Source of the DNA: an uncultured Alphaproteobacteria bacterium | GTDB lineage: Bacteria > Pseudomonadota > Alphaproteobacteria > Rs-D84 | Assembly (NCBI GenBank): GCA_947054455.1 | Contig: CAMRWN010000001.1 | Span: 4,595-68,594, forward strand | Length of the DNA: 64,000 bases | Direction: 5' to 3' | In this document: piece after piece, positions 1-64,000 of the stretch | Numbering within the stretch: the first letter of the stretch is position 1 | Layout: each line of letters starts with the position of its first letter | Translations under genes and position numbers: made by a program | The notes under the pieces: model-generated | The model's database searches: none | What the model was told of the DNA's origin: nothing | Seen by the model: only the letters and a program-made list of their open reading frames with translations

Positions 1-30
1 AATCGCCAATTTTACAGATTTTTTCATCAT
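1..30 (-). CDS. N-terminal tip of a gene continuing leftwards out of the window
   Basis: Minus-strand ATGATG at 30..25, preceded by AAGGAG (40..35). The frame stays open to position 1 (MMKKSVKLAI). Too short to name. Confidence 0.3.
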   Translation of the reverse strand, partial: MMKKSVKLAI

Positions 31-265
31 TAATCTCCTTGTATGTTGATGAAATTCCACGGCCCCCATTATTGGCAAGACCGGGGTTCGAATCCATGCC
101 GCCCATTATTGGCAACAGCATGTTTTGATGACACGAACATAAATAGGATGCCATTCCTTAGGAATAATGTCAAAAAAACTTTTATCTTGACACATGGGTT
201 GAAAAGTCGTATGCGCCGCCCTATCTATGTAATATAAGGAAAAAACACATCCAAAGGTGGTAAAA

Positions 266-805
266 ATGAATGATAATTTTCAGCAAGCCATGACACTGGT
301 CAGCGGTCAAACGCCACAAAAAGCCCAAGAAAAACAGCTGACACCTGAAGATAAAAAGAAAATATACGACGCATATTTCCAACTATATTACAATCTGACA
401 CTGGTCAATTGGTTAAAGGGCGGCGGTCTGGGCCAGGCATGGTTCAAGGCATTACAACAATTAAAATCGTTTGTTTCATCAAAAAAAACCGAAAATCCCG
501 CCGCTATGTATATGCATAAAATGTACGCCGCGCATAATACACGCTGGTCTAAAATACTTATGACCCACCCATACAAAGATGAAACAATTAAATGCCCAAC
601 GGATAAAAAACAAGAATGGGAAAAAACTGCCTCTAAAAACATAAACTCCGGCTTAGGTGTATTAAATGAACATCTAAAGAAATATGAAACGAAGCAATCA
701 CAAACCCAAAAACCAGAATCTGTCTTTATATCCACCCAGAAACAAATGCAGATGATTTTGCAATGGCAAATGCAGCAAAAGACGCGCGGTGCAAAGACCT
801 CCTAA
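266..805 (+). CDS. hypothetical Lys/Gln-rich protein
   Basis: Long ORF (track 257..805). The ATG at 266 follows a GGTGG SD-like motif. A hairpin plus T-run terminator lies just downstream. No family recognised. Confidence 0.55.
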   Translation: MNDNFQQAMTLVSGQTPQKAQEKQLTPEDKKKIYDAYFQLYYNLTLVNWLKGGGLGQAWFKALQQLKSFVSSKKTENPAAMYMHKMYAAHNTRWSKILMTHPYKDETIKCPTDKKQEWEKTASKNINSGLGVLNEHLKKYETKQSQTQKPESVFISTQKQMQMILQWQMQQKTRGAKTS

Positions 806-812
806 TAAAAGA

Positions 813-838
813 AAGCCATCTGAAGACAGATGGCTTTT
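813..838 (+). terminator. rho-independent terminator
   Basis: agccatctg/cagatggct stem with a 4-nt loop, followed by TTTT. Confidence 0.7.
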
Positions 839-943
839 TACAACTTGCAAAAACATTCTGTGGCATTATACTACTGTAAAAGAACAGGAAAAAGTATGCC
901 TAAACCAAACCAACGATTGGATTTGGTAAAAAAGGAGAGTTAA

Positions 944-1561
944 ATGCAGCAGAAATCTAACCTTTTGATAAGAAGCAAGACCGCTAATCCAATCGTTCGT
1001 TTGGTTATGGCAGTTTCAGTATTCACTGTGTGCACACCAATACATGCTGAAACGTTATGTGCATATATACATAGCACATATGGTTTTTTAAGAGAATCAG
1101 AAAACTCACCAACCAAGGCGTGCATAGAAGGAACATATGATTTCTATGGGACGAATAAATATGTCCAATTTGAAAACTATAATTATGTTTGCGTTTCATA
1201 CAGCAGTGCAATAACCGACTCCTTAGATCATACATATTTGCAAAATTGTTCTGTACAAACATCTACATACAAGTGCGACAGCAACCACTATTATTCTGCA
1301 AATGGTTGTTATGAATGCTCAACAGGCAGCGCTGGCTCTTCCGGCGGCATGCATACAAATAAAGCATGCAACTTTTGCCTCAACACGTATTATTACAATG
1401 GCTCCTCATGTACAAAATGCCCAGATGATGGGAATAATATAATAACAACCAATGGTCCTGCATACAAACCTTCTATTGAAGATTGTTGTCTTGCCTATCA
1501 GACCAGCAATGACGGAACCGGCACATTTACACTAAATGACCCATCTTGCTGTTATAAATAA
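944..1561 (+). CDS. secreted cysteine-rich protein, unknown function
   Basis: AAGGAG 8 nt upstream of the ATG. Hydrophobic signal-like N-terminus (AVSVFTVCTPIHA). More than 20 Cys in CxxC / C-x-G-x-Y-type spacing (CYECSTGS, CNFCLNTYYYNGSSCTKCP). Confidence 0.7.
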   Translation: MQQKSNLLIRSKTANPIVRLVMAVSVFTVCTPIHAETLCAYIHSTYGFLRESENSPTKACIEGTYDFYGTNKYVQFENYNYVCVSYSSAITDSLDHTYLQNCSVQTSTYKCDSNHYYSANGCYECSTGSAGSSGGMHTNKACNFCLNTYYYNGSSCTKCPDDGNNIITTNGPAYKPSIEDCCLAYQTSNDGTGTFTLNDPSCCYK

Positions 1562-1562
1562 T

Positions 1563-2807
1563 TTACTTATGCTTATACGCTAAAACATACGGGACAAATT
1601 TATCCGACGGCGCTGATAACAGCCATTTGCTCGGAATAATTATGCTGTTATGCTGTCCTGCGGCCAATTTTGGAACAATCTCGCCGGTTTTGGCATTGAT
1701 AATTTCAGGCAATTTCAATGTAAACTTATCGGCGCCCCCCGGCAACAGGAAAGTTATTTCATCATCTTTTTTTATTTCATTACGCAATTCAAATGTAATG
1801 TCTTGATTTGTAATATTTGTAATCACGCCTGCGGCCAAATAATCCGACGACGAACGCGTGGTATTATAATCATGCGCATCCGGCCCCGGACGCCCGTCAA
1901 AAAACGCCGTCGTATACCCGCGCGTCTGCAGAATATTCAAATCCGCCATAAACGGGTCGGGATTAAAATTGGCCGGGTCGGCCGCATACGCGTCCAGCGC
2001 CGCGCGATATGCACGAACAACGCTGCCGACATAATATTCGCTGCGGTTGCGGCCCTCTATCTTCAGCGAATCCGGGCCTGCGGCTATAACCTCGGCCAGG
2101 CGCGGCATCAGGCACAGGTCTTTGGAATTTAAAATATAGGCACCACGTTCATCCTGTTCCAGCGGCATTTCAACACCACTTTCGCGTTCGCGCAGCACCA
2201 CGTCGTATTTCCAACGGCACAGCTGGGCGCACGCCCCGCGGTTGGCCGGCCGGCCCGTTATGAAATTAGACAACAGACAGCGGCCCGAATAACTCATGCA
2301 CATGGCGCCGTGAACAAATATCTCCAGACCGACATCCGGACACGCCGCACGGATTGACTTGAATTCCGAATGCGATACCTCGCGCGCAAGCACGCACAGC
2401 CTTGCGCCCGCCGCCTGCCAAAACTTCACCGATGCGGCCGAACAAATATTCGCCTGGGTAGATACATGTATCGCAATGTCGGGATGATTTTCACGAACCC
2501 ACATCAAAATTCCTGGGTCAGACACAATCAATGCATCAGGCCGCAGATAATTTATCACCTCACCCACACGCGCCAAATTTGCATATTCATGGTCATGCGC
2601 AAACAGATTAAACGCCAGATACACCTTTTTACCCGCCCTGTGCGCCAGGTCTATGCCTTGTTTTACCTCTTCCGTGGTGATTTTCGCGCGTGCGCGCATT
2701 GAAAAACCAGGCAATCCGGCATAAATCGCATCCGCGCCGTACAACAGCGCGGTTCGAAACGCGTCCAGCGTACCCGCCGGCGCCAACAGTTCTGGCAATT
2801 TAACCAT
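1563..2807 (-). CDS. peptidase U32 family protein (YhbU/YegQ-like)
   Basis: 414 aa. N-terminus LLAPAGTLDAFRTALLYGADAIYAG and the motif EIFVHGAMCMSYSGRCLLS are typical of the U32 family. Confidence 0.85.
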   Translation of the reverse strand: MVKLPELLAPAGTLDAFRTALLYGADAIYAGLPGFSMRARAKITTEEVKQGIDLAHRAGKKVYLAFNLFAHDHEYANLARVGEVINYLRPDALIVSDPGILMWVRENHPDIAIHVSTQANICSAASVKFWQAAGARLCVLAREVSHSEFKSIRAACPDVGLEIFVHGAMCMSYSGRCLLSNFITGRPANRGACAQLCRWKYDVVLRERESGVEMPLEQDERGAYILNSKDLCLMPRLAEVIAAGPDSLKIEGRNRSEYYVGSVVRAYRAALDAYAADPANFNPDPFMADLNILQTRGYTTAFFDGRPGPDAHDYNTTRSSSDYLAAGVITNITNQDITFELRNEIKKDDEITFLLPGGADKFTLKLPEIINAKTGEIVPKLAAGQHNSIIIPSKWLLSAPSDKFVPYVLAYKHK

Positions 2808-2809
2808 AA

Positions 2810-3127
2810 TCAGAATTCCATCAGTTTTACCTGTCCGGGATTGTTTTCAGACGGCGACTTGTGAAAGAAATACCACATTGCCCCAACAAACACGACACCC
2901 ACCCCAACGGAAATCAGCAACAGTTCGGTATTATGATCTTTATTGCTGTGCGCCTTGGCGCCGCCGTACTGGTTGCAATATATCGGCGCGCCGTTTTCAT
3001 CGGTGCCACAAATTGCACTGGAATGACTGCCATTATTGTCAATCGCCCCATCATCGCGCGCGGCATTTGCCGGCATCGCAATCAGTAAAGCCATTGAAAC
3101 AAGCGCCATTGAAATAAATTTAGACAT
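2810..3127 (-). CDS. small exported/membrane-anchored protein
   Basis: ORF track 2810..3154. The internal ATG at 3127 has GGGGG 5 nt upstream and begins a signal peptide (MSKFISMALVSMALLIAMPANA). C-terminal TM segment. 2-nt gap to the U32 gene. Confidence 0.55.
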   Translation of the reverse strand: MSKFISMALVSMALLIAMPANAARDDGAIDNNGSHSSAICGTDENGAPIYCNQYGGAKAHSNKDHNTELLLISVGVGVVFVGAMWYFFHKSPSENNPGQVKLMEF

Positions 3128-3273
3128 GTATGCCCCCGAAATTGGTTTGACCATAATTTAATGATATCAATCGCCCTGCCCGCCCGCAAGGTTTTTATTC
3201 CGACACACAGATAGTGAATATAATCTTTTTTAGCTTGATATTTATAAAATATAGATGTATACTTTTGCCTGTC

Positions 3274-3349
3274 GCCGGTTTAGCTCAGCTGGTAGAGCGG
3301 CTGATTTGTAATCAGTAGGTCGTTGGTTCAAGTCCGACAACCGGCACCA
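3274..3349 (+). tRNA. tRNA-Thr (anticodon UGU)
   Basis: Hand-folded cloverleaf. Acceptor GCCGGTT/AACCGGC, D-loop AGCTCAGCTGGTAGAGC, anticodon stem GCTGA/TCAGT with loop TTTGTAA, T-loop GGTTCAAGTCC, encoded CCA. Confidence 0.9.
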
Positions 3350-3354
3350 GGATT

Positions 3355-3378
3355 TCCGCGAACTTTCGCGGATTTTTT
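3355..3378 (+). terminator. terminator after tRNA-Thr
   Basis: tccgcg/cgcgga hairpin followed by TTTTTT. Confidence 0.7.
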
Positions 3379-3452
3379 ATTTTTTAGTTCCGTTAATTTT
3401 CTTATATGTAGCTAATATGTAGATAAATTTGCCAATCGCATGCCGTCTTTCA

Positions 3453-3481
3453 TTGATTTTTATTACGATTTGTGGTATAAT
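3453..3481 (+). promoter_or_regulatory. sigma70-type promoter with extended -10
   Basis: TTGATT (3453-3458), 17-nt spacer, TGgTATAAT (3473-3481). Confidence 0.55.
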
Positions 3482-3497
3482 AAATAACAAGAACAAA

Positions 3498-3520
3498 GGC
3501 GACATTAGTCGCCCCTTTTT
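3498..3520 (+). terminator. terminator-like hairpin about 10 nt after the predicted start site (attenuator or tiny RNA)
   Basis: ggcgac-atta-gtcgcc followed by CCTTTTT. Lies between the promoter at 3453 and the lysozyme start at 3641. Confidence 0.4.
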
Positions 3521-3640
3521 ATTATCCCGGAAATACCAGTACATCCCAATTGCCGCTGCAGTATCACAGAGGACGTTATTGGCACCGACGGTCGCACGGT
3601 CAGCAGTAAACCGTATACACCACAGAAAAAGAAATCGACA

Positions 3641-4225
3641 ATGAATAACATATTAACAAAAGAATTAAAAGACGCACTTAAACAGCACGAAGGAGTTAAA
3701 GAGCATCCTTATTTGGACTCGAAGAGGATTTTAACCATTGGAATTGGGAATAATGTAAGCAAAGCGGAAAATTTTATGGCACTAAATTTATTGGACGCTA
3801 AAGACGGCCATACTTTAAGTGTTGAAGAAAAAGAAAGTCTGTACGCCCAGATAATGTCCGATATTCAATCGAACAGTTTTTCAGAGAAAAATTATTCGCA
3901 ATATCATGTTCCAACGGCAGAAATAGAAAATAAATTCAATCAGCAACTGGAACAATCGTATCACGAACTGGAAAGAAAGATTCCCGACTTTCAGGCATTG
4001 CCGATATCGGTACAACAGGCTTTATTGGATATGCAGTTTAATATGGGCAATTCCGCCTTTCAGCCGACAGCGCAAACAATCCAAGGTCGCACGTATTTAG
4101 GATGGCCAAAATTGTTCGATGCCATAAAACGCCATGATTGGTCAACTGCTGCAAAAGAATCCAGGCGCAAGGACGTCCAGCCCGACAGAAACCAATGGAC
4201 ATATAATAAATTTATACAGGCATAA
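3641..4225 (+). CDS. GH24 (T4/lambda-type) lysozyme
   Basis: N-terminal LKQHEGVKEHPYLDSKRILTIGIGNNV matches the E...D...T-I-G-x-G catalytic region of phage lysozymes. No signal peptide. Confidence 0.75.
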   Translation: MNNILTKELKDALKQHEGVKEHPYLDSKRILTIGIGNNVSKAENFMALNLLDAKDGHTLSVEEKESLYAQIMSDIQSNSFSEKNYSQYHVPTAEIENKFNQQLEQSYHELERKIPDFQALPISVQQALLDMQFNMGNSAFQPTAQTIQGRTYLGWPKLFDAIKRHDWSTAAKESRRKDVQPDRNQWTYNKFIQA

Positions 4226-4282
4226 GAATTCGATTGCATCTTCTTAATCTAAATGATACTATCTTTTTAAAAAGAGAGCGAT

Positions 4283-4768
4283 GTGCGCTGCGGTGTTTGT
4301 ATATTTAATATTTTGTATTTATTAATAATACCTTTTTCTGTATTTGGAAACAGTTTATTGTTAGCCGAAAATAAATGGGCATCGTGCGATTATTATGATA
4401 ACAACACCAAGAAAATTATTCATGAAGATTGTGAAGGCAGTAAAATCCAAATAGCAAGCTGCTCTGATGACACATGTTTTTTCCAAGCAAACTTTAATCA
4501 TGGCAATCCATGGAATTCTGAATGCATTATGTGGGGAAAGTTAAAATTGAATTCCGCAGACAAGGCATATGGAACCGCTATTGCAGAATATCGCAGTCGT
4601 GGCATGGATAACAGAAAATACGAAGATTGTGAGCTAGAATTTAGTATACATAATGGCATTTTACAAATTTCCATAATATCTGGCTGTGATAAGTACTGTA
4701 CCCCAAAAGAATTTGAATTCTACAACACTTATCATATTGATAACACCGGGGGTGCGGTAACTATGTAG
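4283..4768 (+). CDS. secreted Cys-rich protein (candidate lysozyme immunity/inhibitor)
   Basis: GTG start. Hydrophobic N-terminal signal (ILYLLIIPFSVFGNSLLLA) and 9 Cys after the predicted signal peptide (11 in the ORF). Lies 57 nt downstream of the lysozyme on the same strand. The function is inferred only from position. Confidence 0.5.
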   Translation: MRCGVCIFNILYLLIIPFSVFGNSLLLAENKWASCDYYDNNTKKIIHEDCEGSKIQIASCSDDTCFFQANFNHGNPWNSECIMWGKLKLNSADKAYGTAIAEYRSRGMDNRKYEDCELEFSIHNGILQISIISGCDKYCTPKEFEFYNTYHIDNTGGAVTM

Positions 4769-4913
4769 GTTGTTTTTGTATTGCGAACCTACGTTTGCTT
4801 GCCTGCTGTTGATTGTTTGCATTCTTTGAGTTGAATGGTGTGTTGTTCCATTTGTATAGTAGGTCGCGCCAAGCGCCACTGATTAATATTGCGTATAATT
4901 ATTGCCGGAGCAT

Positions 4914-4939
4914 AAAAAAATCCCCCGCCGGGGCGGGGG
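4914..4939 (-). terminator. terminator of the 4949..5509 gene
   Basis: cccccgcc/ggcggggg hairpin. The A7 at 4914-4920 is the T-run on the minus strand. Confidence 0.7.
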
Positions 4940-4948
4940 TAAATGCGG

Positions 4949-5509
4949 TTATCTTTTCTTTTTCGACACAGTTTTCGTGTGGCTTCTGGACTGCGATTTA
5001 ACGCTGAACTGGGCCTTGGAACGCGAAGGCATTTCATCTTCGTCGTCATCTTCCTCTTCTTCGTCCATGTCCCACGCCGCATCATAGCCGTCTTTGTCGG
5101 CAACACCGCGGATTTTATCAAATGTATTGCGTACGCGCGGATGCGTCGAGACATATTTTTCAATCCCGACAACCAGCGCGGCGGCAATCATTTTTTCCAA
5201 ATCCTTGGTCGATACATTCTCGGACACACGGTCGCGAACCGTCGATACGATGCCGCGAACGGCGCCGCGCGCCTTGTACATCAATGAATGACGATGACGC
5301 ACGCCGTCGACAATCGACATAATCCACATCGCAATCAGGTACACAACCGCCGGAACCGCAAAGCAAACGATGAAATATTTATACACGCTGTCCATGCAGA
5401 ACGAGCCTGAAAACATAGCATCACATACCCTGGGCGAATGCAGCATCATAACCGCAATGATTTCATACAAAATAAAGATTGTTGAACAGATTCTGAATCT
5501 TAAAAACAT
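4949..5509 (-). CDS. membrane protein with an acidic/basic C-terminal tail
   Basis: ORF track 4949..5611. The ATG at 5509 has AAGGAGG 9 nt upstream. Several hydrophobic (predicted TM) segments, then DMDEEEEDDDEDE and a Ser/Lys tail. Confidence 0.55.
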   Translation of the reverse strand: MFLRFRICSTIFILYEIIAVMMLHSPRVCDAMFSGSFCMDSVYKYFIVCFAVPAVVYLIAMWIMSIVDGVRHRHSLMYKARGAVRGIVSTVRDRVSENVSTKDLEKMIAAALVVGIEKYVSTHPRVRNTFDKIRGVADKDGYDAAWDMDEEEEDDDEDEMPSRSKAQFSVKSQSRSHTKTVSKKKR

Positions 5510-5630
5510 TTTTGTTTCCTCCTTTATCATAATTGTGTCGGAAATGGGCGATAAAATCATCAGGAACGAATGCCAATCACGCATAAATAAAGCCCGCAAA
5601 AATGCGGGCAAAATTTAAAAACCGAAAAAA

Positions 5631-6380
5631 CTATTGCGCGTCCTGCGCGGCATCGTGCAGTTCTTGGGCGCGGGCCGCCGTCTCAATCTGCAGCAGCTGG
5701 TTTTCCAACGCCGTGCGTTCCGACGACTTGTATCCGGTTTCTGGTGCATCCTCTGCGGGCGCGGCCGCATCACCACGTGGCGCACCGGCGCCACCGTCGG
5801 CCACCGCCGGATTAATCAGATTGTTATAGATTTCCATAACCTCCTGAACGCCGGTCATATCGCGCGCCAGCAATTTGTTTTCAGGCCCGGGAATAAACCA
5901 CTGGTCCAGTTTTATCGCCGTCAACTGCATTATCGGACGTGTACGCGCATCCGCAATCCAGCGCGGCAGACGCGGCGCATCGGAATAGTACCACAGCGCA
6001 ATCCAATATACCGCCCCCATAATGACAACGCCGCGGATAATTCCGAATATAACCCCCAGCGTGCGGTCCGTGACGCGCATAACACTGTCCTGGATTTTAT
6101 CGCGCAATTTCTGGTTAAAGAACCCGACCAGCAGCAATATCGCAAAAAACACGATAAAATAAGACGCGACAAGCGTGCCGACCGTAGATTCAGACAATCC
6201 GAACCATCCCTGCAGCAATCCGTCCAGCACAGGCGATGCAAATCGCGCGGCAACGGCGGCCGCCACCCAAGAGAGCGTCGCAATCGTTTCAAAAACACCG
6301 CCGCGTATTGTCGCCCATATTGTGGACGCCAAAACAACGCCCACATATATGTAATCAAGTATCGTTAAATCTAGCATCAT
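5631..6380 (-). CDS. cvpA: CvpA family membrane protein
   Basis: N-terminus DYIYVGVVLASTIWATIRGGVFETIATLSWVAAAVAARF and a 4-TM layout resemble CvpA. The C-terminal extension is Ala/Gly-rich. Confidence 0.7.
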   Translation of the reverse strand: MMLDLTILDYIYVGVVLASTIWATIRGGVFETIATLSWVAAAVAARFASPVLDGLLQGWFGLSESTVGTLVASYFIVFFAILLLVGFFNQKLRDKIQDSVMRVTDRTLGVIFGIIRGVVIMGAVYWIALWYYSDAPRLPRWIADARTRPIMQLTAIKLDQWFIPGPENKLLARDMTGVQEVMEIYNNLINPAVADGGAGAPRGDAAAPAEDAPETGYKSSERTALENQLLQIETAARAQELHDAAQDAQ

Positions 6381-6399
6381 ATCAATTCAAGCAAATTGT

Positions 6400-6969
6400 T
6401 TATTTCTTTCCGCCGTCTTTTTTAATCAGCACAAAACCCAACGCCGCAACCAGCGCAATCAGCAAACCGTAAAACAACAGGTTTGATTCACCCTCTGTTT
6501 TTTTTTCAACAACCGCGGCCGCGTTGTATTCCGACACCGCATTGGCACGTTTTGCATTCGCCGCCTTGAATTCATCGGCATTTTCCGCCATCGCGTTCTT
6601 GTTTTCCGCAGCCGTCTGCTTTTGCGCGTCGGACATGTCCGCCTCTACCGCTTCGCGCAGTTCGGCCTGCATGAAATCCGCATATCCCTGAAAGCATTTT
6701 TCACCGATTACGATAACCGGAACACCGCCTGATTCATATTCGCATTTCGCCAGCGTATCCTGGAATTTCGGCAGGTTCGCCTGTTCCATTACATTAACGT
6801 TGCTGACCGTGATTTCCGGATATTCATAGACCAGCGTGCCTTCGATAAATTCGCGCGCATGATGACAATGCGGGCATGTCGGCGAATAATAAACCGTGAT
6901 GTTCGCCGCGGACGCCGCACCGATGAACGCCAGGCCGAAAAACGCAGCCAAGAATGATAATTTCTTCAT
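6400..6969 (-). CDS. exported thioredoxin/glutaredoxin-fold protein with C-terminal TM anchor
   Basis: Signal peptide, CPHC redox motif, GGVPVIVIG, C-terminal hydrophobic helix plus KKDGGKK. Confidence 0.7.
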   Translation of the reverse strand: MKKLSFLAAFFGLAFIGAASAANITVYYSPTCPHCHHAREFIEGTLVYEYPEITVSNVNVMEQANLPKFQDTLAKCEYESGGVPVIVIGEKCFQGYADFMQAELREAVEADMSDAQKQTAAENKNAMAENADEFKAANAKRANAVSEYNAAAVVEKKTEGESNLLFYGLLIALVAALGFVLIKKDGGKK

Positions 6970-7111
6970 ATTTTCTCCTTTTTACGGTTTGATTATAGAA
7001 ATCCGCGCGCGACGGTGCAAGACCTTTTTACATTCGCGGCGCGCAAAATTTTCCTGTTGTGTTTTGCGCGCCCTGCATGCACAATGAACAAAACCACCAA
7101 GGGGGCAAATA

Positions 7112-7693
7112 ATGTATTCACTGACACAGTTTCCGTTGCCGTATGACCGTGAGGCACTGGCACCATATATGTCCGGAACGACACTGGACTTTCACCACGG
7201 CCGTCATTTGGCGACATACATCAGCACACTTAACGACCTGATTGCTGACACAGAATATGCGGGTATGCCGCTGAACGAAATAATTGTTCAGGCGGCGAAC
7301 CGTGGCGCGCAAAAGATATTTAACAACGCAGCCCAGGTGTTCAACCACAACTTTTTCTTCCACTGCCTGCGTCGGGGCGAAGGCCACATTCCCGACGAAA
7401 TCGCATCCGCATTCGGCGGGGCTGACAATTTCCGCACGGAATTTAAAAAGGCGGCGTCCGGCGTGTTCGGCAGCGGATGGACCTGGCTGGTACGCGACGG
7501 GGATGAAATAAAAATCATTACAACCGCAAACGCGGACACGCCCATTGCACACGGGATTCGCCCGTTGCTGACCCTGGACGTATGGGAGCATGCATACTAC
7601 CTGGACTATCAGAACAGACGCGCCGATTTCATAGACGCATTTCTGGACCACTTGATAAACTGGGACTTTGTATTGGAAAACATGGCGTTATAA
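7112..7693 (+). CDS. sodB: Fe/Mn superoxide dismutase
   Basis: LPYDREALAPYMS, FHHGRH, DVWEHAYYLDYQNRR signature. Confidence 0.93.
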   Translation: MYSLTQFPLPYDREALAPYMSGTTLDFHHGRHLATYISTLNDLIADTEYAGMPLNEIIVQAANRGAQKIFNNAAQVFNHNFFFHCLRRGEGHIPDEIASAFGGADNFRTEFKKAASGVFGSGWTWLVRDGDEIKIITTANADTPIAHGIRPLLTLDVWEHAYYLDYQNRRADFIDAFLDHLINWDFVLENMAL

Positions 7694-7720
7694 AAAAACG
7701 GGGCGCGCACCCCGTTTTTT
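7692..7720. terminator. bidirectional terminator
   Basis: A-run, cgggg/ccccg hairpin, T-run, between convergent genes. Confidence 0.7.
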
Positions 7721-9101
7721 AATATCTGTCATAAATGACCGGCGACTTGTTTATTGTATAAATACGACCGTCGTTGTCCGTGTTGTAATATACATAAACT
7801 ACGTTTGCAGGCCCCATTGCGTCCCACGGGTTAAAGTTCCCAATGACCTGGCGCGTCGTATTGTGGGTAAAGACGGAATGAAACGTATTGTCAAACACGC
7901 GGGTATAATTGTCGGCAAACGACGGGCTGGACACCATGTTCATGACAATTACGCCACCCGGTGCGACGCGTGATTTTATACGCTGCATGAATTCCGCCGT
8001 AATCAGGGATTCCGGCACCTGGTAAGAGTTTGAATATACATCCAGCAAAATCAAATCGTATTCCAGCGGCGTGTTCTTTAAGAACTGGCTGGCATCCTGA
8101 ACGACGAATTTCTTGTTCGGCGTCAGGCGGCGTCCCAGAAACATTTTTTCAGACACGTTTTTAAGCGTGTGTTCTATATCCACAAACGTATAGTCGTTAA
8201 ACTTATCATCCAGTCCGGCTGTAAATCCACCCGCCCCCAAAACCAATATGCGGCGCACGCGGTCTGTGGGCATGTTGTATATAAAATTGTCATTCACATA
8301 ATTTATGTATTCGGCGGATTTGCCGGTTTTCGGATAATAAATAGACATCGGCAGCCCGTTCATATACAGCACGCGCGCATCACCCTGCTGATTAACGGAT
8401 ATTGTGGAATTGGCGTTGTTTACGATTATGCCAAAGTGCGTACGCTGGTATAGATCACTGTTTATAAACAATGCGCCCGCCACCACGGCGACACACAACG
8501 CCCACACCCACCAACGACGCCAGCAAACCAATGCGCCGGCTGTCGCCAGCAGACAAATCAGCACAACCGTATGGTTCACCCCAATGAACGGCATCAATAT
8601 CAGCGTCGTCGCCAGCGAACCAAAAACCGACCCGATTGTATCCCACGCCATTATGTTGCCGGTGTAATTGGTGTTGTACTTATGCAGCATACGCGACAGC
8701 AGCGTCGTGTTGAATCCGAACAGGAACGGCCCCACCGACAAGGCCAGCCCAGAATAAATAAATGTTTGAACAACGCCCGAAGTTATGCCGCCCCGATACA
8801 TCCACATAAAATAACGGGTAATCAGCGGGAAACTGGCGACCAATATCGTCAAAGCGGCAATTACCAGAAAACTGAGGCACAGCAGACGGCGCATTTTTAC
8901 CCCGCCGACCCGGCGCGCCCCGCCCAGAAAATACCCCAGCGACATGAATCCCAGAAATGTTCCCATAATAATGCTGGTGATGACGGCGCCGGAACCGACA
9001 TAGAACCCCAGCTGGCGCAGCACGACCAATTCCAGCGACAGACTGACATATCCGTTGAGAAAAATCAGAAATACCAGCCACGCGCGTAATTTGTTTGTCA
9101 T
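7719..9101 (-). CDS. fused membrane domain / spermidine synthase-like methyltransferase-fold protein
   Basis: About 7 TM helices, then a class-I MTase/aminopropyltransferase-like region (ILVLGAGGFTAG, DLILLDVYS). The ATG at 9101 has GGGGGAA upstream. Confidence 0.7.
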   Translation of the reverse strand: MTNKLRAWLVFLIFLNGYVSLSLELVVLRQLGFYVGSGAVITSIIMGTFLGFMSLGYFLGGARRVGGVKMRRLLCLSFLVIAALTILVASFPLITRYFMWMYRGGITSGVVQTFIYSGLALSVGPFLFGFNTTLLSRMLHKYNTNYTGNIMAWDTIGSVFGSLATTLILMPFIGVNHTVVLICLLATAGALVCWRRWWVWALCVAVVAGALFINSDLYQRTHFGIIVNNANSTISVNQQGDARVLYMNGLPMSIYYPKTGKSAEYINYVNDNFIYNMPTDRVRRILVLGAGGFTAGLDDKFNDYTFVDIEHTLKNVSEKMFLGRRLTPNKKFVVQDASQFLKNTPLEYDLILLDVYSNSYQVPESLITAEFMQRIKSRVAPGGVIVMNMVSSPSFADNYTRVFDNTFHSVFTHNTTRQVIGNFNPWDAMGPANVVYVYYNTDNDGRIYTINKSPVIYDRY

Positions 9102-9166
9102 TTGTTTTCCCCCGTACAATATACGCGCATGTTAATAAATTTTAACCGCCGCAGCAACGGCAAATT

Positions 9167-9466
9167 TCATTTTGCATGCAGCAGTCGAACATCGTCGAAT
9201 TCTGAATAACGGCCGAACATCGCCCCCGCAAACGGACACAGGGCGATAATTTTTCTGTTCTGACTACGCGCCAAGTCGCAAACCCGCCGCACCAGATTCA
9301 ACCCTATGCCGGAATTGCGATAGTCGTCGTGAACAGCGGTGTGTTCAATTATAAACTTGTCAATGCCGACACGCACAAATGTTATTTCACCAACATTGCG
9401 TCCGTCGCATTCTGCATAGAATCCCTGTCCGTCTGAAAACAAATTATATTTTATATCACGCGCCAT
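9167..9466 (-). CDS. small GNAT (YjdJ-type) N-acetyltransferase
   Basis: About 99 aa. HTAVHDDYRNSGIGLNLV and ALCPFA near the C-terminus are typical of the YjdJ-like GNAT family. Confidence 0.7.
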   Translation of the reverse strand: MARDIKYNLFSDGQGFYAECDGRNVGEITFVRVGIDKFIIEHTAVHDDYRNSGIGLNLVRRVCDLARSQNRKIIALCPFAGAMFGRYSEFDDVRLLHAK

Positions 9467-9561
9467 GAATACCCCCATGCATTACCATGATAGCATGCGA
9501 CGAATACAATATAAATATGATTATCTTCCAAAAATCGGGGGCGACGGCGCTGGATAAAAAA

Positions 9562-10497
9562 TTATTTCTTTATGGAATCCCAATTACGTCGGATGATTGA
9601 CTCACTGCGCTGCATTGCCGCGGATTCTGAACGCTCCATCTTGGGACTAAGCGTCGCGGCCACTCCGGCGCGCCCGACAATGCGCGGCATGGACATGGCG
9701 ACGGATTTAGCGCCGACGCCGGAAACAGTGCTGACGGTCAGTATACGTCTTTCGTCGCGAACGATGCATCGCACCAAATCCGCCACCGCCGCCGCAATTC
9801 CGTCCCACGTCGCGCCGCGGCCACGAATGATTTCATATGCAGCGTTTCGAACGCGGTGTTCGATTGTCGCGCGCGCCGATGCCGACAGCGGCGTTTTGGT
9901 CTGGCGACAAAAATCATCCAGCGAAACCGCCCCGATTGCCGCCGACGTCCAGTTTACAAAACTGCTGTCGCCATGTTCCCCCAGCACGTATGCATTCACA
10001 GACTGGGTCGACACGCCCAACTGGCGCGACAATATCGTACGCAGGCGTGCGGAATCCAGCATCGTCCCCGTGCCTATGACACGCGCCGCCGGCAATTTCG
10101 ACAATTTCCGGGCCAGCATCACCATCACGTCCAGCGGATTGCTGACAATAACCAGCTTTACCGTTTTTGAATCCACGTTTTCCATAACCCGCGGCACAAT
10201 ATCGCGCATCACCGCCACATTTGCCTGCAACAAATCCGTACGTGTTTCACCGGGTTTTTGATTTGCACCCGCTGCAATTACGACTATTTCCGCCCCGCGA
10301 ATCCCGCGGTAATTGTTTACCGCCGTTATTTTTACATCATAAGAGAAAGCCGCCGCATGCCCCAAATCTTCGGCCGCCGCCCGCGCGCGCACGCCGTCGC
10401 GGTCAAACAAAACAATTTCCCGGGCCAGACCCGTGTTGCAAATTGCCGTTGCGACCGCCGCACCGACGCTGCCGATTCCGATTATCGCTATTTTCAT
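9562..10497 (-). CDS. ldh: L-lactate dehydrogenase
   Basis: MKIAIIGIGSVG Rossmann start, GANQKPGETR (Gln at the substrate-specificity position rather than Arg), GEHGDS active-site signature. Confidence 0.85.
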   Translation of the reverse strand: MKIAIIGIGSVGAAVATAICNTGLAREIVLFDRDGVRARAAAEDLGHAAAFSYDVKITAVNNYRGIRGAEIVVIAAGANQKPGETRTDLLQANVAVMRDIVPRVMENVDSKTVKLVIVSNPLDVMVMLARKLSKLPAARVIGTGTMLDSARLRTILSRQLGVSTQSVNAYVLGEHGDSSFVNWTSAAIGAVSLDDFCRQTKTPLSASARATIEHRVRNAAYEIIRGRGATWDGIAAAVADLVRCIVRDERRILTVSTVSGVGAKSVAMSMPRIVGRAGVAATLSPKMERSESAAMQRSESIIRRNWDSIKK

Positions 10498-10537
10498 GAC
10501 TTCCCTCTTGTCTATTATGCTAAATGCATTATAACAT

Positions 10538-10564
10538 AAAAAAACGGGGCACGCCCCGTTTTTT
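10538..10564 (-). terminator. terminator downstream of proS
   Basis: cgggg/ccccg hairpin flanked by an A-run and a T-run. Confidence 0.65.
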
Positions 10565-11999
10565 AATAAGATTTTGCCACAAAAACATACGTCGGGTCGG
10601 CATCATCCAGACAACGCCGCGTTATTTTGTATTTCTCCATCAGCGCTTCGAATTCCGCGTTTGTGGTCAAATCATAGCGTATGCGAAAAAATCCGATATG
10701 CCCAGCCGCCAATTCGGCGTCCAGCGCATTCAAATCAGCCACATCATGAATCATCGACCGGTTGCGCGCGGCGGCCGCGGCAAACATATCGCGCTGAACA
10801 GTATCCAGCATTTCGCGCGCCCCCGCCACGAATTCATCGCGGGCGATTGTGCGCTTTGACGCCTTGCCCAAATCGCGCCGCGTCAGCGTCAGTTCACCCG
10901 CCGCCATTTCACGCGCGCCAATCTCAACCCGCAGGGGAACGCCACGCTTTATCCATTTCCACATTTTGTCCGGCGCGCGCATATCCGACGTATCGGCCAG
11001 CACGCGTATACCCGCACCGCGCAAATCATCGGCCAATTTTTCTGCGTACGCGTTCAGTTCAGTTGCCGTATCATCGCGCGTAATCGGAATAATCACCACC
11101 TGGTGCGGTGCGACCGCCGGCGGCAGAACCAGACCGTCGTCATCCGAATGCACCATGAACAGACCGCCCATCATTCGCGTCGATGTTCCCCATGACGTCG
11201 TCCAGGCATGCTGCAACCTGCCGTCCGCCCCCAGATACTGGATTCCGAATGATTTTGCAAAATGCTGACCCAAATCATGGGATGTTCCCGCCTGCAATGC
11301 CTTGCCGTCCTGCATTATTTGTTCGGTGGTATATGTATGGTCGGCACCGGCAAACCGTTCTTCGGGTGTTTTTTCGCCCATAATAACGGGTATCGCCAGA
11401 ACATTTTCCATAAAGTCCGCATATAATTTATGCATCTTGCGCGCGTCGGCATTCGCCTCTTCGTGGGTTGCGAATACGTTGTGTCCTTCCTGCCAGTTGA
11501 ATTCGGCGGTACGCAGGAACATACGCGGCCGCATTTCCCAGCGCATGACGTTAACCCACTGATTCAGCTTCAACGGCAAATCACGATAAGACTGAACCCA
11601 ACGGGACATGGCCTCGCCGATAATGGTTTCGGATGTGGGTCGTATGATATATGGTTCGGTCAGTTTTGATTCCGGGTCCGGCTGCAGCGAACCGTCAATC
11701 ATTTTCAGACGATAATGGGTGACAACGGCCGCCTCTTTCGCAAATCCGGCGACATGTTCCGCCTCGCGGTTAAAGAAATCAATCGGAATCAGCAACGGAA
11801 AATTCGCGTTCAAAACACCCTGTGCCTTGATGCGGCGGTCCATTTCATCACGCATCAATTCCCAAATGGCCCACCCATAAGGCTTTATCGTCATGCATCC
11901 GCGAACAGGCGCGTTTTCGGCCAAATCGGCCGCTGTAATCAAATTCTGGTACCATTCGCTGAAATTCTCAGCACGCGTTGGTGTAATTGCAGTCTTCAT
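10563..11999 (-). CDS. proS: proline--tRNA ligase, archaeal/eukaryote-like type
   Basis: 478 aa. N-terminus TPTRAENFSEWYQNLITAADLAE. No large insertion (editing) domain. The protein ends in Tyr (FVAKSY), as in the Thermus/archaeal type. Confidence 0.9.
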   Translation of the reverse strand: MKTAITPTRAENFSEWYQNLITAADLAENAPVRGCMTIKPYGWAIWELMRDEMDRRIKAQGVLNANFPLLIPIDFFNREAEHVAGFAKEAAVVTHYRLKMIDGSLQPDPESKLTEPYIIRPTSETIIGEAMSRWVQSYRDLPLKLNQWVNVMRWEMRPRMFLRTAEFNWQEGHNVFATHEEANADARKMHKLYADFMENVLAIPVIMGEKTPEERFAGADHTYTTEQIMQDGKALQAGTSHDLGQHFAKSFGIQYLGADGRLQHAWTTSWGTSTRMMGGLFMVHSDDDGLVLPPAVAPHQVVIIPITRDDTATELNAYAEKLADDLRGAGIRVLADTSDMRAPDKMWKWIKRGVPLRVEIGAREMAAGELTLTRRDLGKASKRTIARDEFVAGAREMLDTVQRDMFAAAAARNRSMIHDVADLNALDAELAAGHIGFFRIRYDLTTNAEFEALMEKYKITRRCLDDADPTYVFVAKSY

Positions 12000-12000
12000 T

Positions 12001-12828
12001 TTACTTCTCTTTCTTGTCTTTTAATTCCATGTATTTGTCAGATACGATTTTATGCAGGGCCGCCGCAATCTGCTTTCTGTCCATCCCGGCCAGCGACGGC
12101 ACGGGCAAAACCGTTATCTCGACACAAAATCCGCCCACAACCATTGCATGAAATATCTGGGAAAACGCGCTGCGTTCACGCGTACACAGCGGCCCCTGCT
12201 CCATATCCCTGTTGTTAAAGTATGCATAGTGTTCGGCCAAATCCGCATCCGACATCGGCGTGCCGTCGCGGTGGCGGTAATGCATGGCGACCGGCTGAAC
12301 CATGACGTCGGAATTTTCAACGAAATTGAACAGCGTGCTTTTAAAGCGCTTTACATACGCGCCGTTTGTCGTGGTTCCTTCTGGGAACAGAAACATCGGG
12401 TACGAAACATTTTTTACCGTTTCCTGAACCACGCGCAGGGCGTCGGCCGCATGGGACGGACGACGGTCCACGAAAATCACGCCGAATTTTTTCGCCACCC
12501 ATCCGACCAGCGGCCATGATTCTATATCTTTCTTGGCAACAAAGCTGCCGCCGAACGCAATCGGATATGTTGCGATTTCAAACAGTGATATATGGTTTGT
12601 TATAACCAGCAGCGGCCGATGCGATTCCAGCCGTCCGTGAACACGGATTTTAATTCCGGTCAGCGCGACCAAAAACCACATGAATATACGCATATAACGC
12701 ACGCTGATACGCCCGCGCGGCATCAGCACAATCAGCGGCAGCTGCAATACCACCATAATCCAAAACAGCGCGAACCGCAGCGCGGCCCACGCGGTTGTAA
12801 AAACATTCTGGCGTCGGATGCGTGTCAT
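12001..12828 (-). CDS. olsA: lysophospholipid (PlsC-family) acyltransferase, OlsA-like
   Basis: NHISLFE (HX4D-type block, degenerate) and FPEGTTTNG motifs. Lies 2 nt downstream of the OlsB-like gene. Confidence 0.6.
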   Translation of the reverse strand: MTRIRRQNVFTTAWAALRFALFWIMVVLQLPLIVLMPRGRISVRYMRIFMWFLVALTGIKIRVHGRLESHRPLLVITNHISLFEIATYPIAFGGSFVAKKDIESWPLVGWVAKKFGVIFVDRRPSHAADALRVVQETVKNVSYPMFLFPEGTTTNGAYVKRFKSTLFNFVENSDVMVQPVAMHYRHRDGTPMSDADLAEHYAYFNNRDMEQGPLCTRERSAFSQIFHAMVVGGFCVEITVLPVPSLAGMDRKQIAAALHKIVSDKYMELKDKKEK

Positions 12829-12830
12829 GT

Positions 12831-13793
12831 TTATTGCGCCTCCTCGGGTTCCTTGACCTCTTCCACAAATTCGGCGTCGGCCGCATCTTCACGCAACAGG
12901 AATTCAACAAAGGCGCGCATCACCTTGAACGGGCCGGTTATCGGGAACAACGCAATTTTCCCCAGCGTCTTTATCGCACCGTCGCGGTCGTCTTCGACCA
13001 GTCCGTCCAGCGCGTTCTCGCGGCCCAGAAAATGCTTCTGGTATGCGGCGTCAATCTTTTTGGTCTGCAGCATTACAAACACGTCGTACGAATTGAACGG
13101 CGCATCGATAAAGACACCCTTGCCGAATGTTGCACCCAGACGCAGATACCCCTTTATCAGCGGCGTCATCTGGCGGCGCGCCTCTTCTTCGTCGACAAAA
13201 ACCTCGGGCAGGATGTTCATCCGCGACAGTTTCGGGTTTATGCCTTCGGCGAAATTCTCGCTCAGCACGGTCGCACGCAGGTTCGACGGCGACAAATGAT
13301 TATAATACAGGTATGATATGGCCTGTGCGGACGCCACTGAATTTTTGCCCACCCACGACGCGACGCCGAACAGAACACCAATTTTGCGGCGCACAATGTA
13401 TTCACCCAGACCGGCCCACAACATGCGCATCACCAGGGCGTTTTCCCGATACTCACGCGCGACGCATGCACGCGACATTTCGGCGATATTGCCGGAATAT
13501 TTCTTTATCTTGGTCAGATTGAATTCGGTTTCGGTATAAAATCCGCCCATTTTTTCGGCCGCATCGCGGTCGATAATGCGATATGTTCCAACCACCCGTC
13601 CGTTGTGCAGTACAACCATGTATTCGGCGAACCGGTCAAATGCATCATATTCCTCGCGCAGGTTTTTCTGCTCGTCGGTTGCGGATGCGCCCTCCTCCTC
13701 TACAAATACATCATATCTAAGGGCGCGAACCTGTCTGCGTTCCTCTTTGCTGCGGGTTAAACGAACTTCGTAATCACGAACCTTAATGGCCAT
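12831..13793 (-). CDS. olsB: GNAT-fold N-acyltransferase, OlsB-like (lyso-ornithine lipid synthase family)
   Basis: N-terminus EVRLTRSKEERRQVRALRYDVFVEEEG and overall length fit the OlsB/hemolysin-like acyltransferase family. Operon with a PlsC-type gene. Confidence 0.6.
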   Translation of the reverse strand: MAIKVRDYEVRLTRSKEERRQVRALRYDVFVEEEGASATDEQKNLREEYDAFDRFAEYMVVLHNGRVVGTYRIIDRDAAEKMGGFYTETEFNLTKIKKYSGNIAEMSRACVAREYRENALVMRMLWAGLGEYIVRRKIGVLFGVASWVGKNSVASAQAISYLYYNHLSPSNLRATVLSENFAEGINPKLSRMNILPEVFVDEEEARRQMTPLIKGYLRLGATFGKGVFIDAPFNSYDVFVMLQTKKIDAAYQKHFLGRENALDGLVEDDRDGAIKTLGKIALFPITGPFKVMRAFVEFLLREDAADAEFVEEVKEPEEAQ

Positions 13794-13958
13794 AAATAAT
13801 CCTTATGTTTCATATATCATGGGAAAGAATATCAAAGATACACTACCGTTTCAATCCTTTTTATTTATACTTGCCAATGCAATCGGCATGATATATAGTT
13901 AAATATCATGGAATAAAGCATTCCATGGCTTTGTCTTCAAACGCAAAGGGATTCATGT

Positions 13959-15167
13959 ATGTCTGACATAGGCGGCACACGCGGCAGCGATGCGGCGCAA
14001 CGCATAAAAGTTTTATTTTGCATTCCTGACATGATTATCGGCGGTGTGGAAACGGTTTTTTTGAAAACCTTGGAAAACATCGCGGCCACAGGTTGTGCGG
14101 ATATTGCCGTCGTCATGAAGAACAAGCTGCGCGAACCGTTTTACATCGAATGGTTTCGTGCGCATCCTGAAATAAAACTGCACGTAATCTACCCTGCCGC
14201 GCACCGTTTCGAAGATGCAAAGAAATACATGCGCGGATTCCCGCTGAAAAACATTCGAAAAATCGCGTTCAGCGTTTACAAGGACATAAAAAACGCCCAA
14301 ATCACGCGAAAAAGGCTTTTTGAAGGCTATGACGTTATAATAGATTACAAAAACGCCTATTTTTCAAAACTGCTGCGCAAATGCACCACGCCAAAGATAA
14401 CCTGGATTCACGGTTCCATAAATTTCTTTGAAAACGACAATATTATAAAACACGCAGGCGGATATGAAAAAATTGTCTGCCTGTCGGACAACTTTATGAC
14501 GGAATTTCGGCGCCTGCATCCCGAACATGCGGATAAAATCGTACGAATATACAATCCGTTCGACGCCGAACAAATACGGCGCGCGGCCGCCAATGGCGAC
14601 ACCTATGTGGGCAAGTATTTTTGCGTCGTATCGCGTCTGGATCCGGACAAGGATATAAAAACAATAATCGACGCGTTTGAAATTTTTCACGAAAACGACA
14701 AATTCAAAGATGTACGGCTGCTGATTATAGGCACGGGGCGCGATGCAAAAAAACTGCGCGAATACGCCGCGCAACAAAAATCCAGACACGCTATCGTGTT
14801 CGCCGGCAAGATTCCCGCCCCGTTCGGATACATGCGCGGCGCGATTGCACACATTCTGTCCAGCCATAACGAAGGGCTGCCCACCGTTTTGATAGAGGCC
14901 GCATCCCTGGGCGTTGCGAACATATCGTCCGATTGCCCCAGCGGGCCACGCGAAATCCTGCTGAACGGGGACGCAGGATTGCTGTTTGATATCGGCAACG
15001 CGCGCCAACTGGCCCAGCATATGACAAATATCTGCAGCGGGAAAACCGACACGCGCAAAATGACAGACGCGGCAACCGCCGCACTGGACCGGTTTGACGC
15101 CAAAGAAATAACAAATCAAATAATGCGCCTAATTTACGAGACAACAGGGAGCAAATCATGTCGATAA
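13959..15167 (+). CDS. glycosyltransferase, GT-B fold (GT4-like)
   Basis: C-terminal HNEGLPTVLIEAASLGVANISSDCPSGPREIL (E-x7-E-type region). Confidence 0.8.
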   Translation: MSDIGGTRGSDAAQRIKVLFCIPDMIIGGVETVFLKTLENIAATGCADIAVVMKNKLREPFYIEWFRAHPEIKLHVIYPAAHRFEDAKKYMRGFPLKNIRKIAFSVYKDIKNAQITRKRLFEGYDVIIDYKNAYFSKLLRKCTTPKITWIHGSINFFENDNIIKHAGGYEKIVCLSDNFMTEFRRLHPEHADKIVRIYNPFDAEQIRRAAANGDTYVGKYFCVVSRLDPDKDIKTIIDAFEIFHENDKFKDVRLLIIGTGRDAKKLREYAAQQKSRHAIVFAGKIPAPFGYMRGAIAHILSSHNEGLPTVLIEAASLGVANISSDCPSGPREILLNGDAGLLFDIGNARQLAQHMTNICSGKTDTRKMTDAATAALDRFDAKEITNQIMRLIYETTGSKSCR

Positions 15168-16267
15168 AAGTATCAATCATCGTTCCGTGTTATAATATCG
15201 CGCCGTTTGTTTCGCAATGCATGGAGTGCCTGACGCGGCAGACGCTGCGCGACATTGAAATAATATGCATCGACGACCGTTCCACGGACGCAACGCCGGG
15301 TCTGCTGCGCGAATATGCACAAACCGACCCGCGTATCACCGTTATCACACAAAAACGCAACGGCGGCGTTTCGGCCGCGCGCAATGCGGGAATGGCCGCG
15401 GCGCGGGGGGAATACATCGGCTTTGTCGACCCGGACGATTTGGTCGATGCGAATTTCTTTGAAACACTCTACAATCTGGCCGTGGCCAGCGACGCCGACA
15501 TAGCCAAGGGCGCGGTCAAAGTCGTCAGCCCCGACGGCGAGATGGAGATAATAAACCTGAACCCGCAGATTCGCACGTCAAAGTTCAATTTCGGCACATC
15601 GTTCTGGTCGGCGATATACCGGCGCGAAATGCTGCAAAAAAACGGTGTGGAATTCCCACGGGAATTTATAATAAGCGAAGACTTGATTTTCCTTATGAAG
15701 GCGGTTCATTTCGCCCGCACCATCGCAACGACCGACGATGTTTACTATTGGTACTACAGACGGGAAAATTCCGCGGATTCACAAGACATGTCCACGCCAA
15801 AGGTTGATTCCGGAATCGGCGCGACCAGACACATGATTGAATGGACGGACGCGCAACCGGATGCAACGGACGCCGAACGTCGCGCGGCCGCACGCAAGGC
15901 GTATTGCAACGCGGCATACTTGGCCGGCAAGAACCTGCGCCCGTTGGACATTCAAAAAATTCTGGATTTGCTGATGTGGTGGTACGACGCGGCAACCGCC
16001 CACGCTGACGCGGTTCCAGATTTGCGCCCGCGCGTTCGCCGTGCCATGCGCTGCAAAAACGAACACGCCCTGCGCAGCCAAATGTTTGTCAAAAACACGC
16101 GCCTGCGCCTGTTCGGGGTGATACCGTTGATGAAGCGTTCACGCATACTGGGCTGGGGTACGCGGTACCTGCTGTTTGAATTTATGCCCGTGCTGACCGT
16201 GCGCCCCGGAATGCCTAAAACAAAGATTTATTCGTTTGGCATACCCGTTCTGTCAATTAAAAGATAA
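15158..16267 (+). CDS. glycosyltransferase family 2
   Basis: VSIIVPCYN, DDRSTD, GFVDPDD motifs. The start overlaps the previous stop by 10 nt. Confidence 0.85.
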   Translation: MSIKVSIIVPCYNIAPFVSQCMECLTRQTLRDIEIICIDDRSTDATPGLLREYAQTDPRITVITQKRNGGVSAARNAGMAAARGEYIGFVDPDDLVDANFFETLYNLAVASDADIAKGAVKVVSPDGEMEIINLNPQIRTSKFNFGTSFWSAIYRREMLQKNGVEFPREFIISEDLIFLMKAVHFARTIATTDDVYYWYYRRENSADSQDMSTPKVDSGIGATRHMIEWTDAQPDATDAERRAAARKAYCNAAYLAGKNLRPLDIQKILDLLMWWYDAATAHADAVPDLRPRVRRAMRCKNEHALRSQMFVKNTRLRLFGVIPLMKRSRILGWGTRYLLFEFMPVLTVRPGMPKTKIYSFGIPVLSIKR

Positions 16268-16279
16268 CGGAAAGAAACA

Positions 16280-17431
16280 ATGACCAGGTTAAGAAAAATA
16301 TCAACCAACATATTCTGCCTGTTTATATGGCACCGGCCCACGCGCCACAAGGTGCATGACTGGCTAAATGATTTCGAATTCGACAGACTGATGACCTATC
16401 TGCGATATGTGTTCAGTCCCCTGCGGCCGCGCAGTGTTTTGCTGATTGAACTGAACAACTGTCATGGTGAAGTGATTGGCGGAATCATACCCTACTTTCA
16501 AAAACTGGGGATGAACATAGACATAATGATTAACTCGGTGCTGCTGGACGAAAAGAATTTCTGCCGGCAGGACATGAAAAAGGTTCGCATATACCCGATA
16601 ACAAAATGGCGCCGCTGTTTTCTGACGGCACGCAAGACCCGCAGATATCCATACGTGTTTTTGATGACATCGGCATGCTATTACATTGTAAAGCCCGACG
16701 GCGGATACGGATGCATGCTGCCGCTGTTTGAGGGGACGAAACTGAAACCGTTTGTGGTTGAACACGACCTGAACGATGTGGTCCAGTTTGGCGAAGAAGA
16801 AATGCTGCGCGAAAACAGGCTGATAACACTGGGGAAATTTGACCGCGGAATATATGTGAACCCGCATCTGTTCGGAATGGTCAACATGATGCCAAAGCAT
16901 CGAACAACAACTTTCATTGTTGTCGGTAATATAGAGGCGAAACGTAAAAACTTTAATTTGCTGACCGATGCGCTGACAACGCTGGCGGCGGCGGGCAAAG
17001 ATTTCAAGGTCATCGTAATCGGGCGCGGGACGCTGGATGCACTGCCGGCGAATGTCCGCCCGCATATTGAAATAACCGGCCGTCTGGACTTTGAACAGAT
17101 GTTCGACAAACTGGAGTCCGCCGATTTCTTTTTGCCCCTGTTGGACCCGGAAAATCCTGCGCATGACAGATACCTGACAACGGGCGTTACGGGTTCCGCA
17201 CAACTGATATACGGATTCGGTAAAATCCCGGTCATACATAAAAAATTCGCGGCCTTTTATCGTTTTAATGACAGTAATGCCGTTGTATATGAAAATAATT
17301 TGGCAGATGCGATGGCAATTGCCATTGATATGACGCCAGACGAATACGCCACGTATTGCGAAAATATGAAAGCAACCGCGGCCAAAATCGCGAACGAGAG
17401 TTTTAACAATTTAAAGGAAATATTATCATGA
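16280..17431 (+). CDS. putative glycosyltransferase (GT-B C-terminal-half-like)
   Basis: In-operon ORF. TTFIVVGNIEAKRKNF ... VIVIGRG ... ITGRLDFEQM resembles the donor-binding half of GT-B enzymes. Weak call. Confidence 0.45.
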   Translation: MTRLRKISTNIFCLFIWHRPTRHKVHDWLNDFEFDRLMTYLRYVFSPLRPRSVLLIELNNCHGEVIGGIIPYFQKLGMNIDIMINSVLLDEKNFCRQDMKKVRIYPITKWRRCFLTARKTRRYPYVFLMTSACYYIVKPDGGYGCMLPLFEGTKLKPFVVEHDLNDVVQFGEEEMLRENRLITLGKFDRGIYVNPHLFGMVNMMPKHRTTTFIVVGNIEAKRKNFNLLTDALTTLAAAGKDFKVIVIGRGTLDALPANVRPHIEITGRLDFEQMFDKLESADFFLPLLDPENPAHDRYLTTGVTGSAQLIYGFGKIPVIHKKFAAFYRFNDSNAVVYENNLADAMAIAIDMTPDEYATYCENMKATAAKIANESFNNLKEILS

Positions 17432-18228
17432 ATTTGTTTCTACGGTTGATTTGCATATTTATTCCTGGCAGTCGCAACCGGCACCGCTTTAAACAAAAAA
17501 TTAAAAATATGTCTACGGATATAAAACTTATCCTACCATCATTATCGTTGCGCCGTCAGAAGTTTGATTTAATTGTATCTTTGGGTGATGTATGCCAAAC
17601 TTCTTTTAATCTGCGTGTCAACAATTTGCAATTTCGGTCATATCCATTTGATTGGCTATGCAAAGCCAGTCAACACCAATTAATAGATTTAGTAAATAAT
17701 AATTTCAAAAATTTTCTGGACAGATGTGATTTAGTGCCAACTGAACGCAACAGTGCAAACTTGATAGTTTGCAATAAACGCACAGGCTACCAATTCCAAC
17801 ATGACTTTGAATTCGATTCCATCGATGAAGACTATGATAAAATTGCAGACAAATACCAGCGCCGTTTTACCAGATTTAATAAATCCATTGACAACGCACG
17901 CAGGGTTTTGTTCGTATATCGAAAGGATAACGCGACACCTGATGACATTCGGCAGTTGCATGCCGCATTAGCGCGCAGATTTAAATCACAGAAAAAAATA
18001 AATATATTATGGATTGCTGCCGCGCCTGGCCAAACAGAAGTGATAAAAACAAAGATTTGCGATGGAATCACCCACGCGACATTAGATTGCGACGCATATG
18101 AGGGGCCAGATAAGAAAATACACCGTTGGAAAGGCAACGCGAAACAATACGAAACTTTGCTTAAATCATATGCACTGACCGTGCGGGGATACTTTATTAA
18201 TACAAGGAAAAATAACAATGCAGAATAA
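17428..18228 (+). CDS. DUF1796-like protein (predicted papain-fold)
   Basis: IVSLGDVCQTSFNLRVNNLQFRSYPFDWL matches my memory of the DUF1796 N-terminal block. AT-rich relative to its neighbours. 4-nt overlap with the upstream gene. Confidence 0.5.
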   Translation: MNLFLRLICIFIPGSRNRHRFKQKIKNMSTDIKLILPSLSLRRQKFDLIVSLGDVCQTSFNLRVNNLQFRSYPFDWLCKASQHQLIDLVNNNFKNFLDRCDLVPTERNSANLIVCNKRTGYQFQHDFEFDSIDEDYDKIADKYQRRFTRFNKSIDNARRVLFVYRKDNATPDDIRQLHAALARRFKSQKKINILWIAAAPGQTEVIKTKICDGITHATLDCDAYEGPDKKIHRWKGNAKQYETLLKSYALTVRGYFINTRKNNNAE

Positions 18229-19186
18229 AAAAATTCCAATTGTGTTCGCGTTTGACGACAACTATGCCCTGCCCGCCAGCATAGCAATAAAATCGCTGAT
18301 TGATTCCAAGAATCCTGACACACAATACGATGTCTTTGTTATGCATAGCGGCCTGCAGAAATCGACAATGCGCAAAATGGAAAAAATCTGCCCGATAAAC
18401 TGGCTGCATGTTGATGCCAGCCTGTTGCGCGACGCACCCACTACAGAAAACTGGACATTGGCGATATATTATCGTCTGCTGATTGCCGATATGATTCCAC
18501 AATACGATAAAATAATTTGGTCGGATGTAGACGTTTTGTTTCGCGGGGATTTGACCGCAGCATACGAAGCGTCAATGAACGGCGCAGATTGGGCGGGCGT
18601 TGCCGCGGAATGCGCGGACGAAACCAACGGAATTCACGCCCATTTTTCGGAAAATACCAAACCATACATTCATATGTCCGGCTTTATGGTAATAGACGCG
18701 AAAAAATGGCGTGCGGAAAACAAACTGGAAGACTTTTTTGAGGTTATAAAAAAATTCGGCCCGCGTCTGAAATTCTTTGATTTGGACATCTTGAATCTGG
18801 CGGCAGGAAAAATCGCGCCACTGCCGTTTGAATACTGCGTGCTGGAAAACATATACGACGCCGACGACATTCGTGAAGCACCGGAATATCCCTGGCTGGC
18901 GCGGGTACATTCGCACAGTAAACTGATGCACGCCAAGGAAAATCCGATAATAATTCACTATGCGGGCAAATGGCCGAAAATATGGCTGCGCAAATACGAA
19001 GAAATACCAAAATACTATTGGCACGAGATGAAAAAATCCGCATTTTGCGACACGGAATCGTACAAGCCAGGATGGCGCACCGCCGCACAGCGCGCACTGT
19101 TGTGGATTCCAATAAAAATATGTCCGGTCAAGCCATGGCGACACAAAATGCGTCAAATATGCAATAAAAAACCTCAGGGACACTAA
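18218..19186 (+). CDS. glycosyltransferase family 8
   Basis: IPIVFAFDDNYALPASIAIKSL and the SDVDVLF (DxD) motif. Confidence 0.8.
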   Translation: MQNKKIPIVFAFDDNYALPASIAIKSLIDSKNPDTQYDVFVMHSGLQKSTMRKMEKICPINWLHVDASLLRDAPTTENWTLAIYYRLLIADMIPQYDKIIWSDVDVLFRGDLTAAYEASMNGADWAGVAAECADETNGIHAHFSENTKPYIHMSGFMVIDAKKWRAENKLEDFFEVIKKFGPRLKFFDLDILNLAAGKIAPLPFEYCVLENIYDADDIREAPEYPWLARVHSHSKLMHAKENPIIIHYAGKWPKIWLRKYEEIPKYYWHEMKKSAFCDTESYKPGWRTAAQRALLWIPIKICPVKPWRHKMRQICNKKPQGH

Positions 19187-19188
19187 AC

Positions 19189-20136
19189 ATGCAATGCAAC
19201 ATAATAATCACACACAAGGGCAATCCGTCGCATCTGAAATACGTACTGGCCCAGATACGTGAATCAAATCCGCGCGCCAACATAGTTTTAATGGGGGACG
19301 CGTCCAATGACAAGTATCCTTTTGTGAAACACGCATACCTGGACGATTATTTTACGGCCGCACGCGAATTTGCAAACGTATACGTACACAAAAACGCCAC
19401 GTCTGTGGAATATGAGCTGTTCTGTTATCAGCGTTGGTTCTGCGTATATGAATACATGAAGGCACACAATTTGACAGATGTGTTCGCGCTGGATTCGGAC
19501 GTTTTGTTGTACGACAATCTGGACAACATTCACCGTGTACTGGCTGAATATGATTTCGCAGTCAGCGCAAAAAATCTGGACGCGGAAAATCCGGGCTGGT
19601 GGATTGCAGGGCCGCCGATGGGCTACTTTCACATAGACGCCCTGAAAAACATGTTGGATTTTTTCATAAATTCTTATCGGGCCAAAAAGTATCTGAAACT
19701 GTTCGACCAAAAGATGGACTGGCACAAATCACGCAAAGAACCGTACGGAATTTGCGACATGACACAGATATTCTTCTTTGTTAAAGAAAACAAGGATAAA
19801 TTTTTCAACCTGTCGGTGCCGTTTGACGTATGCGGTGAAACCACATGCATCGACAAGACGATACTGGACACCACCGAATACGTGGCCGACGGCCCGCGCA
19901 AGAAATTGCTGTTTGAAAAAGGCCGCGTTTACGCCTTTGACCGCCAGACAAACAAAAAGCTGCGCTTTCCGCTGCTGCATTTCCAAGGTTATACGCCCAT
20001 AAACGCCAAGGAATGGATACCCGCATTTTACCGCGGACGGCGTTATCGTTTTAAATTGTGGCGCCGCAACCTTAGACAACGCGCAAAAGAATTTCGTAAA
20101 AGAATTTTCATGTATAAAAACAAAGATAAAAAATGA
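19189..20136 (+). CDS. putative glycosyltransferase (DxD motif), family unknown
   Basis: In-operon ORF with [12 protein letters not shown]. No family recognised with certainty. Confidence 0.45.
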
Positions 20137-20747
20137 CAAATAAGAAATCAAACAAATCCAAATGTTATAGACTGTTTGGAATCAAGATATACCAACGCAA
20201 ACGCAAAAGCGCGCAACCCGCGCCACAGCCCATAAATCCTTTTCCTGGGAACACCGTCAAGAACACGGTATACGTTGTGGAACCAGAAAGCCTGAAACTG
20301 GGTGGACATGTTTTCATAGGGGATTTCGGTCGTATTTCCAATGAACGCGGTCGTGTCAGTATCGGACGTCATGCGCAAATTGGTGAACAGGTATTGATTT
20401 TGACCACCAATCATAATTATGAAAATGCGGAAAAAATTCCATACGACCACAAGGCCATTCAACGTCCGGTAATCATCGGTGATTTTGTATGGATTGGTGC
20501 GCGTGTAACAATACTTGGCGGTGTTCAAATCGACGAAGGCGCAATCATAGGTGCGGGCGCCGTCGTGACCAAATCAGTTCCGGCATGCGCCATTGTTGCA
20601 GGAAATCCTGCAACAATTATCGGATGGCGCGACAAAAAGTCATTTGAAAAACTAAAATCGTCCGGTGCGTTTTACATGACCGGCAACGAAAAAGAAACCG
20701 TGTTTATTGACGGGCCCACAAAGCCCTATATGAAAGAAAAACGATAA
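20133..20747 (+). CDS. hexapeptide-repeat (LbH) O-acetyltransferase
   Basis: [46 protein letters not shown]. Confidence 0.85.
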
Positions 20748-20749
20748 AA

Positions 20750-21415
20750 TTAAGCCGCCATCTGCGCTGCGGACAAATCAATGTATGGCACGAACATCAG
20801 CGTCTGGTACTGGGATGTGGAACGGTTTTTCAGGCACTGGCCCGTAAATACTGGCGCCCAGACAGTTGTATAGTTATTTGATAACACAAATTCAGCCATA
20901 ATAATGGTTTCAAAATCAGATTCAACCCAATCCATAGACCGTTGGGACCCACGACAATACACAAATCCGTCTTTGGGAATGGTAATGCGGCTTTCCGCCG
21001 TATAATCCACCCTGTTGTCCCAATCAAACCGCCGTGCATCCATCATTCTGCCAGTCCCCACATCAGACAAATTGGACAGGTCGACATCCGCGCCGACGAC
21101 GCTGCCGCCGCCGCTGCCGACCGTGTGGCCGCCCTGGGTCGTGCCATCATGCAGACGCATGGTGTTGTTTGTGGTGTCCATTGTGATTTCCCCGGGCAGA
21201 CCGGTGTATCCGTCGTTCGCTTCTTGGTTTCCGCGCTTTATCTGCAGCTTATATTTTGTTTCGATGCGTCCCATGATTTCGTTCAAGTCTTCGGCGCAAA
21301 CAGACCTAATCACCTCCCGCAGGAGTTCCCATCGCTGTTGGGCGCTCAGCAGTTCGCCATTGTCAAACAGACGCAGCAATGCGTTATAAATAATAGAATT
21401 TTCATTGAGTAGCAT
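20750..21415 (-). CDS. phage tail-fibre-like protein (orphan)
   Basis: KRGNQEANDGYTGLPGEITMDTTNNTMRLHDGTTQGGH resembles the N-terminal motif shared by tail-fibre / hyaluronidase-N / Mtd-N domains. Gly-rich linker. The C-terminal half is unknown. Confidence 0.5.
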   Translation of the reverse strand: MLLNENSIIYNALLRLFDNGELLSAQQRWELLREVIRSVCAEDLNEIMGRIETKYKLQIKRGNQEANDGYTGLPGEITMDTTNNTMRLHDGTTQGGHTVGSGGGSVVGADVDLSNLSDVGTGRMMDARRFDWDNRVDYTAESRITIPKDGFVYCRGSQRSMDWVESDFETIIMAEFVLSNNYTTVWAPVFTGQCLKNRSTSQYQTLMFVPYIDLSAAQMAA

Positions 21416-21445
21416 AAGATCCCTTCTTCATATAGTAGATTGAAA

Positions 21446-21478
21446 ATAAAAAAAACACCGCTTTCGCGGTGCTTTTTT
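21446..21478. terminator. bidirectional terminator
   Basis: A-run, caccgc/gcggtg hairpin, T-run. Lies downstream of mltB. Confidence 0.7.
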
Positions 21479-21539
21479 ATTACACCAATTATATCACAAA
21501 TCAGGAAAAAAATCAATGGGGAAAAAGCCAATCGTTCAA

Positions 21540-22595
21540 CTATTTCAACCTGTCCGCCATTTCCGCCACTGCAATCGCGTACCAATTCGAAGAATTCCAT
21601 TTCTTTATACGGTAAAAATTCGGATATGTCAGGTAAGCTGCTATCACAGGCTGCGGCGCGATGTCCGCGTCCCCGTCAGCAGTTGCGGCGGATTCACGCG
21701 CGGCAGTTATCGCAGCCACATCGGCCACCAGACCGGCCGTCATGTCCGCCACTGGAATCGCGGTTCCGTCCGGATTTACAACACCCATCGCCGCCCACTG
21801 GGTCAAAGTTTTCTTAGTCTTGCCGTCCAGCATTTTCAAATCAAAATCCGCAGGCAGCACAACACGGCGTACAATTCGTTCATTCTGGTTCCAGCCCAGT
21901 TTCGACAGATAGTTTCCGGCGCTGAACATTGCGTCGCCGACACTGCCGATAATATCCACGCGGCCGTCCCCGTTTCCATCCACGCCATAGCTGTCCAATG
22001 TTGTCGGAATAAACTGAAAATGTCCCATGGCGCCGGCCCAGCTGCCGCGGATATCATTTATGTCCAGACCATTTTTGTCCGCAATCTTCATCAGCGCCAG
22101 CAACTGGTTGCCAAAAAACGTTTCGCGACGTCCGTCATACATCAATGTCAGAAATGCATCCGTCAGTTTGTAGCGCGCACGGTACTGGCCATAATTTGAT
22201 TCCAACCCCCAAAAGGCCAGAATGACATGCGGCGGGACACCGTATTTGTTTTCAACACGCGACAACATTGTCGGATATGCCGCATGCATTTTGCGGCCGT
22301 TGGCGACGCGCGACGTGCTGACCGTGCGCGCCAGATACTGGTCCAGCGTCAGTTTAAATTCCGACTGATTCTTGTCGCTGTGCACTATGCCGGGAATAAA
22401 CGCGGGCGTTTTCAGGGTTGACTTTATCATATCAGCGGATATGTTTTGCGCGGCCGCGCGCGTACGCACATCATCCAGTATCGAATCCCAGCGTTCCATG
22501 TCGAATTCGCCACGTCCCGCCGCAATCGCCGGCGCAGATGAGATAAAAAACAATGTTGCGCCAATCAGGCGTACTATCAATTTACCCGTCATCAT
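21540..22595 (-). CDS. mltB: lytic murein transglycosylase (MltB/SLT_2 family)
   Basis: Signal peptide. ILAFWGLESNYG, GAMGHFQFIPTT and GRVDI blocks. Confidence 0.85.
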   Translation of the reverse strand: MMTGKLIVRLIGATLFFISSAPAIAAGRGEFDMERWDSILDDVRTRAAAQNISADMIKSTLKTPAFIPGIVHSDKNQSEFKLTLDQYLARTVSTSRVANGRKMHAAYPTMLSRVENKYGVPPHVILAFWGLESNYGQYRARYKLTDAFLTLMYDGRRETFFGNQLLALMKIADKNGLDINDIRGSWAGAMGHFQFIPTTLDSYGVDGNGDGRVDIIGSVGDAMFSAGNYLSKLGWNQNERIVRRVVLPADFDLKMLDGKTKKTLTQWAAMGVVNPDGTAIPVADMTAGLVADVAAITAARESAATADGDADIAPQPVIAAYLTYPNFYRIKKWNSSNWYAIAVAEMADRLK

Positions 22596-22610
22596 AGATT
22601 ATTCACCTTG

Positions 22611-24098
22611 TTAAAATGCGAACTTAACGCCCAGATGCAACCCAAAAGACTGCCACGTTGCATTTTTCAGCGAGTCCTGGACATCAACGGTCTGGGCCGG
22701 TATATGCTCCAAAATCGGCAGCCCGTTGTCATCCAAAATATACTGGCCCTTTTCGTCAATCAAAAACTGACTGTATTCCGCCAAATACAATTTTCCACCA
22801 ATTTTTCCGACATGGAAATAATTGGTATCAACCTTCAGCGCCAATTGCAGACGATCAGACAATTGGAAATTGTATTCCATTTCCGCCGTATAAGAATATG
22901 CGCCGCTGCTGCCTTCGTCAAGGAAGCTGGGGCTTTGCTGCCAATCTGTTCGATTTGGCCATATTCCTTCGGAAGAATATTTCGGCAGACCAAACTGCAC
23001 GTAAAAACGCAGCTTGTCCGACAGGGTCATTTGTTTTTCAACCTCCAGCCCGACGTAAAAACCGCTCCACGTGGTGTTATAGATGTGCGTTGTGCCACCC
23101 ACGCGTATCGGACCGTCGCCGCCGATAATTACACAGTCCCCGGGTTCAACACCCCACGGAATCGTACCCATTGCCGGGTCGTAATCGCCGGTTATCAGTG
23201 TATTTCCCAATTCCTGGTATCCGGAATTCGGGGCCTGAACCAATTTTATATCTTCGGGCGACATACACACCTGGTACCAGTCGGACGGTGCCTCTGTCCC
23301 AACGGGCAACGTATAATAATTACCGTTTGCATCACCGTATACATAATCGCCCTTGTCCGTCATCAGCGGCAGATAAATGCCGGGATTTGGATACAGATGG
23401 TCGGACATCTCCAAATCATGCTTAAATATTTCGTATCCTATGGACGGCGACAGTTTCCATCCGCCGATATCCCATATGTGATGCGCACCCAAACCAAATT
23501 TTATATGATGGGATTTGCCCGTCTGGTCGCCGACGGAAATTGTGAATATCCCTTCGGATTCGTTCGACCAGTCAAACGGCGCCAAGTCATAGTCCATGGA
23601 CAAGCCGCCACTGGCCATATCGCCGTATGTGTATTGGCCGTACGCAAACAAGTCGAAATTGCGCAGGCTAAAGTTATGACGTGCCCCGACAGTGATTTCA
23701 TTAAAAATCATGTCGTCCCATTCCAAAATGGAATTGACGCCGGTTTCAAACTGAAAATCCGCAAAACGCCGTGAATATCCGGCATAAATGTTTGTCGCAT
23801 GCTGTGATTCAACAGGAATTGCAATTCCGTTTGCGGTCATTGTGCCGTTAATCTTGGGCGCCTGGGCGCGGGGAACCTGATATGAATACTGTGTGGTTCC
23901 GACAATCTGCTTTTGTCCGGATTGTCCGACGTATTTTGTATACCCCTGGTTCGCATACTGGTTATAAGACGCCTGGTTTGCATTCGGCGCACGCGACGTC
24001 TGATAATATGACGGCACCCCCTCGTTCGCGGCAAACGCGGCGAAAGGCGCGAAAATTCCCGAAAAAATTGCGACTATGCGTGTATTCATACCTGACAC
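22611..24098 (-). CDS. outer-membrane beta-barrel protein (porin-like)
   Basis: Signal peptide ending AFAANEG. Alternating aromatic/polar pattern. C-terminus GLHLGVKFAF ends in Phe. Confidence 0.7.
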   Translation of the reverse strand: MSGMNTRIVAIFSGIFAPFAAFAANEGVPSYYQTSRAPNANQASYNQYANQGYTKYVGQSGQKQIVGTTQYSYQVPRAQAPKINGTMTANGIAIPVESQHATNIYAGYSRRFADFQFETGVNSILEWDDMIFNEITVGARHNFSLRNFDLFAYGQYTYGDMASGGLSMDYDLAPFDWSNESEGIFTISVGDQTGKSHHIKFGLGAHHIWDIGGWKLSPSIGYEIFKHDLEMSDHLYPNPGIYLPLMTDKGDYVYGDANGNYYTLPVGTEAPSDWYQVCMSPEDIKLVQAPNSGYQELGNTLITGDYDPAMGTIPWGVEPGDCVIIGGDGPIRVGGTTHIYNTTWSGFYVGLEVEKQMTLSDKLRFYVQFGLPKYSSEGIWPNRTDWQQSPSFLDEGSSGAYSYTAEMEYNFQLSDRLQLALKVDTNYFHVGKIGGKLYLAEYSQFLIDEKGQYILDDNGLPILEHIPAQTVDVQDSLKNATWQSFGLHLGVKFAF

Positions 24099-24188
24099 TT
24101 GTCTGACATTATATCATAAAATTGCAAATAGCAAAAGTGAATTAATTTATCACTTGCACACGGCCCGTCGCGCGGTACAATATCGGCA

Positions 24189-25244
24189 ATGAGCGAAGCG
24201 CATAACATATACATACACGTTCCCTTCTGCATGTCCAAGTGCAATTACTGCGCATTTTTCAGCCGCGCCTGCCGCACGCCGGACTGGGACGCATATTGTG
24301 AAAAAATAATATCTGAAATCACCCATTGGGGCCGGATGCTTGGCCAGATTACCGTTCCGACTATATTTTTCGGGGGCGGCACGCCGTCGCTGATGCCGAC
24401 GGCCGCATTTGGACGGATTATTAATGCACTGGGCAAAAACTTTCATATCGATGCCGAATGTGAAATCACGCTGGAATCAAATCCGGGCACACTGGACGGC
24501 GCCAGACTGGCCGAATTCGCGGCCGCGGGGATGAACCGTCTGTCCGTCGGCATCCAGTCGCTGGATGACGCGAAACTGCGTTTTCTGGGGCGCCGCCACG
24601 ATGCGTCAGACGCACTGCGACTGTTGGATTGCGGGATGCGGCGCGGCATTCGAACATCCGCCGATTTCATATACGGCATGCCGGGGGATAGCGCCGACAC
24701 CGTCGCAACGCTGTGCCGGCGTATAAATGATTTGGGGCTGCAACACTGCTCTATGTATGAACTGACCATAGAACCGGACACGCCTTTTGGAAAAATGAAT
24801 CTGCAGATGCCCGACAACAACGAAATGGCCGAAATGTATCAGGCGATAGAACAAACCCTGCGTCTGCCGCGATACGAGGTTTCAAATTACGCCGCCCCCG
24901 GCCATGAATGCCGGCACAACCAAAACGTGTGGGCCGGCGCGCCATATATCGGCATCGGCCCGCACGCGGCGGGGCGCGTATTAATCGACGGCAACTGGTA
25001 TGAACAAATTGGCGACGGCGCATTGATGTCCCCGTTGTCGCGGCGCGACCGCGCAATTGAGCGGGTACTGACCGGCATGCGTACAATGCGCGGCGTTAAT
25101 TTGTCCGACGACATTCGCGATATCGTAGATATGGATTTTATCCGCGCACACCCCGATTTAATACGGACAGACGACAAAAACATACGCGCAACACCAAAAG
25201 GCATTTTGATTCTGGATGATTTACTGATAAACTTGGTGAAATAG
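24189..25244 (+). CDS. hemW: radical SAM heme chaperone HemW (coproporphyrinogen III oxidase-like)
   Basis: YIHVPFCMSKCNYCAF (CxxxCxxC), GGGTPS, RLSVGIQS. Confidence 0.85.
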   Translation: MSEAHNIYIHVPFCMSKCNYCAFFSRACRTPDWDAYCEKIISEITHWGRMLGQITVPTIFFGGGTPSLMPTAAFGRIINALGKNFHIDAECEITLESNPGTLDGARLAEFAAAGMNRLSVGIQSLDDAKLRFLGRRHDASDALRLLDCGMRRGIRTSADFIYGMPGDSADTVATLCRRINDLGLQHCSMYELTIEPDTPFGKMNLQMPDNNEMAEMYQAIEQTLRLPRYEVSNYAAPGHECRHNQNVWAGAPYIGIGPHAAGRVLIDGNWYEQIGDGALMSPLSRRDRAIERVLTGMRTMRGVNLSDDIRDIVDMDFIRAHPDLIRTDDKNIRATPKGILILDDLLINLVK

Positions 25245-25245
25245 A

Positions 25246-27231
25246 ATGGAAAACAAATTTTTGAATTTTATCGGTATAATATCGGTCGCGACGGCGCTGC
25301 TGTTCGCGGCAACGACGCACAAGGAGAAAATGATGGACACGGGAATAAAGCTGGAAAATATGGATTTGTCGGTCCGCCCGGGCGATAATTTTTTTGATTA
25401 TGCGACACTGGGATGGCGGCGGGCGAATCCGATTCCGGACGATTACACCAGATACGGTTCATTTGACATTTTATACAACACCAATCTGGAACGCATCCGC
25501 CAAATCGCTGAATCAGACACGGGGAAAATCGGCACGCTGTATAAAATCGCCATGAATTCAGACAAACTCAATGCCCAGCGCACCGCGCCGGTATGTCCCT
25601 ATCTGGATGAAATCGACGGGCTGCAGCGCGCCGACCTGGCCCGATACTTGGGCCGCATGACCCGTTTCGCGGGCGCATTCTGGGGCGACGGGGTCGCACT
25701 GGACGAAATGGACAGCGAACATTTCCTGTACAATATCGGCCAAGGCGGCATCGGAATGTCGCGGGACTATTATTTCGACACTGATGAAAAATCGGTCGAG
25801 GCCAGGAAAAAATACCGCGAATTCATGGCGCGCCAAATGAAAAATTTCGGCGTGGATGCCGACACCACCAAACTCTATGCACTGGAAGAACGCATGGCGC
25901 GCGCATTTTATCCAAAGGAAAAACTGCGCGACCCGCACGCCAATTATCACAAAATGTCGATAGAGGAAATAAAAACACAACTGCCCGGCTTTGATTGGGA
26001 CGCGTTTTTACAGGCGCGCGGCGCGACGGCGGCAAAATATATAAACATAAACCAGCCCGAAGCCATCGCCGAATCCATCGCGATTATAAATGACACCGAC
26101 ATGGAACTGATAAAGGCGTATTTGAAATACCGCATTATTGGCGCAGCGGACACATTGCTGGACGACGAAACGTACGACATAACATTTGATTTCTATAACC
26201 GCACGCTGGCCGGACAAAAGGAACCAAAACCACGGTGGAAACGCGCAGTTCGCCTGCTCGACGACAGTCTGGGTGAAGAAACCGGCCGGATATACGTGGA
26301 AAAATATTTTTCGCCACAGGCAAAAAAACGCATGCAGCAGATGGTTCGAAATCTGCAGCGCGCATACGCCATGCGTATTGAAAAACTGGACTGGATGTCA
26401 AACCAGACCAAGGAAAAAGCGCTGGAAAAACTGAACAGTTTCAAGGCAAAAATCGGATACCCGGATAAATGGCGCGACTACGGCGCGCTGGAGATAAATG
26501 CGGACCAGTCGCTGTGGGATAACATGGTGCGCGTTGCCATGTTCGAAGACGATTTCTGGATGAAAAAAATAGGCCAGAAAAACGACCCGACCCTGTGGTA
26601 CATGAATGCGCATGAAATAAACGCATACTATGACCCGTCAACGAACGAAATATGTTTTCCGGCCGGTATTCTGCAGTATCCGTTCTTTGACATGTCCGCG
26701 GACGATGCGTTCAACTATGGCGCAATCGGCAGCATAATCGGACACGAAATGACCCACGGGTTTGATGATTCCGGACGAAAATTCGACAATTTGGGAAATC
26801 TGCGCGACTGGTGGACACCGGCAGACGCCGCCGGATTCGAAGCGCGCGCGGATGTCATGCGCCGGTTCTTTGACAAAATCATCATCGCGCCGGGTATAAA
26901 TGCAAACGGCGAATTCACACTGGGTGAAAATCTGGCCGACTATGGTGGAATCACAATCGCGTTCACGGCGTATAAAAATTTCGGCACAGCGTCAGACGAT
27001 GCGGACGGTATGACCGCGGATATGCGTTTCTTTGCCGCGTACGCCGGTGCATGGGCCGCCAACACACGCGACGCCGAAGCGATACGCCTGACCAAGACGG
27101 ACGAGCATTCCCTGCCCCAGTGGCGCGTAAACGGAATTCTGCCCCATATCGAGGCATGGTACGCCGCATACCAGATTCAGCCGACCGACAAGCTGTATCT
27201 GGCCCCGGCCGAGCGCGTAAAACTGTGGTAG
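25246..27231 (+). CDS. M13 family metallopeptidase (PepO/neprilysin-like)
   Basis: HEMTHGFDD zinc motif, NAYY, GENLADYGG. Confidence 0.9.
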   Translation: MENKFLNFIGIISVATALLFAATTHKEKMMDTGIKLENMDLSVRPGDNFFDYATLGWRRANPIPDDYTRYGSFDILYNTNLERIRQIAESDTGKIGTLYKIAMNSDKLNAQRTAPVCPYLDEIDGLQRADLARYLGRMTRFAGAFWGDGVALDEMDSEHFLYNIGQGGIGMSRDYYFDTDEKSVEARKKYREFMARQMKNFGVDADTTKLYALEERMARAFYPKEKLRDPHANYHKMSIEEIKTQLPGFDWDAFLQARGATAAKYININQPEAIAESIAIINDTDMELIKAYLKYRIIGAADTLLDDETYDITFDFYNRTLAGQKEPKPRWKRAVRLLDDSLGEETGRIYVEKYFSPQAKKRMQQMVRNLQRAYAMRIEKLDWMSNQTKEKALEKLNSFKAKIGYPDKWRDYGALEINADQSLWDNMVRVAMFEDDFWMKKIGQKNDPTLWYMNAHEINAYYDPSTNEICFPAGILQYPFFDMSADDAFNYGAIGSIIGHEMTHGFDDSGRKFDNLGNLRDWWTPADAAGFEARADVMRRFFDKIIIAPGINANGEFTLGENLADYGGITIAFTAYKNFGTASDDADGMTADMRFFAAYAGAWAANTRDAEAIRLTKTDEHSLPQWRVNGILPHIEAWYAAYQIQPTDKLYLAPAERVKLW

Positions 27232-27242
27232 ACCGCGCACAG

Positions 27243-27272
27243 AAAACACCCCGCCAGACGGCGGGGTGTTTT
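27243..27272. terminator. bidirectional terminator between convergent genes
   Basis: 10-bp stem acaccccgcc/ggcggggtgt, A-run before, T-run after. Confidence 0.7.
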
Positions 27273-27286
27273 GTTGCGCAAAGCAT

Positions 27287-29524
27287 TTATTTCCCGAATT
27301 TTCCGCTGCGCGGGAAACCGACGGGAACCGTGCGTCCCTGTGATGCGCGACGTCCCGTCCACGGCTGCCAGTCATCCATCTTGGTTGTTCCGCGTCCCGT
27401 CGTCCATCCAAACCCGGCCGACGCATCAAAGAACATGACATCCAAAACATACGTGCGTTCGGCATTGTACTTTTGCAGAATCACACCCTTGCCGCGCGTC
27501 ATTTCCGGAATTTCGGATGCCGCAAATATCAGCAGCTTGTCGTTCGACCCCGACATCGCAACCATGTCGCCAGCAACCGGCACACACATCCAGGCGGGAT
27601 TTTTCGCGTCCACATTCATAACCTGTTTTCCCGTTCGGGTTTGCGCGACACAGTTATCGCCGGACACAATAAATCCGTTTCCATGGCGCCCGACCAACAG
27701 ATATTTCGCCGACGTGTCCAGCACGAACGCACGTACAATCGTTTCATCCGCGCCGATATCGGCCATCATTCGTACCGACTCGCCAAATCCACGCGCCGAA
27801 GGCAGTTCATTCGCCCCCAGTGTGAACATCTTGCCGGACGACACGAACAGGTTGATTTTGTCGGTCGACATGGCGTGAAACGCGCACATCAATTCGTCGC
27901 CTTCCTTGAACTTTAAATCGAGATTGTTGAGGTCCAGATGCCCCTTGGCCGCGCGTATCCAGCCCATGTTTGACAATATGATTGTCAGCGGCTCTTTTTC
28001 TATAAACTCGTCCGCATTTACAACTATTTCCTCGGTCTGTTCGGCCCATGTCGTACGGCGGCGCCCCAGCGCGGTCTTTTTGTCATAGCGTTTCTTGATA
28101 TCGGCAAACCACGCTTTGAGCTGATTGTGCTGTGCCTCTTCACTGGCCAGCAATTCCTGCAGCTGCTGCTGTTCCGCGCGCAGGGCCGCGTCTTCGCGGC
28201 GGATTTCCATTTCCTCTAACTTGCGCAATGAACGCAGGCGCGTGTTCAATATCGCCTCTACCTGAATATCGGTCAGATTAAATTCGGAAACCAGTACGGC
28301 CTTGGCATCATCTTCGGTTCTGATAATTTCGATAACGCGGTCCAGGTTCAAATACACCACCAGCAGGCCGCCCAAAATTTCCAGTCTGCGCGCAATGTTG
28401 CCCAGACGCCAGTTTGTTCGACGAACCAATACATTCTGCTGATGCGCAATGAATTCGCGCAGCACATCACCAATCCCCATAACACGCGGCGCACCCTTGG
28501 AATCAATCACGTTAAAGTTCATATTGAACCGGTATTCCAAATCGGTCATCGCAAACAGATGCGCCATCATCTTGTCAACGGGGACATTGCGGTTTTTGGG
28601 CGTTATGACAATACGCACATCGGTGGTGGATTCATCTGATATGTCGTCGACCAGCGGCAGCTTTTTCGCATCAATCAGCGCGGCAATCTGTTCAACCAGC
28701 TTGGACTTTACAATTCCGTACGGAATTTCCGTTATAACAACCTGCTGGGCGCCGCGGTCCAGTTCTTCCACCTCCCATCTGGCGCGTACACGGAACGCCC
28801 CGCGGCCGGTTTCATAATTTTTAACAATGGTGTCGAAATTATCAATCAAGACGCCGCCGGTGGGAAAATCCGGTCCAATCATTTTTTTCATAATCTGGGC
28901 CGTGGTCGCATCACGCTTGTCCACAACCAGCGCCAGCGCATCACAAACCTCGGCCACGTTGTGCGTCGGAATATTGGTGGCCATACCCACCGCAATTCCC
29001 ATGCCTCCATTTGCCAACAGGTTCGGGAACGCACCCGGCATGACAGTCGGTTCAACCGTTGTCCCGTCAAAATTCGGCATCATGTCAACGCTGTCTTCGT
29101 CCAGGCCTTCCATAATCAGCATGGACGCGTCCGTCATTTTTGATTCTGTATATCGGTACGCCGCCTGCGGGTCGCCGTCAATATTTCCAAAATTTCCCTG
29201 GCCGTCAATCAGCGGATAACGCACTGAAAAATCCTGGGCCAGTCGCACCATCGCATCATAAACGGAACTGTCCCCATGGGGATGGTAATGCCCCAGCACG
29301 TCGCCGACAACCGTCGCGCATTTGCGAAACGCAGCCGCGGGCGACAGTTTCTGACGCAACATGGAATACAAAATTCTGCGGTGTACAGGCTTTAGCCCGT
29401 CGCGCACATCCGGCAGCGCGCGCGACACGATTGTACTGACCGCGTATGACAAATAACGTTCCGACAGCGCATCCGCCAACTGCTGGGAGTCTATGTTTTC
29501 TACAATATTGCTTGTGTTTTTCAT
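27287..29524 (-). CDS. parC: DNA topoisomerase IV subunit A (type IIA topoisomerase A subunit)
   Basis: [21 protein letters not shown] and [10 protein letters not shown] (active-site Tyr). I saw no GyrA-box (QRRGGKG) in the C-terminal domain, hence ParC rather than GyrA. Confidence 0.7.
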
Positions 29525-29647
29525 ATTTTATATCTGCAGATTTTTCTTTTTCACGCATGTGAATTTAAAACATTTGGAAAAAAATAACAACAGAAAAAAC
29601 GCTCGGTTCCCATGTGGCGGGTGATTTAACAAAATTGAATTTTTCAT

Positions 29648-29675
29648 TTGACAAATTATTTTATATGAATAATAT
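29648..29675 (+). promoter_or_regulatory. sigma70-type promoter
   Basis: TTGACA (29648-29653), 16-nt spacer, TAATAT (29670-29675). About 177 nt upstream of the next start codon. Confidence 0.5.
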
Positions 29676-29858
29676 TGGCGCGAACTTTGGTTCCCCCACT
29701 GTGGGGTTGACTGCCCGGACACGGGTCAGTCGGGACATTTTTGTCCGAATGTACGTCGCGAACCCATTTTTTCCGCGGCGAACCAGTCAAAAAAATATAT
29801 AAAAACAAACCGGCACCCCGGTGTCGGCCAGTCTGTTTGATTGCAAAGAGGAAATAAA

Positions 29859-30677
29859 ATGAAAGCACATTTGTCAGTAAGGTATCTGATAAGCGGCCTT
29901 ATATTGCTGACCACGCTGGCGCGTCAACACGAAGACGTGCTGCATGCGGAATCCAGCCAAGTGCGCCGCACAACGGTTGCGGGAAAACCGAAATCACACA
30001 TCATGGATTGGACGCCGACGGCCGAGGAAACGGACACAACTGTGGCAACATGGTTGCTAAGTGAATATCTCAAATCGCAAAAAGAACCACCGAAACCCGC
30101 ACCGCGCAAAAAGATAGTATCCGTTGTGGAATCCCATCACGATGTCATATATGTATATGACAACCACGACTGCATCAGACGCAGCGGCGGCACGCGCGCA
30201 TGGCGCAACAACAATCCCGGTAATCTGCGATATTCCGAATTCGCACGAAAAATGGGTGCAATCGGACATGCCGGCGGATTTGCGGTATTCCCGGACATGC
30301 AAACCGGCATGGCGGCAATCGCAGGCCTGCTGCAATCAAACAAATATTCAAACTATACTATTTCAGAAGCGATTTATACCTATGCCCCACCCGTCGAAAA
30401 CGACACCGCGGGCTATGAGGAAAAAATCCATCATATGACCGGATTGCCTGGCGCGATAAAATTATGCGACTTGTCGCCCGCCCAGTTGCAAAACGTTGTA
30501 CACGCAATCCAGATAATAGAAGGATGGCACGCAGGCACTGAAAACCTGTCGGTCGCGCACGTTCCGCCACGTTATCTGACATTGCCGGAGCCAATGGAAA
30601 ACGCTGATTCCATGCTGTATGCCAGATTGAATCCAAACAATTTATGGCTGCGCGACAAATCGCAGAAAACAATATAA
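29859..30677 (+). CDS. exported protein with a WRNNNPGNL ... YAPPVEND motif
   Basis: ORF track starts at TTG 29841. The ATG at 29859 has AGAGGA upstream and begins a signal-like segment. The motif resembles a family I associate only vaguely with phage/virion proteins. Confidence 0.6.
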   Translation: MKAHLSVRYLISGLILLTTLARQHEDVLHAESSQVRRTTVAGKPKSHIMDWTPTAEETDTTVATWLLSEYLKSQKEPPKPAPRKKIVSVVESHHDVIYVYDNHDCIRRSGGTRAWRNNNPGNLRYSEFARKMGAIGHAGGFAVFPDMQTGMAAIAGLLQSNKYSNYTISEAIYTYAPPVENDTAGYEEKIHHMTGLPGAIKLCDLSPAQLQNVVHAIQIIEGWHAGTENLSVAHVPPRYLTLPEPMENADSMLYARLNPNNLWLRDKSQKTI

Positions 30678-30702
30678 AAAAACGCGCACAATGCGCGTTT
30701 TT

Positions 30703-30987
30703 TTATCCGACTTGGGCAACCTTGTGCTTAATTTCACGTATTCTTGCCAAAATTTCTTTTAAATCGGTATCAGACACGGACGGCGTGGGGCGATTATGCA
30801 CCTCGTCCGCCAGAACGATGCACAATGTCGCCAGCAACGCACTTTCCGGCAGCGGGCCGATTTTATCCAGTATCTCACGCGCACGCGCATCAACCATTTT
30901 CCCCAGTTCAATCAGACGGCTTTCCTGCCCATCTTCGCATCCCATGGGATAGTTTTTGTTCACAATCGGTATTGAAACCACGCTCAT
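30703..30987 (-). CDS. zapA: cell division protein ZapA
   Basis: About 94 aa. The pattern VSIPIVNKNYPMGCEDGQESRLIELGKMVD fits the ZapA N-terminus. Start overlaps the stop of the upstream coiled-coil gene. Confidence 0.65.
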   Translation of the reverse strand: MSVVSIPIVNKNYPMGCEDGQESRLIELGKMVDARAREILDKIGPLPESALLATLCIVLADEVHNRPTPSVSDTDLKEILARIREIKHKVAQVG

Positions 30988-31193
30988 TTCAGCTTCTCCA
31001 ATATGGAAATGGATTTATCTATCATGTCCATGGCACGGGAATTTTTGTCCCGCAGGGACTTTACCTGCTCGGTTAAAATGGCGACCTCTAAATCCGTCTG
31101 GCGGCCGGCGTTGACCGCAGTCGATCGCAGGCGACCTGTCGCCTCTTCCAATGCGGACAGTTCTTGGAAAATTTGCTGTTTTATATCTGCCAT
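30984..31193 (-). CDS. small coiled-coil protein, ZapB/ZauP-like partner of ZapA
   Basis: 69-aa heptad-rich ORF, translationally coupled to zapA, as for zauP-zapA in Caulobacter. Positional inference. Confidence 0.5.
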   Translation of the reverse strand: MADIKQQIFQELSALEEATGRLRSTAVNAGRQTDLEVAILTEQVKSLRDKNSRAMDMIDKSISILEKLK

Positions 31194-31274
31194 GAATGCA
31201 TTTTAAGATATTTTTTATATGCGTTCAACACCAAAATGTGGTATAATACGCGCATCCATGTGGGGGCAGAATTG

Positions 31275-32321
31275 ATGAAAACCAAAATCATATACATTTC
31301 CGGAAACGAAATTTTCGATATGGCCGACATACGCGCCGCTTTTGAAGAGGTGCGAAACGCCCTGAATCTGGGGCCGGACACGATAATGTTCGGTGTTCCT
31401 GTCGATGCCGACGACGCAATTTCCGCCACAACGGCCCCGTGCCAGATAAGCACCACACCAAACACAACAGACGAAGACGCGGCCCCCATCCCCACGCCAG
31501 AAATTTCAATCCAGGACGATGCAGAACCACAAATCCAGGCTCCGGCCGCGCCAAACCCCGCCGCCAAACGCGGCCGTGGCCGCGCCAAGGCAAAAGATAG
31601 CGCCCCCGTCGCCATAACCGAAGAACCGCAAACGACGGACATGCCTGAAAATTTGGACACGCCTGAAACATCTGACGCGCCTGTTGTTCCGATTTTGTCC
31701 GTATTGGCCGCCAAAGTCGTCGAAGAAACGCAAAATCCAGACATTCCGGACAACACCGACAACGAAGATGCGGTCGACGCAATCGAAGACACAGTTGCAG
31801 ACAACGCGGCGCCGCTGGTCGCGGAAACTGAAATAGAATCAGAATGCGACACGCCGGAAATCACAGACACACTGATTGCCACCGCCGACCTGCAACAGGT
31901 AAAAATAGAAGACATGATTACCGACGACGCGCCCATTGCGTCCGCAGAAAAGACACTGGAACAACTGCTGGAAAGCATGACGCCACTGCGCGAAGACTAT
32001 ATCGATGATGAAATTCCCATGGACGCGGCCGAAGATATCGCACCCACTGCGTTTGAAACACCGGTCGACGCCGGCGATGGCGACGCGACGCTGGAACAGC
32101 TGGCCGCGGAATTCGTGGAAACCGAAGACAGCATTGTCAGCACCCCCAAGGCCGAAAATCATGGCAAAATCGGCAAATTAAAAAACATACTGCCGTTTAA
32201 AAAGGCAAAACGCGACGACGGCGGCCTGATGGGCGACCTGTTCGGATGGGCCGGCATCGCAGCAAACGACGACGAATTTTCAATTCCCGGCTTCTTTACG
32301 ACGGCCGCATCTAAAAAATAA
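31275..32321 (+). CDS. highly acidic low-complexity protein
   Basis: ORF track 31164..32321. The ATG at 31275 is preceded by GGGGG. Ordered N-terminus of about 45 aa, then about 250 aa of D/E/T/P-rich sequence, then a basic/aromatic C-terminal peptide (LFGWAG..FSIPGFF). Confidence 0.6.
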   Translation: MKTKIIYISGNEIFDMADIRAAFEEVRNALNLGPDTIMFGVPVDADDAISATTAPCQISTTPNTTDEDAAPIPTPEISIQDDAEPQIQAPAAPNPAAKRGRGRAKAKDSAPVAITEEPQTTDMPENLDTPETSDAPVVPILSVLAAKVVEETQNPDIPDNTDNEDAVDAIEDTVADNAAPLVAETEIESECDTPEITDTLIATADLQQVKIEDMITDDAPIASAEKTLEQLLESMTPLREDYIDDEIPMDAAEDIAPTAFETPVDAGDGDATLEQLAAEFVETEDSIVSTPKAENHGKIGKLKNILPFKKAKRDDGGLMGDLFGWAGIAANDDEFSIPGFFTTAASKK

Positions 32322-32333
32322 GGCCTGCGCCCG

Positions 32334-32876
32334 ATGGAACCGGAAACAATTGTAAGATTGCTGAAGAATTCGGGCTTTCGTGTTTTGGGCGCCGATTATA
32401 CACATATATATATGGAAGACCCGTCCTGCATCCTGCGCAGTTTCGCGACATTTGCGGAATATGCCTGGATAATAATTGCATTTATAACGGGGATACTGAT
32501 TACGGGCTGGGGGATATCGATGATTCGCGGCGCCAAAAACGACATCGCGATAAATATCCGCAATCTGGCGATTATGTTCGGCACCCTGGCGGCGGTGGTG
32601 CCGATTATAAACACGATATGGGGCGACGACCTGTTCGCGCGCGGATGCCGCACAATCAAGGTGGAAACCTCCCAGATAAAACAAATACTGGATACAAAAA
32701 ATCTGAAGATGACGCCGCGCGGCGACGACCTGTACGAAGAATTCGACATATATGATTCCGGTGCGCAGTACGGGACGGACCCGCTGCCCTATTCCATGGA
32801 CCCGCTGACGGCGGCGGGGGATATTCGGGATGTTTCCACAGAAATGCTAGCGCCCGGCGACATCGCCGCCCATTGA
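32334..32876 (+). CDS. membrane protein, unknown function
   Basis: 180-aa ORF with two clear TM helices. Follows the acidic protein by 12 nt. Confidence 0.5.
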   Translation: MEPETIVRLLKNSGFRVLGADYTHIYMEDPSCILRSFATFAEYAWIIIAFITGILITGWGISMIRGAKNDIAINIRNLAIMFGTLAAVVPIINTIWGDDLFARGCRTIKVETSQIKQILDTKNLKMTPRGDDLYEEFDIYDSGAQYGTDPLPYSMDPLTAAGDIRDVSTEMLAPGDIAAH

Positions 32877-33560
32877 ATATTTCCCCAGCAGGAACATGTT
32901 GCGCGCGGAATATACTATTCCGTTTGAAACCAACAGATGGTCATGCAGAATTATTCCATAACGTCCCAGTTCTTCGGCGATTATATCCGTGGTCTCGATA
33001 TCCTGTCTTGAAAACGCCTTGCCCGATATCGGATGATTATGTACCAGAATAACATAACGCGCATTCAGATTCAGGGCCTGTTTTAATATTTCTCTGGCAT
33101 AGACGGCCGACGTGTCCACGGTGCCGCGACTGTGCATTTCATCAGAAATCAATCGCCAATCCACATCCAGGTAAAACACGTGAAATTCTTCGACCTTTTT
33201 ACCGCCCAGATTCATGCGGCAATAATTTGATAACACACGTTCATCATGAAAGACCGGCGCATCCGCCAATTTGAACTTGCAATCAATCATTATCAGACGA
33301 TGCATCAGCTTGATAAATATCGCCACCCCGCGTCCAACGCCGGGATATTCAACCAACTCTTCCACCGGGGCGGTCAGAATTTGTGGTATGCTGCCGTATT
33401 TCTTTAACAACCCACGCGCCAACGGTCTGACATCACGTCTGGGAATTGCATAACTTATCAGCAATTCAAACAATTCATAATCCGCCAAGTTCCCGTCCAG
33501 AAATTTCTGGCGAAGTCTTTCGCGATGTCCGGCATGAAAAGACGCGTCTGGGGTTGGCAA
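32847..33560 (-). CDS. radC: RadC-family JAB-domain protein
   Basis: HRERLRQKF, YELFELLISYAIPRRDV, HNHPISG (JAMM-like) motif. Confidence 0.85.
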   Translation of the reverse strand: MPTPDASFHAGHRERLRQKFLDGNLADYELFELLISYAIPRRDVRPLARGLLKKYGSIPQILTAPVEELVEYPGVGRGVAIFIKLMHRLIMIDCKFKLADAPVFHDERVLSNYCRMNLGGKKVEEFHVFYLDVDWRLISDEMHSRGTVDTSAVYAREILKQALNLNARYVILVHNHPISGKAFSRQDIETTDIIAEELGRYGIILHDHLLVSNGIVYSARNMFLLGKYSMGGDVAGR

Positions 33561-33572
33561 AATATCTGTCCC

Positions 33573-34334
33573 TTATATCATGCGTTCCGTAAAGATGACA
33601 ACACCGTCCTCGGTTATGCCAAGCGTGTGTTCCCACTGCGCGGACCAGCCGCCGTCAACCGTGCGCGCGGTCCAGCCGTCGGCGTCAATGCGGCATTCGG
33701 ACCGTCCTTCGCATATCATGGGTTCTATTGTAAAGACAAGGCCTGGCACCATTTTCACCTTGTCCCACTGGCGGTCATAGAAATGATATATCTGTGGTTC
33801 GTCGTGCATCACCTTGCCAATGCCGTGGCCGACAAAATCACGCGAAATTGAAAAGCCGTGCGGTTTAACGACCACCTCTATCGTCTTGCCGATTTCCGAC
33901 AACGGCACACCAGGCGCACAAACCGCAATCGCCGCGTTCAGCGCATCCTGGCATGTCATCACCAATTCCCGACGGCGCGGCGCAACGTTGCCAATCATGA
34001 ACATGCGCGACGCGTCGCCATGAAATCCCTTGTATTCGGCCGTCAGGTCGATATTGACAATATCACCGTCGCGCAGCACGACATCATCGCTGGGGATTCC
34101 GTGAACAATTACATCGTTTACGGACGTGCATATGCTTTTCGGATATCCCTGGTATCCCAAATCAGATGAACGCGCGCCGTTTTCCTTTAAAAATGCGGCG
34201 ACCATTCGGTCGATTTCACCCGTTGAAATCCCCGCGCGAATATGGGGCGTTATGTATTCGAAACAGCGCGCAACCAAATCACCGACCGTGCGCAAACGCT
34301 TAAAATCTTTTGGTGCGTATACAGATGCTAACAT
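33573..34334 (-). CDS. map: type I methionine aminopeptidase
   Basis: VIVHGIP, DIVNIDL, FVGHGIGKVMHDEP, FTIEPM blocks. Confidence 0.92.
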   Translation of the reverse strand: MLASVYAPKDFKRLRTVGDLVARCFEYITPHIRAGISTGEIDRMVAAFLKENGARSSDLGYQGYPKSICTSVNDVIVHGIPSDDVVLRDGDIVNIDLTAEYKGFHGDASRMFMIGNVAPRRRELVMTCQDALNAAIAVCAPGVPLSEIGKTIEVVVKPHGFSISRDFVGHGIGKVMHDEPQIYHFYDRQWDKVKMVPGLVFTIEPMICEGRSECRIDADGWTARTVDGGWSAQWEHTLGITEDGVVIFTERMI

Positions 34335-35323
34335 TAATTTCTTCTCCTGACTGATAGTTTTGCGGCGCGCACGGACAGCTTCAATGCAAAATCACGCAAT
34401 AAAACCTCGGCCGGCATGCCGGTCGTGCGCAGCTGCTTTTCCAATTCGTTCAACCGTACCAGAACCGCCGTTATTTCAGACGCCGGCCATATTTTCATCG
34501 CGCTGTTGAATTTTTCCGCGACCTTCCAAAACAAGCGCGGCAGCTGGCCGTCGACCACCGCCGTCAACAGTTTCTTGAAATGCCCGTCCAGCATACGAAC
34601 CAGCATGTTAGGTTCCGCATTATCATACAACAGACGGTCCAATGCGGTCATCGTCTGGCGGACATGTCCCGCCGTCAGCGAATAAAGAAAATCATCCGTG
34701 TCCGCCGCACCGGTATCAGGCAGGCATTTTTCCACATCTTCCAGTTCAACGGTCTTTTTATCATCGACATACAGTGCGATTTTGCCCAAAAATCCACGTG
34801 TAATACCGCGGTCGCCCCCCAGATGCGTCGTCATGTACGCCATTGCGTCCGGGGTAATCTGCACGATTCCAGCTGACGCGGACAGTTCCGCACGTATCAG
34901 TGCCGCTAGACTGCGCGCATCATCCGTATAGCATGCCAGCGCCGCAATTTCAGCGCCGCCTTCGAACAATGTGCGCAGGCCGCCGCCGGCGCGCAAATCG
35001 CCCGCCGCAACAATAACCGTCGCACACAGTCCCGGATGCGACACCAATTCCGCAACCTGTTTCGCGCATGCATCGCCGGCGTTTGATATTATCACCATCT
35101 TGCGCCCGCCGAACATTGACGGCGTGCAACTTTCCGCGAACAGGGCGTCCTGCTTTTCCCGCAGTTCGTCCGAATCCAGCGCGAACGTGTTGTCCTTTTC
35201 AATCCCCAGCTTTTCAATCGCGCGGTCGCAATATTCATCCACCTGGCCGGCGTCGGGCCCGTAAATCAAAACGGCCCGCACTTTTTCAATTCCGCTGTTA
35301 AAGTCCGCGTCTTTCCATTTCAT
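34334..35323 (-). CDS. holA: DNA polymerase III subunit delta
   Basis: Length, the VLIYGPDAGQV start and the conserved lptE-holA synteny. Confidence 0.7.
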   Translation of the reverse strand: MKWKDADFNSGIEKVRAVLIYGPDAGQVDEYCDRAIEKLGIEKDNTFALDSDELREKQDALFAESCTPSMFGGRKMVIISNAGDACAKQVAELVSHPGLCATVIVAAGDLRAGGGLRTLFEGGAEIAALACYTDDARSLAALIRAELSASAGIVQITPDAMAYMTTHLGGDRGITRGFLGKIALYVDDKKTVELEDVEKCLPDTGAADTDDFLYSLTAGHVRQTMTALDRLLYDNAEPNMLVRMLDGHFKKLLTAVVDGQLPRLFWKVAEKFNSAMKIWPASEITAVLVRLNELEKQLRTTGMPAEVLLRDFALKLSVRAAKLSVRRRN

Positions 35324-35799
35324 TGCTTGTCCGCGCCCCGACGCGCCTGATTTTTTGTCTCTGCGATGGCGCGCGTTCCGATTTTTTCCGCCAAAACGGT
35401 TATCGTGTTGTTCACCGCGTTGTTATAAGACGCGTTCGCCGCAACCAGATACCGCACGAACGTGTATGATTCGGACGCAACCGCAGACCCGGTCGCAATT
35501 GTTTCATCACCGCGACGCAAAGTATAAGACGCGTGCATGTATATCTCTTGCCATGATGCGTCGCCGGTCGGTTCCATCGCCTTGTACTTGGTAATAGGTT
35601 CGCCCAAATTCACGGTCAGCGTGTATTCGGCGTTCATATCCCGCTGGCCGCCAAACTTCGCATTCAGGGCATTGCGCAGTTCGATGCCGTTTATTCCGCT
35701 TATTGGCGGGACGTAAATATCCGTGTCATTCCCGGAAAACATTGGTTGAAAGCCGCATCCGGCCAACAGTAAACACACCAGAATTTTTTTCATATGCAC
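35320..35799 (-). CDS. lptE: LPS-assembly lipoprotein LptE
   Basis: Lipobox LLLAGCGF. Size and position immediately upstream of holA. Confidence 0.7.
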   Translation of the reverse strand: MHMKKILVCLLLAGCGFQPMFSGNDTDIYVPPISGINGIELRNALNAKFGGQRDMNAEYTLTVNLGEPITKYKAMEPTGDASWQEIYMHASYTLRRGDETIATGSAVASESYTFVRYLVAANASYNNAVNNTITVLAEKIGTRAIAETKNQARRGADKQ

Positions 35800-35881
35800 C
35801 GTCTTTTTTTATCGCGCAATCAGTTTTCCTATTGCAATTTATTTGTATATTACCTAGACTTTTAATAAATCGCAAGAGGGA

Positions 35882-37120
35882 ATGATGAATATTTTTATCA
35901 TGATTTTGGTGGTATTGTTCATGGGCACCTACTACCTTATCAGCAGCCCCGCAATGCGCATCCAGGAACAGGAAACAACCCAGGCGATTGAACGCGCCGA
36001 TTTGCGGGCCGTTGCCGACTGCGCGGTGGCGGCGCACAACGCGACAATACGCGGCGGCGAATTTCCCGACCCGTGCGTCGCGCAAAACAACATATCCAGC
36101 CGCACCGTATGCCTGACCGCCACGATGGCGACAACAAAATGCGACGGACAGAGAAATAAAAAGCCCGCCTATAGCTATTTCATAACAACAACGGGCGAAC
36201 TGTCGCCGTCGGATTACAACGGTATGCTGGAAATATTGGAAACGCACTATCCCGACGCGGGCACGCTGGGAATATTCATGGAAAATCAGATTTTATCCGG
36301 CGCCACCGGCAAGCGCGCGGTTCCCACCGCCGTCGCGGACCAGGCCGAACTGACCGACGGCCAGCTGGTTTATCTGACCCAGTATGAAATTCCGGATGCG
36401 GACACCGAATTTTCCGCACCAAATTCCGCCGGCATAGAATGCCCCGCCGGCACGGTCAAGACATACAGATTTGGCCGCTGGCAGTGCATAGGATACAATA
36501 TGAAGACAAACTGCGCCGGGGACATGATATGGGATTCGGATTTGCTGGAATGCGTTCCCGACGAATCCAGAAAGCCGCTGTGCGCATCACAACAGACCGC
36601 CGTCATGGTCGACGACGTGTGGGAGTGTATAAACCCATTCACCGACAAAAACTGTGGCAACGGGATGGTCATGCGACTGAACTATAACACGTTGGAATGG
36701 GAATGCGTCGCGGACCCGTCGGCAACGCCAGAAACAAAAAAATGCACCAGCATAGTAGCCGGCGCAATATACGGCCACCTGGGCGCGACACTGCGCAGAC
36801 CGTCGACATCATGCACGGACTGTGAAATTATGCTGACCGACGAAGAAACCTGCACATCGGTATGTGTTCCCGACACGTCGCGAATAAACGATGCAAAATG
36901 CTATCCGGGCGGCGCGGAAAAATGCACGGGCGCGGGACGCGGATTCTATTTCGGATTTCCCAACGCCGGATACGCCGCCAATATACCCGAACTGCGCGGC
37001 AAGCAGATTCCCATTGACCGCACGCATTCCCAGAACAGAAAATTCAACTGCATGGAATGCGGCGAACGCGGAATAAACCAGGAAAAATCATTGCCGCCAT
37101 ACATAACGATATGCAATTAA
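35882..37120 (+). CDS. N-terminally anchored cysteine-rich repeat protein
   Basis: N-terminal TM helix. More than 25 Cys with a recurring C-x(1-2)-G-x(7-12)-[WL]-x-C module (ECPAGTVKTYRFGRWQC, NCAGDMIWDSDLLEC, NCGNGMVMRLNYNTLEWEC). Confidence 0.65.
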   Translation: MMNIFIMILVVLFMGTYYLISSPAMRIQEQETTQAIERADLRAVADCAVAAHNATIRGGEFPDPCVAQNNISSRTVCLTATMATTKCDGQRNKKPAYSYFITTTGELSPSDYNGMLEILETHYPDAGTLGIFMENQILSGATGKRAVPTAVADQAELTDGQLVYLTQYEIPDADTEFSAPNSAGIECPAGTVKTYRFGRWQCIGYNMKTNCAGDMIWDSDLLECVPDESRKPLCASQQTAVMVDDVWECINPFTDKNCGNGMVMRLNYNTLEWECVADPSATPETKKCTSIVAGAIYGHLGATLRRPSTSCTDCEIMLTDEETCTSVCVPDTSRINDAKCYPGGAEKCTGAGRGFYFGFPNAGYAANIPELRGKQIPIDRTHSQNRKFNCMECGERGINQEKSLPPYITICN

Positions 37121-37146
37121 AAATCCCGCACAAAGGCGGGATTTTT

Positions 37147-37755
37147 TTAATGACACATTTGCCGCAGTTTTCGTATCTGTTCCTGTATTGCATCCATATG
37201 ACAGCGCAAATTTTCACTTTCATCGTATAATTTTTCCAGTTCTGCCGCGGAATCCTGGTGAACCGGGTCGCAATCATTATAAGAATCCATGTTAATCCGG
37301 CACGCGGAAATACGGTTGTCCAATATGGTATCACGCGCATCCAGCGCATCATACATTGATTGCAAATTTGCGATTTTGCGCACCAGTTCACGATTGCGTG
37401 CGATGCGCGCAGCCTCATCAATTACACTGGTGAACAATTTATTGAATTTTTCGGCATACGCCAACTGCGCATTTGCACTGTTGCCGACGGCAACGGATTT
37501 CTGCAGTGATGTCATTCGCGCCTCGTGCAGTTCCAGGCATTCACGATATTCCGCGACATCTGACGGGTCATAGCGGCGCGCACTGTCCAGCGCATATTGA
37601 ACGTCGGCTATATTTTTTTGAACATTGGGAATCTGACTTTTTGCGGCATCGGCGCCACGAACATCCGCACGCAATTTCGGCGTTTTGGAATCAACAACGG
37701 CTTTAAGAATATAAAACAAAGCCGGATGTGCTTTCTTTGAACGGATATCCGCCAT
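37147..37755 (-). CDS. coiled-coil protein, unknown function
   Basis: ORF track 37147..37785. The ATG at 37755 has AAGGAG 5 nt upstream. Helical and heptad-rich. Confidence 0.5.
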   Translation of the reverse strand: MADIRSKKAHPALFYILKAVVDSKTPKLRADVRGADAAKSQIPNVQKNIADVQYALDSARRYDPSDVAEYRECLELHEARMTSLQKSVAVGNSANAQLAYAEKFNKLFTSVIDEAARIARNRELVRKIANLQSMYDALDARDTILDNRISACRINMDSYNDCDPVHQDSAAELEKLYDESENLRCHMDAIQEQIRKLRQMCH

Positions 37756-37875
37756 GTCATCTCCTTTGCACATTTTATAATACATATATAGCGTATGCGC
37801 GCGCCCGCGTCAAGTGTTTGGCACCACGCCGGCGCACAATTTCGCAGACACACGAAACCGCGCGCCGGCGCCGCA

Positions 37876-39462
37876 CTATTGCGCCTGGCGCGTAAAGGCG
37901 CCATTGTCCAGCATTTCACGAACCGCAAAATGCTTTATCTTTTTGGCCGACGTCTGGGGCAGCTCTTCTTCCGTTATGGCAAAATGCTTTACCCATTTGT
38001 ACGGCGCGATTGTCAGATTTGATGTCTTTACCAACGCCGCGACGCGACTTATGGTCGTACCCGGCTTTACCTGAAATACGGCAAACGGCACCACTTTGCC
38101 GCCAATGACATATTCAAAAACAGCGGCGGCCAGTATCTCGTCGTTTTGCAGATACAGATCTTCCAATTCATCGGGGTAAACGTTTTTACCGCTGTCCAGA
38201 ACGATGACCTGCTTCTGGCGGCCCTTTACAATCAAACGGCCGTATTTATCCAGTTTGCCCAAATCACCCGTCTTGAACCATCCGTTTTCAAATGCGGCGG
38301 CGTTTGCGTCATTGTTATCCAGATATCCCGGCATGACCATGTTGCCGCGAACCCATATTTCACCGATGCCGTGGCGGTCGGGATTATGTATCTGAATTTC
38401 ATTACCCGGCAGCGGGCCCGCATAATACATCGAACCGTCGTCCAGTCTGAACGCAAAGTTAAAATTGGCAGGTCCCGTCGTTTCTGTCAGTCCATAACAG
38501 TCGCCAACCACAAACCCCAGATTCTCAAAGAACTTGCGGATTGTCGGTTTCAGCGTGGCGCCCGCCGACACCAAAACCTTGGTCTGGCCGCCGAACAGGT
38601 CGTGAATCGGCTGTGTTATCTTGCGCACCAGCCATCCCATTCCTATCGCGCGCAACACGCCGCGCAACGCAACAATCACGCGCATCAGGGTGTAGACGTG
38701 TTTTTCTTTGGCGCCTTCGACTATCTTTTTATAAAACGCCTCCCATATTCTGGGGACGGCCGGTATAACCTCGGGTCGAAATTCTTGGAAATCCTTTAAG
38801 AATTCGCGCGGGTTCAAGACCGGCTGCAACAATAATTTTCCCTGCAACACCAACGGCGCGATGATATTTATAACCACACCATAAATGTGATACAGCGGCA
38901 AAAATCCGTAAAACGTATATCCGGGCTTTATAACGGGCCGATAAAACAACGCCCCCTGCCCCAGCGACAAGATATTGTCATGCGTCAGCCCAACAACCTT
39001 TGGATTGCCGGTCGACCCGGACGTGAACGACAGCATGGCAATGTCGCCCGGCGCTGCCGCGGCGGCCTTGAATTCGCGTGCATCTGTGTCGTCGATGTTT
39101 TCTATGTCAAATGTCTTCGGTGCGCCTTCAATGAAATACGACTTTTGTGCCAGAACCAACTTGCAGTCTGTACGCCGCATCATGTTCAGGTGTTCCGTCG
39201 CGGACAAACCGGTATCCAACATCAAAACACGCGCGCCCTGGGACACAATGGCAAAATATGAACGGATGAAATCAGGGGTGTTGCCGGACAGTATCGCGAC
39301 GGTATCACCCTTTTTAACACCGAACTTTTTCGCCAGCAGCACCGCGCGCTGCTTTACCTTTCTTAACAAGTCTGCATATGTTTCGTTTTGTCTGACAAAG
39401 AAAATACGGTCTTTGTTCTGCAAACAAACATCCTGCAGCATTTCATATATGTTTTTAATCAT
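37876..39462 (-). CDS. AMP-dependent synthetase/ligase (acyl-CoA synthetase-like)
   Basis: LSFTSGSTGNPKVVGL AMP-binding motif, YGLTET, TGDLG. Confidence 0.85.
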   Translation of the reverse strand: MIKNIYEMLQDVCLQNKDRIFFVRQNETYADLLRKVKQRAVLLAKKFGVKKGDTVAILSGNTPDFIRSYFAIVSQGARVLMLDTGLSATEHLNMMRRTDCKLVLAQKSYFIEGAPKTFDIENIDDTDAREFKAAAAAPGDIAMLSFTSGSTGNPKVVGLTHDNILSLGQGALFYRPVIKPGYTFYGFLPLYHIYGVVINIIAPLVLQGKLLLQPVLNPREFLKDFQEFRPEVIPAVPRIWEAFYKKIVEGAKEKHVYTLMRVIVALRGVLRAIGMGWLVRKITQPIHDLFGGQTKVLVSAGATLKPTIRKFFENLGFVVGDCYGLTETTGPANFNFAFRLDDGSMYYAGPLPGNEIQIHNPDRHGIGEIWVRGNMVMPGYLDNNDANAAAFENGWFKTGDLGKLDKYGRLIVKGRQKQVIVLDSGKNVYPDELEDLYLQNDEILAAAVFEYVIGGKVVPFAVFQVKPGTTISRVAALVKTSNLTIAPYKWVKHFAITEEELPQTSAKKIKHFAVREMLDNGAFTRQAQ

Positions 39463-39674
39463 AAATAATGCTCTTCTTTATTGTTAACATATCCGGCCTG
39501 GGCCGGCATCCTATATTGGACATTTAATTAATAGCGTTTTTGAATAGGAAACACAACCTATTATATAATTTGACAATTTATACAAAAGTTCTATAATTTT
39601 GCCGCAATGCGCTAACCGCACCTGATTTGTATAGTGCATTTTTTATAAAAACAGAATCGAATCACCACCACTTT

Positions 39675-39722
39675 TGTCAATATATAGTCGTCAATTCGAT
39701 AAAAATTCACCATATTTTGTGT
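39675..39722. promoter_or_regulatory. putative NrdR box pair (distal)
   Basis: tgtcaatatatagtcg (39675-39690) and tcaccatattttgtgt (39707-39722). Centres are 32 bp apart. Both resemble the NrdR palindrome acaCnATATATnGtgt as I recall it. Confidence 0.45.
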
Positions 39723-39904
39723 TTTTTATAAAAATCCGAATCAGATTCGTTGCCTTTAAATTTATTTTTTTGACACAAAAACGCCTTTGGTGCACAACAA
39801 TACGATTCACTACCTATCTGTAATGCGCAGAAAATCCGCCTTTTAAAAAGTAAAGCAAAAAATAAAAAAATTTTTAATTTTTATATATTGCCCCAAAGCA
39901 TCAA

Positions 39905-39953
39905 AAACAATATATTGACAAGGAATTAAGAAAAAGACCACTACATATTGTGT
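39905..39953. promoter_or_regulatory. putative NrdR box pair (proximal)
   Basis: aaacaatatattgaca (39905-39920) and ccactacatattgtgt (39938-39953). Centres are 33 bp apart. The pair ends 26 nt before the nrdD start. Confidence 0.5.
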
Positions 39954-39978
39954 TTTTGGACAAAACAGGGGTACGACA

Positions 39979-42012
39979 ATGGCAGAAGTACAAAACGAAG
40001 TAAAAATACAGATTCTACCTACACTTACGACAAAGCTGGTCGCTGTTCAAAAGCGCTCCGGCGAAACGGTTCCGTTTGACGCCAAGAAAATATTCGAAGC
40101 GATAAAAAAGGCCGTGGCCGTAACCGGTGAAATAACAGAAGACCTTGTCATATCCATAACGCAAAACACATTGAACGCATTGGATGCGGCATTCGCCGGT
40201 AAAACCCCCAAGGTGGAAGAAATTCAGGAAGCCGTCATACACTCTCTGATGGACGCGCACGCCCACAAAACCGCAGAGGCATACATAATATACCGCCAGA
40301 AACGCAGCGAAATTCGCAACGCTGCGATTGATGCGGTGGAAATAATTGAAGGCTATGTCGACGGCAGCAACTGGCGCATCAAGGAAAACGCCAACATAGG
40401 ATATTCAATCGGCGGATTGATTCTGCGTACGTCCGAACGCGTCACGGCGGAATACTGGCTGAACCTGTACCCGCGCGAAATTGCAGAGGCGCATAAAAAC
40501 GCGGCGGTTCATATTCACGATTTGGGCTGGCTGACGGGATACTGTGCGGGCTGGTCTTTGCGTGAACTGTTATACGAGGGATTTAACGGCGTTGCGGGCT
40601 ATCTGCAATGCGAACCGGCCAAGCACATGGCCACCGCGATTTCACACATGGTGAACTTTCTGGGGACGCTGCAGAACGAATTTGCCGGCGCACAGGCGTT
40701 TTCATCGGTCGACACTTATCTGGCCCCATATGTCAGACTGGACAACATGTCATATGCGGATGTAAAGAACGCGATGCAGACACTGGTCTTTAACTGCGCG
40801 GTACCATGCCGTTGGGGAACACAGACACCGTTCATAAATTTCACGTTTGACTGGACCTGCCCCGAAGATTTGAAAAACCAGCATCCTTTTGTCGGGAAAA
40901 AGCAAATGGATTTCACATACGGCGACCTGCAGGCGGAAATGGACATGCTTAACAAGGCATTTCTGGAGGTTATGGCCGAAGGCGATGCAAATGGTCGGCC
41001 GTTCACGTTCCCAATCCCGACATACAACATCACTCCGGATTTCCCGTGGAATCATCCGAATGTAAAACCGCTGTTTGATTTGGCTGCAAAATACGGAATA
41101 CCTAATTTCCAGAATTTCCTGAATTCGGATTTGAATCCGACGGATGTTCGCTCAATGTGCTGCCGGTTGCGACTGGACGTGCGCGAACTGCTGAAACGTG
41201 GCGGCGGGTTGTTCGGTTCTGCGGAAAAAACCGGCTCTATCGGCGTGTTTACAATCAATCTGGCACGCCTGGGCTACACGCACAAGGGCGACCGCGAAGG
41301 TCTGTTCACGGAACTGAAGCGTCTGTTGGAACTGGGGCGCGACCAGCTGGAAATCAAACGCAAGATTATCAGCAAGCACATGGAAAATGGCCTGTATCCG
41401 TTTACGCGCCGTTATCTGGGCAACTGGAACCACCACTTTTCAACAATCGGCGTAAACGGTGCGAATGAAATGGTGCGCAACTTTACAAACGACCGTGAAA
41501 ACATCGCGACGCCCATGGGTAAAAAGCTGGTGCTGGATGTAATGGATTTCATCAACAATCATCTGGCAACATTCCAGGAACAGACCGGCAACCTCTATAA
41601 TTTGGAGGCAACGCCCGCCGAAGGCTGTTCCTACAGATTTGCAAAAACCGACGTCAAGAATTTCCCGGACATCATCACCGCGGGTACCAAGGACGCGCCG
41701 TATTATACGAACTCGACACAGCTGCCGGTGAACTTTACCGACGACCCGTTTGTCGCGCTGGAACACCAGGAAGAACTGCAGCGTAAATACACCGGCGGAA
41801 CGATGTTGCACCTGTATATGGGTGAACCGGTATCCAGCGGGGAAGCCGCACAGAAAATTGTACGCACGATATTTGAAAACTATCGCATACCGTACATGAC
41901 GCTGACGCCGACATTCTCAATCTGTCCAAAGCACGGATATCTGCCCGGCAAACATGAATTCTGTCCGAAATGCGACGCGGAAATCGCCGCAAATCAGAAC
42001 CAGGAACAATAA
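39979..42012 (+). CDS. nrdD: anaerobic ribonucleoside-triphosphate reductase, large piece (lacks the glycyl-radical tail)
   Basis: ATP-cone-like N-terminus, class III RNR core, C-terminal Zn-ribbon region (CPKHGYLPGKHEFCPKC). Ends at TAA 42010-42012, before any RxxG[FY] glycyl-radical motif. Confidence 0.9.
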   Translation: MAEVQNEVKIQILPTLTTKLVAVQKRSGETVPFDAKKIFEAIKKAVAVTGEITEDLVISITQNTLNALDAAFAGKTPKVEEIQEAVIHSLMDAHAHKTAEAYIIYRQKRSEIRNAAIDAVEIIEGYVDGSNWRIKENANIGYSIGGLILRTSERVTAEYWLNLYPREIAEAHKNAAVHIHDLGWLTGYCAGWSLRELLYEGFNGVAGYLQCEPAKHMATAISHMVNFLGTLQNEFAGAQAFSSVDTYLAPYVRLDNMSYADVKNAMQTLVFNCAVPCRWGTQTPFINFTFDWTCPEDLKNQHPFVGKKQMDFTYGDLQAEMDMLNKAFLEVMAEGDANGRPFTFPIPTYNITPDFPWNHPNVKPLFDLAAKYGIPNFQNFLNSDLNPTDVRSMCCRLRLDVRELLKRGGGLFGSAEKTGSIGVFTINLARLGYTHKGDREGLFTELKRLLELGRDQLEIKRKIISKHMENGLYPFTRRYLGNWNHHFSTIGVNGANEMVRNFTNDRENIATPMGKKLVLDVMDFINNHLATFQEQTGNLYNLEATPAEGCSYRFAKTDVKNFPDIITAGTKDAPYYTNSTQLPVNFTDDPFVALEHQEELQRKYTGGTMLHLYMGEPVSSGEAAQKIVRTIFENYRIPYMTLTPTFSICPKHGYLPGKHEFCPKCDAEIAANQNQEQ

Positions 42013-42051
42013 ACAAACAACACACACAACACAAAAGGGAGGAAAACAAAA

Positions 42052-42243
42052 ATGCAAGCCGCAACGACAAACACACAAAGAACAAAGTGCGAAATCTTTT
42101 CACGTTCCATGGGATTTATCAGACCAGTTTCTAATTTCAATATCGGCAAGTATTCAGAATTCTGCGAGAGAAAAATGTTTAAAGAAGGCAACTGCCTAAC
42201 AACAGGCGCGCGCCACACGGATTTGATGAAAAAAGCGGCTTAA
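42052..42243 (+). CDS. stand-alone NrdD C-terminal glycyl-radical segment
   Basis: CEIFSRSMGFIRPVSNFNIGKYSEFCERK matches the NrdD C-terminal glycyl-radical region. Same frame as nrdD. GGGAGG (42037-42042) lies 9 nt before the ATG. Confidence 0.7.
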   Translation: MQAATTNTQRTKCEIFSRSMGFIRPVSNFNIGKYSEFCERKMFKEGNCLTTGARHTDLMKKAA

Positions 42244-42247
42244 TAAA

Positions 42248-42946
42248 ATGCGCGACATACAAATCGGGGGATTGGTATCATTTACGACCATCGACTATCC
42301 GGGCAAACTGGCTGCAGTAATCTTCTTGCGTGGTTGTCCGTTGCGATGTGCGTATTGTTCCAACCCCCATTTGTTGGACATTGGCGACGGCGAATATGAC
42401 CCGGGAAAAGTATTCGAATGGCTTACATCCCGCGTCGGCAAACTGGAAGCCATCGTATTTTCCGGGGGCGAGGCATTGATGCAGGGCGACGCGCTGATTG
42501 AATATATGAAACGCGTAAAAAATCTGGGATTTAAAATCGGCCTGCATACGAACGGATTTTATCCGGACGTACTGATGCGCGCCGCCCAGACCGTCGACTG
42601 GATTGGTCTGGATTACAAGGCCACGCGCGACAAATACCTGGAACTGACCGGGAATGCGATTGCGTATGATAATATGATACGCTCGCTGGAATCCTGGCTG
42701 CAGACAGGACGCGATATAGAGGTTCGTATAACCTGCGATCCGCGCTTTATAGACCGGGCCGCCCTGCACGACATCGCCAGTGATTTACATTCGCGCGGCG
42801 TAAAAAATATCGCCGTGCAAAAATACATACCGCATTTCGAAGACAACGCCCACGGCACAACCGCCGACCAGCGCAACCAGTTCTTTGACGACGAAATGCG
42901 CAATACCCTAAACACTATGTTTGAATCGGTTGTCTGGCGGGAATAA
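42248..42946 (+). CDS. nrdG: anaerobic RNR activating protein (radical SAM)
   Basis: FLRGCPLRCAYCSNPHL cluster motif, VFSGGEAL. Lies directly after the nrdD pieces. Confidence 0.88.
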   Translation: MRDIQIGGLVSFTTIDYPGKLAAVIFLRGCPLRCAYCSNPHLLDIGDGEYDPGKVFEWLTSRVGKLEAIVFSGGEALMQGDALIEYMKRVKNLGFKIGLHTNGFYPDVLMRAAQTVDWIGLDYKATRDKYLELTGNAIAYDNMIRSLESWLQTGRDIEVRITCDPRFIDRAALHDIASDLHSRGVKNIAVQKYIPHFEDNAHGTTADQRNQFFDDEMRNTLNTMFESVVWRE

Positions 42947-42967
42947 CTGCACCGGACGCAAATCCTG

Positions 42968-43222
42968 TTATTTTGATTTTTCACGGTTCGCGGCATGCGC
43001 ATCGACAAAGGCCGCAAAATACATCATCGGCAGATTCATTGCATTCAAAACCTTTACCAGACTCTGCATTGACACCCAGCGTTCTTTGCCGTACTCATTC
43101 ACACGTTTGCTTTTATTAAATGTTGTGGCGTTCAATCCGCCCACGCACGCCATTCGTGAACAAGACATTTTATTTTCATTTGCCATACTGTCTATTGCAC
43201 GCCAGATATCGTCATGTGTCAT
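42968..43222 (-). CDS. CI/LexA-type HTH repressor N-terminal domain (no S24 peptidase domain)
   Basis: MTHDDIWRAIDSMANENKMSCSRMACVGGLNATTFNKSKR resembles the N-terminal HTH of alphaproteobacterial phage-repressor-like proteins. Only 84 aa. Confidence 0.6.
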   Translation of the reverse strand: MTHDDIWRAIDSMANENKMSCSRMACVGGLNATTFNKSKRVNEYGKERWVSMQSLVKVLNAMNLPMMYFAAFVDAHAANREKSK

Positions 43223-43326
43223 ATCTCTCTCCTAAAAAGGCATTATTTGCAAGAATGCATTCTCATTGTGCATGATTTTTCATTGAAAATCAACTGCCGG
43301 TTATAAGTAAAATATCCTATTGCAGA

Positions 43327-43794
43327 TTGGTAAATACAGACAAGAATCAAATCGCAATATTCGATGGCACAACACTGAGCCTGTATGAAAACGATAAAAA
43401 AATCAAATCCTGGGATGGAATGTCTGGGGCCCCCGATTATCAAGGCAAAGAAAATCAGGGGTTGAAAAATAAAGGTCCTTTACCAGAAGGCACGTATGTT
43501 GCAAGACAGAGCAACTTGTATTATTTTGATGACATGTCAAAAATTGAACGTATGGCCGCATATGCTGGCAGAACAAGATTTCCTTGGGGGCGTGGTTCTT
43601 GGGGAAATTCAAAAGTAGCATTGGAACCATCTTCACAAAACGATATGCGTGGACGTGGTAAATTCAATATTCACGGTGGCAAGACCCCAGGCTCAAAAGG
43701 CTGCATTGATTTAACATCACAAATGGATGATTTCACACGATGGTTTGAAAATAATAAGAAAGATGTTATACTGCAAGTTAGGTATATCAGATGA
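43327..43794 (+). CDS. Tlde1/DUF2778-like L,D-transpeptidase-fold toxin
   Basis: FDGTTLSLYENDKKIKSWDGMSGAP ... NKGPLPEGTYV ... FNIHGGKTPGSKGCIDL (His ... S-x-G-C catalytic pattern). TTG start, so the true start is uncertain. Confidence 0.6.
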   Translation: MVNTDKNQIAIFDGTTLSLYENDKKIKSWDGMSGAPDYQGKENQGLKNKGPLPEGTYVARQSNLYYFDDMSKIERMAAYAGRTRFPWGRGSWGNSKVALEPSSQNDMRGRGKFNIHGGKTPGSKGCIDLTSQMDDFTRWFENNKKDVILQVRYIR

Positions 43795-43812
43795 CACAAA
43801 AAGATCTTAAGC

Positions 43813-44139
43813 ATGAATAAAAAGAAAACGTATTTTTTATCTATTTTCATGGTCATCCTATGTGCATTGGCAATAATGTTTGCCTTTGACGCATATCAGA
43901 CTGACGGCAAATATGATGGATTGTGGGTATTTTGTTTTTCGTCTACAATACACCATCTTGACTATAGCATTATAACGGATACCTTATTATCCATTTTATT
44001 TGGTATCTGGGGGACTGTTGTTGGAATCAAACTGAATAAATATTTCAAGTGGCACTGGTTATTAATATTACTATCCATACCTCTTAGTCTAGTCATACTT
44101 GTATTTTGCCGAATGACGTTAGACTATATCTTGTTTTAG
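43813..44139 (+). CDS. small 3-4 TM membrane protein (candidate immunity)
   Basis: 108 aa, very hydrophobic, 18 nt downstream of the Tlde1-like gene. Confidence 0.5.
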   Translation: MNKKKTYFLSIFMVILCALAIMFAFDAYQTDGKYDGLWVFCFSSTIHHLDYSIITDTLLSILFGIWGTVVGIKLNKYFKWHWLLILLSIPLSLVILVFCRMTLDYILF

Positions 44140-44302
44140 GCTTTCCACTGCCAGGCCGAAAAAGGCCAATGTATAGAAACTGGTTTTTATTTGCCGATTT
44201 TTGGAATTTTGCGATATACCATGGATGAGTTATAAATAAAAAGCCCCGATTTCCCGGGGCTTTGAACGTCATATGCTTTTATATTCAAAACACAACTTAT
44301 TC

Positions 44303-44334
44303 CTGGCGGATGGGGAGGGATTCGAACCCCCGGA
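44303..44334. repeat. 32-bp exact copy of the tRNA-Ser 3' end (att-like)
   Basis: ctggcggatggggagggattcgaacccccgga is identical to 46471-46502. The flanks diverge on both sides. Confidence 0.85.
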
Positions 44335-44545
44335 TGTTTTGGGTCTGGGCACGATGTTTAGATTTTTATTGCAACTGTTGCCATTTTATCTTTAACCCCA
44401 CAAAAGCCAGATTTGCGCCCGTTTGAGGCCTTTATTTCATGCAAAATCCAAGTGTTATAAAATTAATATCATCAGATATGCTTTCTTTATTGATTCAACA
44501 ATCGGTTATTTGACTTATAAAACAAATTATCCTATACTGTTCTCG

Positions 44546-44959
44546 ATGAAACAATTAATAACTATATTTTTATTAATCTTACCGATATCCACATATGCCG
44601 AAACTGCCCTGAACTATGAAACAGATATTGAAAAGTGCGACAAACAGTTTGAACACGATATGGATAGAAATTTAACAGCTGCAGAAATGATTGCAGCGAC
44701 AGATTCTCAGGTCGTCTGTTATGAATCTGTCGCACATAAAATTATTGATAAATATTATTCTAAGCAATCAAAACCGATGAAAAACAATCTTCATGAATCT
44801 ATAACAGCTTATAAGAGAACAGCAAACGATATGTATAACCCAGACAGATGCTATAACGAATGTGGCAATTTAACTGCGCTGATGGCATACAGTCCAACTC
44901 TGGATTTCATTAAAAATTATATCGAACATTTAACAGATGCAATAAATTCAAATTTTTAG
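44546..44959 (+). CDS. periplasmic protein (candidate immunity/lysozyme inhibitor)
   Basis: ORF track 44423..44959. The ATG at 44546 begins a signal peptide (MKQLITIFLLILPISTYA). 4 Cys. Convergent with the MuF-GH108 gene, with stop codons 1 nt apart. Confidence 0.55.
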   Translation: MKQLITIFLLILPISTYAETALNYETDIEKCDKQFEHDMDRNLTAAEMIAATDSQVVCYESVAHKIIDKYYSKQSKPMKNNLHESITAYKRTANDMYNPDRCYNECGNLTALMAYSPTLDFIKNYIEHLTDAINSNF

Positions 44960-44960
44960 C

Positions 44961-46172
44961 TTAATATCTGTTCGTTCGCGCCTCCCAACCACGACCATAT
45001 CTATTCCAATTCGCAAGACTTTGTAAATATTCTATACGTTTCTCTATTAAAGCTTCCATAAATCTATCAACTTGATTTGCTGGAATATTATTAAGAGCTT
45101 GTATCGTTCGCGCGCCGATATCGCCATCCACTGCTATATTTGTTCCCTGTGTTTCGTTAATTGTGTTCTGCACCATTGTGCCAACATTCGAATAATTACT
45201 CATAACCCCCATATCAAATATTGCGTGTGCTATACGCAGATTGTTTATATCTCCAATATTCCTGTCATTATAGTATAGTTCCGTGTAAATTTGTTCGGCT
45301 TGCCGTCCTGTCAATTCTCTTACATTTTCAGGGAAACCCGCTTCTGGGTGTCTTTGGTTATATGTATTTAACGTTGGCTGTGTTATGCCAGAATTTGTTG
45401 GCTGATCTATACGATTTGGATTATCTATATACCCGCCTTCTTCTGCCATTGTTTTACGTATAGATTCTTCACGAATCTGATCATTGTTTTTTTCTGCAGA
45501 CATATTATTTGTTCCTTGTATATTCTGATTATTTTCATTTGACCGAATATCTGTATCTAACGGTTGATTACCTGCAAACTGGCTACGGCTTATTACACTC
45601 CCATCTTCATCAATCTCTATTTCTTCAACCCAACAACGACAATTAGGATGCACCGGACATTCGGGAATATCCTCTTCATTGTAGAATGTTTGCCCATCCA
45701 AACTTTCACATTCATCGCAAGTTTTTTCAGATACTTCGCCGTGCCAAATCCATATTTTTCGTACCTTTTCAAAATTTGGGATATCCAGGTCATAAGTTTC
45801 CAGATGCCGCATCAAAATAACATCGTCATCATACAGAACTTTAACAGGTATATTCTCACCGGGAATTACACAAGCATCAATATCAAAACTGATACCCAGG
45901 TTTTCAAAGTATTCACCATATTCTTCCAATATTTCTTCTTCTGCTTCATTTTTCGCTTCTTCAAAATCCGCATCAATTTGTCTTTGCGCTTCATTAAATT
46001 GTTCTAGTGTCATATCGTATTCGGGTTCGGTCATGCGACCGGTGGCATCGGTCTGTGCCGTACCGGGATACAGCAGATTCAGGTACTTTTCCGCCATGGC
46101 GTATACCTTGCTATTTTTATCCATATATGCGGGCGAAGTTATTAAATCCCGTAAAAACTTTGGTGTTTTCAT
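44961..46172 (-). CDS. MuF (SPP1 gp7/Mu F) head-morphogenesis domain fused to GH108 muramidase + PG_binding_3
   Basis: IWIWHGEVSEKTCDECESLDGQTFYNEEDIPECPVHPNCRCW is the MuF signature. MAEEGGYIDNPNRIDQPTNSGIT is the GH108 start. IAVDGDIGARTIQALN ... GRGWEARTNRY is PG_binding_3. Confidence 0.7.
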   Translation of the reverse strand: MKTPKFLRDLITSPAYMDKNSKVYAMAEKYLNLLYPGTAQTDATGRMTEPEYDMTLEQFNEAQRQIDADFEEAKNEAEEEILEEYGEYFENLGISFDIDACVIPGENIPVKVLYDDDVILMRHLETYDLDIPNFEKVRKIWIWHGEVSEKTCDECESLDGQTFYNEEDIPECPVHPNCRCWVEEIEIDEDGSVISRSQFAGNQPLDTDIRSNENNQNIQGTNNMSAEKNNDQIREESIRKTMAEEGGYIDNPNRIDQPTNSGITQPTLNTYNQRHPEAGFPENVRELTGRQAEQIYTELYYNDRNIGDINNLRIAHAIFDMGVMSNYSNVGTMVQNTINETQGTNIAVDGDIGARTIQALNNIPANQVDRFMEALIEKRIEYLQSLANWNRYGRGWEARTNRY

Positions 46173-46471
46173 TTATGATTCCTTTTAGTAAATAAAAAAG
46201 CCCGCGGGCGGCGGGACAATAAAAAAACGGCGGCAAATGTCGCCTTTGTTCATATTAGCTATTATATCACAAACACTCGTAAAAATCAATAAGTTTAAGT
46301 ATGCCCAACATCACTGACTATGCGAAATTGGCCGAGATATAGTTATCCGAAAAATTCGGCGGATATGGCCATAACGGCGGGCTTATCGTAGTCAGCAAAA
46401 CAACAAAATCCCCGCGGAACACGGGGATTTTTGGTATATATTTCGTATAAATTTGAACTTATACTTATCAC

Positions 46472-46561
46472 TGGCGGATGGGGAGGGATTCGAACCCCCG
46501 GAAGCATTGCTGCTTCAACGGTTTTCAAGACCGCCGCATTCGACCGCTCTGCCACCCATCC
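46472..46561 (-). tRNA. tRNA-Ser (anticodon UGA)
   Basis: Reverse complement folds as acceptor GGATGGG/CCCATCC, anticodon stem GCGGT/ACCGT with loop CTTGAAA, a long variable arm, T-loop GGGGGTTCGAATCCCTC and encoded CCA. Confidence 0.9.
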
Positions 46562-46601
46562 GAAACTGTATTCCTATGCGGATAACATGCCCTATTCTAT
46601 A

Positions 46602-47402
46602 TTATTTTTTTCGAAACGCAATTGCAAAAATCATCGCACCTGCAAAAAACATGACACCCGACAACAATTGCCCCATCGTAAGCCCCCAGTCGGTTAAAAA
46701 TCCAATCTGGACGTCCGGGGCGCGAAACTGTTCACAAAAGATTCTAAACACAGCGTACAGCATGCCCAGCATCCCTGCCAAAGCCCCCGGCCGACGACGC
46801 AGGCCCGTAAATTTGTACAGGCAAAACATTATTACAAACAATGCCAGGCCTTCGGTAGCAGCCTCGTACAGGGGGCTGGGGTGGCGCGGCACCGCGATGT
46901 CGCCTGCAAACACAACACCCCACGGCATGTCTGTGGGACGGCCCATGACCTCCATATTAATAAAATTCGCAATGCGCCCGAAAAACAGACCAACCGGGGC
47001 CACAACGGCCAGCAAGTCCAAAATTTTCCACGGATTTATACACCGACGGCGCGCGAACAAAAACGTCGCGACAATAACGCCCAGCAGGCCGCCATGAAAA
47101 CTCATCCCGCCATGCCAAACCGCAAATATCTCCAGCGGGTGCGCAAGAAAAAACGCCGGATTATACATCAGCACATACCCCAGTCGACCACCGACAATCA
47201 CCCCCAGAATAACCGCCGCCATCAGGTCATCAAGCTGCTGCTTGGACAACAGGGGCGCGCCGCCATCCGACATACGCATCAGGCGGCAAAACAAAAAGTA
47301 GCCGATGACAAATCCCGCTATGTATGCCAGCGCATACCACCGCACATCCAGCCCCAGCACGGAAAAAGCAACCGGAGAAACCGGATTTATAAATATGGCC
47401 AT
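46602..47402 (-). CDS. lgt: prolipoprotein diacylglyceryl transferase
   Basis: VRWYALAYIAGFVIGY and HGGMSFHGGLLG motifs. The ATG at 47402 has GGGGGGA upstream. Confidence 0.9.
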   Translation of the reverse strand: MAIFINPVSPVAFSVLGLDVRWYALAYIAGFVIGYFLFCRLMRMSDGGAPLLSKQQLDDLMAAVILGVIVGGRLGYVLMYNPAFFLAHPLEIFAVWHGGMSFHGGLLGVIVATFLFARRRCINPWKILDLLAVVAPVGLFFGRIANFINMEVMGRPTDMPWGVVFAGDIAVPRHPSPLYEAATEGLALFVIMFCLYKFTGLRRRPGALAGMLGMLYAVFRIFCEQFRAPDVQIGFLTDWGLTMGQLLSGVMFFAGAMIFAIAFRKK

Positions 47403-47426
47403 TCTTTTATCCCCCCTGTCCAAAAA

Positions 47427-47624
47427 CTAGTGTGAATGTATGCCGGCGCCCTTCAATGTCAGGCGCAGATTCCAAATTGATTTTTCCAGGTGTTTTATCA
47501 TCTGGGCATCGGGATACGGCTTTGCCTTTTCCACGCGCAGTCTGGAACGCTGGCGATTTATAACGTTTGCCATTCTGTTCAATTCTGCAAAATTATATTT
47601 TATTTCCAAGTCATTTAATTCCAT
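47427..47624 (-). CDS. small basic helical protein
   Basis: 65-aa ORF just upstream of lgt on the same strand. No family recognised. Confidence 0.35.
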   Translation of the reverse strand: MELNDLEIKYNFAELNRMANVINRQRSRLRVEKAKPYPDAQMIKHLEKSIWNLRLTLKGAGIHSH

Positions 47625-47698
47625 AATTAAATACCCTTTTGTCTTGAAATATGGGACTTATTGTATTATATATCTATCAAATAACAAGGAGAAAGATT

Positions 47699-48448
47699 AT
47701 GGCGACGACAAAATCTGCTGTAAAAGAAAAAAGCGTCAAATCCGCACGCACCGCGGTGCGCAGTGGCGGCATAGATGTTTATTTGAAACGAATTTTCGCC
47801 CTGATGTTCGGTGCGGTCGCATTGACTGCGGCGGCATCTTACATGACGATATGGGGCGGCTGGCTGAGATATCTGATAAACTGGAATACGGGCAGTTTTT
47901 CCGTGCTGTACTACATAATCATATTCGGCGCATTCGGCCTGTCGATATGGGCCCAGGTACGCGCATTCAGAATCAAACCCGCAACGGGCGGACTGCTGCT
48001 GGCGCTGTACGCGGTATTGATGGGCGTCGGCCTGACGCCGTTGATTGCAATCGCACTGGCGGTGCATCCGGCATCCATTCTGCAGGCATTCGTGATTTCC
48101 GCACTGATGTTTGCGTGCATGGCCCTGTTCGGGTACAAGACAATGAAAAATTTATCGTTCCTGCGTGTATTTTTAACCACGGGAATGATTGGTCTGATTC
48201 TGGTTGGCCTCGCATCCTTTATATGGCCGGCGATTATGGGTGGCACGTTCGGCACGGTTGTGTGCCTGATTGGCGTGCTGGTCTTTGCGCTGTTCACGGC
48301 GTACGACATGCAAACCCTGCGCCGGGCATATGAAGTCGTGGGCGATGAAAACCAGAAAAACCAGCTGGCGGTACTTGGTGCGCTGCATCTGTACATATCA
48401 TTTATCGCCATGTTCCAATATCTGTTGAGTTTGTTAAACCGTAATTAA
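47699..48448 (+). CDS. Bax inhibitor-1/YccA family membrane protein
   Basis: AGGAG upstream of the ATG at 47699. 7-TM layout and a C-terminal region typical of BI-1 (FTAYDMQ ... LGALHLYISFIAMFQYLL). Confidence 0.85.
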   Translation: MATTKSAVKEKSVKSARTAVRSGGIDVYLKRIFALMFGAVALTAAASYMTIWGGWLRYLINWNTGSFSVLYYIIIFGAFGLSIWAQVRAFRIKPATGGLLLALYAVLMGVGLTPLIAIALAVHPASILQAFVISALMFACMALFGYKTMKNLSFLRVFLTTGMIGLILVGLASFIWPAIMGGTFGTVVCLIGVLVFALFTAYDMQTLRRAYEVVGDENQKNQLAVLGALHLYISFIAMFQYLLSLLNRN

Positions 48449-48475
48449 ACAACAAAAAAACAAGCGGAGTAAAAA

Positions 48476-48658
48476 ATGGCTTATAAAATAGACCCTGCAA
48501 AATGTATCGCATGCCATACCTGCATGGGTGCATGTCCGGTATGCGCGATTTCGGTCGGCGCGGACGGAAAATGTGTAATCGACCCGGCCAAGTGCATATC
48601 GTGTGGCACCTGTGCTGCGATTTGTCCGGTGGCGGCAATTGCACCTGACGCGCAGTAA
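48476..48658 (+). CDS. 2x[4Fe-4S] ferredoxin
   Basis: CIACHTCMGACP and CISCGTCAAICP motifs in 60 aa. Confidence 0.9.
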   Translation: MAYKIDPAKCIACHTCMGACPVCAISVGADGKCVIDPAKCISCGTCAAICPVAAIAPDAQ

Positions 48659-48674
48659 GAAATGCACATGAAAT

Positions 48675-48702
48675 AAAAAGCGGGACAAATGTCCCGTTTT
48701 TT
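48675..48702. terminator. bidirectional terminator
   Basis: cgggac/gtcccg hairpin flanked by an A-run and a T-run. Confidence 0.7.
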
Positions 48703-49258
48703 ATTTTGATTTGAAATTTTTCCAGGATTCCATGACCGCCTTCAGCTCCCTTTCGCATTTATCAGCCTCGTCCATAGTACAGCCCAATATAATTCCAGCA
48801 CCCAGCTGGGAAAAAAGCAGCGCTATAATCAACGTAGCATTTTTGGCGGCACTGACTCCCAATATTGACACAATTTCATATGCACATAAAATTTTGATTA
48901 AATTTACCTTCCTGGATAATTTTGCGGCAAGATATCCGACTTCATTCAACAGAAATTCTACGCCGCTGTCCTTTACGTTGCTTTTGATTATTTTCAACAG
49001 TGTCTGAAAACTATGGATATCCTTGACATTGGTTCCAATCAGCAACAGTTTAAGCGTAGCCAGCCATTGGCGATTTTCCGGATGCAACATTCTAAGGCGC
49101 GCATCATACAACTGACGCTCACTTTCAGTCTGCAGAGTATCAAAATTCAGCATTTGTTCAAATCTGTTCATATATGCCTGATTTACCGTCTCTGGCGTCG
49201 CATCACGGGAAACACACAGCAGATTGGCGGCATCATTTCTTTTATCTATATCCATCAT
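48701..49258 (-). CDS. hypothetical protein with a hydrophobic C-terminal half
   Basis: 185-aa ORF. The N-terminus is loosely J-domain-like but lacks HPD (it has HPE). Confidence 0.5.
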   Translation of the reverse strand: MMDIDKRNDAANLLCVSRDATPETVNQAYMNRFEQMLNFDTLQTESERQLYDARLRMLHPENRQWLATLKLLLIGTNVKDIHSFQTLLKIIKSNVKDSGVEFLLNEVGYLAAKLSRKVNLIKILCAYEIVSILGVSAAKNATLIIALLFSQLGAGIILGCTMDEADKCERELKAVMESWKNFKSK

Positions 49259-49394
49259 AACTGTATCCTTGTTTTATTTTTGTCAAACAATATTATCATC
49301 GCCATTTCGAAAATCAAATACAAATGTATTTATTATTGCAAAACACCGAATTAGGTATAATAATAGTGGCGTTAATATTTTCTAGGGGTAAAAA

Positions 49395-50756
49395 ATGCCA
49401 GCAAAAACAATCAACGACATTGTCGCCCTGTGCAAACGGCGCGGCTTTATTTTCACAGGTTCTGAAATCTATGGCGGCCTGGGTGGTGCATACGATTACG
49501 GCCCGTACGGCGTGGAATTGATGAAAAACATACGCAACGCGTGGTGGAACGCGATGGTTTATTCGCGCAATGATATCGAAGGTCTGGATGCGGCGCTGAT
49601 ATCAAACCGACTGTTGTGGAAATATTCCGGACACGAGGGTGGTTTTTCAGACCCGCTGGTCGAATGCAAAAAATGCGGCGCCCGCATGCGTCAGGATAAA
49701 ATGAAAGACCAAACGAAATGCGACAACTGCGGCAGCACGGAAATCACCGAACCGCGCGCGTACCAGCTGATGATGGGACTGTCGATTGGCGCGACGGCCG
49801 ACGGCGCAATAAACGCCTATCTGCGTCCGGAAACAGCAACGACGACATATACCAATTTCAAGAACGTTCTTGACGCGAAACCGCACAAACTGCCGTTCGG
49901 CATCGCCCAGATTGGCAAGGCGTTCCGCAACGAAATTTCCCCCCGCGGATTTGTTTTCCGCATGCGCGAATTTGAACAGGCGGAAATGCAGTATTTTGTA
50001 AAACCGTCCGATGATGAAAAGTATTTTGACATGTGGAAAGAAACACGCATGGCGTGGTGGGTCAACGCGCTGGGGATACCCGCGCAATCACTGCGCTTTC
50101 TGCCGCATGAAAAGCTGGCGCACTATGCCAAGGCCGCATGCGACATCGAATACGCGTTTCCCGACGGATTTGACGAGGTAGAAGGAATACACAACCGCCA
50201 GGACTTTGACCTGGGGTCCCACACCAAGGCGCAGGACGAATTCAAAATCGCCGCAAACGTCATGGAAAACAAGGACAGCACGGTAAAACTGTCGTACAGC
50301 GACCCGCAGACCGGTGAAAATTTCATCCCGTATGTCATTGAAACGGCGATGGGTGTAAACCGCGCAATGCTGGCGGTCATGCACAACGCATACACCGAAG
50401 AAGAACTGCCCGATGGAAAATCACGCCTGGTTTTGAAACTGAAACCGTGGCTGAGTCCGGTAAAGGCGGCGGTAATCCCGCTGGCGCGCAATGTTCCCGA
50501 ACTGCTGGATATTGCAAACAATATTGAAAACGATTTGCGCAAACTGAACATCGGACGCATAGAGCTGGAAAATTCCGGCAACATCGGCAAGAACTATCGT
50601 CGCCACGACGAAATCGGCACGCCGGTATGCATCACCGTCGACCACCAGACAATGGAAGACGGCACGATAACCCTGCGTCATCGCGACACCATGGCGCAAG
50701 AGCGCTGTGCCATCGCGGATGTACCACGCCGGGTTATGGAAATAATCAACGGATAA
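49395..50756 (+). CDS. glyQS: glycine--tRNA ligase, homodimeric (alpha2) type
   Basis: RRGFIFTGSEIYGGLGGAYDYGPYG N-terminus. 453 aa, single-chain form. Confidence 0.92.
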   Translation: MPAKTINDIVALCKRRGFIFTGSEIYGGLGGAYDYGPYGVELMKNIRNAWWNAMVYSRNDIEGLDAALISNRLLWKYSGHEGGFSDPLVECKKCGARMRQDKMKDQTKCDNCGSTEITEPRAYQLMMGLSIGATADGAINAYLRPETATTTYTNFKNVLDAKPHKLPFGIAQIGKAFRNEISPRGFVFRMREFEQAEMQYFVKPSDDEKYFDMWKETRMAWWVNALGIPAQSLRFLPHEKLAHYAKAACDIEYAFPDGFDEVEGIHNRQDFDLGSHTKAQDEFKIAANVMENKDSTVKLSYSDPQTGENFIPYVIETAMGVNRAMLAVMHNAYTEEELPDGKSRLVLKLKPWLSPVKAAVIPLARNVPELLDIANNIENDLRKLNIGRIELENSGNIGKNYRRHDEIGTPVCITVDHQTMEDGTITLRHRDTMAQERCAIADVPRRVMEIING

Positions 50757-50781
50757 AAAAACCGCCCAAGGGCGGTTTTTT
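50755..50781. terminator. bidirectional terminator
   Basis: accgcc/ggcggt hairpin with an A-run and a T-run between convergent genes. Confidence 0.65.
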
Positions 50782-51064
50782 ATTTTGCCACACGCTGGCG
50801 GAATTCGTTGCTGGGGCGGAACGTCGCAACGCGCCGCGCCGATATAACCGCCGGCGCGCCAGTTTTGGGGTTGCGACCCATGCGCGCCGATTTTGTCAGA
50901 ATCTTGAACGTGCCGAACCCTGCGAATTTTACATCTTCGCCGTGAACCAATGCCTCGCGTATTTCATCAAAAACTACGTCGACCAATTTGTACGCGTCCG
51001 CCGTCGTCAATCCGAAACGCTCGCGCAGACGGTTTGCAAAATCACTTCTGGTTATTGTTGCCAT
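50780..51064 (-). CDS. ihfA: integration host factor subunit alpha (HU/IHF family)
   Basis: GFGTFKILTKSARMGRNPKTGAPAVISARRVATFRPS. fabH-ihfA synteny. Confidence 0.75.
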   Translation of the reverse strand: MATITRSDFANRLRERFGLTTADAYKLVDVVFDEIREALVHGEDVKFAGFGTFKILTKSARMGRNPKTGAPAVISARRVATFRPSNEFRQRVAK

Positions 51065-51080
51065 TTTTCATCCCCCATAT

Positions 51081-52019
51081 TTAAATGCGAACCAACGCCG
51101 CGCCCCAGGTCAGCCCGCTGCCAAAGGCCGGATACAAAACCAGCTGACCCTTTTTAATCAGTCCGTTGTCCAATCCATAAGACAATGCCAGCACGCCGGA
51201 CGCACCGCTGGTATTGGCATGCTTGTCGACCGTGACCAGAATCTTTTCCAACGGGAATCCCAGACGCTGGGCCCCGCTTTGTATAATGCGCAGGTTGGCC
51301 TGGTGCGGAATAATCCAATCCACATTGTCCGCCGTTATTCCAGCGTGTTCCATGATATAGCTGGCCGCGGCCGGTATCAGGGTTACGGCCTTCTTGTATG
51401 TTTCCGGCCCGTTCATGATGATGTGGTGATCCATGCTGCCGTGCAGCATTTCAAATTCGCGCCCATCAGACATGACAACCGTGTCGATAATCCCCGAATA
51501 GCTGGACGTTGAATGTTCGAAAATCAATGCCCCGGCGCCGTCGCCGAACAACACGGCCGTGCTGCGGTCGGTCCAGTCGATAAATCGCGACATCTTTTCC
51601 GCACCAATCAGCATTATGCGCCGATGCATTCCGGCGGTGAAAAACGCGCGCGCGCAGTGCAGTGCATATATAAAACCTGTGCAGGCCCCGCTGACATCGA
51701 ATGCCGGCATGTTTTTCGTCGCCCCCAGACGCCCCAGAACCTGGACGCCGACGGCCGGGAAATCCAGTTCCGACGATGTCGTCGCGACAATGACCAAGTC
51801 AATATCGTCAATTGTCAGTTTTGCGTTTTCCAGCGCGCGCGCCGCCGCAGCCGACGCCATGTCGACAACAGTTTCATTTTCCGCCGCAAAGTGGCGCTGA
51901 CGCATGCCGGTGCGCTGAACAATCCATTCGTCGGACGTATCCATAATCTTTTCAAAATCTTGATTGGTCATTACCTTTTCGGGTAAATAAGACCCGTATC
52001 CAATCAGTCTGCTTCCCAT
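51081..52019 (-). CDS. fabH: beta-ketoacyl-ACP synthase III
   Basis: DVSGACTGFIYAL active-site Cys block, HQANLRI, GFGSGLTWGA. The ORF-track N-terminal extension overlaps tRNA-Arg. The ATG at 52019 has an AAGGAAAGG RBS. Confidence 0.92.
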   Translation of the reverse strand: MGSRLIGYGSYLPEKVMTNQDFEKIMDTSDEWIVQRTGMRQRHFAAENETVVDMASAAAARALENAKLTIDDIDLVIVATTSSELDFPAVGVQVLGRLGATKNMPAFDVSGACTGFIYALHCARAFFTAGMHRRIMLIGAEKMSRFIDWTDRSTAVLFGDGAGALIFEHSTSSYSGIIDTVVMSDGREFEMLHGSMDHHIIMNGPETYKKAVTLIPAAASYIMEHAGITADNVDWIIPHQANLRIIQSGAQRLGFPLEKILVTVDKHANTSGASGVLALSYGLDNGLIKKGQLVLYPAFGSGLTWGAALVRI

Positions 52020-52107
52020 AACCTTTCCTTTTCCTTCGCACCGTATTATAATTGCCATGATTATAACTTGCAATATTAAAATAGGTGCAATAAAATACAA
52101 ACCGCAC

Positions 52108-52183
52108 GTCCCCATAGTTCAACAGGATAGAACAAATTCCTCCTAAGAATTAGATGCAGGTTCGAGCCCTGCTGGGGACGCCA
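52108..52183 (+). tRNA. tRNA-Arg (anticodon CCU)
   Basis: Acceptor GTCCCCA/TGGGGAC, anticodon stem AATTC/GAATT with loop CTCCTAA, T-loop GGTTCGAGCCC, encoded CCA. Confidence 0.88.
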
Positions 52184-52212
52184 GCATCCGAACCAAGCGC
52201 ATTAAAGGAAAC

Positions 52213-52542
52213 ATGAAAAACAAAGCCGTAAAAATAGGAATAATCGCATCAATCGTGCCGCACATATTTTGCTGTGGCCTGCCGATTGCGCTGTCGGTCA
52301 TCGGACTGATTGCGCCGGACGCGGCCCACATGCACATTGTCCCGCATTGGCTGGAACCGTGGATATTCGTATTTTCGGCTGTAATGCTGCTGATATCGTG
52401 GTCAATGGTGCTGCGGGAATGCGGATGCGAATGCGACCACTGCCACGGCGGCAAATCCCACAAAACCCAGAAAATAATACTGGGCGTCATAACGATTGCA
52501 TTTATAATCAGCATCGCATTGCATATCACCGCGCACAATTAA
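52213..52542 (+). CDS. small Cys/His-rich integral membrane protein (possible metal binding)
   Basis: 109 aa, 3 TM. A CC pair lies inside TM1 (PHIFCCGLP). The loop sequence is ECGCECDHCHGGKSH. Confidence 0.55.
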   Translation: MKNKAVKIGIIASIVPHIFCCGLPIALSVIGLIAPDAAHMHIVPHWLEPWIFVFSAVMLLISWSMVLRECGCECDHCHGGKSHKTQKIILGVITIAFIISIALHITAHN

Positions 52543-52629
52543 TACCAACCTGACACGAGTATTTATCGGTTGACAAAAATATTTTTACAATCAATAATCA
52601 TAAACAATTTAAACATCAAAGGCAGTATA

Positions 52630-53400
52630 ATGAATCAAAAAGTATTCCCAGGCAGCAAGTACGAAGAACGCAAAGCATACAAAAAAGCCGAACAACGTGC
52701 AAGACAGCTGCGGCAAAAATCTGAACAGGCAGCCGAGAACAAAGAACTGGATAAAAAGATGGGCGCAATAGCGCGCTTGATAATTGCGCGACGCGGGTTC
52801 TATACATTTACCGCGGTTGCACTGCTGTCGGTTGCCTTGGGGTCTGCAACTTGGGGTATATCCAAAGCAGCAATACCAGATAAAACATTGTCATATCCGG
52901 ACACATTCAAGAACGCATATAATATCAAAAATCTGGGCGACAAAGACAAAGCATTTGATACAACCATTGCGATGCTATGGTTAATGGTTGCAGCCATCGC
53001 GGCCCGCGCCAACGTCAATAATAACAAGAAACGTGCCAGAAAACTGACCAAAAACATTGAATCCAACAGATATTATCAAGCAAACATAGATGTCTTTAAC
53101 AGCAGAATGTTAAACACACTATACAGAGAGCAAAATAAAGACTCGCTCACGGTGTCCGTCAACGACAAAATGGACGCTATAGCCCGCGAAATTATAAAGA
53201 AATTTGCATCTGAAAATCCTGAGTTTTTCGAAAACATTCTCGAAAATCGCATATCTAGAATCACACGCGATTACGCCATCACCGTTATAGAAGGACATTT
53301 GAAATCACACCCAGAAGATTTCGAAAAGCTTCTGGACGCCTATATCCCGGAATCCCTGCCGAAATCATTGGTAAGAAAGTACGGACAAAAAAATCGCTAG
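52630..53400 (+). CDS. hypothetical membrane-associated protein
   Basis: ORF track 52570..53400. ATG at 52630. Basic coiled N-terminus, two hydrophobic segments, AT-rich codon usage. Confidence 0.5.
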   Translation: MNQKVFPGSKYEERKAYKKAEQRARQLRQKSEQAAENKELDKKMGAIARLIIARRGFYTFTAVALLSVALGSATWGISKAAIPDKTLSYPDTFKNAYNIKNLGDKDKAFDTTIAMLWLMVAAIAARANVNNNKKRARKLTKNIESNRYYQANIDVFNSRMLNTLYREQNKDSLTVSVNDKMDAIAREIIKKFASENPEFFENILENRISRITRDYAITVIEGHLKSHPEDFEKLLDAYIPESLPKSLVRKYGQKNR

Positions 53401-53404
53401 AAAT

Positions 53405-53436
53405 AAAAAAACAGGGAACAAAATCCCTGTTTTTTT
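53405..53436. terminator. bidirectional terminator
   Basis: caggga/tccctg hairpin between an A-run and a T-run. Confidence 0.7.
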
Positions 53437-53584
53437 GTCTCTAATCCGGCACCTGACATTTTCCATCCGTATTTAATCCCGAAAAAACACACCGCCGGCA
53501 ATTACTTGCCGACGGCTGCTCCTCTCCTTCCGGAAAACCGGAAACTGTCATGCCCCAGAAATCACCGCACACACGTGCGACAAA

Positions 53585-53923
53585 TTATGCGGCCATTGCA
53601 ACTTTTTGGTCTGCGGATGCGTCCGTTGCGGCATCCATGACCTTTTTCGCCTCTGCAAAAACCATTTCCTTGACGCGCAAGGCCAATACTTTGGTTTCCA
53701 TGCTTTCGGCACAAACGTCGAAATTATCCGTGCGAATCTGCAGCGATACATACGCCCCGACCAGCGCCGGGCGCGGCAAATCTTCGATTGAACGCGGCGC
53801 GTTGTTGCGGCCGATTTTCAATTCATCCGCCAGCGATATAATCTGGCGTTCTTCGTTAACCCAAACCGTCGTCGTCAGAACCTGGTTCAGGGCAATCATT
53901 ATTTCTTTGATATTTTTTTGCAT
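53585..53923 (-). CDS. hypothetical 112-aa protein
   Basis: ORF track 53585..54052. The ATG at 53923 has AAGGGGGG upstream. A minus-strand hairpin plus T-run lies downstream (about 53490-53530). Confidence 0.5.
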   Translation of the reverse strand: MQKNIKEIMIALNQVLTTTVWVNEERQIISLADELKIGRNNAPRSIEDLPRPALVGAYVSLQIRTDNFDVCAESMETKVLALRVKEMVFAEAKKVMDAATDASADQKVAMAA

Positions 53924-54301
53924 GTGCGGTCCCCCCTTTCTGTGTATTTTTGTAAATAAAATCAAATTATTTTTGTATTTACGCATTGTATTTACAAAAA
54001 ACAATTTTAATTTTATATTCCTGTTTTCTTTTTGGCAGAATTCCGGTTTCAAGGCGGTTTTCTGGGCTTTTTATTTCTTTTTCTCTTGTCTATACACGAA
54101 TCATAGAACAAAAACGATTCGCAGGTCAAGCAGAAAATTAAATATTTGCATTTTATTTGAAAAAACATGAATTTTACTTTCAAACCCATAAAATCCCATA
54201 CATATATTATAAAATGTCATTGACAACCATAATACGGCGTGCTAGATTTCAATCGAAGTCAGGAAAGGAACGGCGCAGTCCCGCAAAACAAGGACCATAA
54301 A

Positions 54302-54751
54302 ATGTCATTGTTTCTCTCATCTTATGAAAATCGTTTGGATACCAAGGGACGTATTTCTGTACCGGCCTCTTTCCGGGCTTCGGTTGCATCTGACAAATTT
54401 TCGGGTGTGGTGTTATTCCGCTCTTTTACAAACAACTGTATCGAAGGCATGTCAATGTCGCGCATGGAACAGTTGGCGGCGGCCACGGACAAGATGGGCG
54501 TATTCGACCGCGAACTGGACGATTTGTCGGCAATGCTGTTTGCGGATGCGCGCCCGCTGTCGTTTGATTCGACGGGCCGCATAATTATTCCGGCGGACAT
54601 GCTGACACACGCCGGCATACGCGACAGCGCGGTTTTCGTCGGCCGCGGGAACAGCTTTCAAATCTGGTCCCCGGAACAATTCCGCACAGCCCAGGAAAAA
54701 TCACTGGCCAGATTGCGCACCGCCCGCCCCAATTTGAAAATCGCCGAATAA
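54302..54751 (+). CDS. mraZ: transcriptional regulator MraZ
   Basis: Two MraZ repeats: DTKGRISVPASFR and DSTGRIIIPADML. Starts at MSLFLSSYE. Confidence 0.9.
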   Translation: MSLFLSSYENRLDTKGRISVPASFRASVASDKFSGVVLFRSFTNNCIEGMSMSRMEQLAAATDKMGVFDRELDDLSAMLFADARPLSFDSTGRIIIPADMLTHAGIRDSAVFVGRGNSFQIWSPEQFRTAQEKSLARLRTARPNLKIAE

Positions 54752-54789
54752 TTCCCCGTCCGCTGTAATCTAAGCCATCTATCCCCCTA

Positions 54790-55303
54790 GTCATCGCGAG
54801 CGAAGCGTGGCGATCCAGTAAATTGATGTACCTTGCCGCTTTGCTTCTGGATTGCGTCGCTACGCTCGCAATGACAAGGGTGTTTAACAGCCCAGGAAAT
54901 TAATAACCTTTGTCATCGCGAGGAAGCGTACGCGACCGTGGCGATCCAGTCTCTTCATCCCATTTGTCATCGCGAGCGAAGCGTGGCGATCCAGTAAATT
55001 GATGCACTTTGCTGCTTTACTTCTGGATTGCTTCGTGTATCACCCACGCGAACAGGTTCGCGCGGGGCCCGATATCGCTCGCAATGACAAGGGTGTTTAA
55101 CAGCCCAGGAAATTAATAACCTTTGTCATCGCGATGTTTGCTTTTCTACCTTTGTCATCGCGAGCGAAGCGTGGCGATCCAGTAAATTGATGTACCTTGC
55201 CGCTTTGCTTCTGGATTGCGTCGCTACGCTCGCAATGACAAGGGTGTTTAACAGCCCAGGAAATTAATAACCTTTGTCATCGCGAGCGAAGCGTGGCGAT
55301 CCA
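54790..55303. repeat. array of palindromic hairpin repeats (REP/MITE-like), left
   Basis: The 29-nt arm gtcatcgcgagcgaagcgtggcgatccag occurs at 54790, 54966, 55154 and 55276, plus a variant at 54912 and a stub at 55125. It alternates with its imperfect inverse ctggattgcgtcgctacgctcgcaatgac. 54790-54922 equals 55154-55286 exactly. Confidence 0.9.
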
Positions 55304-55349
55304 TAATATTTATTTGCATTTCGAATATTATTTAAGATACAGTATCATT

Positions 55350-55472
55350 ATGCGCGTGGCCGCGCCCCGCCCCGTTTGGTTGGAGGGTGATGAATATATA
55401 GAATAAATCACACTATTGTAAGGTATAAGTTAGGAACCTCCAACCGCCTTGAAAAATTTCAGGCGTTTTTTT
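55350..55472 (+). ncRNA. structured RNA, unit A (short paralog), class unknown
   Basis: Promoter TTGCAT-18-TACAGT (55314-55343). GC hairpin 55352-55365. GGTTGGAGG 55378-55386 pairs with CCTCCAACC 55437-55445. Stem gtgat/atcac closes a 15-nt loop gaatatatagaataa. Terminator 55446-55472. Confidence 0.45.
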
Positions 55473-55509
55473 ATTTGATATTCCAATCTTTTTAAGATAT
55501 ACTACCCAT

Positions 55510-55689
55510 TGTAATAGGGGTCCTATTATGCGAGATTAAGCTCTCGCACAACCAGCGCCCGCGCGGGCGTAAAATGCCAACCCGAATGGGGGTTGGAGGC
55601 CGTGAATATATTGAATAAACGGTGAGCATCTGGTTGTGCAAAAAGCTTAACCTCCAATCCCCGCCCTGTACATTACATGGCGGATTTTT
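55510..55689 (+). ncRNA. structured RNA, unit B, class unknown
   Basis: Promoter TTGATA-17-TATACT (55475-55503). Two 5' hairpins. Long-range helix 55536-55555 / 55630-55650. 12-bp helix 55588-55599 / 55651-55662. Loop gaatatattgaataa. Terminator 55661-55689. Confidence 0.55.
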
Positions 55690-55757
55690 ATTATAATCGG
55701 TGTATGATTTTGATGGAATTTCCATAAAAGTCTGATAAAGTACTGATTATAAATAGG

Positions 55758-55929
55758 TGCATCCTGTTATAGTGAGCCTGAAAAACTCATAACAAAGTCG
55801 CCCGCGCGGGCGTTATCGCGTCCAACCTCATTTGGTTGGAGTCGGTCGAATACACAAAATAAGACCGGGGATTAACTTTGTTATCTTTTTCAGCTCCAAC
55901 CACCTCGAAATAATTTCCGGTGGTTTTTT
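55758..55929 (+). ncRNA. structured RNA, unit C, class unknown (possibly also the leader of the next ORF)
   Basis: Same architecture as B with different helix sequences: 55778-55798 / 55875-55893 and 55834-55841 / 55894-55901. Loop gaatacacaaaataa. Terminator 55900-55929. The 5' end is not well defined. Confidence 0.5.
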
Positions 55930-55952
55930 GTTTTTTGACAATGGGGGCGGGG

Positions 55953-56165
55953 ATGACACTGCATCAAGAAATCGAGGCTATACGCCGGGAACTTAATATC
56001 CCGAAGTACATAGTTTGCAATGCTTTTAATCTGGACGATGATAAGGAATACGACCGGTTGATTAACGGCCGCAAGCCGTTGTCAGTGTACCAGATGATAA
56101 TGTTTATTGATTTGACGCATCGTGTGCCGGACGCACTGACGGATGAATGCGTACGTCGATTGTAG
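55953..56165 (+). CDS. small XRE-like HTH protein
   Basis: ORF track 55920..56165 starts inside the unit C terminator. ATG at 55953 (or 55941). EIEAIRRELNIPKYIVCNAF ... RLINGRKPLSVYQMIMFIDL looks like a Cro/XRE HTH. Confidence 0.45.
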   Translation: MTLHQEIEAIRRELNIPKYIVCNAFNLDDDKEYDRLINGRKPLSVYQMIMFIDLTHRVPDALTDECVRRL

Positions 56166-56177
56166 CGGGCTAATTTA

Positions 56178-56466
56178 CTGGATTGCTTCGCGTTGCTCGC
56201 AATGACAAGAGTGTTTAAAAGCCTGGCAATTAACAACCCTTGTCATTGCGAGGGAGCATATGCGACCGCGGCAATCCAGAAGTAAAGCGGCAAAGCGCAT
56301 CAATTGACTGGATCGCTTCGCGTTGCTCGCAATGACAGGAGTGTTTAAGAGCCTGGCAATTAATAACCCTTGTCATTGCGAGGGAGCATATGCGACCGCG
56401 GCAATCCAGAAGCAAAGCGGCAAAGCGCATCAATTGACTGGATCGCCACGCTTCGCTCGCGATGAC
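56178..56466. repeat. array of palindromic hairpin repeats, right
   Basis: Two 130-bp units (56178-56307, 56308-56437) plus a terminal arm, 56438-56466, that is the exact reverse complement of the left-array 29-mer. Confidence 0.9.
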
Positions 56467-56517
56467 AAGAGTGTTTTTACGAGCGACACATTGACAATGA
56501 GACACAAAGGAGCCGAA

Positions 56518-56709
56518 ATGACGGATGACAAACAATTTTATGCCGATTTGGGGCGCGTGCTTATCGCCGCGCGAATGCAACGACGCCTGGGGATTGATGA
56601 TATGTCGCGTCTGACCCGAATTCCGGCGGCGCGATACCATGCAATCGAATGCGGCGACGAAATAACCGTGCGCGAACTGATTGCAATTCTGTGCAGTCTT
56701 AACACATAA
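56518..56709 (+). CDS. small XRE-like HTH protein
   Basis: AAGGAG 6 nt before the ATG at 56518. LGRVLIAARMQRRLGIDDMSRLTRIPAARYHAIECG. The ORF-track N-terminal extension only translates repeat sequence. Confidence 0.55.
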   Translation: MTDDKQFYADLGRVLIAARMQRRLGIDDMSRLTRIPAARYHAIECGDEITVRELIAILCSLNT

Positions 56710-56733
56710 AAAATCCCCCGGACGGGGGATTTT

Positions 56734-59340
56734 TTAATGCAACTTGCCACAGCAATGTTTGTACTTTAATCCAGACCCACACGGACACGGCGCATTGCGG
56801 CGTCTGTCGGCGGACTGGTTCAGGGCCGCGTCATGCTGCGCACGCTGTTGTTCGGTGGCGGCAACATCTTCACGCGTCAGTTCCATTCTGCTGATGTACG
56901 AAACGGACATTATCTTGAAATTGTTTATCGTGTTTTTAAACAGTTCCAGTGCCTCGCGCTTGTATTCATACAGCGGGTTTTTCTGGGCGTACCCGCGCAG
57001 GCCGATTGCCGTCTGCAGATAATCCATCTGTTGCAGGTGCCGTTTCCAAACCGAATCCAGCGCCCCCAGCATCATTTGACGCGACGCCATCTGCATCAGT
57101 TCCGGCCCGTATTTTTCCGCCTGCTGGGCATATCTGCGCATCGCCAGATTATGCAGCGTTTCAAACGCCCGGCGTTCGTTTACGGATTCGTCTGTTTTCC
57201 ATTTCTCGATATCCGTGATGTCCAGTGCGAACGTGCGAACCATGGCGTCGTGAATGCCGGTCGTGTTCCAGTCCATCGGATGGGACTTTTCCGGAATGTT
57301 GTTTTCACAAATCATTTCCACAACGTCGCCAATCAGTTCATGCGCCAGTGATGTCAAATCCGTGGACGTCATCAAATCGTCGCGCTGGCGGTATATGACA
57401 CCGCGCTGTTCGTTCATGACGTCGTCATATTTCAGCAATTCCTTGCGCGATTCAAAGTATCTGGCCTCGACCCGCTTTTGCGCCTTTTCCAACGCCTTGG
57501 TTATCCAGGGGTGGGTTATCGCTTCGCCTGTTTTCAGACCCAGTGTCGTCAGCATGCCGTTCAGGCGCGCCGCACCAAAGATACGCATCAAATCGTCGTC
57601 CAGCGCCAAAAAGAATTTTGAATCGCCGGGGTCGCCCTGGCGGCCGGCGCGGCCGCGCAGCTGGTTGTCAATACGGCGCGATTCATGACGTTCGGTGCCG
57701 ATGACATACAGTCCGCCCACATCCAGAACCAATTTTTTGTTCTGTTCGATTTGCGCATAGATTTCTTTCTTTTTATCTTCGTAATCCGGGGCGTCGGCAT
57801 CCAGTTCGGCAATCAAATCTTCGGCATTGCCGCCCAGTTTGATGTCGGTACCGCGGCCCGCCATGTTCGTTGCGATTGTAACCGCACCGGGCGCGCCGGC
57901 CTGGGCGACAATCTTGGCCTCGGACTGGTGATGCTTTGCATTCAGAACCGCCGGTTCGATGCCCAATTTTTTGCGGACAATCGCGGCCAGTTCTTCGGAC
58001 TTTTCAATCGACACGGTACCGACCAAAACCGGCTGGCGACGGGCCATGCATTCGCTAATCTGCTTTATAATCGCGTCGTATTTTTCTTCCTTGTTGCGAT
58101 AAATTTCGTCATGATGGTCGATACGCGCAACCGGACGGTTTGTCGGAATCGACACAACGCGCAGCTTGTATATTTCTTCGAATTCGGCGGCCTCGGTCAT
58201 GGCGGTGCCGGTCATGCCCGAGAGCGTCGGATACAGGCGGAACAGATTCTGGTACGAAATACTGGACACGGTCTGGTTTTCCGGCTGGACGGCGACATGT
58301 TCTTTGGCCTCTATCGCCTGGTGCAGACCTTTGCCGAAACGGCGGCCGGTCATGACGCGTCCCGTAAATTCGTCCACAATCAGGATTTCCCCGCCGCGCA
58401 CGACATAGTTCACGTTCTTTTGATACAAATGATGCGCCAGCAGCGATTGCTGGATATGCATGACCAGCGCGGCGTTTTCCGACGCGTACAAATTGTCGCC
58501 CGCCATCAGGCCCGCTTCTTTTAACAGACGCGTCGCGGTGTCGACCCCTGCATCGGTCAGCGTGACGTGCCGGTCTTTTTCATCCTTTTTAAAGTCGTCC
58601 GCCCCCAGCTGCGCGACCACCGCGTCAACCTTGGCGTAAAGTTCGCTGGTGTCTTCGGCCGGGCCGGAAATTATCAGGGGGGTGCGCGCCTCGTCAATCA
58701 GGATGCTGTCGACTTCGTCGACGATGGCGAAAAACAGCGGGCGCAGAACCTGCTGTTCCTTGGAAAATTTCATATTGTCCCGCAGATAGTCAAACCCCAG
58801 TTCGGAATTTGTTACATATGTTATGTCGCATGCGTATGCGGCGCGGCGTTCTTCGTCGGTCATGTCATGCTGGATAATGCCGATTGACAGCCCCAGGAAA
58901 CGGTAAACCTGGCCCATCCATGTCGCGTCGCGCGACGCCAGATAATCGTTGACCGTAATCAGGTGTGCGCCCTTGCCGTGTAATGCCTTTAGAAACAGCG
59001 CCAGCGTCGCGACCAGTGTCTTGCCCTCGCCCGTGCGCATTTCTGCAATCTGGCCGTGCGTCAAAACCATACCGCCAATCATCTGGACGTTAAAGTGGCG
59101 CAGACCGATTGTGCGGACAGACGCCTCGCGTACCAGGGCGAACGCATCGGGCAGAATGTTCTTTTCCTTTTCGCCAGCCGCCAAACGCTGGCGCAGGGCG
59201 ACCGTCTGGGCGCGCAGTTCGTCATCGCTCATCGCGTGATATTTTGGCTCCAAATCATTAATCAAAGATACCGTTTTATCATACGACTTTACAATTCTGT
59301 CGTTGGCGGATCCCAGAATTTTACTTATAACATTCAACAT
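56734..59340 (-). CDS. secA: preprotein translocase ATPase SecA
   Basis: MRTGEGKTLVATL Walker A. C-terminal zinc finger CPCGSGLKYKHCCG. Confidence 0.95.
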   Translation of the reverse strand: MLNVISKILGSANDRIVKSYDKTVSLINDLEPKYHAMSDDELRAQTVALRQRLAAGEKEKNILPDAFALVREASVRTIGLRHFNVQMIGGMVLTHGQIAEMRTGEGKTLVATLALFLKALHGKGAHLITVNDYLASRDATWMGQVYRFLGLSIGIIQHDMTDEERRAAYACDITYVTNSELGFDYLRDNMKFSKEQQVLRPLFFAIVDEVDSILIDEARTPLIISGPAEDTSELYAKVDAVVAQLGADDFKKDEKDRHVTLTDAGVDTATRLLKEAGLMAGDNLYASENAALVMHIQQSLLAHHLYQKNVNYVVRGGEILIVDEFTGRVMTGRRFGKGLHQAIEAKEHVAVQPENQTVSSISYQNLFRLYPTLSGMTGTAMTEAAEFEEIYKLRVVSIPTNRPVARIDHHDEIYRNKEEKYDAIIKQISECMARRQPVLVGTVSIEKSEELAAIVRKKLGIEPAVLNAKHHQSEAKIVAQAGAPGAVTIATNMAGRGTDIKLGGNAEDLIAELDADAPDYEDKKKEIYAQIEQNKKLVLDVGGLYVIGTERHESRRIDNQLRGRAGRQGDPGDSKFFLALDDDLMRIFGAARLNGMLTTLGLKTGEAITHPWITKALEKAQKRVEARYFESRKELLKYDDVMNEQRGVIYRQRDDLMTSTDLTSLAHELIGDVVEMICENNIPEKSHPMDWNTTGIHDAMVRTFALDITDIEKWKTDESVNERRAFETLHNLAMRRYAQQAEKYGPELMQMASRQMMLGALDSVWKRHLQQMDYLQTAIGLRGYAQKNPLYEYKREALELFKNTINNFKIMSVSYISRMELTREDVAATEQQRAQHDAALNQSADRRRNAPCPCGSGLKYKHCCGKLH

Positions 59341-59534
59341 TTATTTCTTCCTTGTCTTATCTAAAAACATATAGCAATTTTGCACATTGCGGTCAAGATA
59401 CTTTATGATATAATGCACTTGTGCATGACAAACAAGTGGCATAAAACCAAAAAACGCAAAAATATTGATTCTTGCCGGATTTTTTGGGAAAAATTGCCTA
59501 TTATTTATATATAATTTATCAAAGGAAGAGAAAG

Positions 59535-59747
59535 ATGAAGCCACAGGTTCAACAATTAAAAACGTCCGATATAACCAGCGAAGTGTTCACCGTCGCACCG
59601 ACACAAATCGAATACATCGCCCAGATTTTCGGGGACAATGTTGCCGACGCAATGAATATGCGAACATTCGCGCCAAAAATCCGCCAGATTGCCGAAGACG
59701 CACTGCGTAATGCGCTGATGGCGGCGCGACGCCAGGGCGCGAAATAA
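59535..59747 (+). CDS. hypothetical 70-aa protein
   Basis: AAGGAAGAG upstream of the ATG at 59535. No family recognised. Confidence 0.45.
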   Translation: MKPQVQQLKTSDITSEVFTVAPTQIEYIAQIFGDNVADAMNMRTFAPKIRQIAEDALRNALMAARRQGAK

Positions 59748-59849
59748 ACGCCGCACACGGCGACGTATTGGATAAATCCGACACTTGCATAAATTAAAAT
59801 ACGCACCGCGCACAGACGTAAAAAAAATCCCCCGTTTGGGGGATTTTTT

Positions 59850-62090
59850 TTAGCTTTTATTTTCCTCACAGATGCGTTTTGTGGAATTGAACGTCTTGCC
59901 TGTGCCGCAATTACACGTTCCGCTATTATTGCTAACAGTCCAGGTGCCGCCGGAATTTTTACAGCCGATTTCCAAACCAACCTGATAACCCAGCGCCTCG
60001 TTCAGCCATTCGGTTATATCACCCGTCTGTCCTTTCCAGCCGTTGACACTCTGGCACGGGATAATCTTGGACGCACAGGCACGTATTGCGGTCGCACTTG
60101 GCGTATTGTCAGTCGAAGAACCATAATAATTGGTATTGCCATAATTAAAGTTGTTCTGCGACAGGCAGGAAGCAACACCTGCGATACAGCTTTCCGCATA
60201 GTCTGCCAACTTTTCGTCCTGGGCCGCCTTAATCTGGACCAATACGCGTTCCAAGTAGCCCTTGACGACATCGTTTTTATCGTTATAGGTCTTGTTGTTA
60301 TTGCCTGTATATGTATAGTTCTGGCATTTGTTCAATACGGACACGCACATACCCTGGGCCTTGCCATTCTTGTCAATATATCCGATTTTGCTCTGCAGAT
60401 ATTTTGTCATATCTGTGGGATTGGATATGGATGCGACATTAGAGGACATTGTACTATCAATGAATTCGCCCAAACTGCCATTCTTGCCCCATGCATTCTT
60501 TTCTGGATCATAATTCCAAAATTTATACAAACCGTCGGTAGCTTCTACCTTGCTGCTCAGTTCGCCCCCGGATACGCCCGGTGTGCTGCCATCGACAATT
60601 TCGCCGCCAACGATGTATTTACCCGTCGGGTCCAGACATGATTCATAATCTGTGCCACATACAAATTCATCCTGCATGCACGAATCCAACGCATTGATGC
60701 ACGAACGCATGTCGGCGTATGTATTCTTTTGCTGTGCAACCATCAGACGCGCCTTTTGCAGAACGCTTTTGGCGTTGCGCACAGTCGCACTCATCTGGTC
60801 ATTGGAATCGGTCAGACTGCGTTCATATGCAATGCACTGCTTGTCAATTTCCAAATCATATGCGTTTGTTATAATAGACGCATCCACGCCCTGGGCCGTA
60901 CAGCTGTTCAACACGGACGCCTTGCATCGTGCGGTCGCGGTTTTATACAATGTTTCGCCGCGCTGATTGCTGATGCTGGATGTTGCGTTGGATGTACCGA
61001 ACAAGCTGCTCAAATCAATACCACCCGTACCGAACGAGAAATCAGTCAAAATGTTTAAATCAAAACTGAAACCGGTGTCAGTCGTGGACACAGAACCGGG
61101 CTTTATCCCGATAATCATGTTTTTGACCTGTTCCAAGGAATTGTTCAGCTGCGTGTTGTCAGTTTTGCCCTGCATGGCGTTTTCCGCCTCGGTCTGGCTG
61201 AACAATGTTTCAACCTCGTCCTTGCTCAGTCCGATGTACTGAATCTTTTGTGCAACCTCCTGCAGTTCTTCGGTCGCCTGTTTCAGCGCGGTTTCGGTCT
61301 TTTCATAATTTTTCAAATTCTTGCTGCAGCTGCAACGTCCCTGATTGTCGTCCAGAACATTACAGAAATTATCCATGCACTGGGTGTACTGCGCCTTGCA
61401 GAAATCGGTCAATTGCGCCAGTTCATCCATGCTGGTGGCATCAACGGTTGACGTCGCGGCCGTCGTAACGGCAGTTGACGACGATGCGCGCACCGCGGGA
61501 ACGCGGGCGGCGACACTGGTGCTGCCGCGGACACCGACACGCCCCGTATACAACGGTGTGTTGACAGTATCGGTCTGGACCAGACCCGCACGCGCAGTTG
61601 TGGCGCCGGAATTGGATGTACGCGTCGCACGCGGCGAAACCGTTGCGGCAGAACGCGAATTTACGGCCGCACCCGCACGACCTGACGCCGTGGTGGCGGT
61701 ATTCGAACCCGTACGCGCGGCAACCGCCGTGCGCGCGGTATTGAGATTATTGGATGCCGCCCCGCGCGTAGAAACACTGCGCCCGGTTGATGCAACCGCA
61801 CGACCGCTGGTTTGCGTACGCGCGCCGGTGGCGGATGCGGACGGCACCGCACGCGAAACAGCGGTGCGGCCCGTAGAAGATGTATTGGAAGTGCGCGGAC
61901 TGGGCTTTTGCGGCACAACCGGCGCGGCGGCCGGTGCATCGGATGCGTCTTCTTCGACAACATCGACAAATTCATCGCCGGGAAAATCCTGGTCTGCGTA
62001 TTCGATAACATCCTCGTAAAAAACAGGCGCAATCTCCGCAAATGCGGGCAAAACCAACAAACCACTCAGTACGGCAATCAGTCTTTTCAT
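59850..62090 (-). CDS. large secreted protein: S/T/A/R-rich disordered region plus Cys-rich C-terminal two-thirds
   Basis: Signal peptide (LLVLPAFAEIA). About 170 aa of pseudo-repeats (GRTAVSRAV, GRAVASTGRSVSTRG, ARTAVAARTG). Then 29 Cys, including CKAQYTQCMDNFCNVLDDNQGRCSC and GTCNCGTGKTF. Confidence 0.7.
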   Translation of the reverse strand: MKRLIAVLSGLLVLPAFAEIAPVFYEDVIEYADQDFPGDEFVDVVEEDASDAPAAAPVVPQKPSPRTSNTSSTGRTAVSRAVPSASATGARTQTSGRAVASTGRSVSTRGAASNNLNTARTAVAARTGSNTATTASGRAGAAVNSRSAATVSPRATRTSNSGATTARAGLVQTDTVNTPLYTGRVGVRGSTSVAARVPAVRASSSTAVTTAATSTVDATSMDELAQLTDFCKAQYTQCMDNFCNVLDDNQGRCSCSKNLKNYEKTETALKQATEELQEVAQKIQYIGLSKDEVETLFSQTEAENAMQGKTDNTQLNNSLEQVKNMIIGIKPGSVSTTDTGFSFDLNILTDFSFGTGGIDLSSLFGTSNATSSISNQRGETLYKTATARCKASVLNSCTAQGVDASIITNAYDLEIDKQCIAYERSLTDSNDQMSATVRNAKSVLQKARLMVAQQKNTYADMRSCINALDSCMQDEFVCGTDYESCLDPTGKYIVGGEIVDGSTPGVSGGELSSKVEATDGLYKFWNYDPEKNAWGKNGSLGEFIDSTMSSNVASISNPTDMTKYLQSKIGYIDKNGKAQGMCVSVLNKCQNYTYTGNNNKTYNDKNDVVKGYLERVLVQIKAAQDEKLADYAESCIAGVASCLSQNNFNYGNTNYYGSSTDNTPSATAIRACASKIIPCQSVNGWKGQTGDITEWLNEALGYQVGLEIGCKNSGGTWTVSNNSGTCNCGTGKTFNSTKRICEENKS

Positions 62091-62281
62091 AAAAAACTTC
62101 CCTTCTATTTCTTGCTTATTTTATCACATATGTCATTGCCAATCAAATGAAAAATCAACACATTTCTTTAAAACGGCGCAGATGCGTGTTGTGATTTTTT
62201 TGCTAATTCATTATAAAATTTAACGAATTTGACTTGTAAAAATATCCAAATATAACTATAATCGGTGTCAAAAGGAAAAAA

Positions 62282-63868
62282 ATGGCCAAACTACACAGAA
62301 TACCAATGTTTGTTCTGGCGTTGCCGCTGATTGGATGCACAACCGTGCCGACAACGACGAACGACAAACGCCTGGAAGGATACAGCGCAAAAATAACAGC
62401 GGCTGATTTTGAATATAATCCGATGGAAACGCCGATTGCCAAATGCTATGTCGACGAATTGTCCCAGTCCCCGGGCATCAGCGGCGCCACATTGATAGAA
62501 GACGGCCTGTCCGCATTTGTCATCCGTTCTGCGTTCGCGCGCATGGCGACCAAGACAATTGATTTGCAGACATACATATACAGCAACGACTTTTCATCCA
62601 AGGTGCTGGTCGGCGAACTGAAAAACGCGGCGGATCGCGGGGTGAAAATCCGCATATTGGTCGACGATTACGGAACAAAATCCGACATTGTGGACGTCAT
62701 GCTGCTGAACCAGCACCCAAACATAGAGGTAAAGGTATTCAATACCGTCGCGAACCGCGCGCGCCTGCTGTATTATCCGCAGTTTCTGATGGATTTCAAC
62801 CGGCTGAATTCACGCATGCACAACAAACTGTTCATTGTGGACAACATTGCGTATATAACCGGCGGCCGCAATGTCGGCAGCAACTATTTCTATCCGGAAA
62901 CCGCGTCAAACTTTTCGGACACGGACGTTTTGTTTCTGGGGGACATGACGCATTACGCCACCGACAGCTTTAACGAATACTGGAATCACCATCTCTCGAT
63001 TCCGGCATCGGTTTTCCCAAAGGCGAAATCAAAAAAGGCCATGCGAAAACTGGAGCGTCAGTTCGAAGAAATACAACAAAAAAGCGCTGAAAACGTAAGA
63101 CGCTATAACACGATTATATCGCTGGTCCAGCGCCAGTATAAAAACAAAAAATTCGATTTCAGCTGGGGGCGCGGAAAATTCCTGGCTGACCCGCCGTCCA
63201 AGGTTGAAATGACCCCGCAGGAGAAAGAGGAATACCGCGGCGACATTGTACAGGCACTGCAGCGCCTGTGGGATGAAACAAAGGACAGCGTATATATTTC
63301 CGCAGCCTATTTCGTACCCGGCCAGGGCGGTTTGGAACACATGATGCGCGAAGAAAACTCTGGCGTGCATATGACCATACTGACAAATTCGCTGGCGTCG
63401 ACAAACGCGCCGACGGTTTACGCGAAATGGGAAAAATACAGAAAACAGCTGATAGAATCCGGCGCCGATGTTTATGAATTTATGCTAAGCGCGGAAAACA
63501 TGCGCGGCAAAGAGCATGACCGTGAACGCAAACAATCCAGTTTCTCGGTGCTGCACAGCAAAACAATGGTTTTCGACGACAACATATCATGGATAGGAAG
63601 CTTTAACCTGGATCCACGCAGCGCCTATTTCAACACGGAAAACGTGGCCGTGTTCGAAAGCCCGGAATTTGCCCAAAAGCTGCGCGATATGATTATTGGC
63701 GACACCAAGACATCATGGCGCGTAAGTTTGGAAAACGGTCATCCCCGCTGGACTGGACAGCGACAGTTCGACAGCGCCCCGCGCACATACCGGCGCAGCC
63801 CGGACACAGGAATCCTGCGACGCATGTGGAAATCGATATGCGGCCTGGTTCCTGAAAAATTCGTATAA
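62282..63868 (+). CDS. phospholipase D family protein (two HKD motifs)
   Basis: Lipoprotein-like signal (LALPLIGC). HNKLFIVDNIAYITGGRN and HSKTMVFDDNISWIGSFN. Confidence 0.9.
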   Translation: MAKLHRIPMFVLALPLIGCTTVPTTTNDKRLEGYSAKITAADFEYNPMETPIAKCYVDELSQSPGISGATLIEDGLSAFVIRSAFARMATKTIDLQTYIYSNDFSSKVLVGELKNAADRGVKIRILVDDYGTKSDIVDVMLLNQHPNIEVKVFNTVANRARLLYYPQFLMDFNRLNSRMHNKLFIVDNIAYITGGRNVGSNYFYPETASNFSDTDVLFLGDMTHYATDSFNEYWNHHLSIPASVFPKAKSKKAMRKLERQFEEIQQKSAENVRRYNTIISLVQRQYKNKKFDFSWGRGKFLADPPSKVEMTPQEKEEYRGDIVQALQRLWDETKDSVYISAAYFVPGQGGLEHMMREENSGVHMTILTNSLASTNAPTVYAKWEKYRKQLIESGADVYEFMLSAENMRGKEHDRERKQSSFSVLHSKTMVFDDNISWIGSFNLDPRSAYFNTENVAVFESPEFAQKLRDMIIGDTKTSWRVSLENGHPRWTGQRQFDSAPRTYRRSPDTGILRRMWKSICGLVPEKFV

Positions 63869-64000
63869 AAAAACTGGCGTTGCGCCAGTTTTTTTATTCA
63901 TTGGAATTTAACAATTCCGCCTTTATGGGTGCCATCTTTTCAACACGCGATGAAATCTGGCTATACACCTGGGAATTGGTCAACCCCGCCGCATAACGGA

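Follow-up and report, generated by a model that had tools for sequence, protein, structure and literature searches.

The canonical class III ribonucleotide reductase (RNR), the NrdD/NrdG system of phage T4, E. coli, T. maritima, P. copri and S. thermophilus, is built from an ATP-cone, a catalytic barrel with finger-loop cysteines, a zinc ribbon and an R-x-x-G-[FY] motif that carries the radical glycine, with a radical-SAM activase encoded next to it. In this enzyme family, the radical glycine is the site at which oxygen breaks the chain. In the class III RNRs that have been described, the radical glycine is located within the catalytic chain (PMC4390871, 'Glycine in enzyme'), and according to textbooks and reviews, stand-alone radical-domain proteins are confined to the formate lyases (PMC4390871; PMC13450708): GrcA/YfiD and Y06I of phage T4, the autonomous cofactors of pyruvate formate-lyase (PFL), are small stand-alone homologues of the C-terminal radical domain of such enzymes, and presumably work in trans after activation by the activase of the partner enzyme. 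A division of the catalytic chain near its C-terminus, with the two parts encoded by adjacent genes, is also found in the class II RNR NrdJa/NrdJb of Pseudomonas aeruginosa (PMC9669993).

The locus that we describe here is located in a 64,000-nucleotide stretch of DNA of a gut bacterium (the window) and contains all of the elements that have been listed for the canonical enzyme; unlike in the canonical enzyme, the radical glycine is located on a separate polypeptide (59-63 aa) that has its own start. The features of the locus are the following:

39979..42012, + strand: nrdD, large chain of 677 aa, the class III RNR catalytic chain without the glycyl-radical segment; TAA at 42010-42012
40045..40311, + strand: ATP-cone, residues 23-111 (Pfam PF03477, 69.3 bits)
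41149..41178, + strand: finger loop RSMCCRLRLD with the presumed thiyl-radical cysteine(s), from the T. maritima NrdD alignment and the A4 consensus
41923..41973, + strand: predicted zinc ribbon CPKHG-x9-CPKC (Cys/His...Cys/Cys), from the T. maritima alignment
41986..42009, + strand: low-complexity, variable tail AANQNQEQ of the large chain, which differs among species
42013..42051, + strand: intergenic spacer, 39 nt, 64% A, with the Shine-Dalgarno (SD) sequence GGGAGG at 42037-42042
42052..42243, + strand: small ORF, 63 aa, stand-alone glycyl-radical domain of NrdD (Pfam NRDD positions 531-562 of 562)
42097..42117, + strand: glycyl-radical motif FSRSMGF, with the Gly21 codon GGA at 42112-42114
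42184..42240, + strand: C-terminal extension EGNCLTTGARHTDLMKKAA of the small protein, with a predicted helix and an Ala-Ala end
42248..42946, + strand: nrdG, radical-SAM activase, 232 aa, with CX3CX2C at 42335-42358

At its 3' end, the nrdD gene encodes a protein that finishes with ...CPKHGYLPGKHEFCPKCDAEIAANQNQEQ, just past the zinc ribbon; after the TAA, the frame remains open for 13 codons (TNNTHNTKGRKTK) until the ATG at 42052, which is preceded, 9 nt upstream, by the GGGAGG element. The 63-aa ORF that begins there includes CEIFSRSMGFIRPVSNFNIGKYSEFCERK, i.e. the glycyl-radical motif, and its stop is separated from the start of nrdG by 4 nt. The coordinates that the earlier note had given for nrdD, the TAA, the open frame of 13 codons, the GGGAGG element, the 63-aa ORF and nrdG all match the sequence, and its identification of the 63-aa ORF as the C-terminal glycyl-radical segment of NrdD is borne out by the match of the small ORF to the ends of the profiles NRDD and PRK08270. 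The 562 positions of Pfam NRDD are divided between the large ORF (1-529) and the small ORF (531-562), and the 684 positions of NCBIfam PRK08270 are similarly divided (4-654 and 648-682); since the two ORFs cover complementary stretches of the same family profiles, their pairing is not a product of chance.

The large chain matches Pfam NRDD with 566.8 bits and PRK08270 with 1023 bits (cut-off 548), and class III RNR structures rank at the top of a Foldseek comparison with its AlphaFold2 (AF2) model. Its finger loop is retained in the A4 consensus and corresponds, in T. maritima NrdD, to the ...ASCCRL... loop; its zinc ribbon, a predicted metal site located at residues 649-665, aligns with the C...H...CPVC of the same protein and was found in every homologue that was inspected (120 + 120). 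The large ORF, which stops 12 residues beyond the zinc ribbon, encodes no C-terminal glycyl-radical motif, and its low-complexity tail varies in both length and sequence with the species. Over the C-terminal 102 codons of the large chain, dN/dS is 0.014.

The small protein retains the residues that are conserved in the family (R10, C13, E14, R18, M20, G21, R24, P25, N30, G32, K33, E36, R40 and F43), with R18, M20 and G21 being invariant in alignment A3 and S17-S19 being invariant in alignment A2; dN/dS for the small ORF is 0.07, at a dS of ~1.4. A search of the PDB with the small protein alone as query gave no match, and a search with the family profile gave only a weak match to T. maritima NrdD (E = 0.18), where the motif is located opposite RIVGY. 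In the Pfam scan, no match to Gly_radical (the PFL C-terminus) was found, and the only match besides NRDD was a weak, sub-threshold one to Lipoprotein_10. The AF2 model of the concatenated chains places Gly21 at the tip of a β-hairpin, in a small-protein region of low confidence (pLDDT ~50-70), and predicts a helix at model residues 728-739, in the C-terminal extension; this extension has a dN/dS of 0.14 within Enterousia and ends with the dipeptide AA in 79 of the 81 loci. In many records, the small gene is annotated as 'hypothetical' or is missing from the annotation.

Across Ca. Enterousia and its relatives, nrdD, the small ORF and nrdG follow one another in 80 species-level genomes; each of these 80 GTDB loci is split, with NrdD being 86-90% identical and the spacer ranging from 28 to 58 nt. 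The earlier note had proposed an alignment of related nrdD loci and a check of the internal SD and ATG: the stop, the spacer, the SD and the ATG are all conserved, with the SD and the ATG being present in 81/81 loci, where the SD (GGGAGG in 64 loci, AGGAG in 12 and GGGAG in five) is located 6-9 nt before the ATG and once 11 nt before it. A sense codon at the position of the stop, or a continuous nrdD ORF, occurs in none of the ~100 loci inspected in this lineage. The earlier note had also described the gene as split by one in-frame TAA, which is true of the window, but this strain has the common frame by coincidence: the two ORFs are in the same frame in 31/80 related loci (~27 are expected by chance), in-frame loci often contain two or three intervening stops, and two of the five assemblies from the window's own species have a spacer of 40 nt, through a 1-nt indel, which places the two ORFs out of frame and leaves both of them intact. 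The same 63-aa peptide was found, identical, in independent assemblies from five sequencing runs. The genomes of Enterousia are smaller than 1 Mb and are devoid of nucleotide biosynthesis (PMC12306168); all three genes are retained in spite of this reduction.

No promoter-like or terminator-like site was found between the genes on the + strand, and the Rfam scan of the region gave a single chance miRNA match, on the opposite strand and upstream of nrdD. The activase corresponds to TIGR02495 NrdG2 (168.8 bits, cut-off 131.15) and has the cluster motif CPLRCAYC; across the 81 loci, nrdG starts between -11 and +9 nt relative to the stop of the small ORF, to which it is probably translationally coupled.

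The database search for stand-alone NrdD-tail ORFs that the earlier note had proposed returned 248 homologues of 57-90 aa. Among cultured Proteobacteria, split nrdD genes occur in Ralstonia solanacearum, in Cupriavidus necator H16 (on pHG1), in Paracoccus denitrificans and in Bradyrhizobium, Shinella and Azospira; in Ralstonia, the small ORF overlaps the nrdD stop through an ATGA and is out of frame, while in pHG1 a gap of 142 nt separates nrdD from the small ORF. The tail is absent in 120/120 of the best homologues of a relative that is 61% identical, and small ORFs were confirmed at four of the loci among these homologues, with gaps of 3-92 nt. A passage of PMC2864759 that cites Siedow 1999 reports that full denitrifying growth depends on the nrdDG region of pHG1, hence the split-type enzyme appears to be functional in vivo. 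No published description of a split NrdD was found in the literature that we searched, in which the two-gene layout appears to be undescribed.

Fused NrdD proteins of the PRK08270 subfamily occur in Acidithiobacillus ferrooxidans, Acidiphilium multivorum and Actinomyces oris. Like the split forms, they have tails with the CEVWTRVMGYHRPVSSFNIGK signature, near-identical to the small protein, but unlike the window they are encoded by a single continuous ORF; they are ~61% identical to the large chain of the window and 75-76% identical to that of Ralstonia over the barrel. Their junction reads ...CPRCAAEEPATIPRVCEVWTRVMGYHRPV..., and from this sequence, which leads from the zinc ribbon to the CEVW segment, the split point corresponds to a linker of 11-12 residues. 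A neighbour-joining tree places the fused members among the split forms, a placement that is only suggestive, as the tree carries no support values. The idea that the stand-alone tails form a family distinct from the tails of fused NrdD had been based on the best 150 representative matches to the small protein, which are all short; this idea was rejected, since the fused proteins of Acidithiobacillus, Acidiphilium and Actinomyces share the signature.

The arrangement in the window, with two ORFs in one frame and a single TAA between them, could by itself be the result of a recent nonsense mutation, or of a sequencing or assembly error, in an nrdD gene that is normally fused. The earlier note had considered both, the mutation being rescued by reinitiation or readthrough, and neither withstands the comparison: the window agrees with five independent assemblies, the same split, with its stop, spacer, SD and ATG, recurs in the 80 species of the lineage and in cultured bacteria that are only distantly related, and strong purifying selection acts on both ORFs at a dS of ~1.4, leaving practically no chance for this origin. 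It is also highly improbable that a single fused protein is produced after all, through readthrough, frameshifting, bypassing of the spacer or trans-splicing by a split intein. The common frame in the window would suit such a product, as would the SD-like element in an A-rich spacer, which is of the type that aids landing in the bypassing of T4 gene 60, the occurrence of CAA both as the final sense codon of nrdD and as the second codon of the small ORF, and the fact that inteins can occur in NrdD genes. Readthrough and frameshifting are contradicted by the random frame relation and by the several stops of many in-frame loci, and any fused product by the gaps, which vary from the ATGA overlap up to 142 nt and, in a phage, reach 2.7 kb. 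The take-off and landing codons required for bypassing match in 25/80 loci, as compared to 24.0 +/- 3.3 in shuffled pairings, and the conserved ATG and SD would be superfluous for bypassing. With regard to a split intein, neither the tail of the large chain (8-20 aa) nor the leader of the small protein (~9-12 aa) has the length or the constancy expected of an intein half, the conserved Cys13 lacks a preceding His-Asn, and the Pfam scan of both ORFs is without an intein family.

Two further explanations accept the small protein as a separate product and assign it a different task. According to the one, it is a spare part that repairs a full-length NrdD encoded elsewhere, with the tail-less nrdD being a relic; GrcA/YfiD plays this role for PFL (PMC13450708), and the small gene does occur in prophages and on a plasmid with no nrdD nearby. 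We consider this very unlikely, given that purifying selection on the tail-less large chain is very strong (dN/dS of 0.014), that in genomes of less than 1 Mb its gene is always next to the small gene and to nrdG, and that a fused nrdD is absent among the 120 closest homologues. According to the other, the large chain is radical-free or inactive, and the small protein serves a different purpose, for instance as a regulator or as a decoy of NrdG; nothing speaks directly for it, and it is rendered very unlikely by the family-conserved residues that the small protein retains, by its alignment with the radical segment of T. maritima (the weak profile match) and its near-identity to the fused tails, and by the gene order and spacing that tie the small gene to nrdG.

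We therefore favour, with a probability of about 0.85 and on the basis of sequence comparison, the explanation that the class III RNR of this locus is an obligate two-subunit enzyme, the radical domain of which is supplied in trans, together with the activase. The gene structure is conserved and both pieces are under purifying selection, independently of the reading frame and of gene linkage. This is the two-piece enzyme that the earlier note had put forward as one of its readings; the comparative evidence for it is strong, while the likeness to GrcA/YfiD that the note had drawn is only partial. GrcA is homologous to PFL and the small protein of the window to NrdD; moreover, the partner of GrcA has a radical domain of its own, which GrcA replaces after damage, whereas the large chain that adjoins the small gene is without a radical domain in all of the ~100 loci inspected in this lineage. 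Since the large chain never has its own radical domain, the small protein would be an obligate subunit rather than a spare. NrdJa/NrdJb differs in belonging to the B12-dependent class, and NrdJb is a Zn-finger/IscU-like C-terminal region for reduction and not the radical site.

In such a two-subunit enzyme, the 677-aa chain would supply the ATP-cone, the catalytic barrel with the finger-loop cysteines and the zinc ribbon, and would end in the short linker that precedes the glycyl-radical segment in the fused relatives, while this segment would be translated separately, as the 63-aa protein, from its own strong SD and ATG. The small protein would dock non-covalently in the barrel, where fused NrdD has its C-terminal radical domain; NrdG, with S-adenosylmethionine, would take the hydrogen from Gly21, and the glycyl radical would generate a thiyl radical on the finger loop, from which the reduction of the NTP would start. 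Damage by O2 might then, by analogy to GrcA, require the replacement of a 7-kDa peptide and not of the 77-kDa enzyme.

The small gene is found on mobile elements as well. It is present on ~390 viral contigs, and neither nrdD nor nrdG is located within 5 kb of it in 77 of the best 80 viral contigs; copies that lack a nearby nrdD also occur in prophages and on a plasmid, and the phage-borne ones are a closer analogue of the GrcA spare part. A prophage of 'Acetobacter sp. CAG:977' also encodes the peptide. A 174-kb phage encodes an intein-containing NrdD without a tail, with a 50-aa radical-domain gene located 2.7 kb upstream, while a search of the GenBank phage collection gave two weak matches only. 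We tentatively propose, at somewhat less than even odds, that across a large split-RNR clade, which includes gut Alphaproteobacteria and model denitrifiers (among them C. necator H16, P. denitrificans and R. solanacearum), the radical is carried on a diffusible 'cartridge' of 6-7 kDa that NrdG charges off the enzyme and that is cheaply replaced after oxygen damage, and that the extra copies that temperate phages have beside their lysis genes boost or take over the dNTP synthesis of the host.

If this proposal is true, the cartridge would be the first spare-part or auxiliary glycyl-radical protein beyond the formate lyases, and would suggest a cheap repair route for organisms that live under fluctuating oxygen. 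A naturally split enzyme would also offer a handle on how the buried radical domain exits the barrel towards the activase and then returns, a question that is still to be answered for glycyl radical enzymes as a whole, since a separate peptide can be added, labelled and swapped. Surveys that drop proteins of less than 400 aa would overlook the small gene (PMC9531940). Among phages, the small gene corresponds to the family phrog_4132, previously unnamed and listed as of 'unknown function', which would thereby gain a definition.

The class III ribonucleotide reductase (RNR) of the window is encoded in two pieces: the catalytic chain lacks the radical motif, which is carried by a separate small ORF located between nrdD and the activase gene nrdG. 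The coordinates of nrdD, its TAA stop codon, the GGGAGG, the ATG, the 63-aa ORF and nrdG that the earlier note had reported are all exact on re-reading the sequence:

39979-42012, + strand: nrdD large ORF, 677 aa, ending ...TPTFSICPKHGYLPGKHEFCPKCDAEIAANQNQEQ, followed by the stop codon TAA at 42010-42012
The 39 nt that follow the TAA, + strand: spacer, 64% A, with GGGAGG at 42037-42042, 9 nt 5' of the ATG at 42052
42052-42243, + strand: small ORF, 63 aa, start ATG 42052, sequence MQAATTNTQRTKCEIFSRSMGFIRPVSNFNIGKYSEFCERKMFKEGNCLTTGARHTDLMKKAA
42248-42946, + strand: nrdG, 232 aa, beginning 4 nt past the small ORF

As judged by profile comparison, the large and the small ORF are complementary pieces of one family: the Pfam NRDD profile is covered at positions 1-529 of 562 by the large ORF and at 531-562 by the small one, and the NCBIfam profile PRK08270 at 4-654 and 648-682 of 684, respectively. 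An ATP-cone is also present in the large chain, and nrdG scores 168.8 bits against the NrdG2 equivalog cut-off of 131.15. Upstream of nrdD, a candidate NrdR-box (CCACTACATATTGTGT, 39938-39953, two mismatches to the consensus) is located 26 nt before the start codon, and a second candidate, with three mismatches, at 39707-39722; the signal is weak, an equal number of window-wide matches being found in 2 of 100 shuffles.

The earlier note had listed three readings: a genuine two-piece enzyme, a recent nonsense mutation that is rescued, and a sequencing error. An error is contradicted by the assembly of the identical 63-aa protein from five unrelated sequencing runs, as well as by the relatives. 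When one genome per GTDB species was scanned, 240 related stretches came up; the top 80 (86-90% identical) belong to Ca. Enterousia and other uncultured gut Alphaproteobacteria from humans, chickens and ruminants; the split layout is common to all 80, and both pieces are under purifying selection, which also argues against a recent mutation. Pairwise dN/dS of the small ORF is 0.07 at a dS of about 1.4; by part, it is 0.04 in the canonical radical segment and 0.14 in the 19-residue C-terminal extension. The neighbouring stretch of the large chain has a value of 0.014. The conservation of the stop, linker and Shine-Dalgarno site, which the note had proposed to check, is borne out: a strong Shine-Dalgarno site (GGGAGG in 64 loci, AGGAG or GGGAG in 17) precedes an ATG in all 81 loci, window included, at a distance of 6-9 nt in 80 loci and 11 nt in one. 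The spacer measures 28-58 nt across the 80 relatives; in the Enterousia-type loci, the small ORF has 59-63 aa, and nrdG starts at -11 to +9 nt relative to its stop. Enterousia genomes are smaller than 1 Mb, purely fermentative and without nucleotide biosynthesis (PMC12306168), and the retention of three tightly packed genes in genomes of this size argues for function. Two contigs with an Enterousia-type nrdD (88-89% identical; L017, L053) are named "Bacteroides fragilis" and "uncultured Muribaculaceae", probably through binning or labelling errors.

Expression of the two ORFs as one chain has also been considered. Readthrough or frameshift recoding is rejected, since the frame relation is random (31 loci in frame and 49 out of frame among the window and 79 loci, about 27 in frame being expected by chance) and in 12 of the in-frame loci the ORFs are separated by two or three stops. 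In two of the five assemblies, an additional A just past the TAA extends the spacer to 40 nt and places the small ORF out of frame, with both ORFs intact; this is a within-species polymorphism in the length of the A-run at 42013-42016 (TAAAC or TAAAAC; L001, L004). Translational bypassing finds no signal: a match between the large ORF's final sense codon and one of codons 2-6 of the small ORF is seen at 25 of 80 loci, compared with 24.0 +/- 3.3 in shuffled pairings. A split intein is not credible, because neither the tail of the large chain nor the leader of the small protein is long or conserved, and the conserved Cys13 lacks a preceding His-Asn. Rfam, promoter and terminator scans have returned nothing between nrdD and the small ORF. 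The comparison of loci demonstrates, at the level of sequence, two genes with an independent translation start, a tight linkage to nrdG in cells, and purifying selection on both pieces.

The same arrangement occurs well outside this group, and the proposed search for stand-alone NrdD-tail ORFs between nrdD and nrdG has located several. In the locus of P0434, a metagenomic relative of only 61% identity, nrdD (687 aa) is followed by a 92-nt gap, a 63-aa ORF and nrdG; all 120 best homologues of P0434 (67-72% identical to it) stop shortly past the zinc ribbon, and in three further clades the small ORF is 69, 53 and 68 aa long and lies 32, 3 and 57 nt past nrdD, respectively. Cultured bacteria share the layout: in a plasmid and chromid collection, a large-chain homologue occurs in 165 records and a small-protein match in 162, and the split was verified in the following:

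Ralstonia solanacearum: large chain 681 aa; small ORF 58 aa, in ATGA overlap with the nrdD stop, out of frame
Cupriavidus necator H16, pHG1: large chain 676 aa; 142-nt gap; small ORF 66 aa, then nrdG
Shinella zoogloeoides: large chain 681 aa; separate small ORF 59 aa
Bradyrhizobium diazoefficiens: large chain 669 aa; separate small ORF 63 aa
Azospira sp.: large chain 679 aa; separate small ORF 59 aa
Paracoccus denitrificans: large chain absent from the collection's gene table for that record; small ORF separate and out of frame by ORF analysis

The small ORF is unannotated in R. solanacearum CP022756.1 (L180, 4028-4204) and a "hypothetical protein" in other records; the annotated nrdG of CP022756.1 starts at a GTG at 4167, overlapping the small ORF by 38 nt, and this start may have been called too far upstream. 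A passage of PMC2864759 citing Siedow et al. 1999 describes the NrdDG enzyme, with nrdDG on pHG1, as essential for complete denitrification in strain H16, and so gives indirect evidence for a working split-type enzyme in vivo. Thioredoxin-system genes flank two related loci. In one rumen alphaproteobacterial clade, a 182-aa protein without Pfam or NCBIfam match (L177, 5433-5981) replaces nrdG after the small ORF; the activase must be located elsewhere or have been replaced.

Phages carry the small gene as well. A small-protein profile has found 2435 matches at E <= 0.001 among 1.84 billion representative proteins; the best 150 are all 47-118 aa long, with a Met start in all those inspected. 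In IMG/VR, 390 viral contigs encode a relative, and 77 of the best 80 have the small ORF but neither nrdD nor nrdG at a distance of up to 5 kb, many contigs ending sooner than that. The neighbours at 40 non-redundant viral loci include endolysins (at least 11 loci) and holin, Rz-like spanin, tail and integrase genes. Such unlinked ORFs of 48-125 aa in prophages and viral contigs (e.g. L088, 4001-4192; L086, L089, L090; L094-L172) are often found at the contig end. One prophage with the small gene is integrated in the gut alphaproteobacterium "Acetobacter sp. CAG:977", and an alignment read by eye gives its peptide a core identity of about 80% with the cellular small subunit from a split locus of a gut alphaproteobacterium. 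In PHROGs, the family is phrog_4132, of "unknown function". In a 174-kb Caudoviricetes phage, NrdD (801 aa; L178, 1209-3614, - strand; ending ...CPKCDAELLAKKANK) is tail-less and interrupted by a 142-aa intein (CFTGDTK...SHN); a 50-aa radical-domain gene is located 2.7 kb upstream of it (L120, 4986-5138), with no nrdG seen within the stretch read. Of all the evidence, this separation shows most clearly that each product acts as a protein of its own. On pALVIN01 of Allochromatium vinosum, a 69-aa "nrdD" CDS (L182, 2980-3189) adjoins a CHAP-domain gene, and the 6 kb shown contain neither a large chain nor an activase.

As a system, the split enzyme shares with class III RNRs every defining feature testable here (barrel, zinc ribbon, activase), the sole exception being that the radical motif lies off the catalytic polypeptide. 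GrcA/YfiD is likewise a stand-alone radical domain, but it is homologous to pyruvate formate-lyase (PFL), which has a radical domain of its own, whereas the small protein is homologous to NrdD and its large chain has none. The split class II NrdJa/NrdJb is a parallel in gene architecture only (PMC9669993). A search of freely readable full texts, reviews and phylogenies of RNRs and glycyl radical enzymes among them, found neither a split NrdD nor a free-standing NrdD radical protein described; one family-wide phylogeny dropped all sequences below 400 aa (PMC9531940), and in the C. metallidurans genome paper NrdDG is given as Rmet_5137 and Rmet_5139, with the gene in between passed over (PMC2864759). 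Where the NCBI pipeline calls the small CDS, it is named "nrdD: anaerobic ribonucleoside-triphosphate reductase", and NCBIfam has no dedicated model for it. The split NrdD is widespread and visible in databases but apparently unrecognised; the small CDS is already in RefSeq annotation, and prior notice is possible.

By analogy with established glycyl radical enzymes, the small protein would dock into the barrel of the large chain, NrdG with S-adenosylmethionine would abstract the C-alpha hydrogen of Gly21, the presumed radical glycine, and the resulting radical would oxidise a finger-loop cysteine, starting NTP reduction. The large chain resembles Thermotoga maritima NrdD in its CC finger loop and its ...EATPAE... 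glutamate. Since oxygen breaks the polypeptide at the radical glycine, the loss to a split enzyme would be a 7-kDa peptide and not a 77-kDa protein; this oxygen economy, argued from GrcA and PFL (PMC13450708; PMC12288474), is a plausible selective rationale. Denitrifiers and gut organisms exposed to fluctuating oxygen are among the hosts.

Three fused relatives, Acidithiobacillus ferrooxidans and Acidiphilium multivorum (627 aa each) and Actinomyces oris (659 aa), read ...CPRCAAEEPATIPRVCEVWTRVMGYHRPVSSFNIGKQSEF... at the junction, with only 11-12 residues between the last zinc-ribbon cysteine and the CEVW segment; the stop, spacer, Shine-Dalgarno site, ATG and variable leader of the split forms all fall inside this linker, and T. 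maritima NrdD has the same alignment pattern. In a midpoint-rooted neighbour-joining tree of the barrel region, without support values, the fused forms are nested among split ones and the deepest branches are all split, which hints at secondary re-fusion.

All family-defining residues of the radical segment are conserved in the small protein. An AlphaFold2 model of the concatenated sequences (53-row alignment; mean pLDDT 78.5, pTM 0.66) has its best Foldseek matches in the class III RNRs of S. thermophilus, P. copri, T. maritima and T4. In its small-protein part, where pLDDT is low (about 50-70), Gly21 (model residue 698) is placed between short strands 693-696 and 699-702, with low confidence the expected glycine hairpin, and the C-terminal extension is a predicted helix (728-739). 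Cys13 (42088-42090), eight residues before the radical glycine, is kept by the three fused relatives and, with few exceptions, by the stand-alone proteins, whereas T. maritima NrdD has Val; a role in metal binding, a disulfide or tethering is possible. An Ala-Ala C-terminus (...KKAA, 42235-42240) occurs in 79 of the 81 Enterousia-type loci, and the ...AA ending recurs in several stand-alone homologues that are distant; this end resembles the C-terminal determinant of ssrA-type ClpXP degrons, and by that analogy could confer a rapid turnover on the small subunit.

Follow-up and report, generated by a model that had tools for sequence, protein, structure and literature searches.

A tRNA-linked gene pair of an uncultured alphaproteobacterium is a probable mobile effector-immunity module of an undescribed polymorphic toxin family

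Two convergent genes beside a tRNA-Ser(UGA) gene, encoding proteins of 403 and 137 amino acids, probably form a mobile unit of effector and immunity protein that represents a hitherto undescribed family of polymorphic toxins. They lie in a 64,000-nt stretch of the tiny genome of an uncultured alphaproteobacterium, a gut bacterium of the Candidatus Enterousia group; this stretch is referred to here as the window, which holds three loci of the family: one intact, one orphan and one degraded. The larger protein carries a muramidase domain behind a family-defining N-domain, and the smaller is its probable periplasmic antidote. The features of the three loci are collected in Table 1.

Table 1. Features of the toxin family loci and their surroundings in the 64-kb window.
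Feature	Position	Strand	Basis
Second family member, 5'-deleted, beside tRNA-Thr	3454..4225	+	tblastn, translation, Pfam
161-aa signal-peptide Cys-rich protein downstream of the degraded member; candidate immunity; no Pfam match	4283..4768	+	ORF
Orphan warhead: stand-alone Tlde1/YkuD-domain ORF, 155 aa, TTG start	43327..43794	+	Pfam Tlde1_dom 8.3e-10, blastp
108-aa polytopic membrane protein, candidate immunity for the Tlde1 cassette	43813..44139	+	profile match, context
Terminator after the tRNA fragment; probably the original terminator of the tRNA	44240..44263	-	terminator scan
att-like direct repeat, copy of the tRNA-Ser 3' end, at the distal end of the islet	44295..44341	-	repeat search
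Promoter of the 137-aa gene, TTGACT-17-TATACT; leader without terminators	44510..44538	+	promoter scan
137-aa exported helical 4-Cys protein; candidate cognate immunity (inhibitor)	44546..44959	+	ORF, family alignment, dN/dS
Exchangeable cassette: toxin codons ~181-403 and immunity codons ~34-137	44644..45632	.	blastn vs L003
Effector ORF, 403 aa, no signal peptide; N-domain, linker, GH108, PG_binding_3	44961..46172	-	ORF and profile searches
PG_binding_3 domain, residues 334-399	44976..45173	-	Pfam
GH108 catalytic domain, residues 239-324, EEGGY motif	45201..45458	-	Pfam, PDB alignments
Asn/Gln-rich linker, residues 196-235 (about)	45468..45587	-	read directly from sequence
Family-defining N-domain, residues 1-195	45588..46172	-	AlphaFold2 pLDDT 85
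MuF/SPP1-gp7-type Cys4 knuckle, residues 136-187	45612..45767	-	Pfam, IMG/VR, BFVD
Toxin 5' leader: tandem hairpin and T-run terminators (46244-46232, 46215-46201), then AAGGA ribosome-binding site	46194..46244	-	terminator scan
Toxin promoter TTGATT-17-TATAAT, extended -10 TG	46261..46289	-	promoter scan, 10/12 matches
Intrinsic terminator right after tRNA-Ser, islet side; 12-pair stem and T-run	46405..46431	-	terminator scan
tRNA-Ser(UGA), integration target; islet starts at its 3' end	46472..46561	-	ARAGORN

A preliminary description of the locus had recognised a GH108-type start and a PG_binding_3-type end in the larger protein, preceded by an Asn/Gln-rich linker, and every sequence string that it quoted was found within the 403-aa ORF. 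The linker is present, and both domains were significant in the HMMER/Pfam search that had been proposed: Glyco_hydro_108 (PF05838) matched with E=5.7e-14 and 52.9 bits against a cut-off of 21.2, and PG_binding_3 (PF09374) with E=2e-7 and 31.5 bits against 24.6. The GH108 domain aligned with PDB entries 7dnp, 2is5, 2ikb, 6v40 and 6v3z, and its EEGGY motif lined up with the motif of the first three. The module had been called TtsA/ZliS-type, which holds for fold and architecture; however, the NCBIfam model of holin-associated muramidases (NF040573) scored the protein at 62.5 bits and its cut-off of 240 was not reached. TtsA-like membership is restricted to the fold. Among PHROGs, the protein matched an endolysin family (phrog_315, 3.9e-28) and a head-morphogenesis family (phrog_4728, 1.2e-11).

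The N-domain is predicted (AlphaFold2, pLDDT 85) to comprise N-terminal helices, a long helix (residues 56-92), a beta hairpin (102-129) and then the knuckle, of which W143, C152, C155, P170, P173, H175, N177, C178 and C180 are invariant columns in the family alignment. A MuF signature had been reported for the N-terminal half and taken for a MuF carrier domain. What stands of this is the last ~50 residues of a MuF domain: the Phage_Mu_F (PF04233) match expected in that half was there, limited to residues 136-182 (profile positions 61-111 of 112), and scored 26.8 bits, below the gathering score of 29.6; TIGR01641 scored 23.1 against a cut-off of 39.65. The knuckle was the sole part of the protein to match phage MuF proteins in IMG/VR and BFVD, and the BFVD structural matches spanned just 46-65 columns. 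For residues 1-135, neither a MuF sequence nor a MuF fold was found in IMG/VR, a PDB fold search or BFVD, and IMG/VR held no full-length relative of the protein. The idea that the N-domain is a full MuF fold was rejected, as Foldseek against the PDB returned nothing and BFVD matched the knuckle only. A full MuF carrier domain is not supported, because only its C-terminal Cys4 knuckle is present, and the ~135 residues ahead of the knuckle form a fold of their own. The original proposal of a MuF-type polymorphic toxin or virion-delivered muramidase therefore survives in part: the polymorphic-toxin-type protein and its GH108 and PG_binding_3 warhead are retained, and the full MuF domain is not.

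The two genes occupy an islet of 2.17 kb, with a GC content of 0.33-0.38 against 0.50-0.55 in the flanks. Its ends are marked by a 47-nt direct repeat (44295-44341 and 46463-46509; 89% identical, with a 31-nt exact core and a spacing of 2168). The islet combines the three features by which tRNA-integrated islands are recognised, namely a tRNA 3' end, a direct repeat and atypical composition. No integrase was found in it, as only the two genes are there. The flanking genes are nrdD/nrdG, lgt, a gene for a Bax1-I-type membrane protein and glyS, in agreement with the earlier remark that no other phage structural gene is nearby; none was seen within 6-8 kb, either in the window or at the relatives' loci inspected. 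Purifying selection acts on both islet genes: dN/dS is 0.09 for the C-terminal half of the toxin against its counterpart in L001, a related locus at another chromosomal position, and 0.086 for the mature part of the partner. The pair is a self-contained unit, not prophage debris. At most other family loci, no exact tRNA-end repeats of at least 16 nt occurred downstream of the toxin gene; the search of those loci also turned up a separate tRNA-linked element of ~150 nt. A contig from run X8 joined position 44299 to 46291 through a 24-nt terminator, which could represent tandem islets or a circular form.

The N-domain is shared by 240 homologues with differing C-termini. The 120 best N-domain matches comprised 27 GH108, 38 GH24 and 51 Tlde1/YkuD proteins, three frameshifted Tlde1 proteins and one fragment. 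One N-domain is thus joined to GH108, to either of two GH24 lysozyme types or to Tlde1/YkuD, and all C-termini among these 120 were peptidoglycan-targeting or broken. At least 91 family loci were found among 185,579 species genomes, a genome carrying several copies, and nearly all hosts were Ca. Enterousia or alphaproteobacterial MAGs from gut or rumen. Like the pair in the window, the islets of the family are placed at tRNA 3' ends. The family is confined to Candidatus Enterousia and its alphaproteobacterial relatives from the gut (order Rs-D84, genomes below 1 Mb).

Co-occurrence had been named as a check on the relation between the two genes, and the neighbour was found to co-vary with the warhead. 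Tlde1 toxins were accompanied by a co-directional 3-TM protein, long GH108 forms by convergent secreted proteins, short GH108 forms by a co-directional 177-aa secreted protein, and GH24b toxins by a convergent 312-aa lipoprotein. Across 73 loci, the counts of which are inflated by the shared descent of modules, the type of neighbour accounted for ~90% of the entropy of warhead type, and the mutual information was 1.374 against a maximum of 0.553 in 5000 shuffles. One protein, P0216, is a natural fusion of two partner families.

The exchange of warheads could be followed at this very site. In a related genome, L003, the islet carries a GH24 cassette instead of GH108. A blastn comparison with the window aligned two arms (46291-45633, 88.8% identical, and 44643-44147, 86.9% identical) around a middle that was unalignable, and the chromosomal flanks were ~70% identical, less than the islet arms. 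Between these arms, which hold the N-domain on one side and the signal peptide and promoter of the partner on the other, the variable halves of the two genes are placed back to back, and they have been exchanged between genomes as one block. The toxin has a mosaic history: its N-domain is 85% identical to that of L003 and 62% to that of L001, and its C-terminus is 90% identical to that of L001.

Warheads also occur apart from the N-domain. The orphan Tlde1 ORF is 50% identical (blastp) to the C-terminus of a full-length toxin, L005, and no N-domain remnant was found upstream of it. The 108-aa membrane protein that follows resembles the 3-TM proteins encoded after Tlde1-type toxins, whose profile it matched at E=1.4e-7, though its compositional bias is high. 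Orphan cassettes are also present at L005 and L108. The degraded member retains the family promoter and hairpin 1, which are joined in frame to '...IPEIPVHPNCRC...' and to an ORF of 194 aa for a GH24-type lysozyme (3641-4225; Pfam Phage_lysozyme, 1.8e-7).

The partner gene was confirmed to be as first reported: convergent with the toxin gene, with stops 1 nt apart, it encodes a 137-aa protein with a signal peptide (N-terminus MKQLITIFLLILPISTYA/ETAL) and four Cys, at 31, 58, 102 and 106. The suggestion that it is a cognate partner is consistent with its distribution. Beside the orthologous toxin at L001 the partner is 87% identical, and beside the GH24 allele at the L003 locus it is 44% identical, with an identical signal peptide; together with the co-variation described above, and with a diverged subfamily that goes with GH24 warheads, this is the behaviour of a cognate partner. 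Since GH108 and GH24 warheads both occur with members of this partner family, its specificity is not strictly for a single fold. The protein, the other 18 sequences of the family alignment and 10 distant representatives all lacked a Pfam match, and the protein had no PDB fold match at E<0.1, so that no inhibitor fold was recognisable. An identity with LprI/DUF1311 (PF07007) was considered and is unsupported, Pfam being null and the PDB fold search returning generic helical bundles only.

The toxin promoter is strong, and it was kept in all 57 aligned family leaders. Two hairpin and T-run terminators were present in 58 of 64 leaders, with many complementary variants in the stems; they were counted by per-sequence detection of hairpins with T-runs alongside a control set. 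RNAalifold gave no pairs for 57 leaders aligned with MAFFT, as the alignment left the short hairpins out of register. At related loci, the same promoter and double-terminator design stands ahead of Mtd_N tail-fibre-like genes and of a gene for a protein with a lytic domain and a full MuF domain; it is common to only two plus four non-toxin genes, all in other genomes. By eye, no likeness was seen between the toxin leader and the structured RNAs at 55314-55929. In metatranscriptome X24, contigs at 2-3x covered parts of the toxin ORF and leader, for which DNA carry-over is possible.

These features suggest how an effector-immunity module of this kind could operate. The 137-aa protein would be exported by Sec and would inhibit the GH108 domain in the periplasm, so that the producer and its kin are shielded. 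The toxin lacks a signal peptide; it would be made only when an antiterminator overrides the leader, and the N-domain would specify the dedicated route by which it leaves the cell. In the periplasm of the target, the enzyme would cut glycan strands and cause lysis. No secretion or particle genes were seen in the 64-kb window (PAAR, VgrG, Hcp, MIX, XVIPCD and VirD4 were likewise not visible), and the delivery route therefore rests on analogy and on a control region shared by two plus four non-toxin genes. Type IV secretion is one candidate; cargo of a phage-derived particle is favoured as the most likely, because the knuckle corresponds to the end of MuF that associates with portal and capsid, and because tail-fibre-like and full-MuF genes of related genomes have the same control region.

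The genomic signature would also arise from a pair formed by an entry enzyme and an exclusion factor, a reading that is considered unlikely. The enzyme would be packaged in the head of a phage-like or gene-transfer-agent-like particle and ejected to open the peptidoglycan of the recipient without killing it; a Spackle-like periplasmic partner would block sibling particles (superinfection exclusion), and an arms race between entry and exclusion would drive the polymorphism. The gp5 lysozyme of phage T4 with its periplasmic inhibitor Spackle is a precedent. The knuckle is a signature of virion heads, PHROGs places similar fusions of lytic and MuF domains under 'head and packaging', 'DNA pilot' and 'tail injection transglycosylase', the control region is common to tail-fibre-like and full-MuF genes, and peptidoglycan enzymes carried by virions are well known to help injection (PMC5512222). 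However, Tlde1/YkuD-type warheads are known as toxins rather than hole-punchers (PMC9638812), and the presence of several kinds of warhead per genome, along with orphan toxin/immunity arrays, is what antagonism loci typically show. Instead of a structural operon, the genes occupy mobile tRNA islets, and no particle genes were seen near any of ~90 loci.

It is improbable that the toxin is a contact-dependent effector of a presumed resident, bacteria-killing T4SS, for which the N-domain would be a new recognition signal, like Xanthomonas X-Tfe/X-Tfi. Although the cargo of the Xanthomonas T4SS consists of peptidoglycan-hydrolase effectors with periplasmic immunity proteins (PMC10933484), the 403-aa protein has no XVIPCD-like C-terminal signal and its conserved part is N-terminal. 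Its sole recognisable motif derives from phage heads, and its control region is shared, among the data examined, with fibre-like and MuF genes and not with vir genes.

Very little credence is given to a housekeeping or lysis muramidase, whether a TtsA/ZliS-like enzyme that assists secretion or an endolysin that releases cargo of the producer, with an unrelated periplasmic protein next door. In its favour are the TtsA-type architecture of GH108 and PG_binding_3, the TtsA entries 6v40 and 6v3z among the best PDB sequence matches and the endolysin match in PHROGs. Against it are the low score with the holin-associated muramidase model and the surroundings, where neither an adjoining holin-like gene nor a toxin to secrete was found. 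GH24 and Tlde1 domains ride on the same N-domain, the neighbour co-varies with the warhead, and orphan cassettes and horizontal mobility are unlike housekeeping genes. Hardly credible at all is a non-functional remnant of a decayed prophage, the preliminary description having proposed retention after prophage decay: the gene is orphaned from phage genes on a low-GC islet next to a tRNA, without an integrase, and degraded copies exist (window 3454-4225 and several frameshifted relatives), but the ORFs are intact with a dN/dS of ~0.09, promoter and leader are conserved across 64 loci, and the two-gene unit, here att-bounded, is met again in many species, beside different tRNAs and free of phage genes.

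The explanation favoured for these observations is the effector-immunity module. A wider reading is put forward tentatively, in which the MuF-knuckle hydrolases would be cargo of a domesticated phage-derived particle used by Ca. Enterousia (genomes below 1 Mb) as a weapon or entry device. The warhead genes, the Mtd_N-type fibre genes and the gene for a full-MuF lytic protein may then form one dispersed regulon, each gene kept off by its two promoter-proximal terminators and all turned on together by a processive antiterminator similar to Q, and the convergent layout may have evolved for one-step exchange of cassettes. The promoter and double-terminator leader offers a testable handle on the regulator, on the rest of the regulon and thereby on the delivery machine. 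The convergent cassette, bordered by the constant region of the toxin and the signal peptide of the immunity protein, is a compact way to swap toxin and antidote together. None of the partner families has a Pfam annotation, and they are candidates for new muramidase inhibitors directed at GH108 and GH24. The occurrence of several such loci in uncultured gut bacteria with genomes of less than 1 Mb bears on how these compete with, or feed on, their neighbours.

MuF polymorphic toxins are known from temperate phages (Zhang et al. 2012, PMC3482391; Jamet et al. 2017, PMC5576092; Apk2, PMC12226406). The family described here resembles them in its constant N-terminal part related to MuF, in the variability of the C-terminal toxin and in a neighbouring gene, here a candidate, for immunity. 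Delivery by phage capsids is presumed for them, and delivery by particles is likewise favoured here. The toxins described are nucleases, ADP-ribosyltransferases, (p)ppApp synthetases and metallopeptidases, and the words 'lysozyme' and 'peptidoglycan' do not occur in Jamet et al. (PMC5576092), whereas all warheads of the present family attack peptidoglycan and their partners are exported. It also differs in having just the last ~50 residues of MuF, below the Pfam threshold, in lying on chromosomal 2-kb tRNA islets rather than in prophages beside portal and terminase genes, and in having alphaproteobacterial rather than mostly Firmicutes hosts. The idea of the MuF polymorphic toxin is widened in three ways beyond the literature searched: to cell-wall warheads, to a zinc-knuckle carrier of ~50 residues on a new fold, and to a phage-free chromosomal site in Alphaproteobacteria.

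Peptidoglycan effectors with periplasmic immunity proteins are also delivered by T6SSs, e.g., Tse3-Tsi3 (PMC3792639) and Tlde1-Tldi1 (PMC9638812). As in these and in the Xanthomonas X-Tfe/X-Tfi pairs, a toxin with a muramidase or L,D-transpeptidase fold, intended for the periplasm of the target, is accompanied here by an adjacent partner predicted to be exported, and the Tlde1 type of warhead is literally common to T6SS effectors and the N-domain family. Unlike those pairs, the family has a phage-derived carrier and no PAAR/VgrG/Hcp or XVIPCD signal, and no T6SS genes are in view.

GH108 muramidases include gp61 of coliphage N4, Salmonella TtsA (PDB 6v40 and 6v3z) and the ZliS-type 'secretion activator' proteins (PDB 7dnp, 2is5 and 2ikb). 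They share with the 403-aa protein the catalytic fold, the EGGY motif and the C-terminal PG_binding_3 domain. They are stand-alone enzymes of ~170-200 aa that act from within the producer, whereas the 403-aa protein has a 235-aa carrier and linker, a dedicated exported partner and a family in which warheads are swapped.

Phage T4 combines a tail lysozyme, gp5, with the periplasmic inhibitor Spackle. The present pair may be likened to this combination, and to the virion-borne lytic domains of polyvalent or ejected proteins (PMC5512222), in that a particle-carried hydrolase and its periplasmic inhibitor would belong to one genetic entity. It is unlike T4 in that no virion genes accompany the pair and in that the warheads include the toxin-type Tlde1 domain.

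At CDI (cdiA-CT/cdiI), Rhs and MafB loci, orphan toxin/immunity cassettes form arrays and warheads are swapped by homologous recombination. The N-domain family resembles these in having full-length toxin genes followed by stand-alone C-terminal modules with immunity genes. Its orphan modules differ in beginning exactly at the warhead and keeping no homology to the constant region. In many of its members, unlike those systems, toxin and immunity genes are convergent, and the exchanged block is therefore bounded by the constant region of the toxin at one end and by the signal-peptide codons and promoter of the immunity gene at the other.

The most plausible reading of the toxin gene and its convergent partner is that of a polymorphic cell-wall effector paired with a cognate immunity gene, both on a mobile tRNA islet. 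The toxin contains every sequence string quoted in the preliminary description, the observations of which were confirmed and the interpretation supported in part. The GH108 and PG_binding_3 domains reported there were both recovered (see table). The C-terminal half aligns with the solved GH108-type proteins 7dnp, 2is5 and 2ikb, EEGGY motif included, and PHROGs placed the toxin in an endolysin family (3.9e-28). The proposed TtsA/ZliS-type module is supported by alignment of this half with the TtsA entries 6v40/6v3z, but not by the NCBIfam equivalog for holin-associated muramidases, for which the toxin scored 62, far below the cut-off of 240. The toxin lacks a signal peptide.

Coordinates of features in the window and in related loci of other genomes (L numbers)
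Feature	Location	Strand	Details
Toxin gene	44961-46172	-	403 aa
Glyco_hydro_108	toxin residues 239-324		Pfam, E=5.7e-14, above curated cut-off
PG_binding_3	toxin residues 334-399		Pfam, E=2e-7, above curated cut-off
Toxin promoter	46289-46261		TTGATT-17-TATAAT, extended -10
Leader terminators	46244-46232; 46215-46201		
Partner gene	44546-44959	+	137 aa, Sec-type signal peptide, four invariant Cys
Islet arm, toxin side	46291-45633		promoter through toxin codon ~180
Islet arm, partner side	44643-44147		immunity codons 1-33 and upstream DNA
tRNA-Ser(UGA)	46472-46561	-	
Repeat of tRNA-Ser 3' end	44295-44341		47 nt, 89% identical, 31-nt exact core
Stand-alone Tlde1/YkuD ORF	43327-43794 (cassette with membrane-protein gene, 43327-44139)		155 aa, TTG start, Pfam 8.3e-10
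Degraded third family locus	3454-4768		beside tRNA-Thr (3274-3349)
GH24-type lysozyme ORF	3641-4225		194 aa, in frame with IPEIPVHPNCRC
Secreted Cys-rich protein	4283-4768		161 aa, downstream of the 194-aa ORF
Compact array	L108 6001-9221		
Orphan ~177-aa GH108-like protein	L108 8682-9221		
Mtd_N-type genes	L089 ~1140-1711; L108 11879-12445	-; -	L108: next to ackA and acpS
201-aa lytic and MuF protein	L092 ~2137; L107 ~8240; L112 ~8306; L163 ~7449		
Gabija-like genes	L003 10740-14878		
~150-nt element	L090 5613-5789; L094 5724-5865; L105, L122, L128, L139, L140, L160		

The MuF signature described for the N-terminal half held in part: residues 136-182 match Phage_Mu_F, but only over the final 51 of its 112 profile positions and at 26.8 bits, below the 29.6-bit Pfam cut-off. 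Several PHROGs head-morphogenesis families also match, all on this short stretch. Alignment of 54 members revealed invariant N-domain residues (Y16, Y30, D42, G45, W143, C152, C155, P170, P173, H175, N177, C178 and C180). The AlphaFold2 model of the N-domain is confident (pLDDT 85) and comprises N-terminal helices, a long helix (56-92), a beta hairpin (102-129) and a Cys4 knuckle, in that order. Foldseek found no match to this fold in the PDB; in BFVD it matched only MuF-type minor capsid proteins, with alignments of just 46-65 columns that correspond to the knuckle. In IMG/VR, toxin residues ~143-180 alone match phage MuF proteins, for example a canonical 313-aa MuF protein encoded after a portal gene (L013), the C-terminal end of which is the knuckle motif, and no full-length toxin relative was found. 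As the BFVD and IMG/VR matches are confined to the knuckle, the carrier consists of a MuF remnant joined to a fold specific to the lineage, and is not itself a MuF domain.

The polymorphic-toxin-type architecture was borne out. Among 240 homologues from a full-length search, the first ~200 residues are kept at 45-85% identity and are followed by GH108+PG_binding_3, Phage_lysozyme (GH24) or Tlde1/YkuD. The best 120 proteins by N-domain score comprised 27 GH108, 38 GH24 and 51 Tlde1/YkuD forms, three frameshifted Tlde1 forms and one fragment, with no further type of exchangeable C-terminal domain (warhead). A scan of 185,579 species genomes yielded 91 family loci, nearly all in Candidatus Enterousia or gut/rumen alphaproteobacterial MAGs, with two or three copies in several genomes. 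Ca. Enterousia (order Rs-D84) have genomes of <1 Mb and retain peptidoglycan synthesis genes (PMC12306168).

The signal-peptide gene of the preliminary description was also confirmed, its stop lying 1 nt from that of the toxin. The 137-aa protein has no family match in Pfam, PHROGs or NCBIfam, nor do its distant relatives in Pfam; its model is helical (AlphaFold2, pLDDT 79), with no PDB fold match, and an LprI-type identity was not supported. Its family is small (90 representatives among 1.8 billion proteins), and in one of these (P0216) the domain is fused with another partner family, such fusions being frequent in immunity proteins.

Warheads over 83 loci formed four clusters: Tlde1 (26), GH108 (26, with 13 each of long forms and of short forms of 285 aa), GH24a (17) and GH24b (7). 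Tlde1 warheads are accompanied by a protein of ~105-128 aa that is encoded in the same direction and has about three TM segments, long GH108 forms by convergent secreted proteins of three families including that of the window, and short GH108 forms by a co-directional ~177-aa secreted protein. The neighbour of GH24a is a co-directional lipoprotein at 8 loci and a convergent relative of the 137-aa family at 7, and GH24b is paired with a convergent ~312-aa lipoprotein (7/7). The mutual information between warhead and neighbour type was 1.374 nats, about 90% of warhead entropy and a value inflated by shared descent, against a maximum of 0.553 in 5000 shuffles. In L153-L166 (e.g. L153 and L161), the ~177-aa signal-peptide protein that follows the short forms resembles the non-catalytic part of GH108 without the EGGY block, and may be a dead-enzyme immunity protein; an orphan copy occurs in L108.

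Individual loci illustrate this pairing. In L001 and L002, a GH108 orthologue 74% identical to the window toxin occupies another chromosomal site (in L002, beside tRNA-Ser(CGA)), and the 137-aa gene convergent with it shares 87% identity with that of the window. At the lgt/tRNA-Ser(UGA) site of the window itself, L003 carries a GH24 allele and a convergent 140-aa gene, 44% identical overall to the window partner and with an identical signal peptide. L005-L007 carry a Tlde1 allele beside tRNA-His, then a co-directional 117-aa membrane protein and, further along, an orphan 168-aa GH24 ORF and a 111-aa lipoprotein.

In a comparison of the window with L003, the chromosomal flanks are ~70% identical and the islet arms 87-89% identical, and the 989 bp between the arms (toxin C-terminus and mature immunity protein) are unalignable. 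The window N-domain is 85% identical to that of L003 and only 62% to that of L001, from which the toxin C-terminus and partner differ little (90% and 87% identity). Owing to the convergent layout, the two variable halves thus form a single block flanked by conserved arms, and this block has been exchanged. In GH108+PG_binding_3 the dN/dS ratio was 0.09, in the mature partner 0.086 and in the N-domain 0.26; selection maintains both genes. The low ratios in both genes, and the lack of phage genes at the loci inspected, argue against the earlier suggestion of retention after prophage decay. The reported absence of nearby phage structural genes was itself upheld, and none flanked family members in the related loci inspected.

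GC content across the region drops from 0.50-0.55 to 0.33-0.38. With tRNA-Ser at one end and the repeat of its 3' end at the other, the two genes fill a 2.17-kb att-bounded islet, within which there is no integrase. The islet was detected in gut metagenomes of mouse and rat. In one metagenome run (X8), a contig links 44299, at the distal islet end in the tRNA fragment, to 46291, at the toxin promoter, with a 24-nt terminator in between; either tandem islets or an excised circle might explain this junction. Just past the islet in L003, at the shared lgt/tRNA-Ser site, lie genes for an OLD-family ATPase/TOPRIM protein and a UvrD-helicase (Gabija-like), and conflict genes concentrate at this tRNA locus. 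Many related loci, though not the window, have a conserved ~150-nt element between tRNA and toxin promoter, in two tandem copies in L154. At its start is the 5' acceptor-stem half of the adjoining tRNA, be this His, Glu, Ser, Arg or Lys, and at its end the last 19-20 nt of the same tRNA are copied exactly; its core ('..CAGGTTCGGRRCG..GTGAAAGGGGCCCA..GGGAAT..') is conserved. In appearance it is a small element, either tRNA-like or tRNA-targeting.

Orphan and degraded members are also present. In the neighbouring low-GC stretch (42950-44300) lie an HTH gene, a stand-alone Tlde1/YkuD ORF and the gene for a 108-aa polytopic membrane protein. The Tlde1 ORF shares 50% identity with the C-terminus of one full-length toxin of the family, with no ribosome-binding site visible before its TTG and no N-domain remnant upstream; the membrane protein matches the profile of Tlde1-linked membrane proteins (E=1.4e-7, with biased composition). 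This pair, distal to the tRNA fragment and encoded on the other strand from the intact toxin, is an older cassette. At the tRNA-Thr locus, the N-domain end, '...IPEIPVHPNCRC...', comes directly after the family promoter and first leader hairpin (3454-3525); the second hairpin, the ribosome-binding site and about 167 codons were lost by deletion. The compact array in L108 starts with a full Tlde1 toxin and its membrane partner, continues with an orphan GH108 and the secreted partner convergent with it, and closes with an orphan partner resembling dead GH108.

The toxin promoter is followed by a leader of ~80 nt with two hairpin and T-run terminators before the ribosome-binding site. This layout precedes members of every warhead type, with two hairpins in 58 of 64 family leaders and one in six. 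The stems vary yet remain complementary (e.g. GGCGAC/GTCGCC, GGACGAC/GTCGTC, GACGGC/GCCGTC, GGCAC/GTGCC). Among other upstream regions of the same loci, 440 had none, 56 had one and 56 had two hairpins, the last being mostly toxins themselves. In about 0.9 Mb of related loci, an extended -10 promoter with tandem terminators occurred at 81 sites: 71 precede family toxins or their pseudogenes, four a 201-aa protein with a lytic domain and a full MuF domain (PF04233, 43 bits), two Mtd_N tail-fibre-like genes (Pfam 3.5e-15) and two stand-alone GH24 genes, and the remaining two are at the edges of loci. Within the 64-kb window, the design is complete for the toxin alone. The Mtd_N-type genes are stand-alone, encode 188 aa and sit among housekeeping genes. 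The 201-aa protein is a reverse-order relative, warhead first and MuF last, its lytic domain belonging to a 'tail injection transglycosylase'/endolysin PHROG. Phage late genes controlled by processive antitermination follow this logic of a promoter with immediate terminators, and the design suggests possible co-regulation with phage-derived particle components.

Under the effector-immunity reading, the toxin would be produced only upon antitermination and exported by the route that the N-domain specifies, and the 137-aa protein, itself exported, would inhibit the GH108 domain in the periplasm. The main rival is a pair of entry enzyme and exclusion factor, like T4 gp5 and Spackle, which would produce an identical genomic signature. 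As to the route, two points favour delivery as particle cargo: a portal-associated head protein has the knuckle as its conserved end, and the control region is shared. Delivery by a T4SS is possible.

No description of the toxin family was found in the papers searched, and none of the Enterousia papers listed (12 of 16) seems to deal with it; the pair is a new variant of MuF-type polymorphic toxins. Those described occur chiefly in Firmicutes, in prophages beside packaging genes, and their domains act in the cytoplasm (PMC3482391; PMC5576092; PMC12226406); lysozyme and peptidoglycan are unmentioned in PMC5576092. Polyvalent and ejected phage proteins are known to include virion-carried peptidoglycan enzymes (PMC5512222). 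Muramidase and Tlde1 effectors that act in the periplasm, with exported immunity proteins, are found in the T6SS and the Xanthomonas T4SS. The family unites MuF-toxin, virion-enzyme and periplasmic effector-immunity features in a new combination.

What the first reader, a model, noticed from the sequence alone, without database searches (positions are those of the whole stretch)
55314..55929. Three tandem paralogous structured RNAs with covarying crossing helices and a conserved 15-nt loop; no RNA class I recognise
Seen directly: there are three consecutive + strand units, A 55350-55472, B 55510-55689 and C about 55758-55929. A and B have near-consensus promoters (TTGCAT-18 nt-TACAGT at 55314-55343; TTGATA-17 nt-TATACT at 55475-55503). 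All three end in a hairpin plus T-run (55446-55472, 55661-55689, 55900-55929). The shared order of elements is as follows. (1) A GC hairpin: gcgcgtggccgcgc in A, and an identical cgcccgcgcgggcg in B (55556-55569) and C (55799-55812). (2) GGTTGGAG(G) at 55378-55386 / 55588-55599 / 55834-55841, pairing with CCTCCAAC(C) at 55437-55445 / 55651-55662 / 55894-55901 (9, 12 and 8 bp). (3) Between those strands, a short stem that differs in every copy (gtgat/atcac, ccgt/acgg, cggtc/gaccg) but closes a conserved 15-nt loop (gaatatatagaataa, gaatatattgaataa, gaatacacaaaataa). B and C add a second long-range helix with the same geometry and unrelated sequence. In B, 55536-55542 + 55546-55555 pair with 55630-55639 + 55644-55650 (7+10 bp). 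In C, 55778-55785 + 55790-55798 pair with 55875-55883 + 55886-55893 (8+9 bp). The 3' strand of this helix directly abuts the CCTCCAAC strand, so the two long-range helices either cross (pseudoknot) or are alternatives. The 5' strand also belongs to a local 5' hairpin (55529-55548; 55765-55794). In B and C, GGTTGG can instead pair with an upstream CCAACC (55577-55583; 55822-55827). Inference: compensatory change in three helices plus an invariant loop argues for selection on RNA structure. The competing pairings suggest a conformational switch that exposes or hides a CCUCC (anti-Shine-Dalgarno-like) strand. Unit C ends 24 nt before a small HTH ORF with no obvious promoter of its own, so it may double as a leader/attenuator. 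I cannot match the architecture to tRNA, tmRNA, 6S, SRP, RNase P, retron msr/msd, ToxI-type repeats or any riboswitch I know.
Basis: partly seen in the sequence, partly recalled or inferred. Interest (0 to 1): 0.85.

Follow-up and report, generated by a model that had tools for sequence, protein, structure and literature searches.

The report
New terminator-switch leader RNA family
The three tandem elements are copies of a previously undescribed, strongly conserved leader RNA that sits between its own promoter and many different genes in tiny-genome gut Alphaproteobacteria and appears to switch between a transcription-stopping fold and a read-through fold, in response to a signal not yet known.

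Summary
Units A (55350-55472), B (55510-55689) and C (55750-55929) share the motif GGTTGGAG-N5-6-GAATAYAYNNAATAA-N31-33-CTCCAA. No Rfam 15 family matches.

The same element occurs more than 140 times in about 70 gut and rumen MAGs of the order Rs-D84 ('Ca. Enterousia'), with several copies per genome. Each copy has its own sigma-70 promoter, whose predicted start falls at the 5' hairpin. Each ends in an intrinsic terminator. In about 100 of 141 copies, a Shine-Dalgarno (SD) sequence and a start codon follow 12-42 nt later. The downstream genes are diverse: small XRE-type HTH proteins, many secreted or surface proteins, and a few enzymes.

Covariation supports a nested four-way junction plus terminator: 91% of cells are paired, and 46 of 53 pairs change on both sides. 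It also supports a mutually exclusive fold in which GGUUGGAG pairs with the downstream CUCCAACC. Where GGUUGGAG is re-coded, both CUCCAACC copies change with it.

My best reading is a new cis-acting transcription attenuator, a riboswitch-like leader whose effector is unknown.
- C is the canonical leader of the HTH gene at 55953-56165.
- B is complete, but its terminator is almost uncoupled from the switch.
- A is a 5'-truncated copy.

The likely output is terminator control rather than anti-SD exposure.

The parts
55314..55343 (+). Promoter of unit A (TTGCAT, 18 nt, TACAGT)
   Evidence: Read directly in the sequence. It lies at the position where the family shows its promoter signal.
55350..55472 (+). 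Unit A, a 5'-truncated copy. Present: Pc hairpin 55352-65; region 2 GGTTGGAGG 55378-86; Pe stem 55387-91/55407-11 closing the loop 55392-406; region 3 CCTCCAACC 55437-45; its own terminator 55446-72. Absent: P1, the G-run, and the 5' strands of Pa and Pb. Region 1 is degenerate.
   Evidence: The covariance model scores 56.3 bits, with the Pa 5' strand deleted. The minimum-free-energy (MFE) fold pairs region 2 with region 3, and the terminator does not overlap that helix.
55475..55503 (+). Promoter of unit B (TTGATA, 17 nt, TATACT)
   Evidence: Promoter scan, 10 of 12 matches.
55510..55689 (+). Unit B, a complete unit. P1 55511-29. GAG 55532-34 pairs with CUC 55652-54. Pa 55536-42/55644-50. Pb 55546-55/55630-39. 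Pc 55556-69. Region 1 55577-83. Region 2 55590-99. Pe 55599-603/55619-23 closing the loop 55604-18. Region 3 55651-60. Terminator 55661-89.
   Evidence: Covariance model 94.9 bits. MFE -73.7 kcal/mol, z = -5.3. The terminator is shifted downstream, so it overlaps the region 2:3 helix by only about 2 nt.
55733..55741 (+). Candidate extended -10 promoter element of unit C (TGATAAAGT)
   Evidence: Read directly in the sequence. It aligns with the family -10 column in the MAFFT alignment. It is weaker than the promoters of A and B.
55750..55929 (+). Unit C, the canonical leader of the HTH gene. P1 55752-68. GAGC 55774-77 pairs with GCUC 55893-96. Pa 55779-85/55886-92. Pb 55789-98/55875-84. Pc 55799-812. 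Pe 55843-47/55863-67.
   Evidence: Covariance model 97.7 bits. MFE -65 kcal/mol, z = -6.8.
55821..55827 (+). Unit C region 1 (UCCAACC), the anti-antiterminator strand
   Evidence: Pairs with region 2 in the MFE fold. In the family it changes together with region 2.
55834..55841 (+). Unit C region 2 (GGUUGGAG), the strand shared by the two alternative helices
55848..55862 (+). Unit C conserved Pe loop (GAAUACACAAAAUAA). The family consensus is GAAUA-N4-5-(G)AAUAA.
   Evidence: The exact consensus loop is present in 53 of 120 copies. Two homologs carry a hairpin inserted in the middle of the loop.
55893..55901 (+). Unit C region 3 (GCUCCAACC). Its 5' half pairs with the 5' G-run and its 3' half (AACC) lies in the terminator stem; alternatively the whole strand pairs with region 2.
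55898..55929 (+). Unit C intrinsic terminator (AACCACC...GGUGGUU followed by a U-run). It overlaps region 3 by 4 nt.
   Evidence: MFE fold. Terminator helices 8-10 covary in the family. A U-tract is present in 126 of 141 copies.
55943..56165 (+). SD sequence (GGGGGCGGGG, 55943-52) and a small 70-aa XRE-like HTH ORF (ATG at 55953, stop ending at 56165). This is the gene unit C controls.
   Evidence: ORF list. Eleven orthologs lie behind the same leader. All 5 loci fetched through the protein alone also carry the leader. hhalign to the HTH_31-positive family gives probability 69%.

Best explanation
The units belong to a new family of promoter-proximal 5' leader RNAs, about 170 nt long, that act as transcription attenuators.

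Transcription starts at a 5'-terminal hairpin, P1. The RNA can then take two folds.

State T (termination). A 5' G-run pairs with the CUCC of region 3. Two long-range helices, Pa and Pb, close a four-way junction that carries three hairpins: Pc, Pd and Pe. Pd is region 1 (CUCCAACC) paired with region 2 (GGUUGGAG). Pe carries the conserved GAAUA...AAUAA loop. The AACC of region 3 forms the base of an intrinsic terminator, so the polymerase stops 12-42 nt before the gene's SD sequence.

State A (read-through). Region 2 pairs instead with region 3 over 9 bp. This removes the outer helix and the bottom 4 bp of the terminator. The freed G-run closes a local hairpin, Pg, around the Pa 5' strand. CUAU and AUAG close a local hairpin, Pf, around the Pb 3' strand. 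Pa and Pb may persist as pseudoknots, with an extra pair between the nucleotide after the G-run and the nucleotide after Pe.

Shown here: both folds are under selection; state T is the thermodynamic default; the element is the 5' UTR of its gene.

Inferred: an effector shifts nascent transcripts into state A and so turns on a regulon of surface or secreted proteins and small XRE regulators. The effector could be a small molecule or second messenger, or an RNA-binding protein that recognises the conserved Pe loop and the junction.

In this window, C is the working leader of the HTH gene. B has a terminator that is almost uncoupled from the switch, and A is truncated and locked in the region 2:3 pairing with an independent terminator. 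Both probably end as about 180-nt and about 125-nt RNAs whatever the signal. They may only add promoters and termination checkpoints, or they may act as decoys for the effector.
For: Family and distribution.
- An exact-pattern scan found at least 120 loci against about 1 expected by my own estimate. All are gut or rumen Alphaproteobacteria MAGs.
- The covariance model R1 finds 141 copies at 30-163 bits.

Leader status.
- The composition upstream of the model start shows TTG at -35..-33, TG at -15/-14 and TATAAT at -12..-7.
- 119 of 141 copies have an SD and a start codon on the same strand, about 100 of them 12-42 nt after the U-tract.
- A U-tract is present in 126 of 141 copies.
- 5 of 5 loci fetched through the HTH protein alone carry the leader.

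State T.
- The same architecture appears in the unconstrained MFE fold of 85 of 125 homologs.
- 91.3% of cells are paired, 46 of 53 pairs change on both sides, and the covariation score is 0.557 against at most 0.087.
- On a sequence-only alignment the figures are 87.0% paired and 0.468 against at most 0.114.
- The top mutual-information pairs are the state T pairs.

State A.
- Regions 1, 2 and 3 covary as a triplet.
- Pair 210:310 is GC 84, UA 18, UG 8. Pf pair 275:298 is UA 64, AU 39. Pg pair 47:62 is GC 78, AU 18, GU 17, in sequences where the competing state T pair 47:313 is mismatched in 23.
- The non-nested pair 52:272 is CG 53, UA 40, AU 7.

Terminator overlap and energetics.
- The AACC of region 3 forms the first 4 pairs of the terminator stem (helices 8-9).
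- The nested form of state A is a median 14.6 kcal/mol less stable than state T.

Other mechanisms excluded.
- No conserved leader peptide.
- No Rfam family.
Against: - There is no expression, 3'-end or binding data, so termination and switching are inferred from sequence alone.
- The downstream genes are heterogeneous (54 clusters among 116 ORFs) and point to no ligand.
- State T is so much more stable in nested-energy terms, and region 1 is transcribed so long before region 3, that it is unclear how state A is ever reached without a factor.
- The homolog set was collected with a pattern that fixed GGTTGGAG, GAATA, AATAA and CTCCAA. Conservation of those words is therefore overstated. Only about 15 copies found by the model alone inform on their variation.
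- The sequences are related, so the shuffle controls overstate significance. The slid controls are the fairer test.
- A and B in this window have no ORF behind them.
Confidence: 0.75

Rival explanations
1. The terminated transcripts are the functional products. They would be a family of trans-acting small RNAs, for example anti-SD (CCUCC) regulators or protein sponges, that merely lie upstream of other genes.
For: - Each unit has its own promoter and terminator.
- The terminator fold is the thermodynamic default, so short RNAs should accumulate.
- Units A and B here, and the upstream members of 5 other tandem pairs, are followed by another unit rather than by an ORF.
- The terminators of A and B are uncoupled from the switch.
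- CCUCC/GGAGG-type motifs occur in known alphaproteobacterial sRNAs (my own knowledge).
Against: - About 100 of 141 copies end 12-42 nt before an SD and a start codon on the same strand. That leaves no room for a separate promoter.
- The triplet covariation within each unit, including in re-coded units that share a contig with canonical ones, points to pairing in cis.
- The CCUCC strand is base-paired in both folds.
- The two roles are not exclusive. Terminated riboswitch RNAs acting in trans are known (my own knowledge).
Confidence: 0.1
2. A static structured 5' UTR. The element would be a constitutive expression cassette: a strong promoter, a 5' hairpin that stabilises the RNA, and a leaky terminator that sets the expression level. 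There would be no regulated switch.
For: - The downstream genes are very diverse and share no pathway.
- No effector is identified.
- P1 lies exactly at the predicted 5' end, as 5' stabiliser hairpins do.
- State T is strongly favoured.
Against: A static element would not need a second, mutually exclusive set of pairs. Yet the region 2:3 helix, Pf, Pg and the 52:272 pair all covary. It also would not explain the near-invariant Pe loop seen across about 70 species.
Confidence: 0.1
3. A DNA-level element. CTCCAACC-N-GGTTGGAG would be a palindromic operator for the XRE-type HTH proteins encoded downstream, or the unit would be a mobile promoter cassette or MITE.
For: - Regions 1 and 2 form a perfect 8-bp inverted repeat with a third half-site.
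- Small XRE-type HTH genes are the commonest cargo, 28 of 116 ORFs.
- Palindromic repeat arrays flank the window cluster.
Against: - The spacer between the half-sites varies from 1 to 13 nt, which does not fit a dimeric operator.
- Six other helices with unrelated sequences covary.
- The strand and the distance to the downstream start codon are fixed.
- Copies in one genome are only about 60% identical outside the motifs, and the units have no terminal repeats of their own.
Confidence: 0.04

Closest known systems
Riboswitches with terminator/antiterminator expression platforms that occur in many copies per genome before diverse surface and regulatory genes, for example the c-di-GMP-I (GEMM-I) class
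   Same: - A conserved structured 5' UTR domain whose helices covary and whose loop and junction nucleotides are conserved.
- An intrinsic terminator that shares a strand with an alternative helix.
- Several copies per genome.
- Tandem arrangements occur.
- The cargo is enriched in secreted or surface proteins and regulators (the comparison with GEMM-I rests on my own knowledge).
   Different: - No sequence or structure match to any Rfam riboswitch.
- The ligand is unknown and binding is untested.
- The architecture is a four-way junction with two flanking local hairpins.
- Each unit carries its own promoter.
- The family is restricted to the order Rs-D84.
Classical 1:2 / 2:3 / 3:4 attenuators (trp and his leaders) and protein-dependent antitermination leaders (RAT with BglG/SacY, ANTAR targets, PyrR, TRAP)
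   Same: - Three successive strands, with the middle one able to pair with either neighbour.
- The 2:3 helix overlaps the terminator stem by 4 nt.
- The default outcome is termination.
- A conserved loop could serve as a protein-binding site.
   Different: - No leader peptide.
- No RAT, ANTAR or T-box signature, since the corresponding Rfam models are silent.
- The switch sits inside a much larger covarying domain (Pa, Pb, Pc, Pe, Pg, Pf).
Tandem alphaproteobacterial sRNA families with C/U-rich anti-SD motifs (cuckoo / alpha-r14 / CcsR, AbcR / alpha-r15)
   Same: - Found in Alphaproteobacteria.
- Tandem paralogous copies, each with its own promoter and terminator.
- CCUCC-type motifs.
   Different: - In those families the CCUCCUCCC or CUCCCA motifs lie in hairpin loops and act in trans (my own knowledge).
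- Here CCUCC is always part of a helix.
- The motif CCUCCUCCC is absent.
- The units lie immediately 5' of ORFs.
- The Rfam models for those families do not match.

Membership tests
Any Rfam 15 family (4227 models) | Covariance-model score at or above the family's gathering threshold | tested here: not met
   At gathering thresholds the whole window yields only 3 tRNAs elsewhere. Across 55200-56200 at E up to 10, the best hit has E = 0.13 and is an unrelated miRNA model matching the flanking repeat. Eighteen homologous loci yield only tRNAs. A top-scoring homolog, L051, gives nothing near threshold.
Riboswitch (generic kind) | A conserved structured domain in the 5' UTR with covarying helices | tested here: met
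Riboswitch (generic kind) | An expression platform with mutually exclusive terminator and antiterminator | tested here: met
   Regions 1, 2 and 3 covary as a triplet. Pairs specific to the region 2:3 helix covary. The AACC of region 3 lies inside the terminator stem.
Riboswitch (generic kind) | Direct, selective binding of a small-molecule ligand | not testable with these tools
   Needs in-line probing, SHAPE or ITC with candidate ligands.
Riboswitch (generic kind) | A coherent set of regulated genes that points to a ligand | tested here: inconclusive
   116 ORFs fall into 54 clusters: XRE-type HTH proteins, secreted Cys-rich proteins, Flg_new repeat proteins, an ABC exporter and a GT2 glycosyltransferase. 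This fits a global signal but not a metabolic pathway.
Leader-peptide (ribosome-mediated) attenuator | A conserved short ORF with an SD sequence overlapping region 1 | tested here: not met
   Only 15 of 120 leaders have any ATG ORF of at least 6 codons preceded by an SD-like word, and 31 have no such ORF at all.
tRNA / tmRNA / T-box | A cloverleaf recognised by ARAGORN or the Rfam tRNA model; Stem I and the T-box sequence | tested here: not met
   ARAGORN finds 0 genes in 55200-56000. The Rfam tRNA, tmRNA and T-box models give no hit there.
Cuckoo / CcsR (alpha-r14) anti-SD sRNAs | CCUCCUCCC motifs exposed in hairpin loops; action in trans | tested here: not met
   The motif is absent from 55300-55930. 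CCUCC is paired in both supported folds. No Rfam hit.
ToxI-type (type III toxin-antitoxin) RNA repeats | Short (about 36 nt) head-to-tail repeats processed by an adjacent toxin endoribonuclease | tested here: not met
   The units are 123-180 nt, each with a promoter and a terminator, and are separated by 37 and 60 nt. The adjacent gene is a 70-aa HTH-like protein.

The most novel reading that the evidence does not exclude
This is an orphan riboswitch class, or the RNA half of a dedicated RNA-protein antitermination system. It would sense one global signal, such as a second messenger or a cue from the host or a partner organism. On that signal it would switch on, through a doubly pseudoknotted antiterminator fold, much of the variable surface and secreted proteome and the small XRE regulators of the uncultured, genome-reduced (under 1 Mb) gut order Rs-D84. 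It would then be one of the main regulatory devices of these organisms. Its phages would also have borrowed it.
Probability: 0.3. Interest if true: 0.9.

Novelty: new variant of a known kind. Interest (0 to 1): 0.78.

Why it matters
Rs-D84 ('Ca. Enterousia') bacteria are uncultured gut and rumen Alphaproteobacteria. Their genomes are under 1 Mb and lack the TCA cycle and respiratory chains (PMC12306168). How they regulate genes is unknown.

Here one RNA element, with its own promoter, precedes at least 4-6 and probably many more genes per genome. These are mainly lineage-specific surface or secreted proteins and small regulators. Comparative evidence for two alternative folds is unusually clean.

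If the element responds to a ligand or a protein, it defines a regulon and a signal for organisms that cannot yet be grown. It would also add a new structural class to the riboswitch and attenuator repertoire, and it gives a sensitive marker for annotating these MAGs.

The re-coded switch triplets that sit beside canonical ones also make a natural test set for studying how a three-strand switch evolves.

Tried and rejected
- Rfam: searched at gathering and E-value thresholds on the window and on homologs. Nothing found.
- ARAGORN: nothing.
- Exact-sequence look-up of the window's SecA, to identify the source genome: not on record.
- The simple terminator scan missed the three terminators, presumably because of its loop and stem rules. 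Folding and the covariance model recover them.
- Leader-peptide attenuation: rejected.
- DNA operator: rejected because the spacer varies from 1 to 13 nt.
- An internal sigma-70 promoter made of the Pe loop (TTGAAT) plus TATAGT: considered from reading the sequence and dropped. The words are not conserved in many copies, and such a transcript would begin just before the terminator.
- A kissing interaction between the P1 loop (consensus GNRUU) and the Pe loop, or pairing of the P1 loop with the A-rich junction: possible on paper, but the mutual-information scan gives no covariation signal.
- G50:C274 as a second tertiary pair next to 52:272: both columns are nearly invariant and the few variants are confounded by alignment shifts.
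- PDB sequence search with the HTH family profile: no significant hit. Pfam finds nothing for the window protein. Only a profile-profile link to the XRE-like family was found.
- Literature searches by motif words and by taxon found no description of this RNA. It could still be one of the thousands of unnamed candidates from large screens such as PMC8040213.
Full report
**1. The observation**

- There are three + strand units, each ending in a hairpin plus a T-run.
- Near-consensus promoters precede A (TTGCAT-18-TACAGT, 55314-43) and B (TTGATA-17-TATACT, 55475-503).
- There is a GC hairpin, identical in B and C.
- Each unit has GGTTGGAG(G), a short variable stem closing a 15-nt loop, and a CCTCCAAC-type strand.
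- B and C have two further long-range helices and an upstream CCAACC.

The shared word GGTTGGAG-N2-8-GAATA occurs 3 times against 0.01 expected. B and C fold far better than shuffles, with z = -5.3 and -6.8. A does not, at z = -1.7. No Rfam 15 family matches at gathering or at permissive thresholds, and ARAGORN finds nothing.

**2. It is a large family**

I scanned one genome per GTDB species for GGTTGGAG-N3-9-GAATA-N5-AATAA-N20-50-CTCCAA.
- Every locus is a gut or rumen MAG labelled Alphaproteobacteria, 'Rickettsiales bacterium' or 'Candidatus Enterousia'. That is the order Rs-D84, whose genomes are under 1 Mb (PMC12306168).
- Several MAGs contribute 4-6 loci even in this truncated list.
- Three IMG/VR viral contigs also carry the element.
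- Eighteen of the loci give no Rfam hit other than tRNAs, and a top-scoring member gives nothing near threshold.
- Literature searches by motif and by taxon found no description.

**3. Anatomy**

Unconstrained MFE folding of 125 homologs gives the same architecture in 85 of them. In order, the elements are:
- a 5' hairpin, P1;
- a G-run;
- the Pa 5' strand;
- CCC;
- the Pb 5' strand;
- hairpin Pc;
- an A-rich linker;
- region 1, CUCCAACC;
- a 1-13 nt loop;
- region 2, GGUUGGAG;
- hairpin Pe, closing GAAUA-N4-5-(G)AAUAA;
- CUAU or CAAU;
- the Pb 3' strand;
- AUAG or AUUG;
- the Pa 3' strand;
- region 3, (C)CUCCAACC;
- a terminator whose stem starts with the AACC of region 3;
- a U-tract.

I built a covariance model from 39 diverse members (A2, R1). 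It finds only B, C and, more weakly, A in the window. It finds 141 copies in the held loci, including about 15 that the exact pattern had missed.

**4. The nested fold (state T) is under selection**

On the 120-sequence model alignment:
- 91.3% of cells are paired, against 70.0% in column shuffles and 36-48% when partners are slid;
- 46 of 53 pairs change on both sides;
- the covariation score is 0.557, against at most 0.087.

Because that alignment is fitted to the model, I repeated the count on the sequence-only MAFFT alignment. It gave 87.0% paired against 70.6%, and 0.468 against at most 0.114. A structure-blind mutual-information scan ranks the same pairs on top.

**5. A second, mutually exclusive fold (state A) is also under selection**

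- In every unit where region 2 departs from GGUUGGAG (GUCAGGAG twice, GGCAGGAG, UGCAGGAG, GGUCGGGA, GGUCGGGU, GAUUGGAG), both region 1 and region 3 carry the matching changes. These units share contigs with canonical units.
- The 9th pair of the region 2:3 helix, which the 1:2 hairpin lacks, covaries: GC 84, UA 18, UG 8.
- The nucleotides flanking the Pb 3' strand pair with each other (hairpin Pf: CUAU/AUAG 64, CAAU/AUUG 39, GCA/UGC in B, GAU/AUC in C).
- The G-run pairs with the CCC that follows the Pa 5' strand (hairpin Pg). In the 18 sequences with an A in the G-run, Pg has a compensating U, while the competing state T pair is mismatched.
- One pair fits neither nested fold: the nucleotide after the G-run pairs with the nucleotide after Pe (CG 53, UA 40, AU 7; 84.9% paired against 57.8%). 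It makes sense if, in state A, Pa persists as a pseudoknot with the Pg loop. In that case Pa, the region 2:3 helix, Pe and this pair meet at one junction. This last point is inference.

**6. The output is most likely termination control**

- The AACC of region 3 supplies the first four pairs of the terminator stem (helices 8-9), and 126 of 141 copies have a U-tract.
- Region 2:3 pairing therefore removes the base of the terminator as well as the outer helix.
- In nested-energy terms, state T is favoured by a median 14.6 kcal/mol, so termination is the default. Read-through needs either a factor or retention of Pa and Pb as pseudoknots.
- No conserved leader peptide exists.

**7. It is a leader, with its own promoter**

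- I aligned the copies on the model start. Upstream positions show TTG at -35..-33 (T 0.83, T 0.63, G 0.43), TG at -15/-14, and TATAAT at -12..-7 (A 0.69, A 0.79, T 0.73). This places the start site at P1.
- Downstream, 119 of 141 copies have an SD and a start codon on the same strand, about 100 of them within 12-42 nt. That is too close for another promoter.
- The 116 ORFs fall into 54 clusters. Seventeen are XRE-type HTH proteins (HTH_31). Eleven are small HTH-like proteins that include the window ORF; the profile-profile link to the XRE group has probability 69%. Twelve are secreted Cys-rich proteins of about 140 aa, and six are secreted peptides of about 65 aa. There are many singletons with signal peptides. 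Some carry Listeria-Bacteroides repeats. There is also an ABC exporter and a GT2 glycosyltransferase.
- Loci fetched through the HTH protein alone all carry the leader 14-26 nt upstream, in 5 of 5 cases.

**8. The three units of this window**

- C (97.7 bits) is canonical. Its terminator (55898-55929) overlaps region 3 by 4 nt, and the SD (55943-52) and the ATG (55953) of the 70-aa ORF follow.
- B (94.9 bits) has the complete junction. Its terminator (55661-89) starts after region 3 and overlaps the region 2:3 helix by only about 2 nt.
- A (56.3 bits) lacks P1, the G-run and the 5' strands of Pa and Pb, and its region 1 is degenerate. It therefore folds into the region 2:3 helix by default and ends at an independent terminator.
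- A and B therefore probably give about 125-nt and about 180-nt RNAs constitutively.
- The units are old duplicates. Each is about 60-65% identical to its best relatives elsewhere, and B is closest to the single leaders of the orthologous HTH genes in L057 and L003 rather than to C.
- Tandem pairs recur at five other loci, two of them before the same HTH family. The triple array seen here is the only one I found.

**9. Rivals**

- A purely trans-acting sRNA family does not explain the fixed 12-42 nt distance to start codons or the in-cis triplet covariation. It remains possible as a second role, especially for A and B.
- A static UTR does not explain the selection on a second fold.
- A DNA operator is contradicted by the 1-13 nt spacer.

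**10. Limits**

- No expression or binding data exist for this element.
- The effector is unknown.
- The pattern used to collect homologs inflates the apparent invariance of the motif words.
- Relatedness among the sequences inflates the shuffle statistics.
- The covariance-model E-values are rough.
- The element might be among the unnamed candidates of large metagenomic screens (PMC8040213).

**11. Verdict**

The element is a new, well-supported family of attenuator-type leader RNAs, and so a riboswitch candidate. It is a known kind of device with a new architecture, a new host lineage and an unknown signal.

Noticed in passing
window 54781-55305 and 56172-56470: Two arrays of about 130-180-bp palindromic REP/MITE-like repeats (core CTCGCAATGACAAG, 13 copies) occur only in these two blocks of the 64-kb window. 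They lie in inverted orientation to each other and bracket the A-B-C-HTH module. The last repeat abuts the promoter of unit A.
   Followed up: partly
window 56323-56709 (+): A second XRE-like ORF lies inside the right-hand repeat array. Its real start is probably near 56520 (MTDDKQFYADLGRVL...). It has no copy of the leader upstream.
   Followed up: partly
L121 12022-12194 (also L122 8443-8614, L123 770-942): IMG/VR viral contigs carry the leader. In L121 it precedes a 316-aa secreted protein of the same family as chromosomal cargo genes (L050, L054, L117). Phage-like genes lie beside it: a DNA methyltransferase-like ORF and a PLD-type nuclease-like ORF.
   Followed up: partly
L041 3377-3587, L064 4997-5214, L016 7212-7384, L024 6047-6217, L015 1628-1800, L049 654-854: These units have all three switch strands re-coded together (for example CUCCUGAC / GUCAGGAG / CCUCCUGACC). 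They lie on the same contigs as canonical units and look like orthogonal versions of the switch.
   Followed up: partly
Two members of alignment A3 (Pe loop): Two homologs carry an extra hairpin inserted between GAAUA and AAUAA. The '15-nt loop' therefore behaves like an internal loop (GAAUA opposite AAUAA) with a dispensable cap. The P1 loop is also conserved (GNRUU: GUGUU 29, GGGUU 9, GUAUU 7, GAGUU 7 of 120).
   Followed up: no
L073 2783-2950 and 2957-3116: Two tandem short-form units lack P1, Pa and Pb 5' strands, like window unit A. They lie directly upstream of a 65-aa ORF. A minimal version with only regions 1-3, Pe, Pf and a terminator may therefore still be in use.
   Followed up: no
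window 54239-54751 (+) and 52108-52180 (+): A mraZ-like gene stands alone, with no rsmH, ftsL or ftsI following it. It lies just upstream of the repeat array. A tRNA lies about 2 kb further upstream. The stretch between them holds small ORFs with no obvious function.
   Followed up: no
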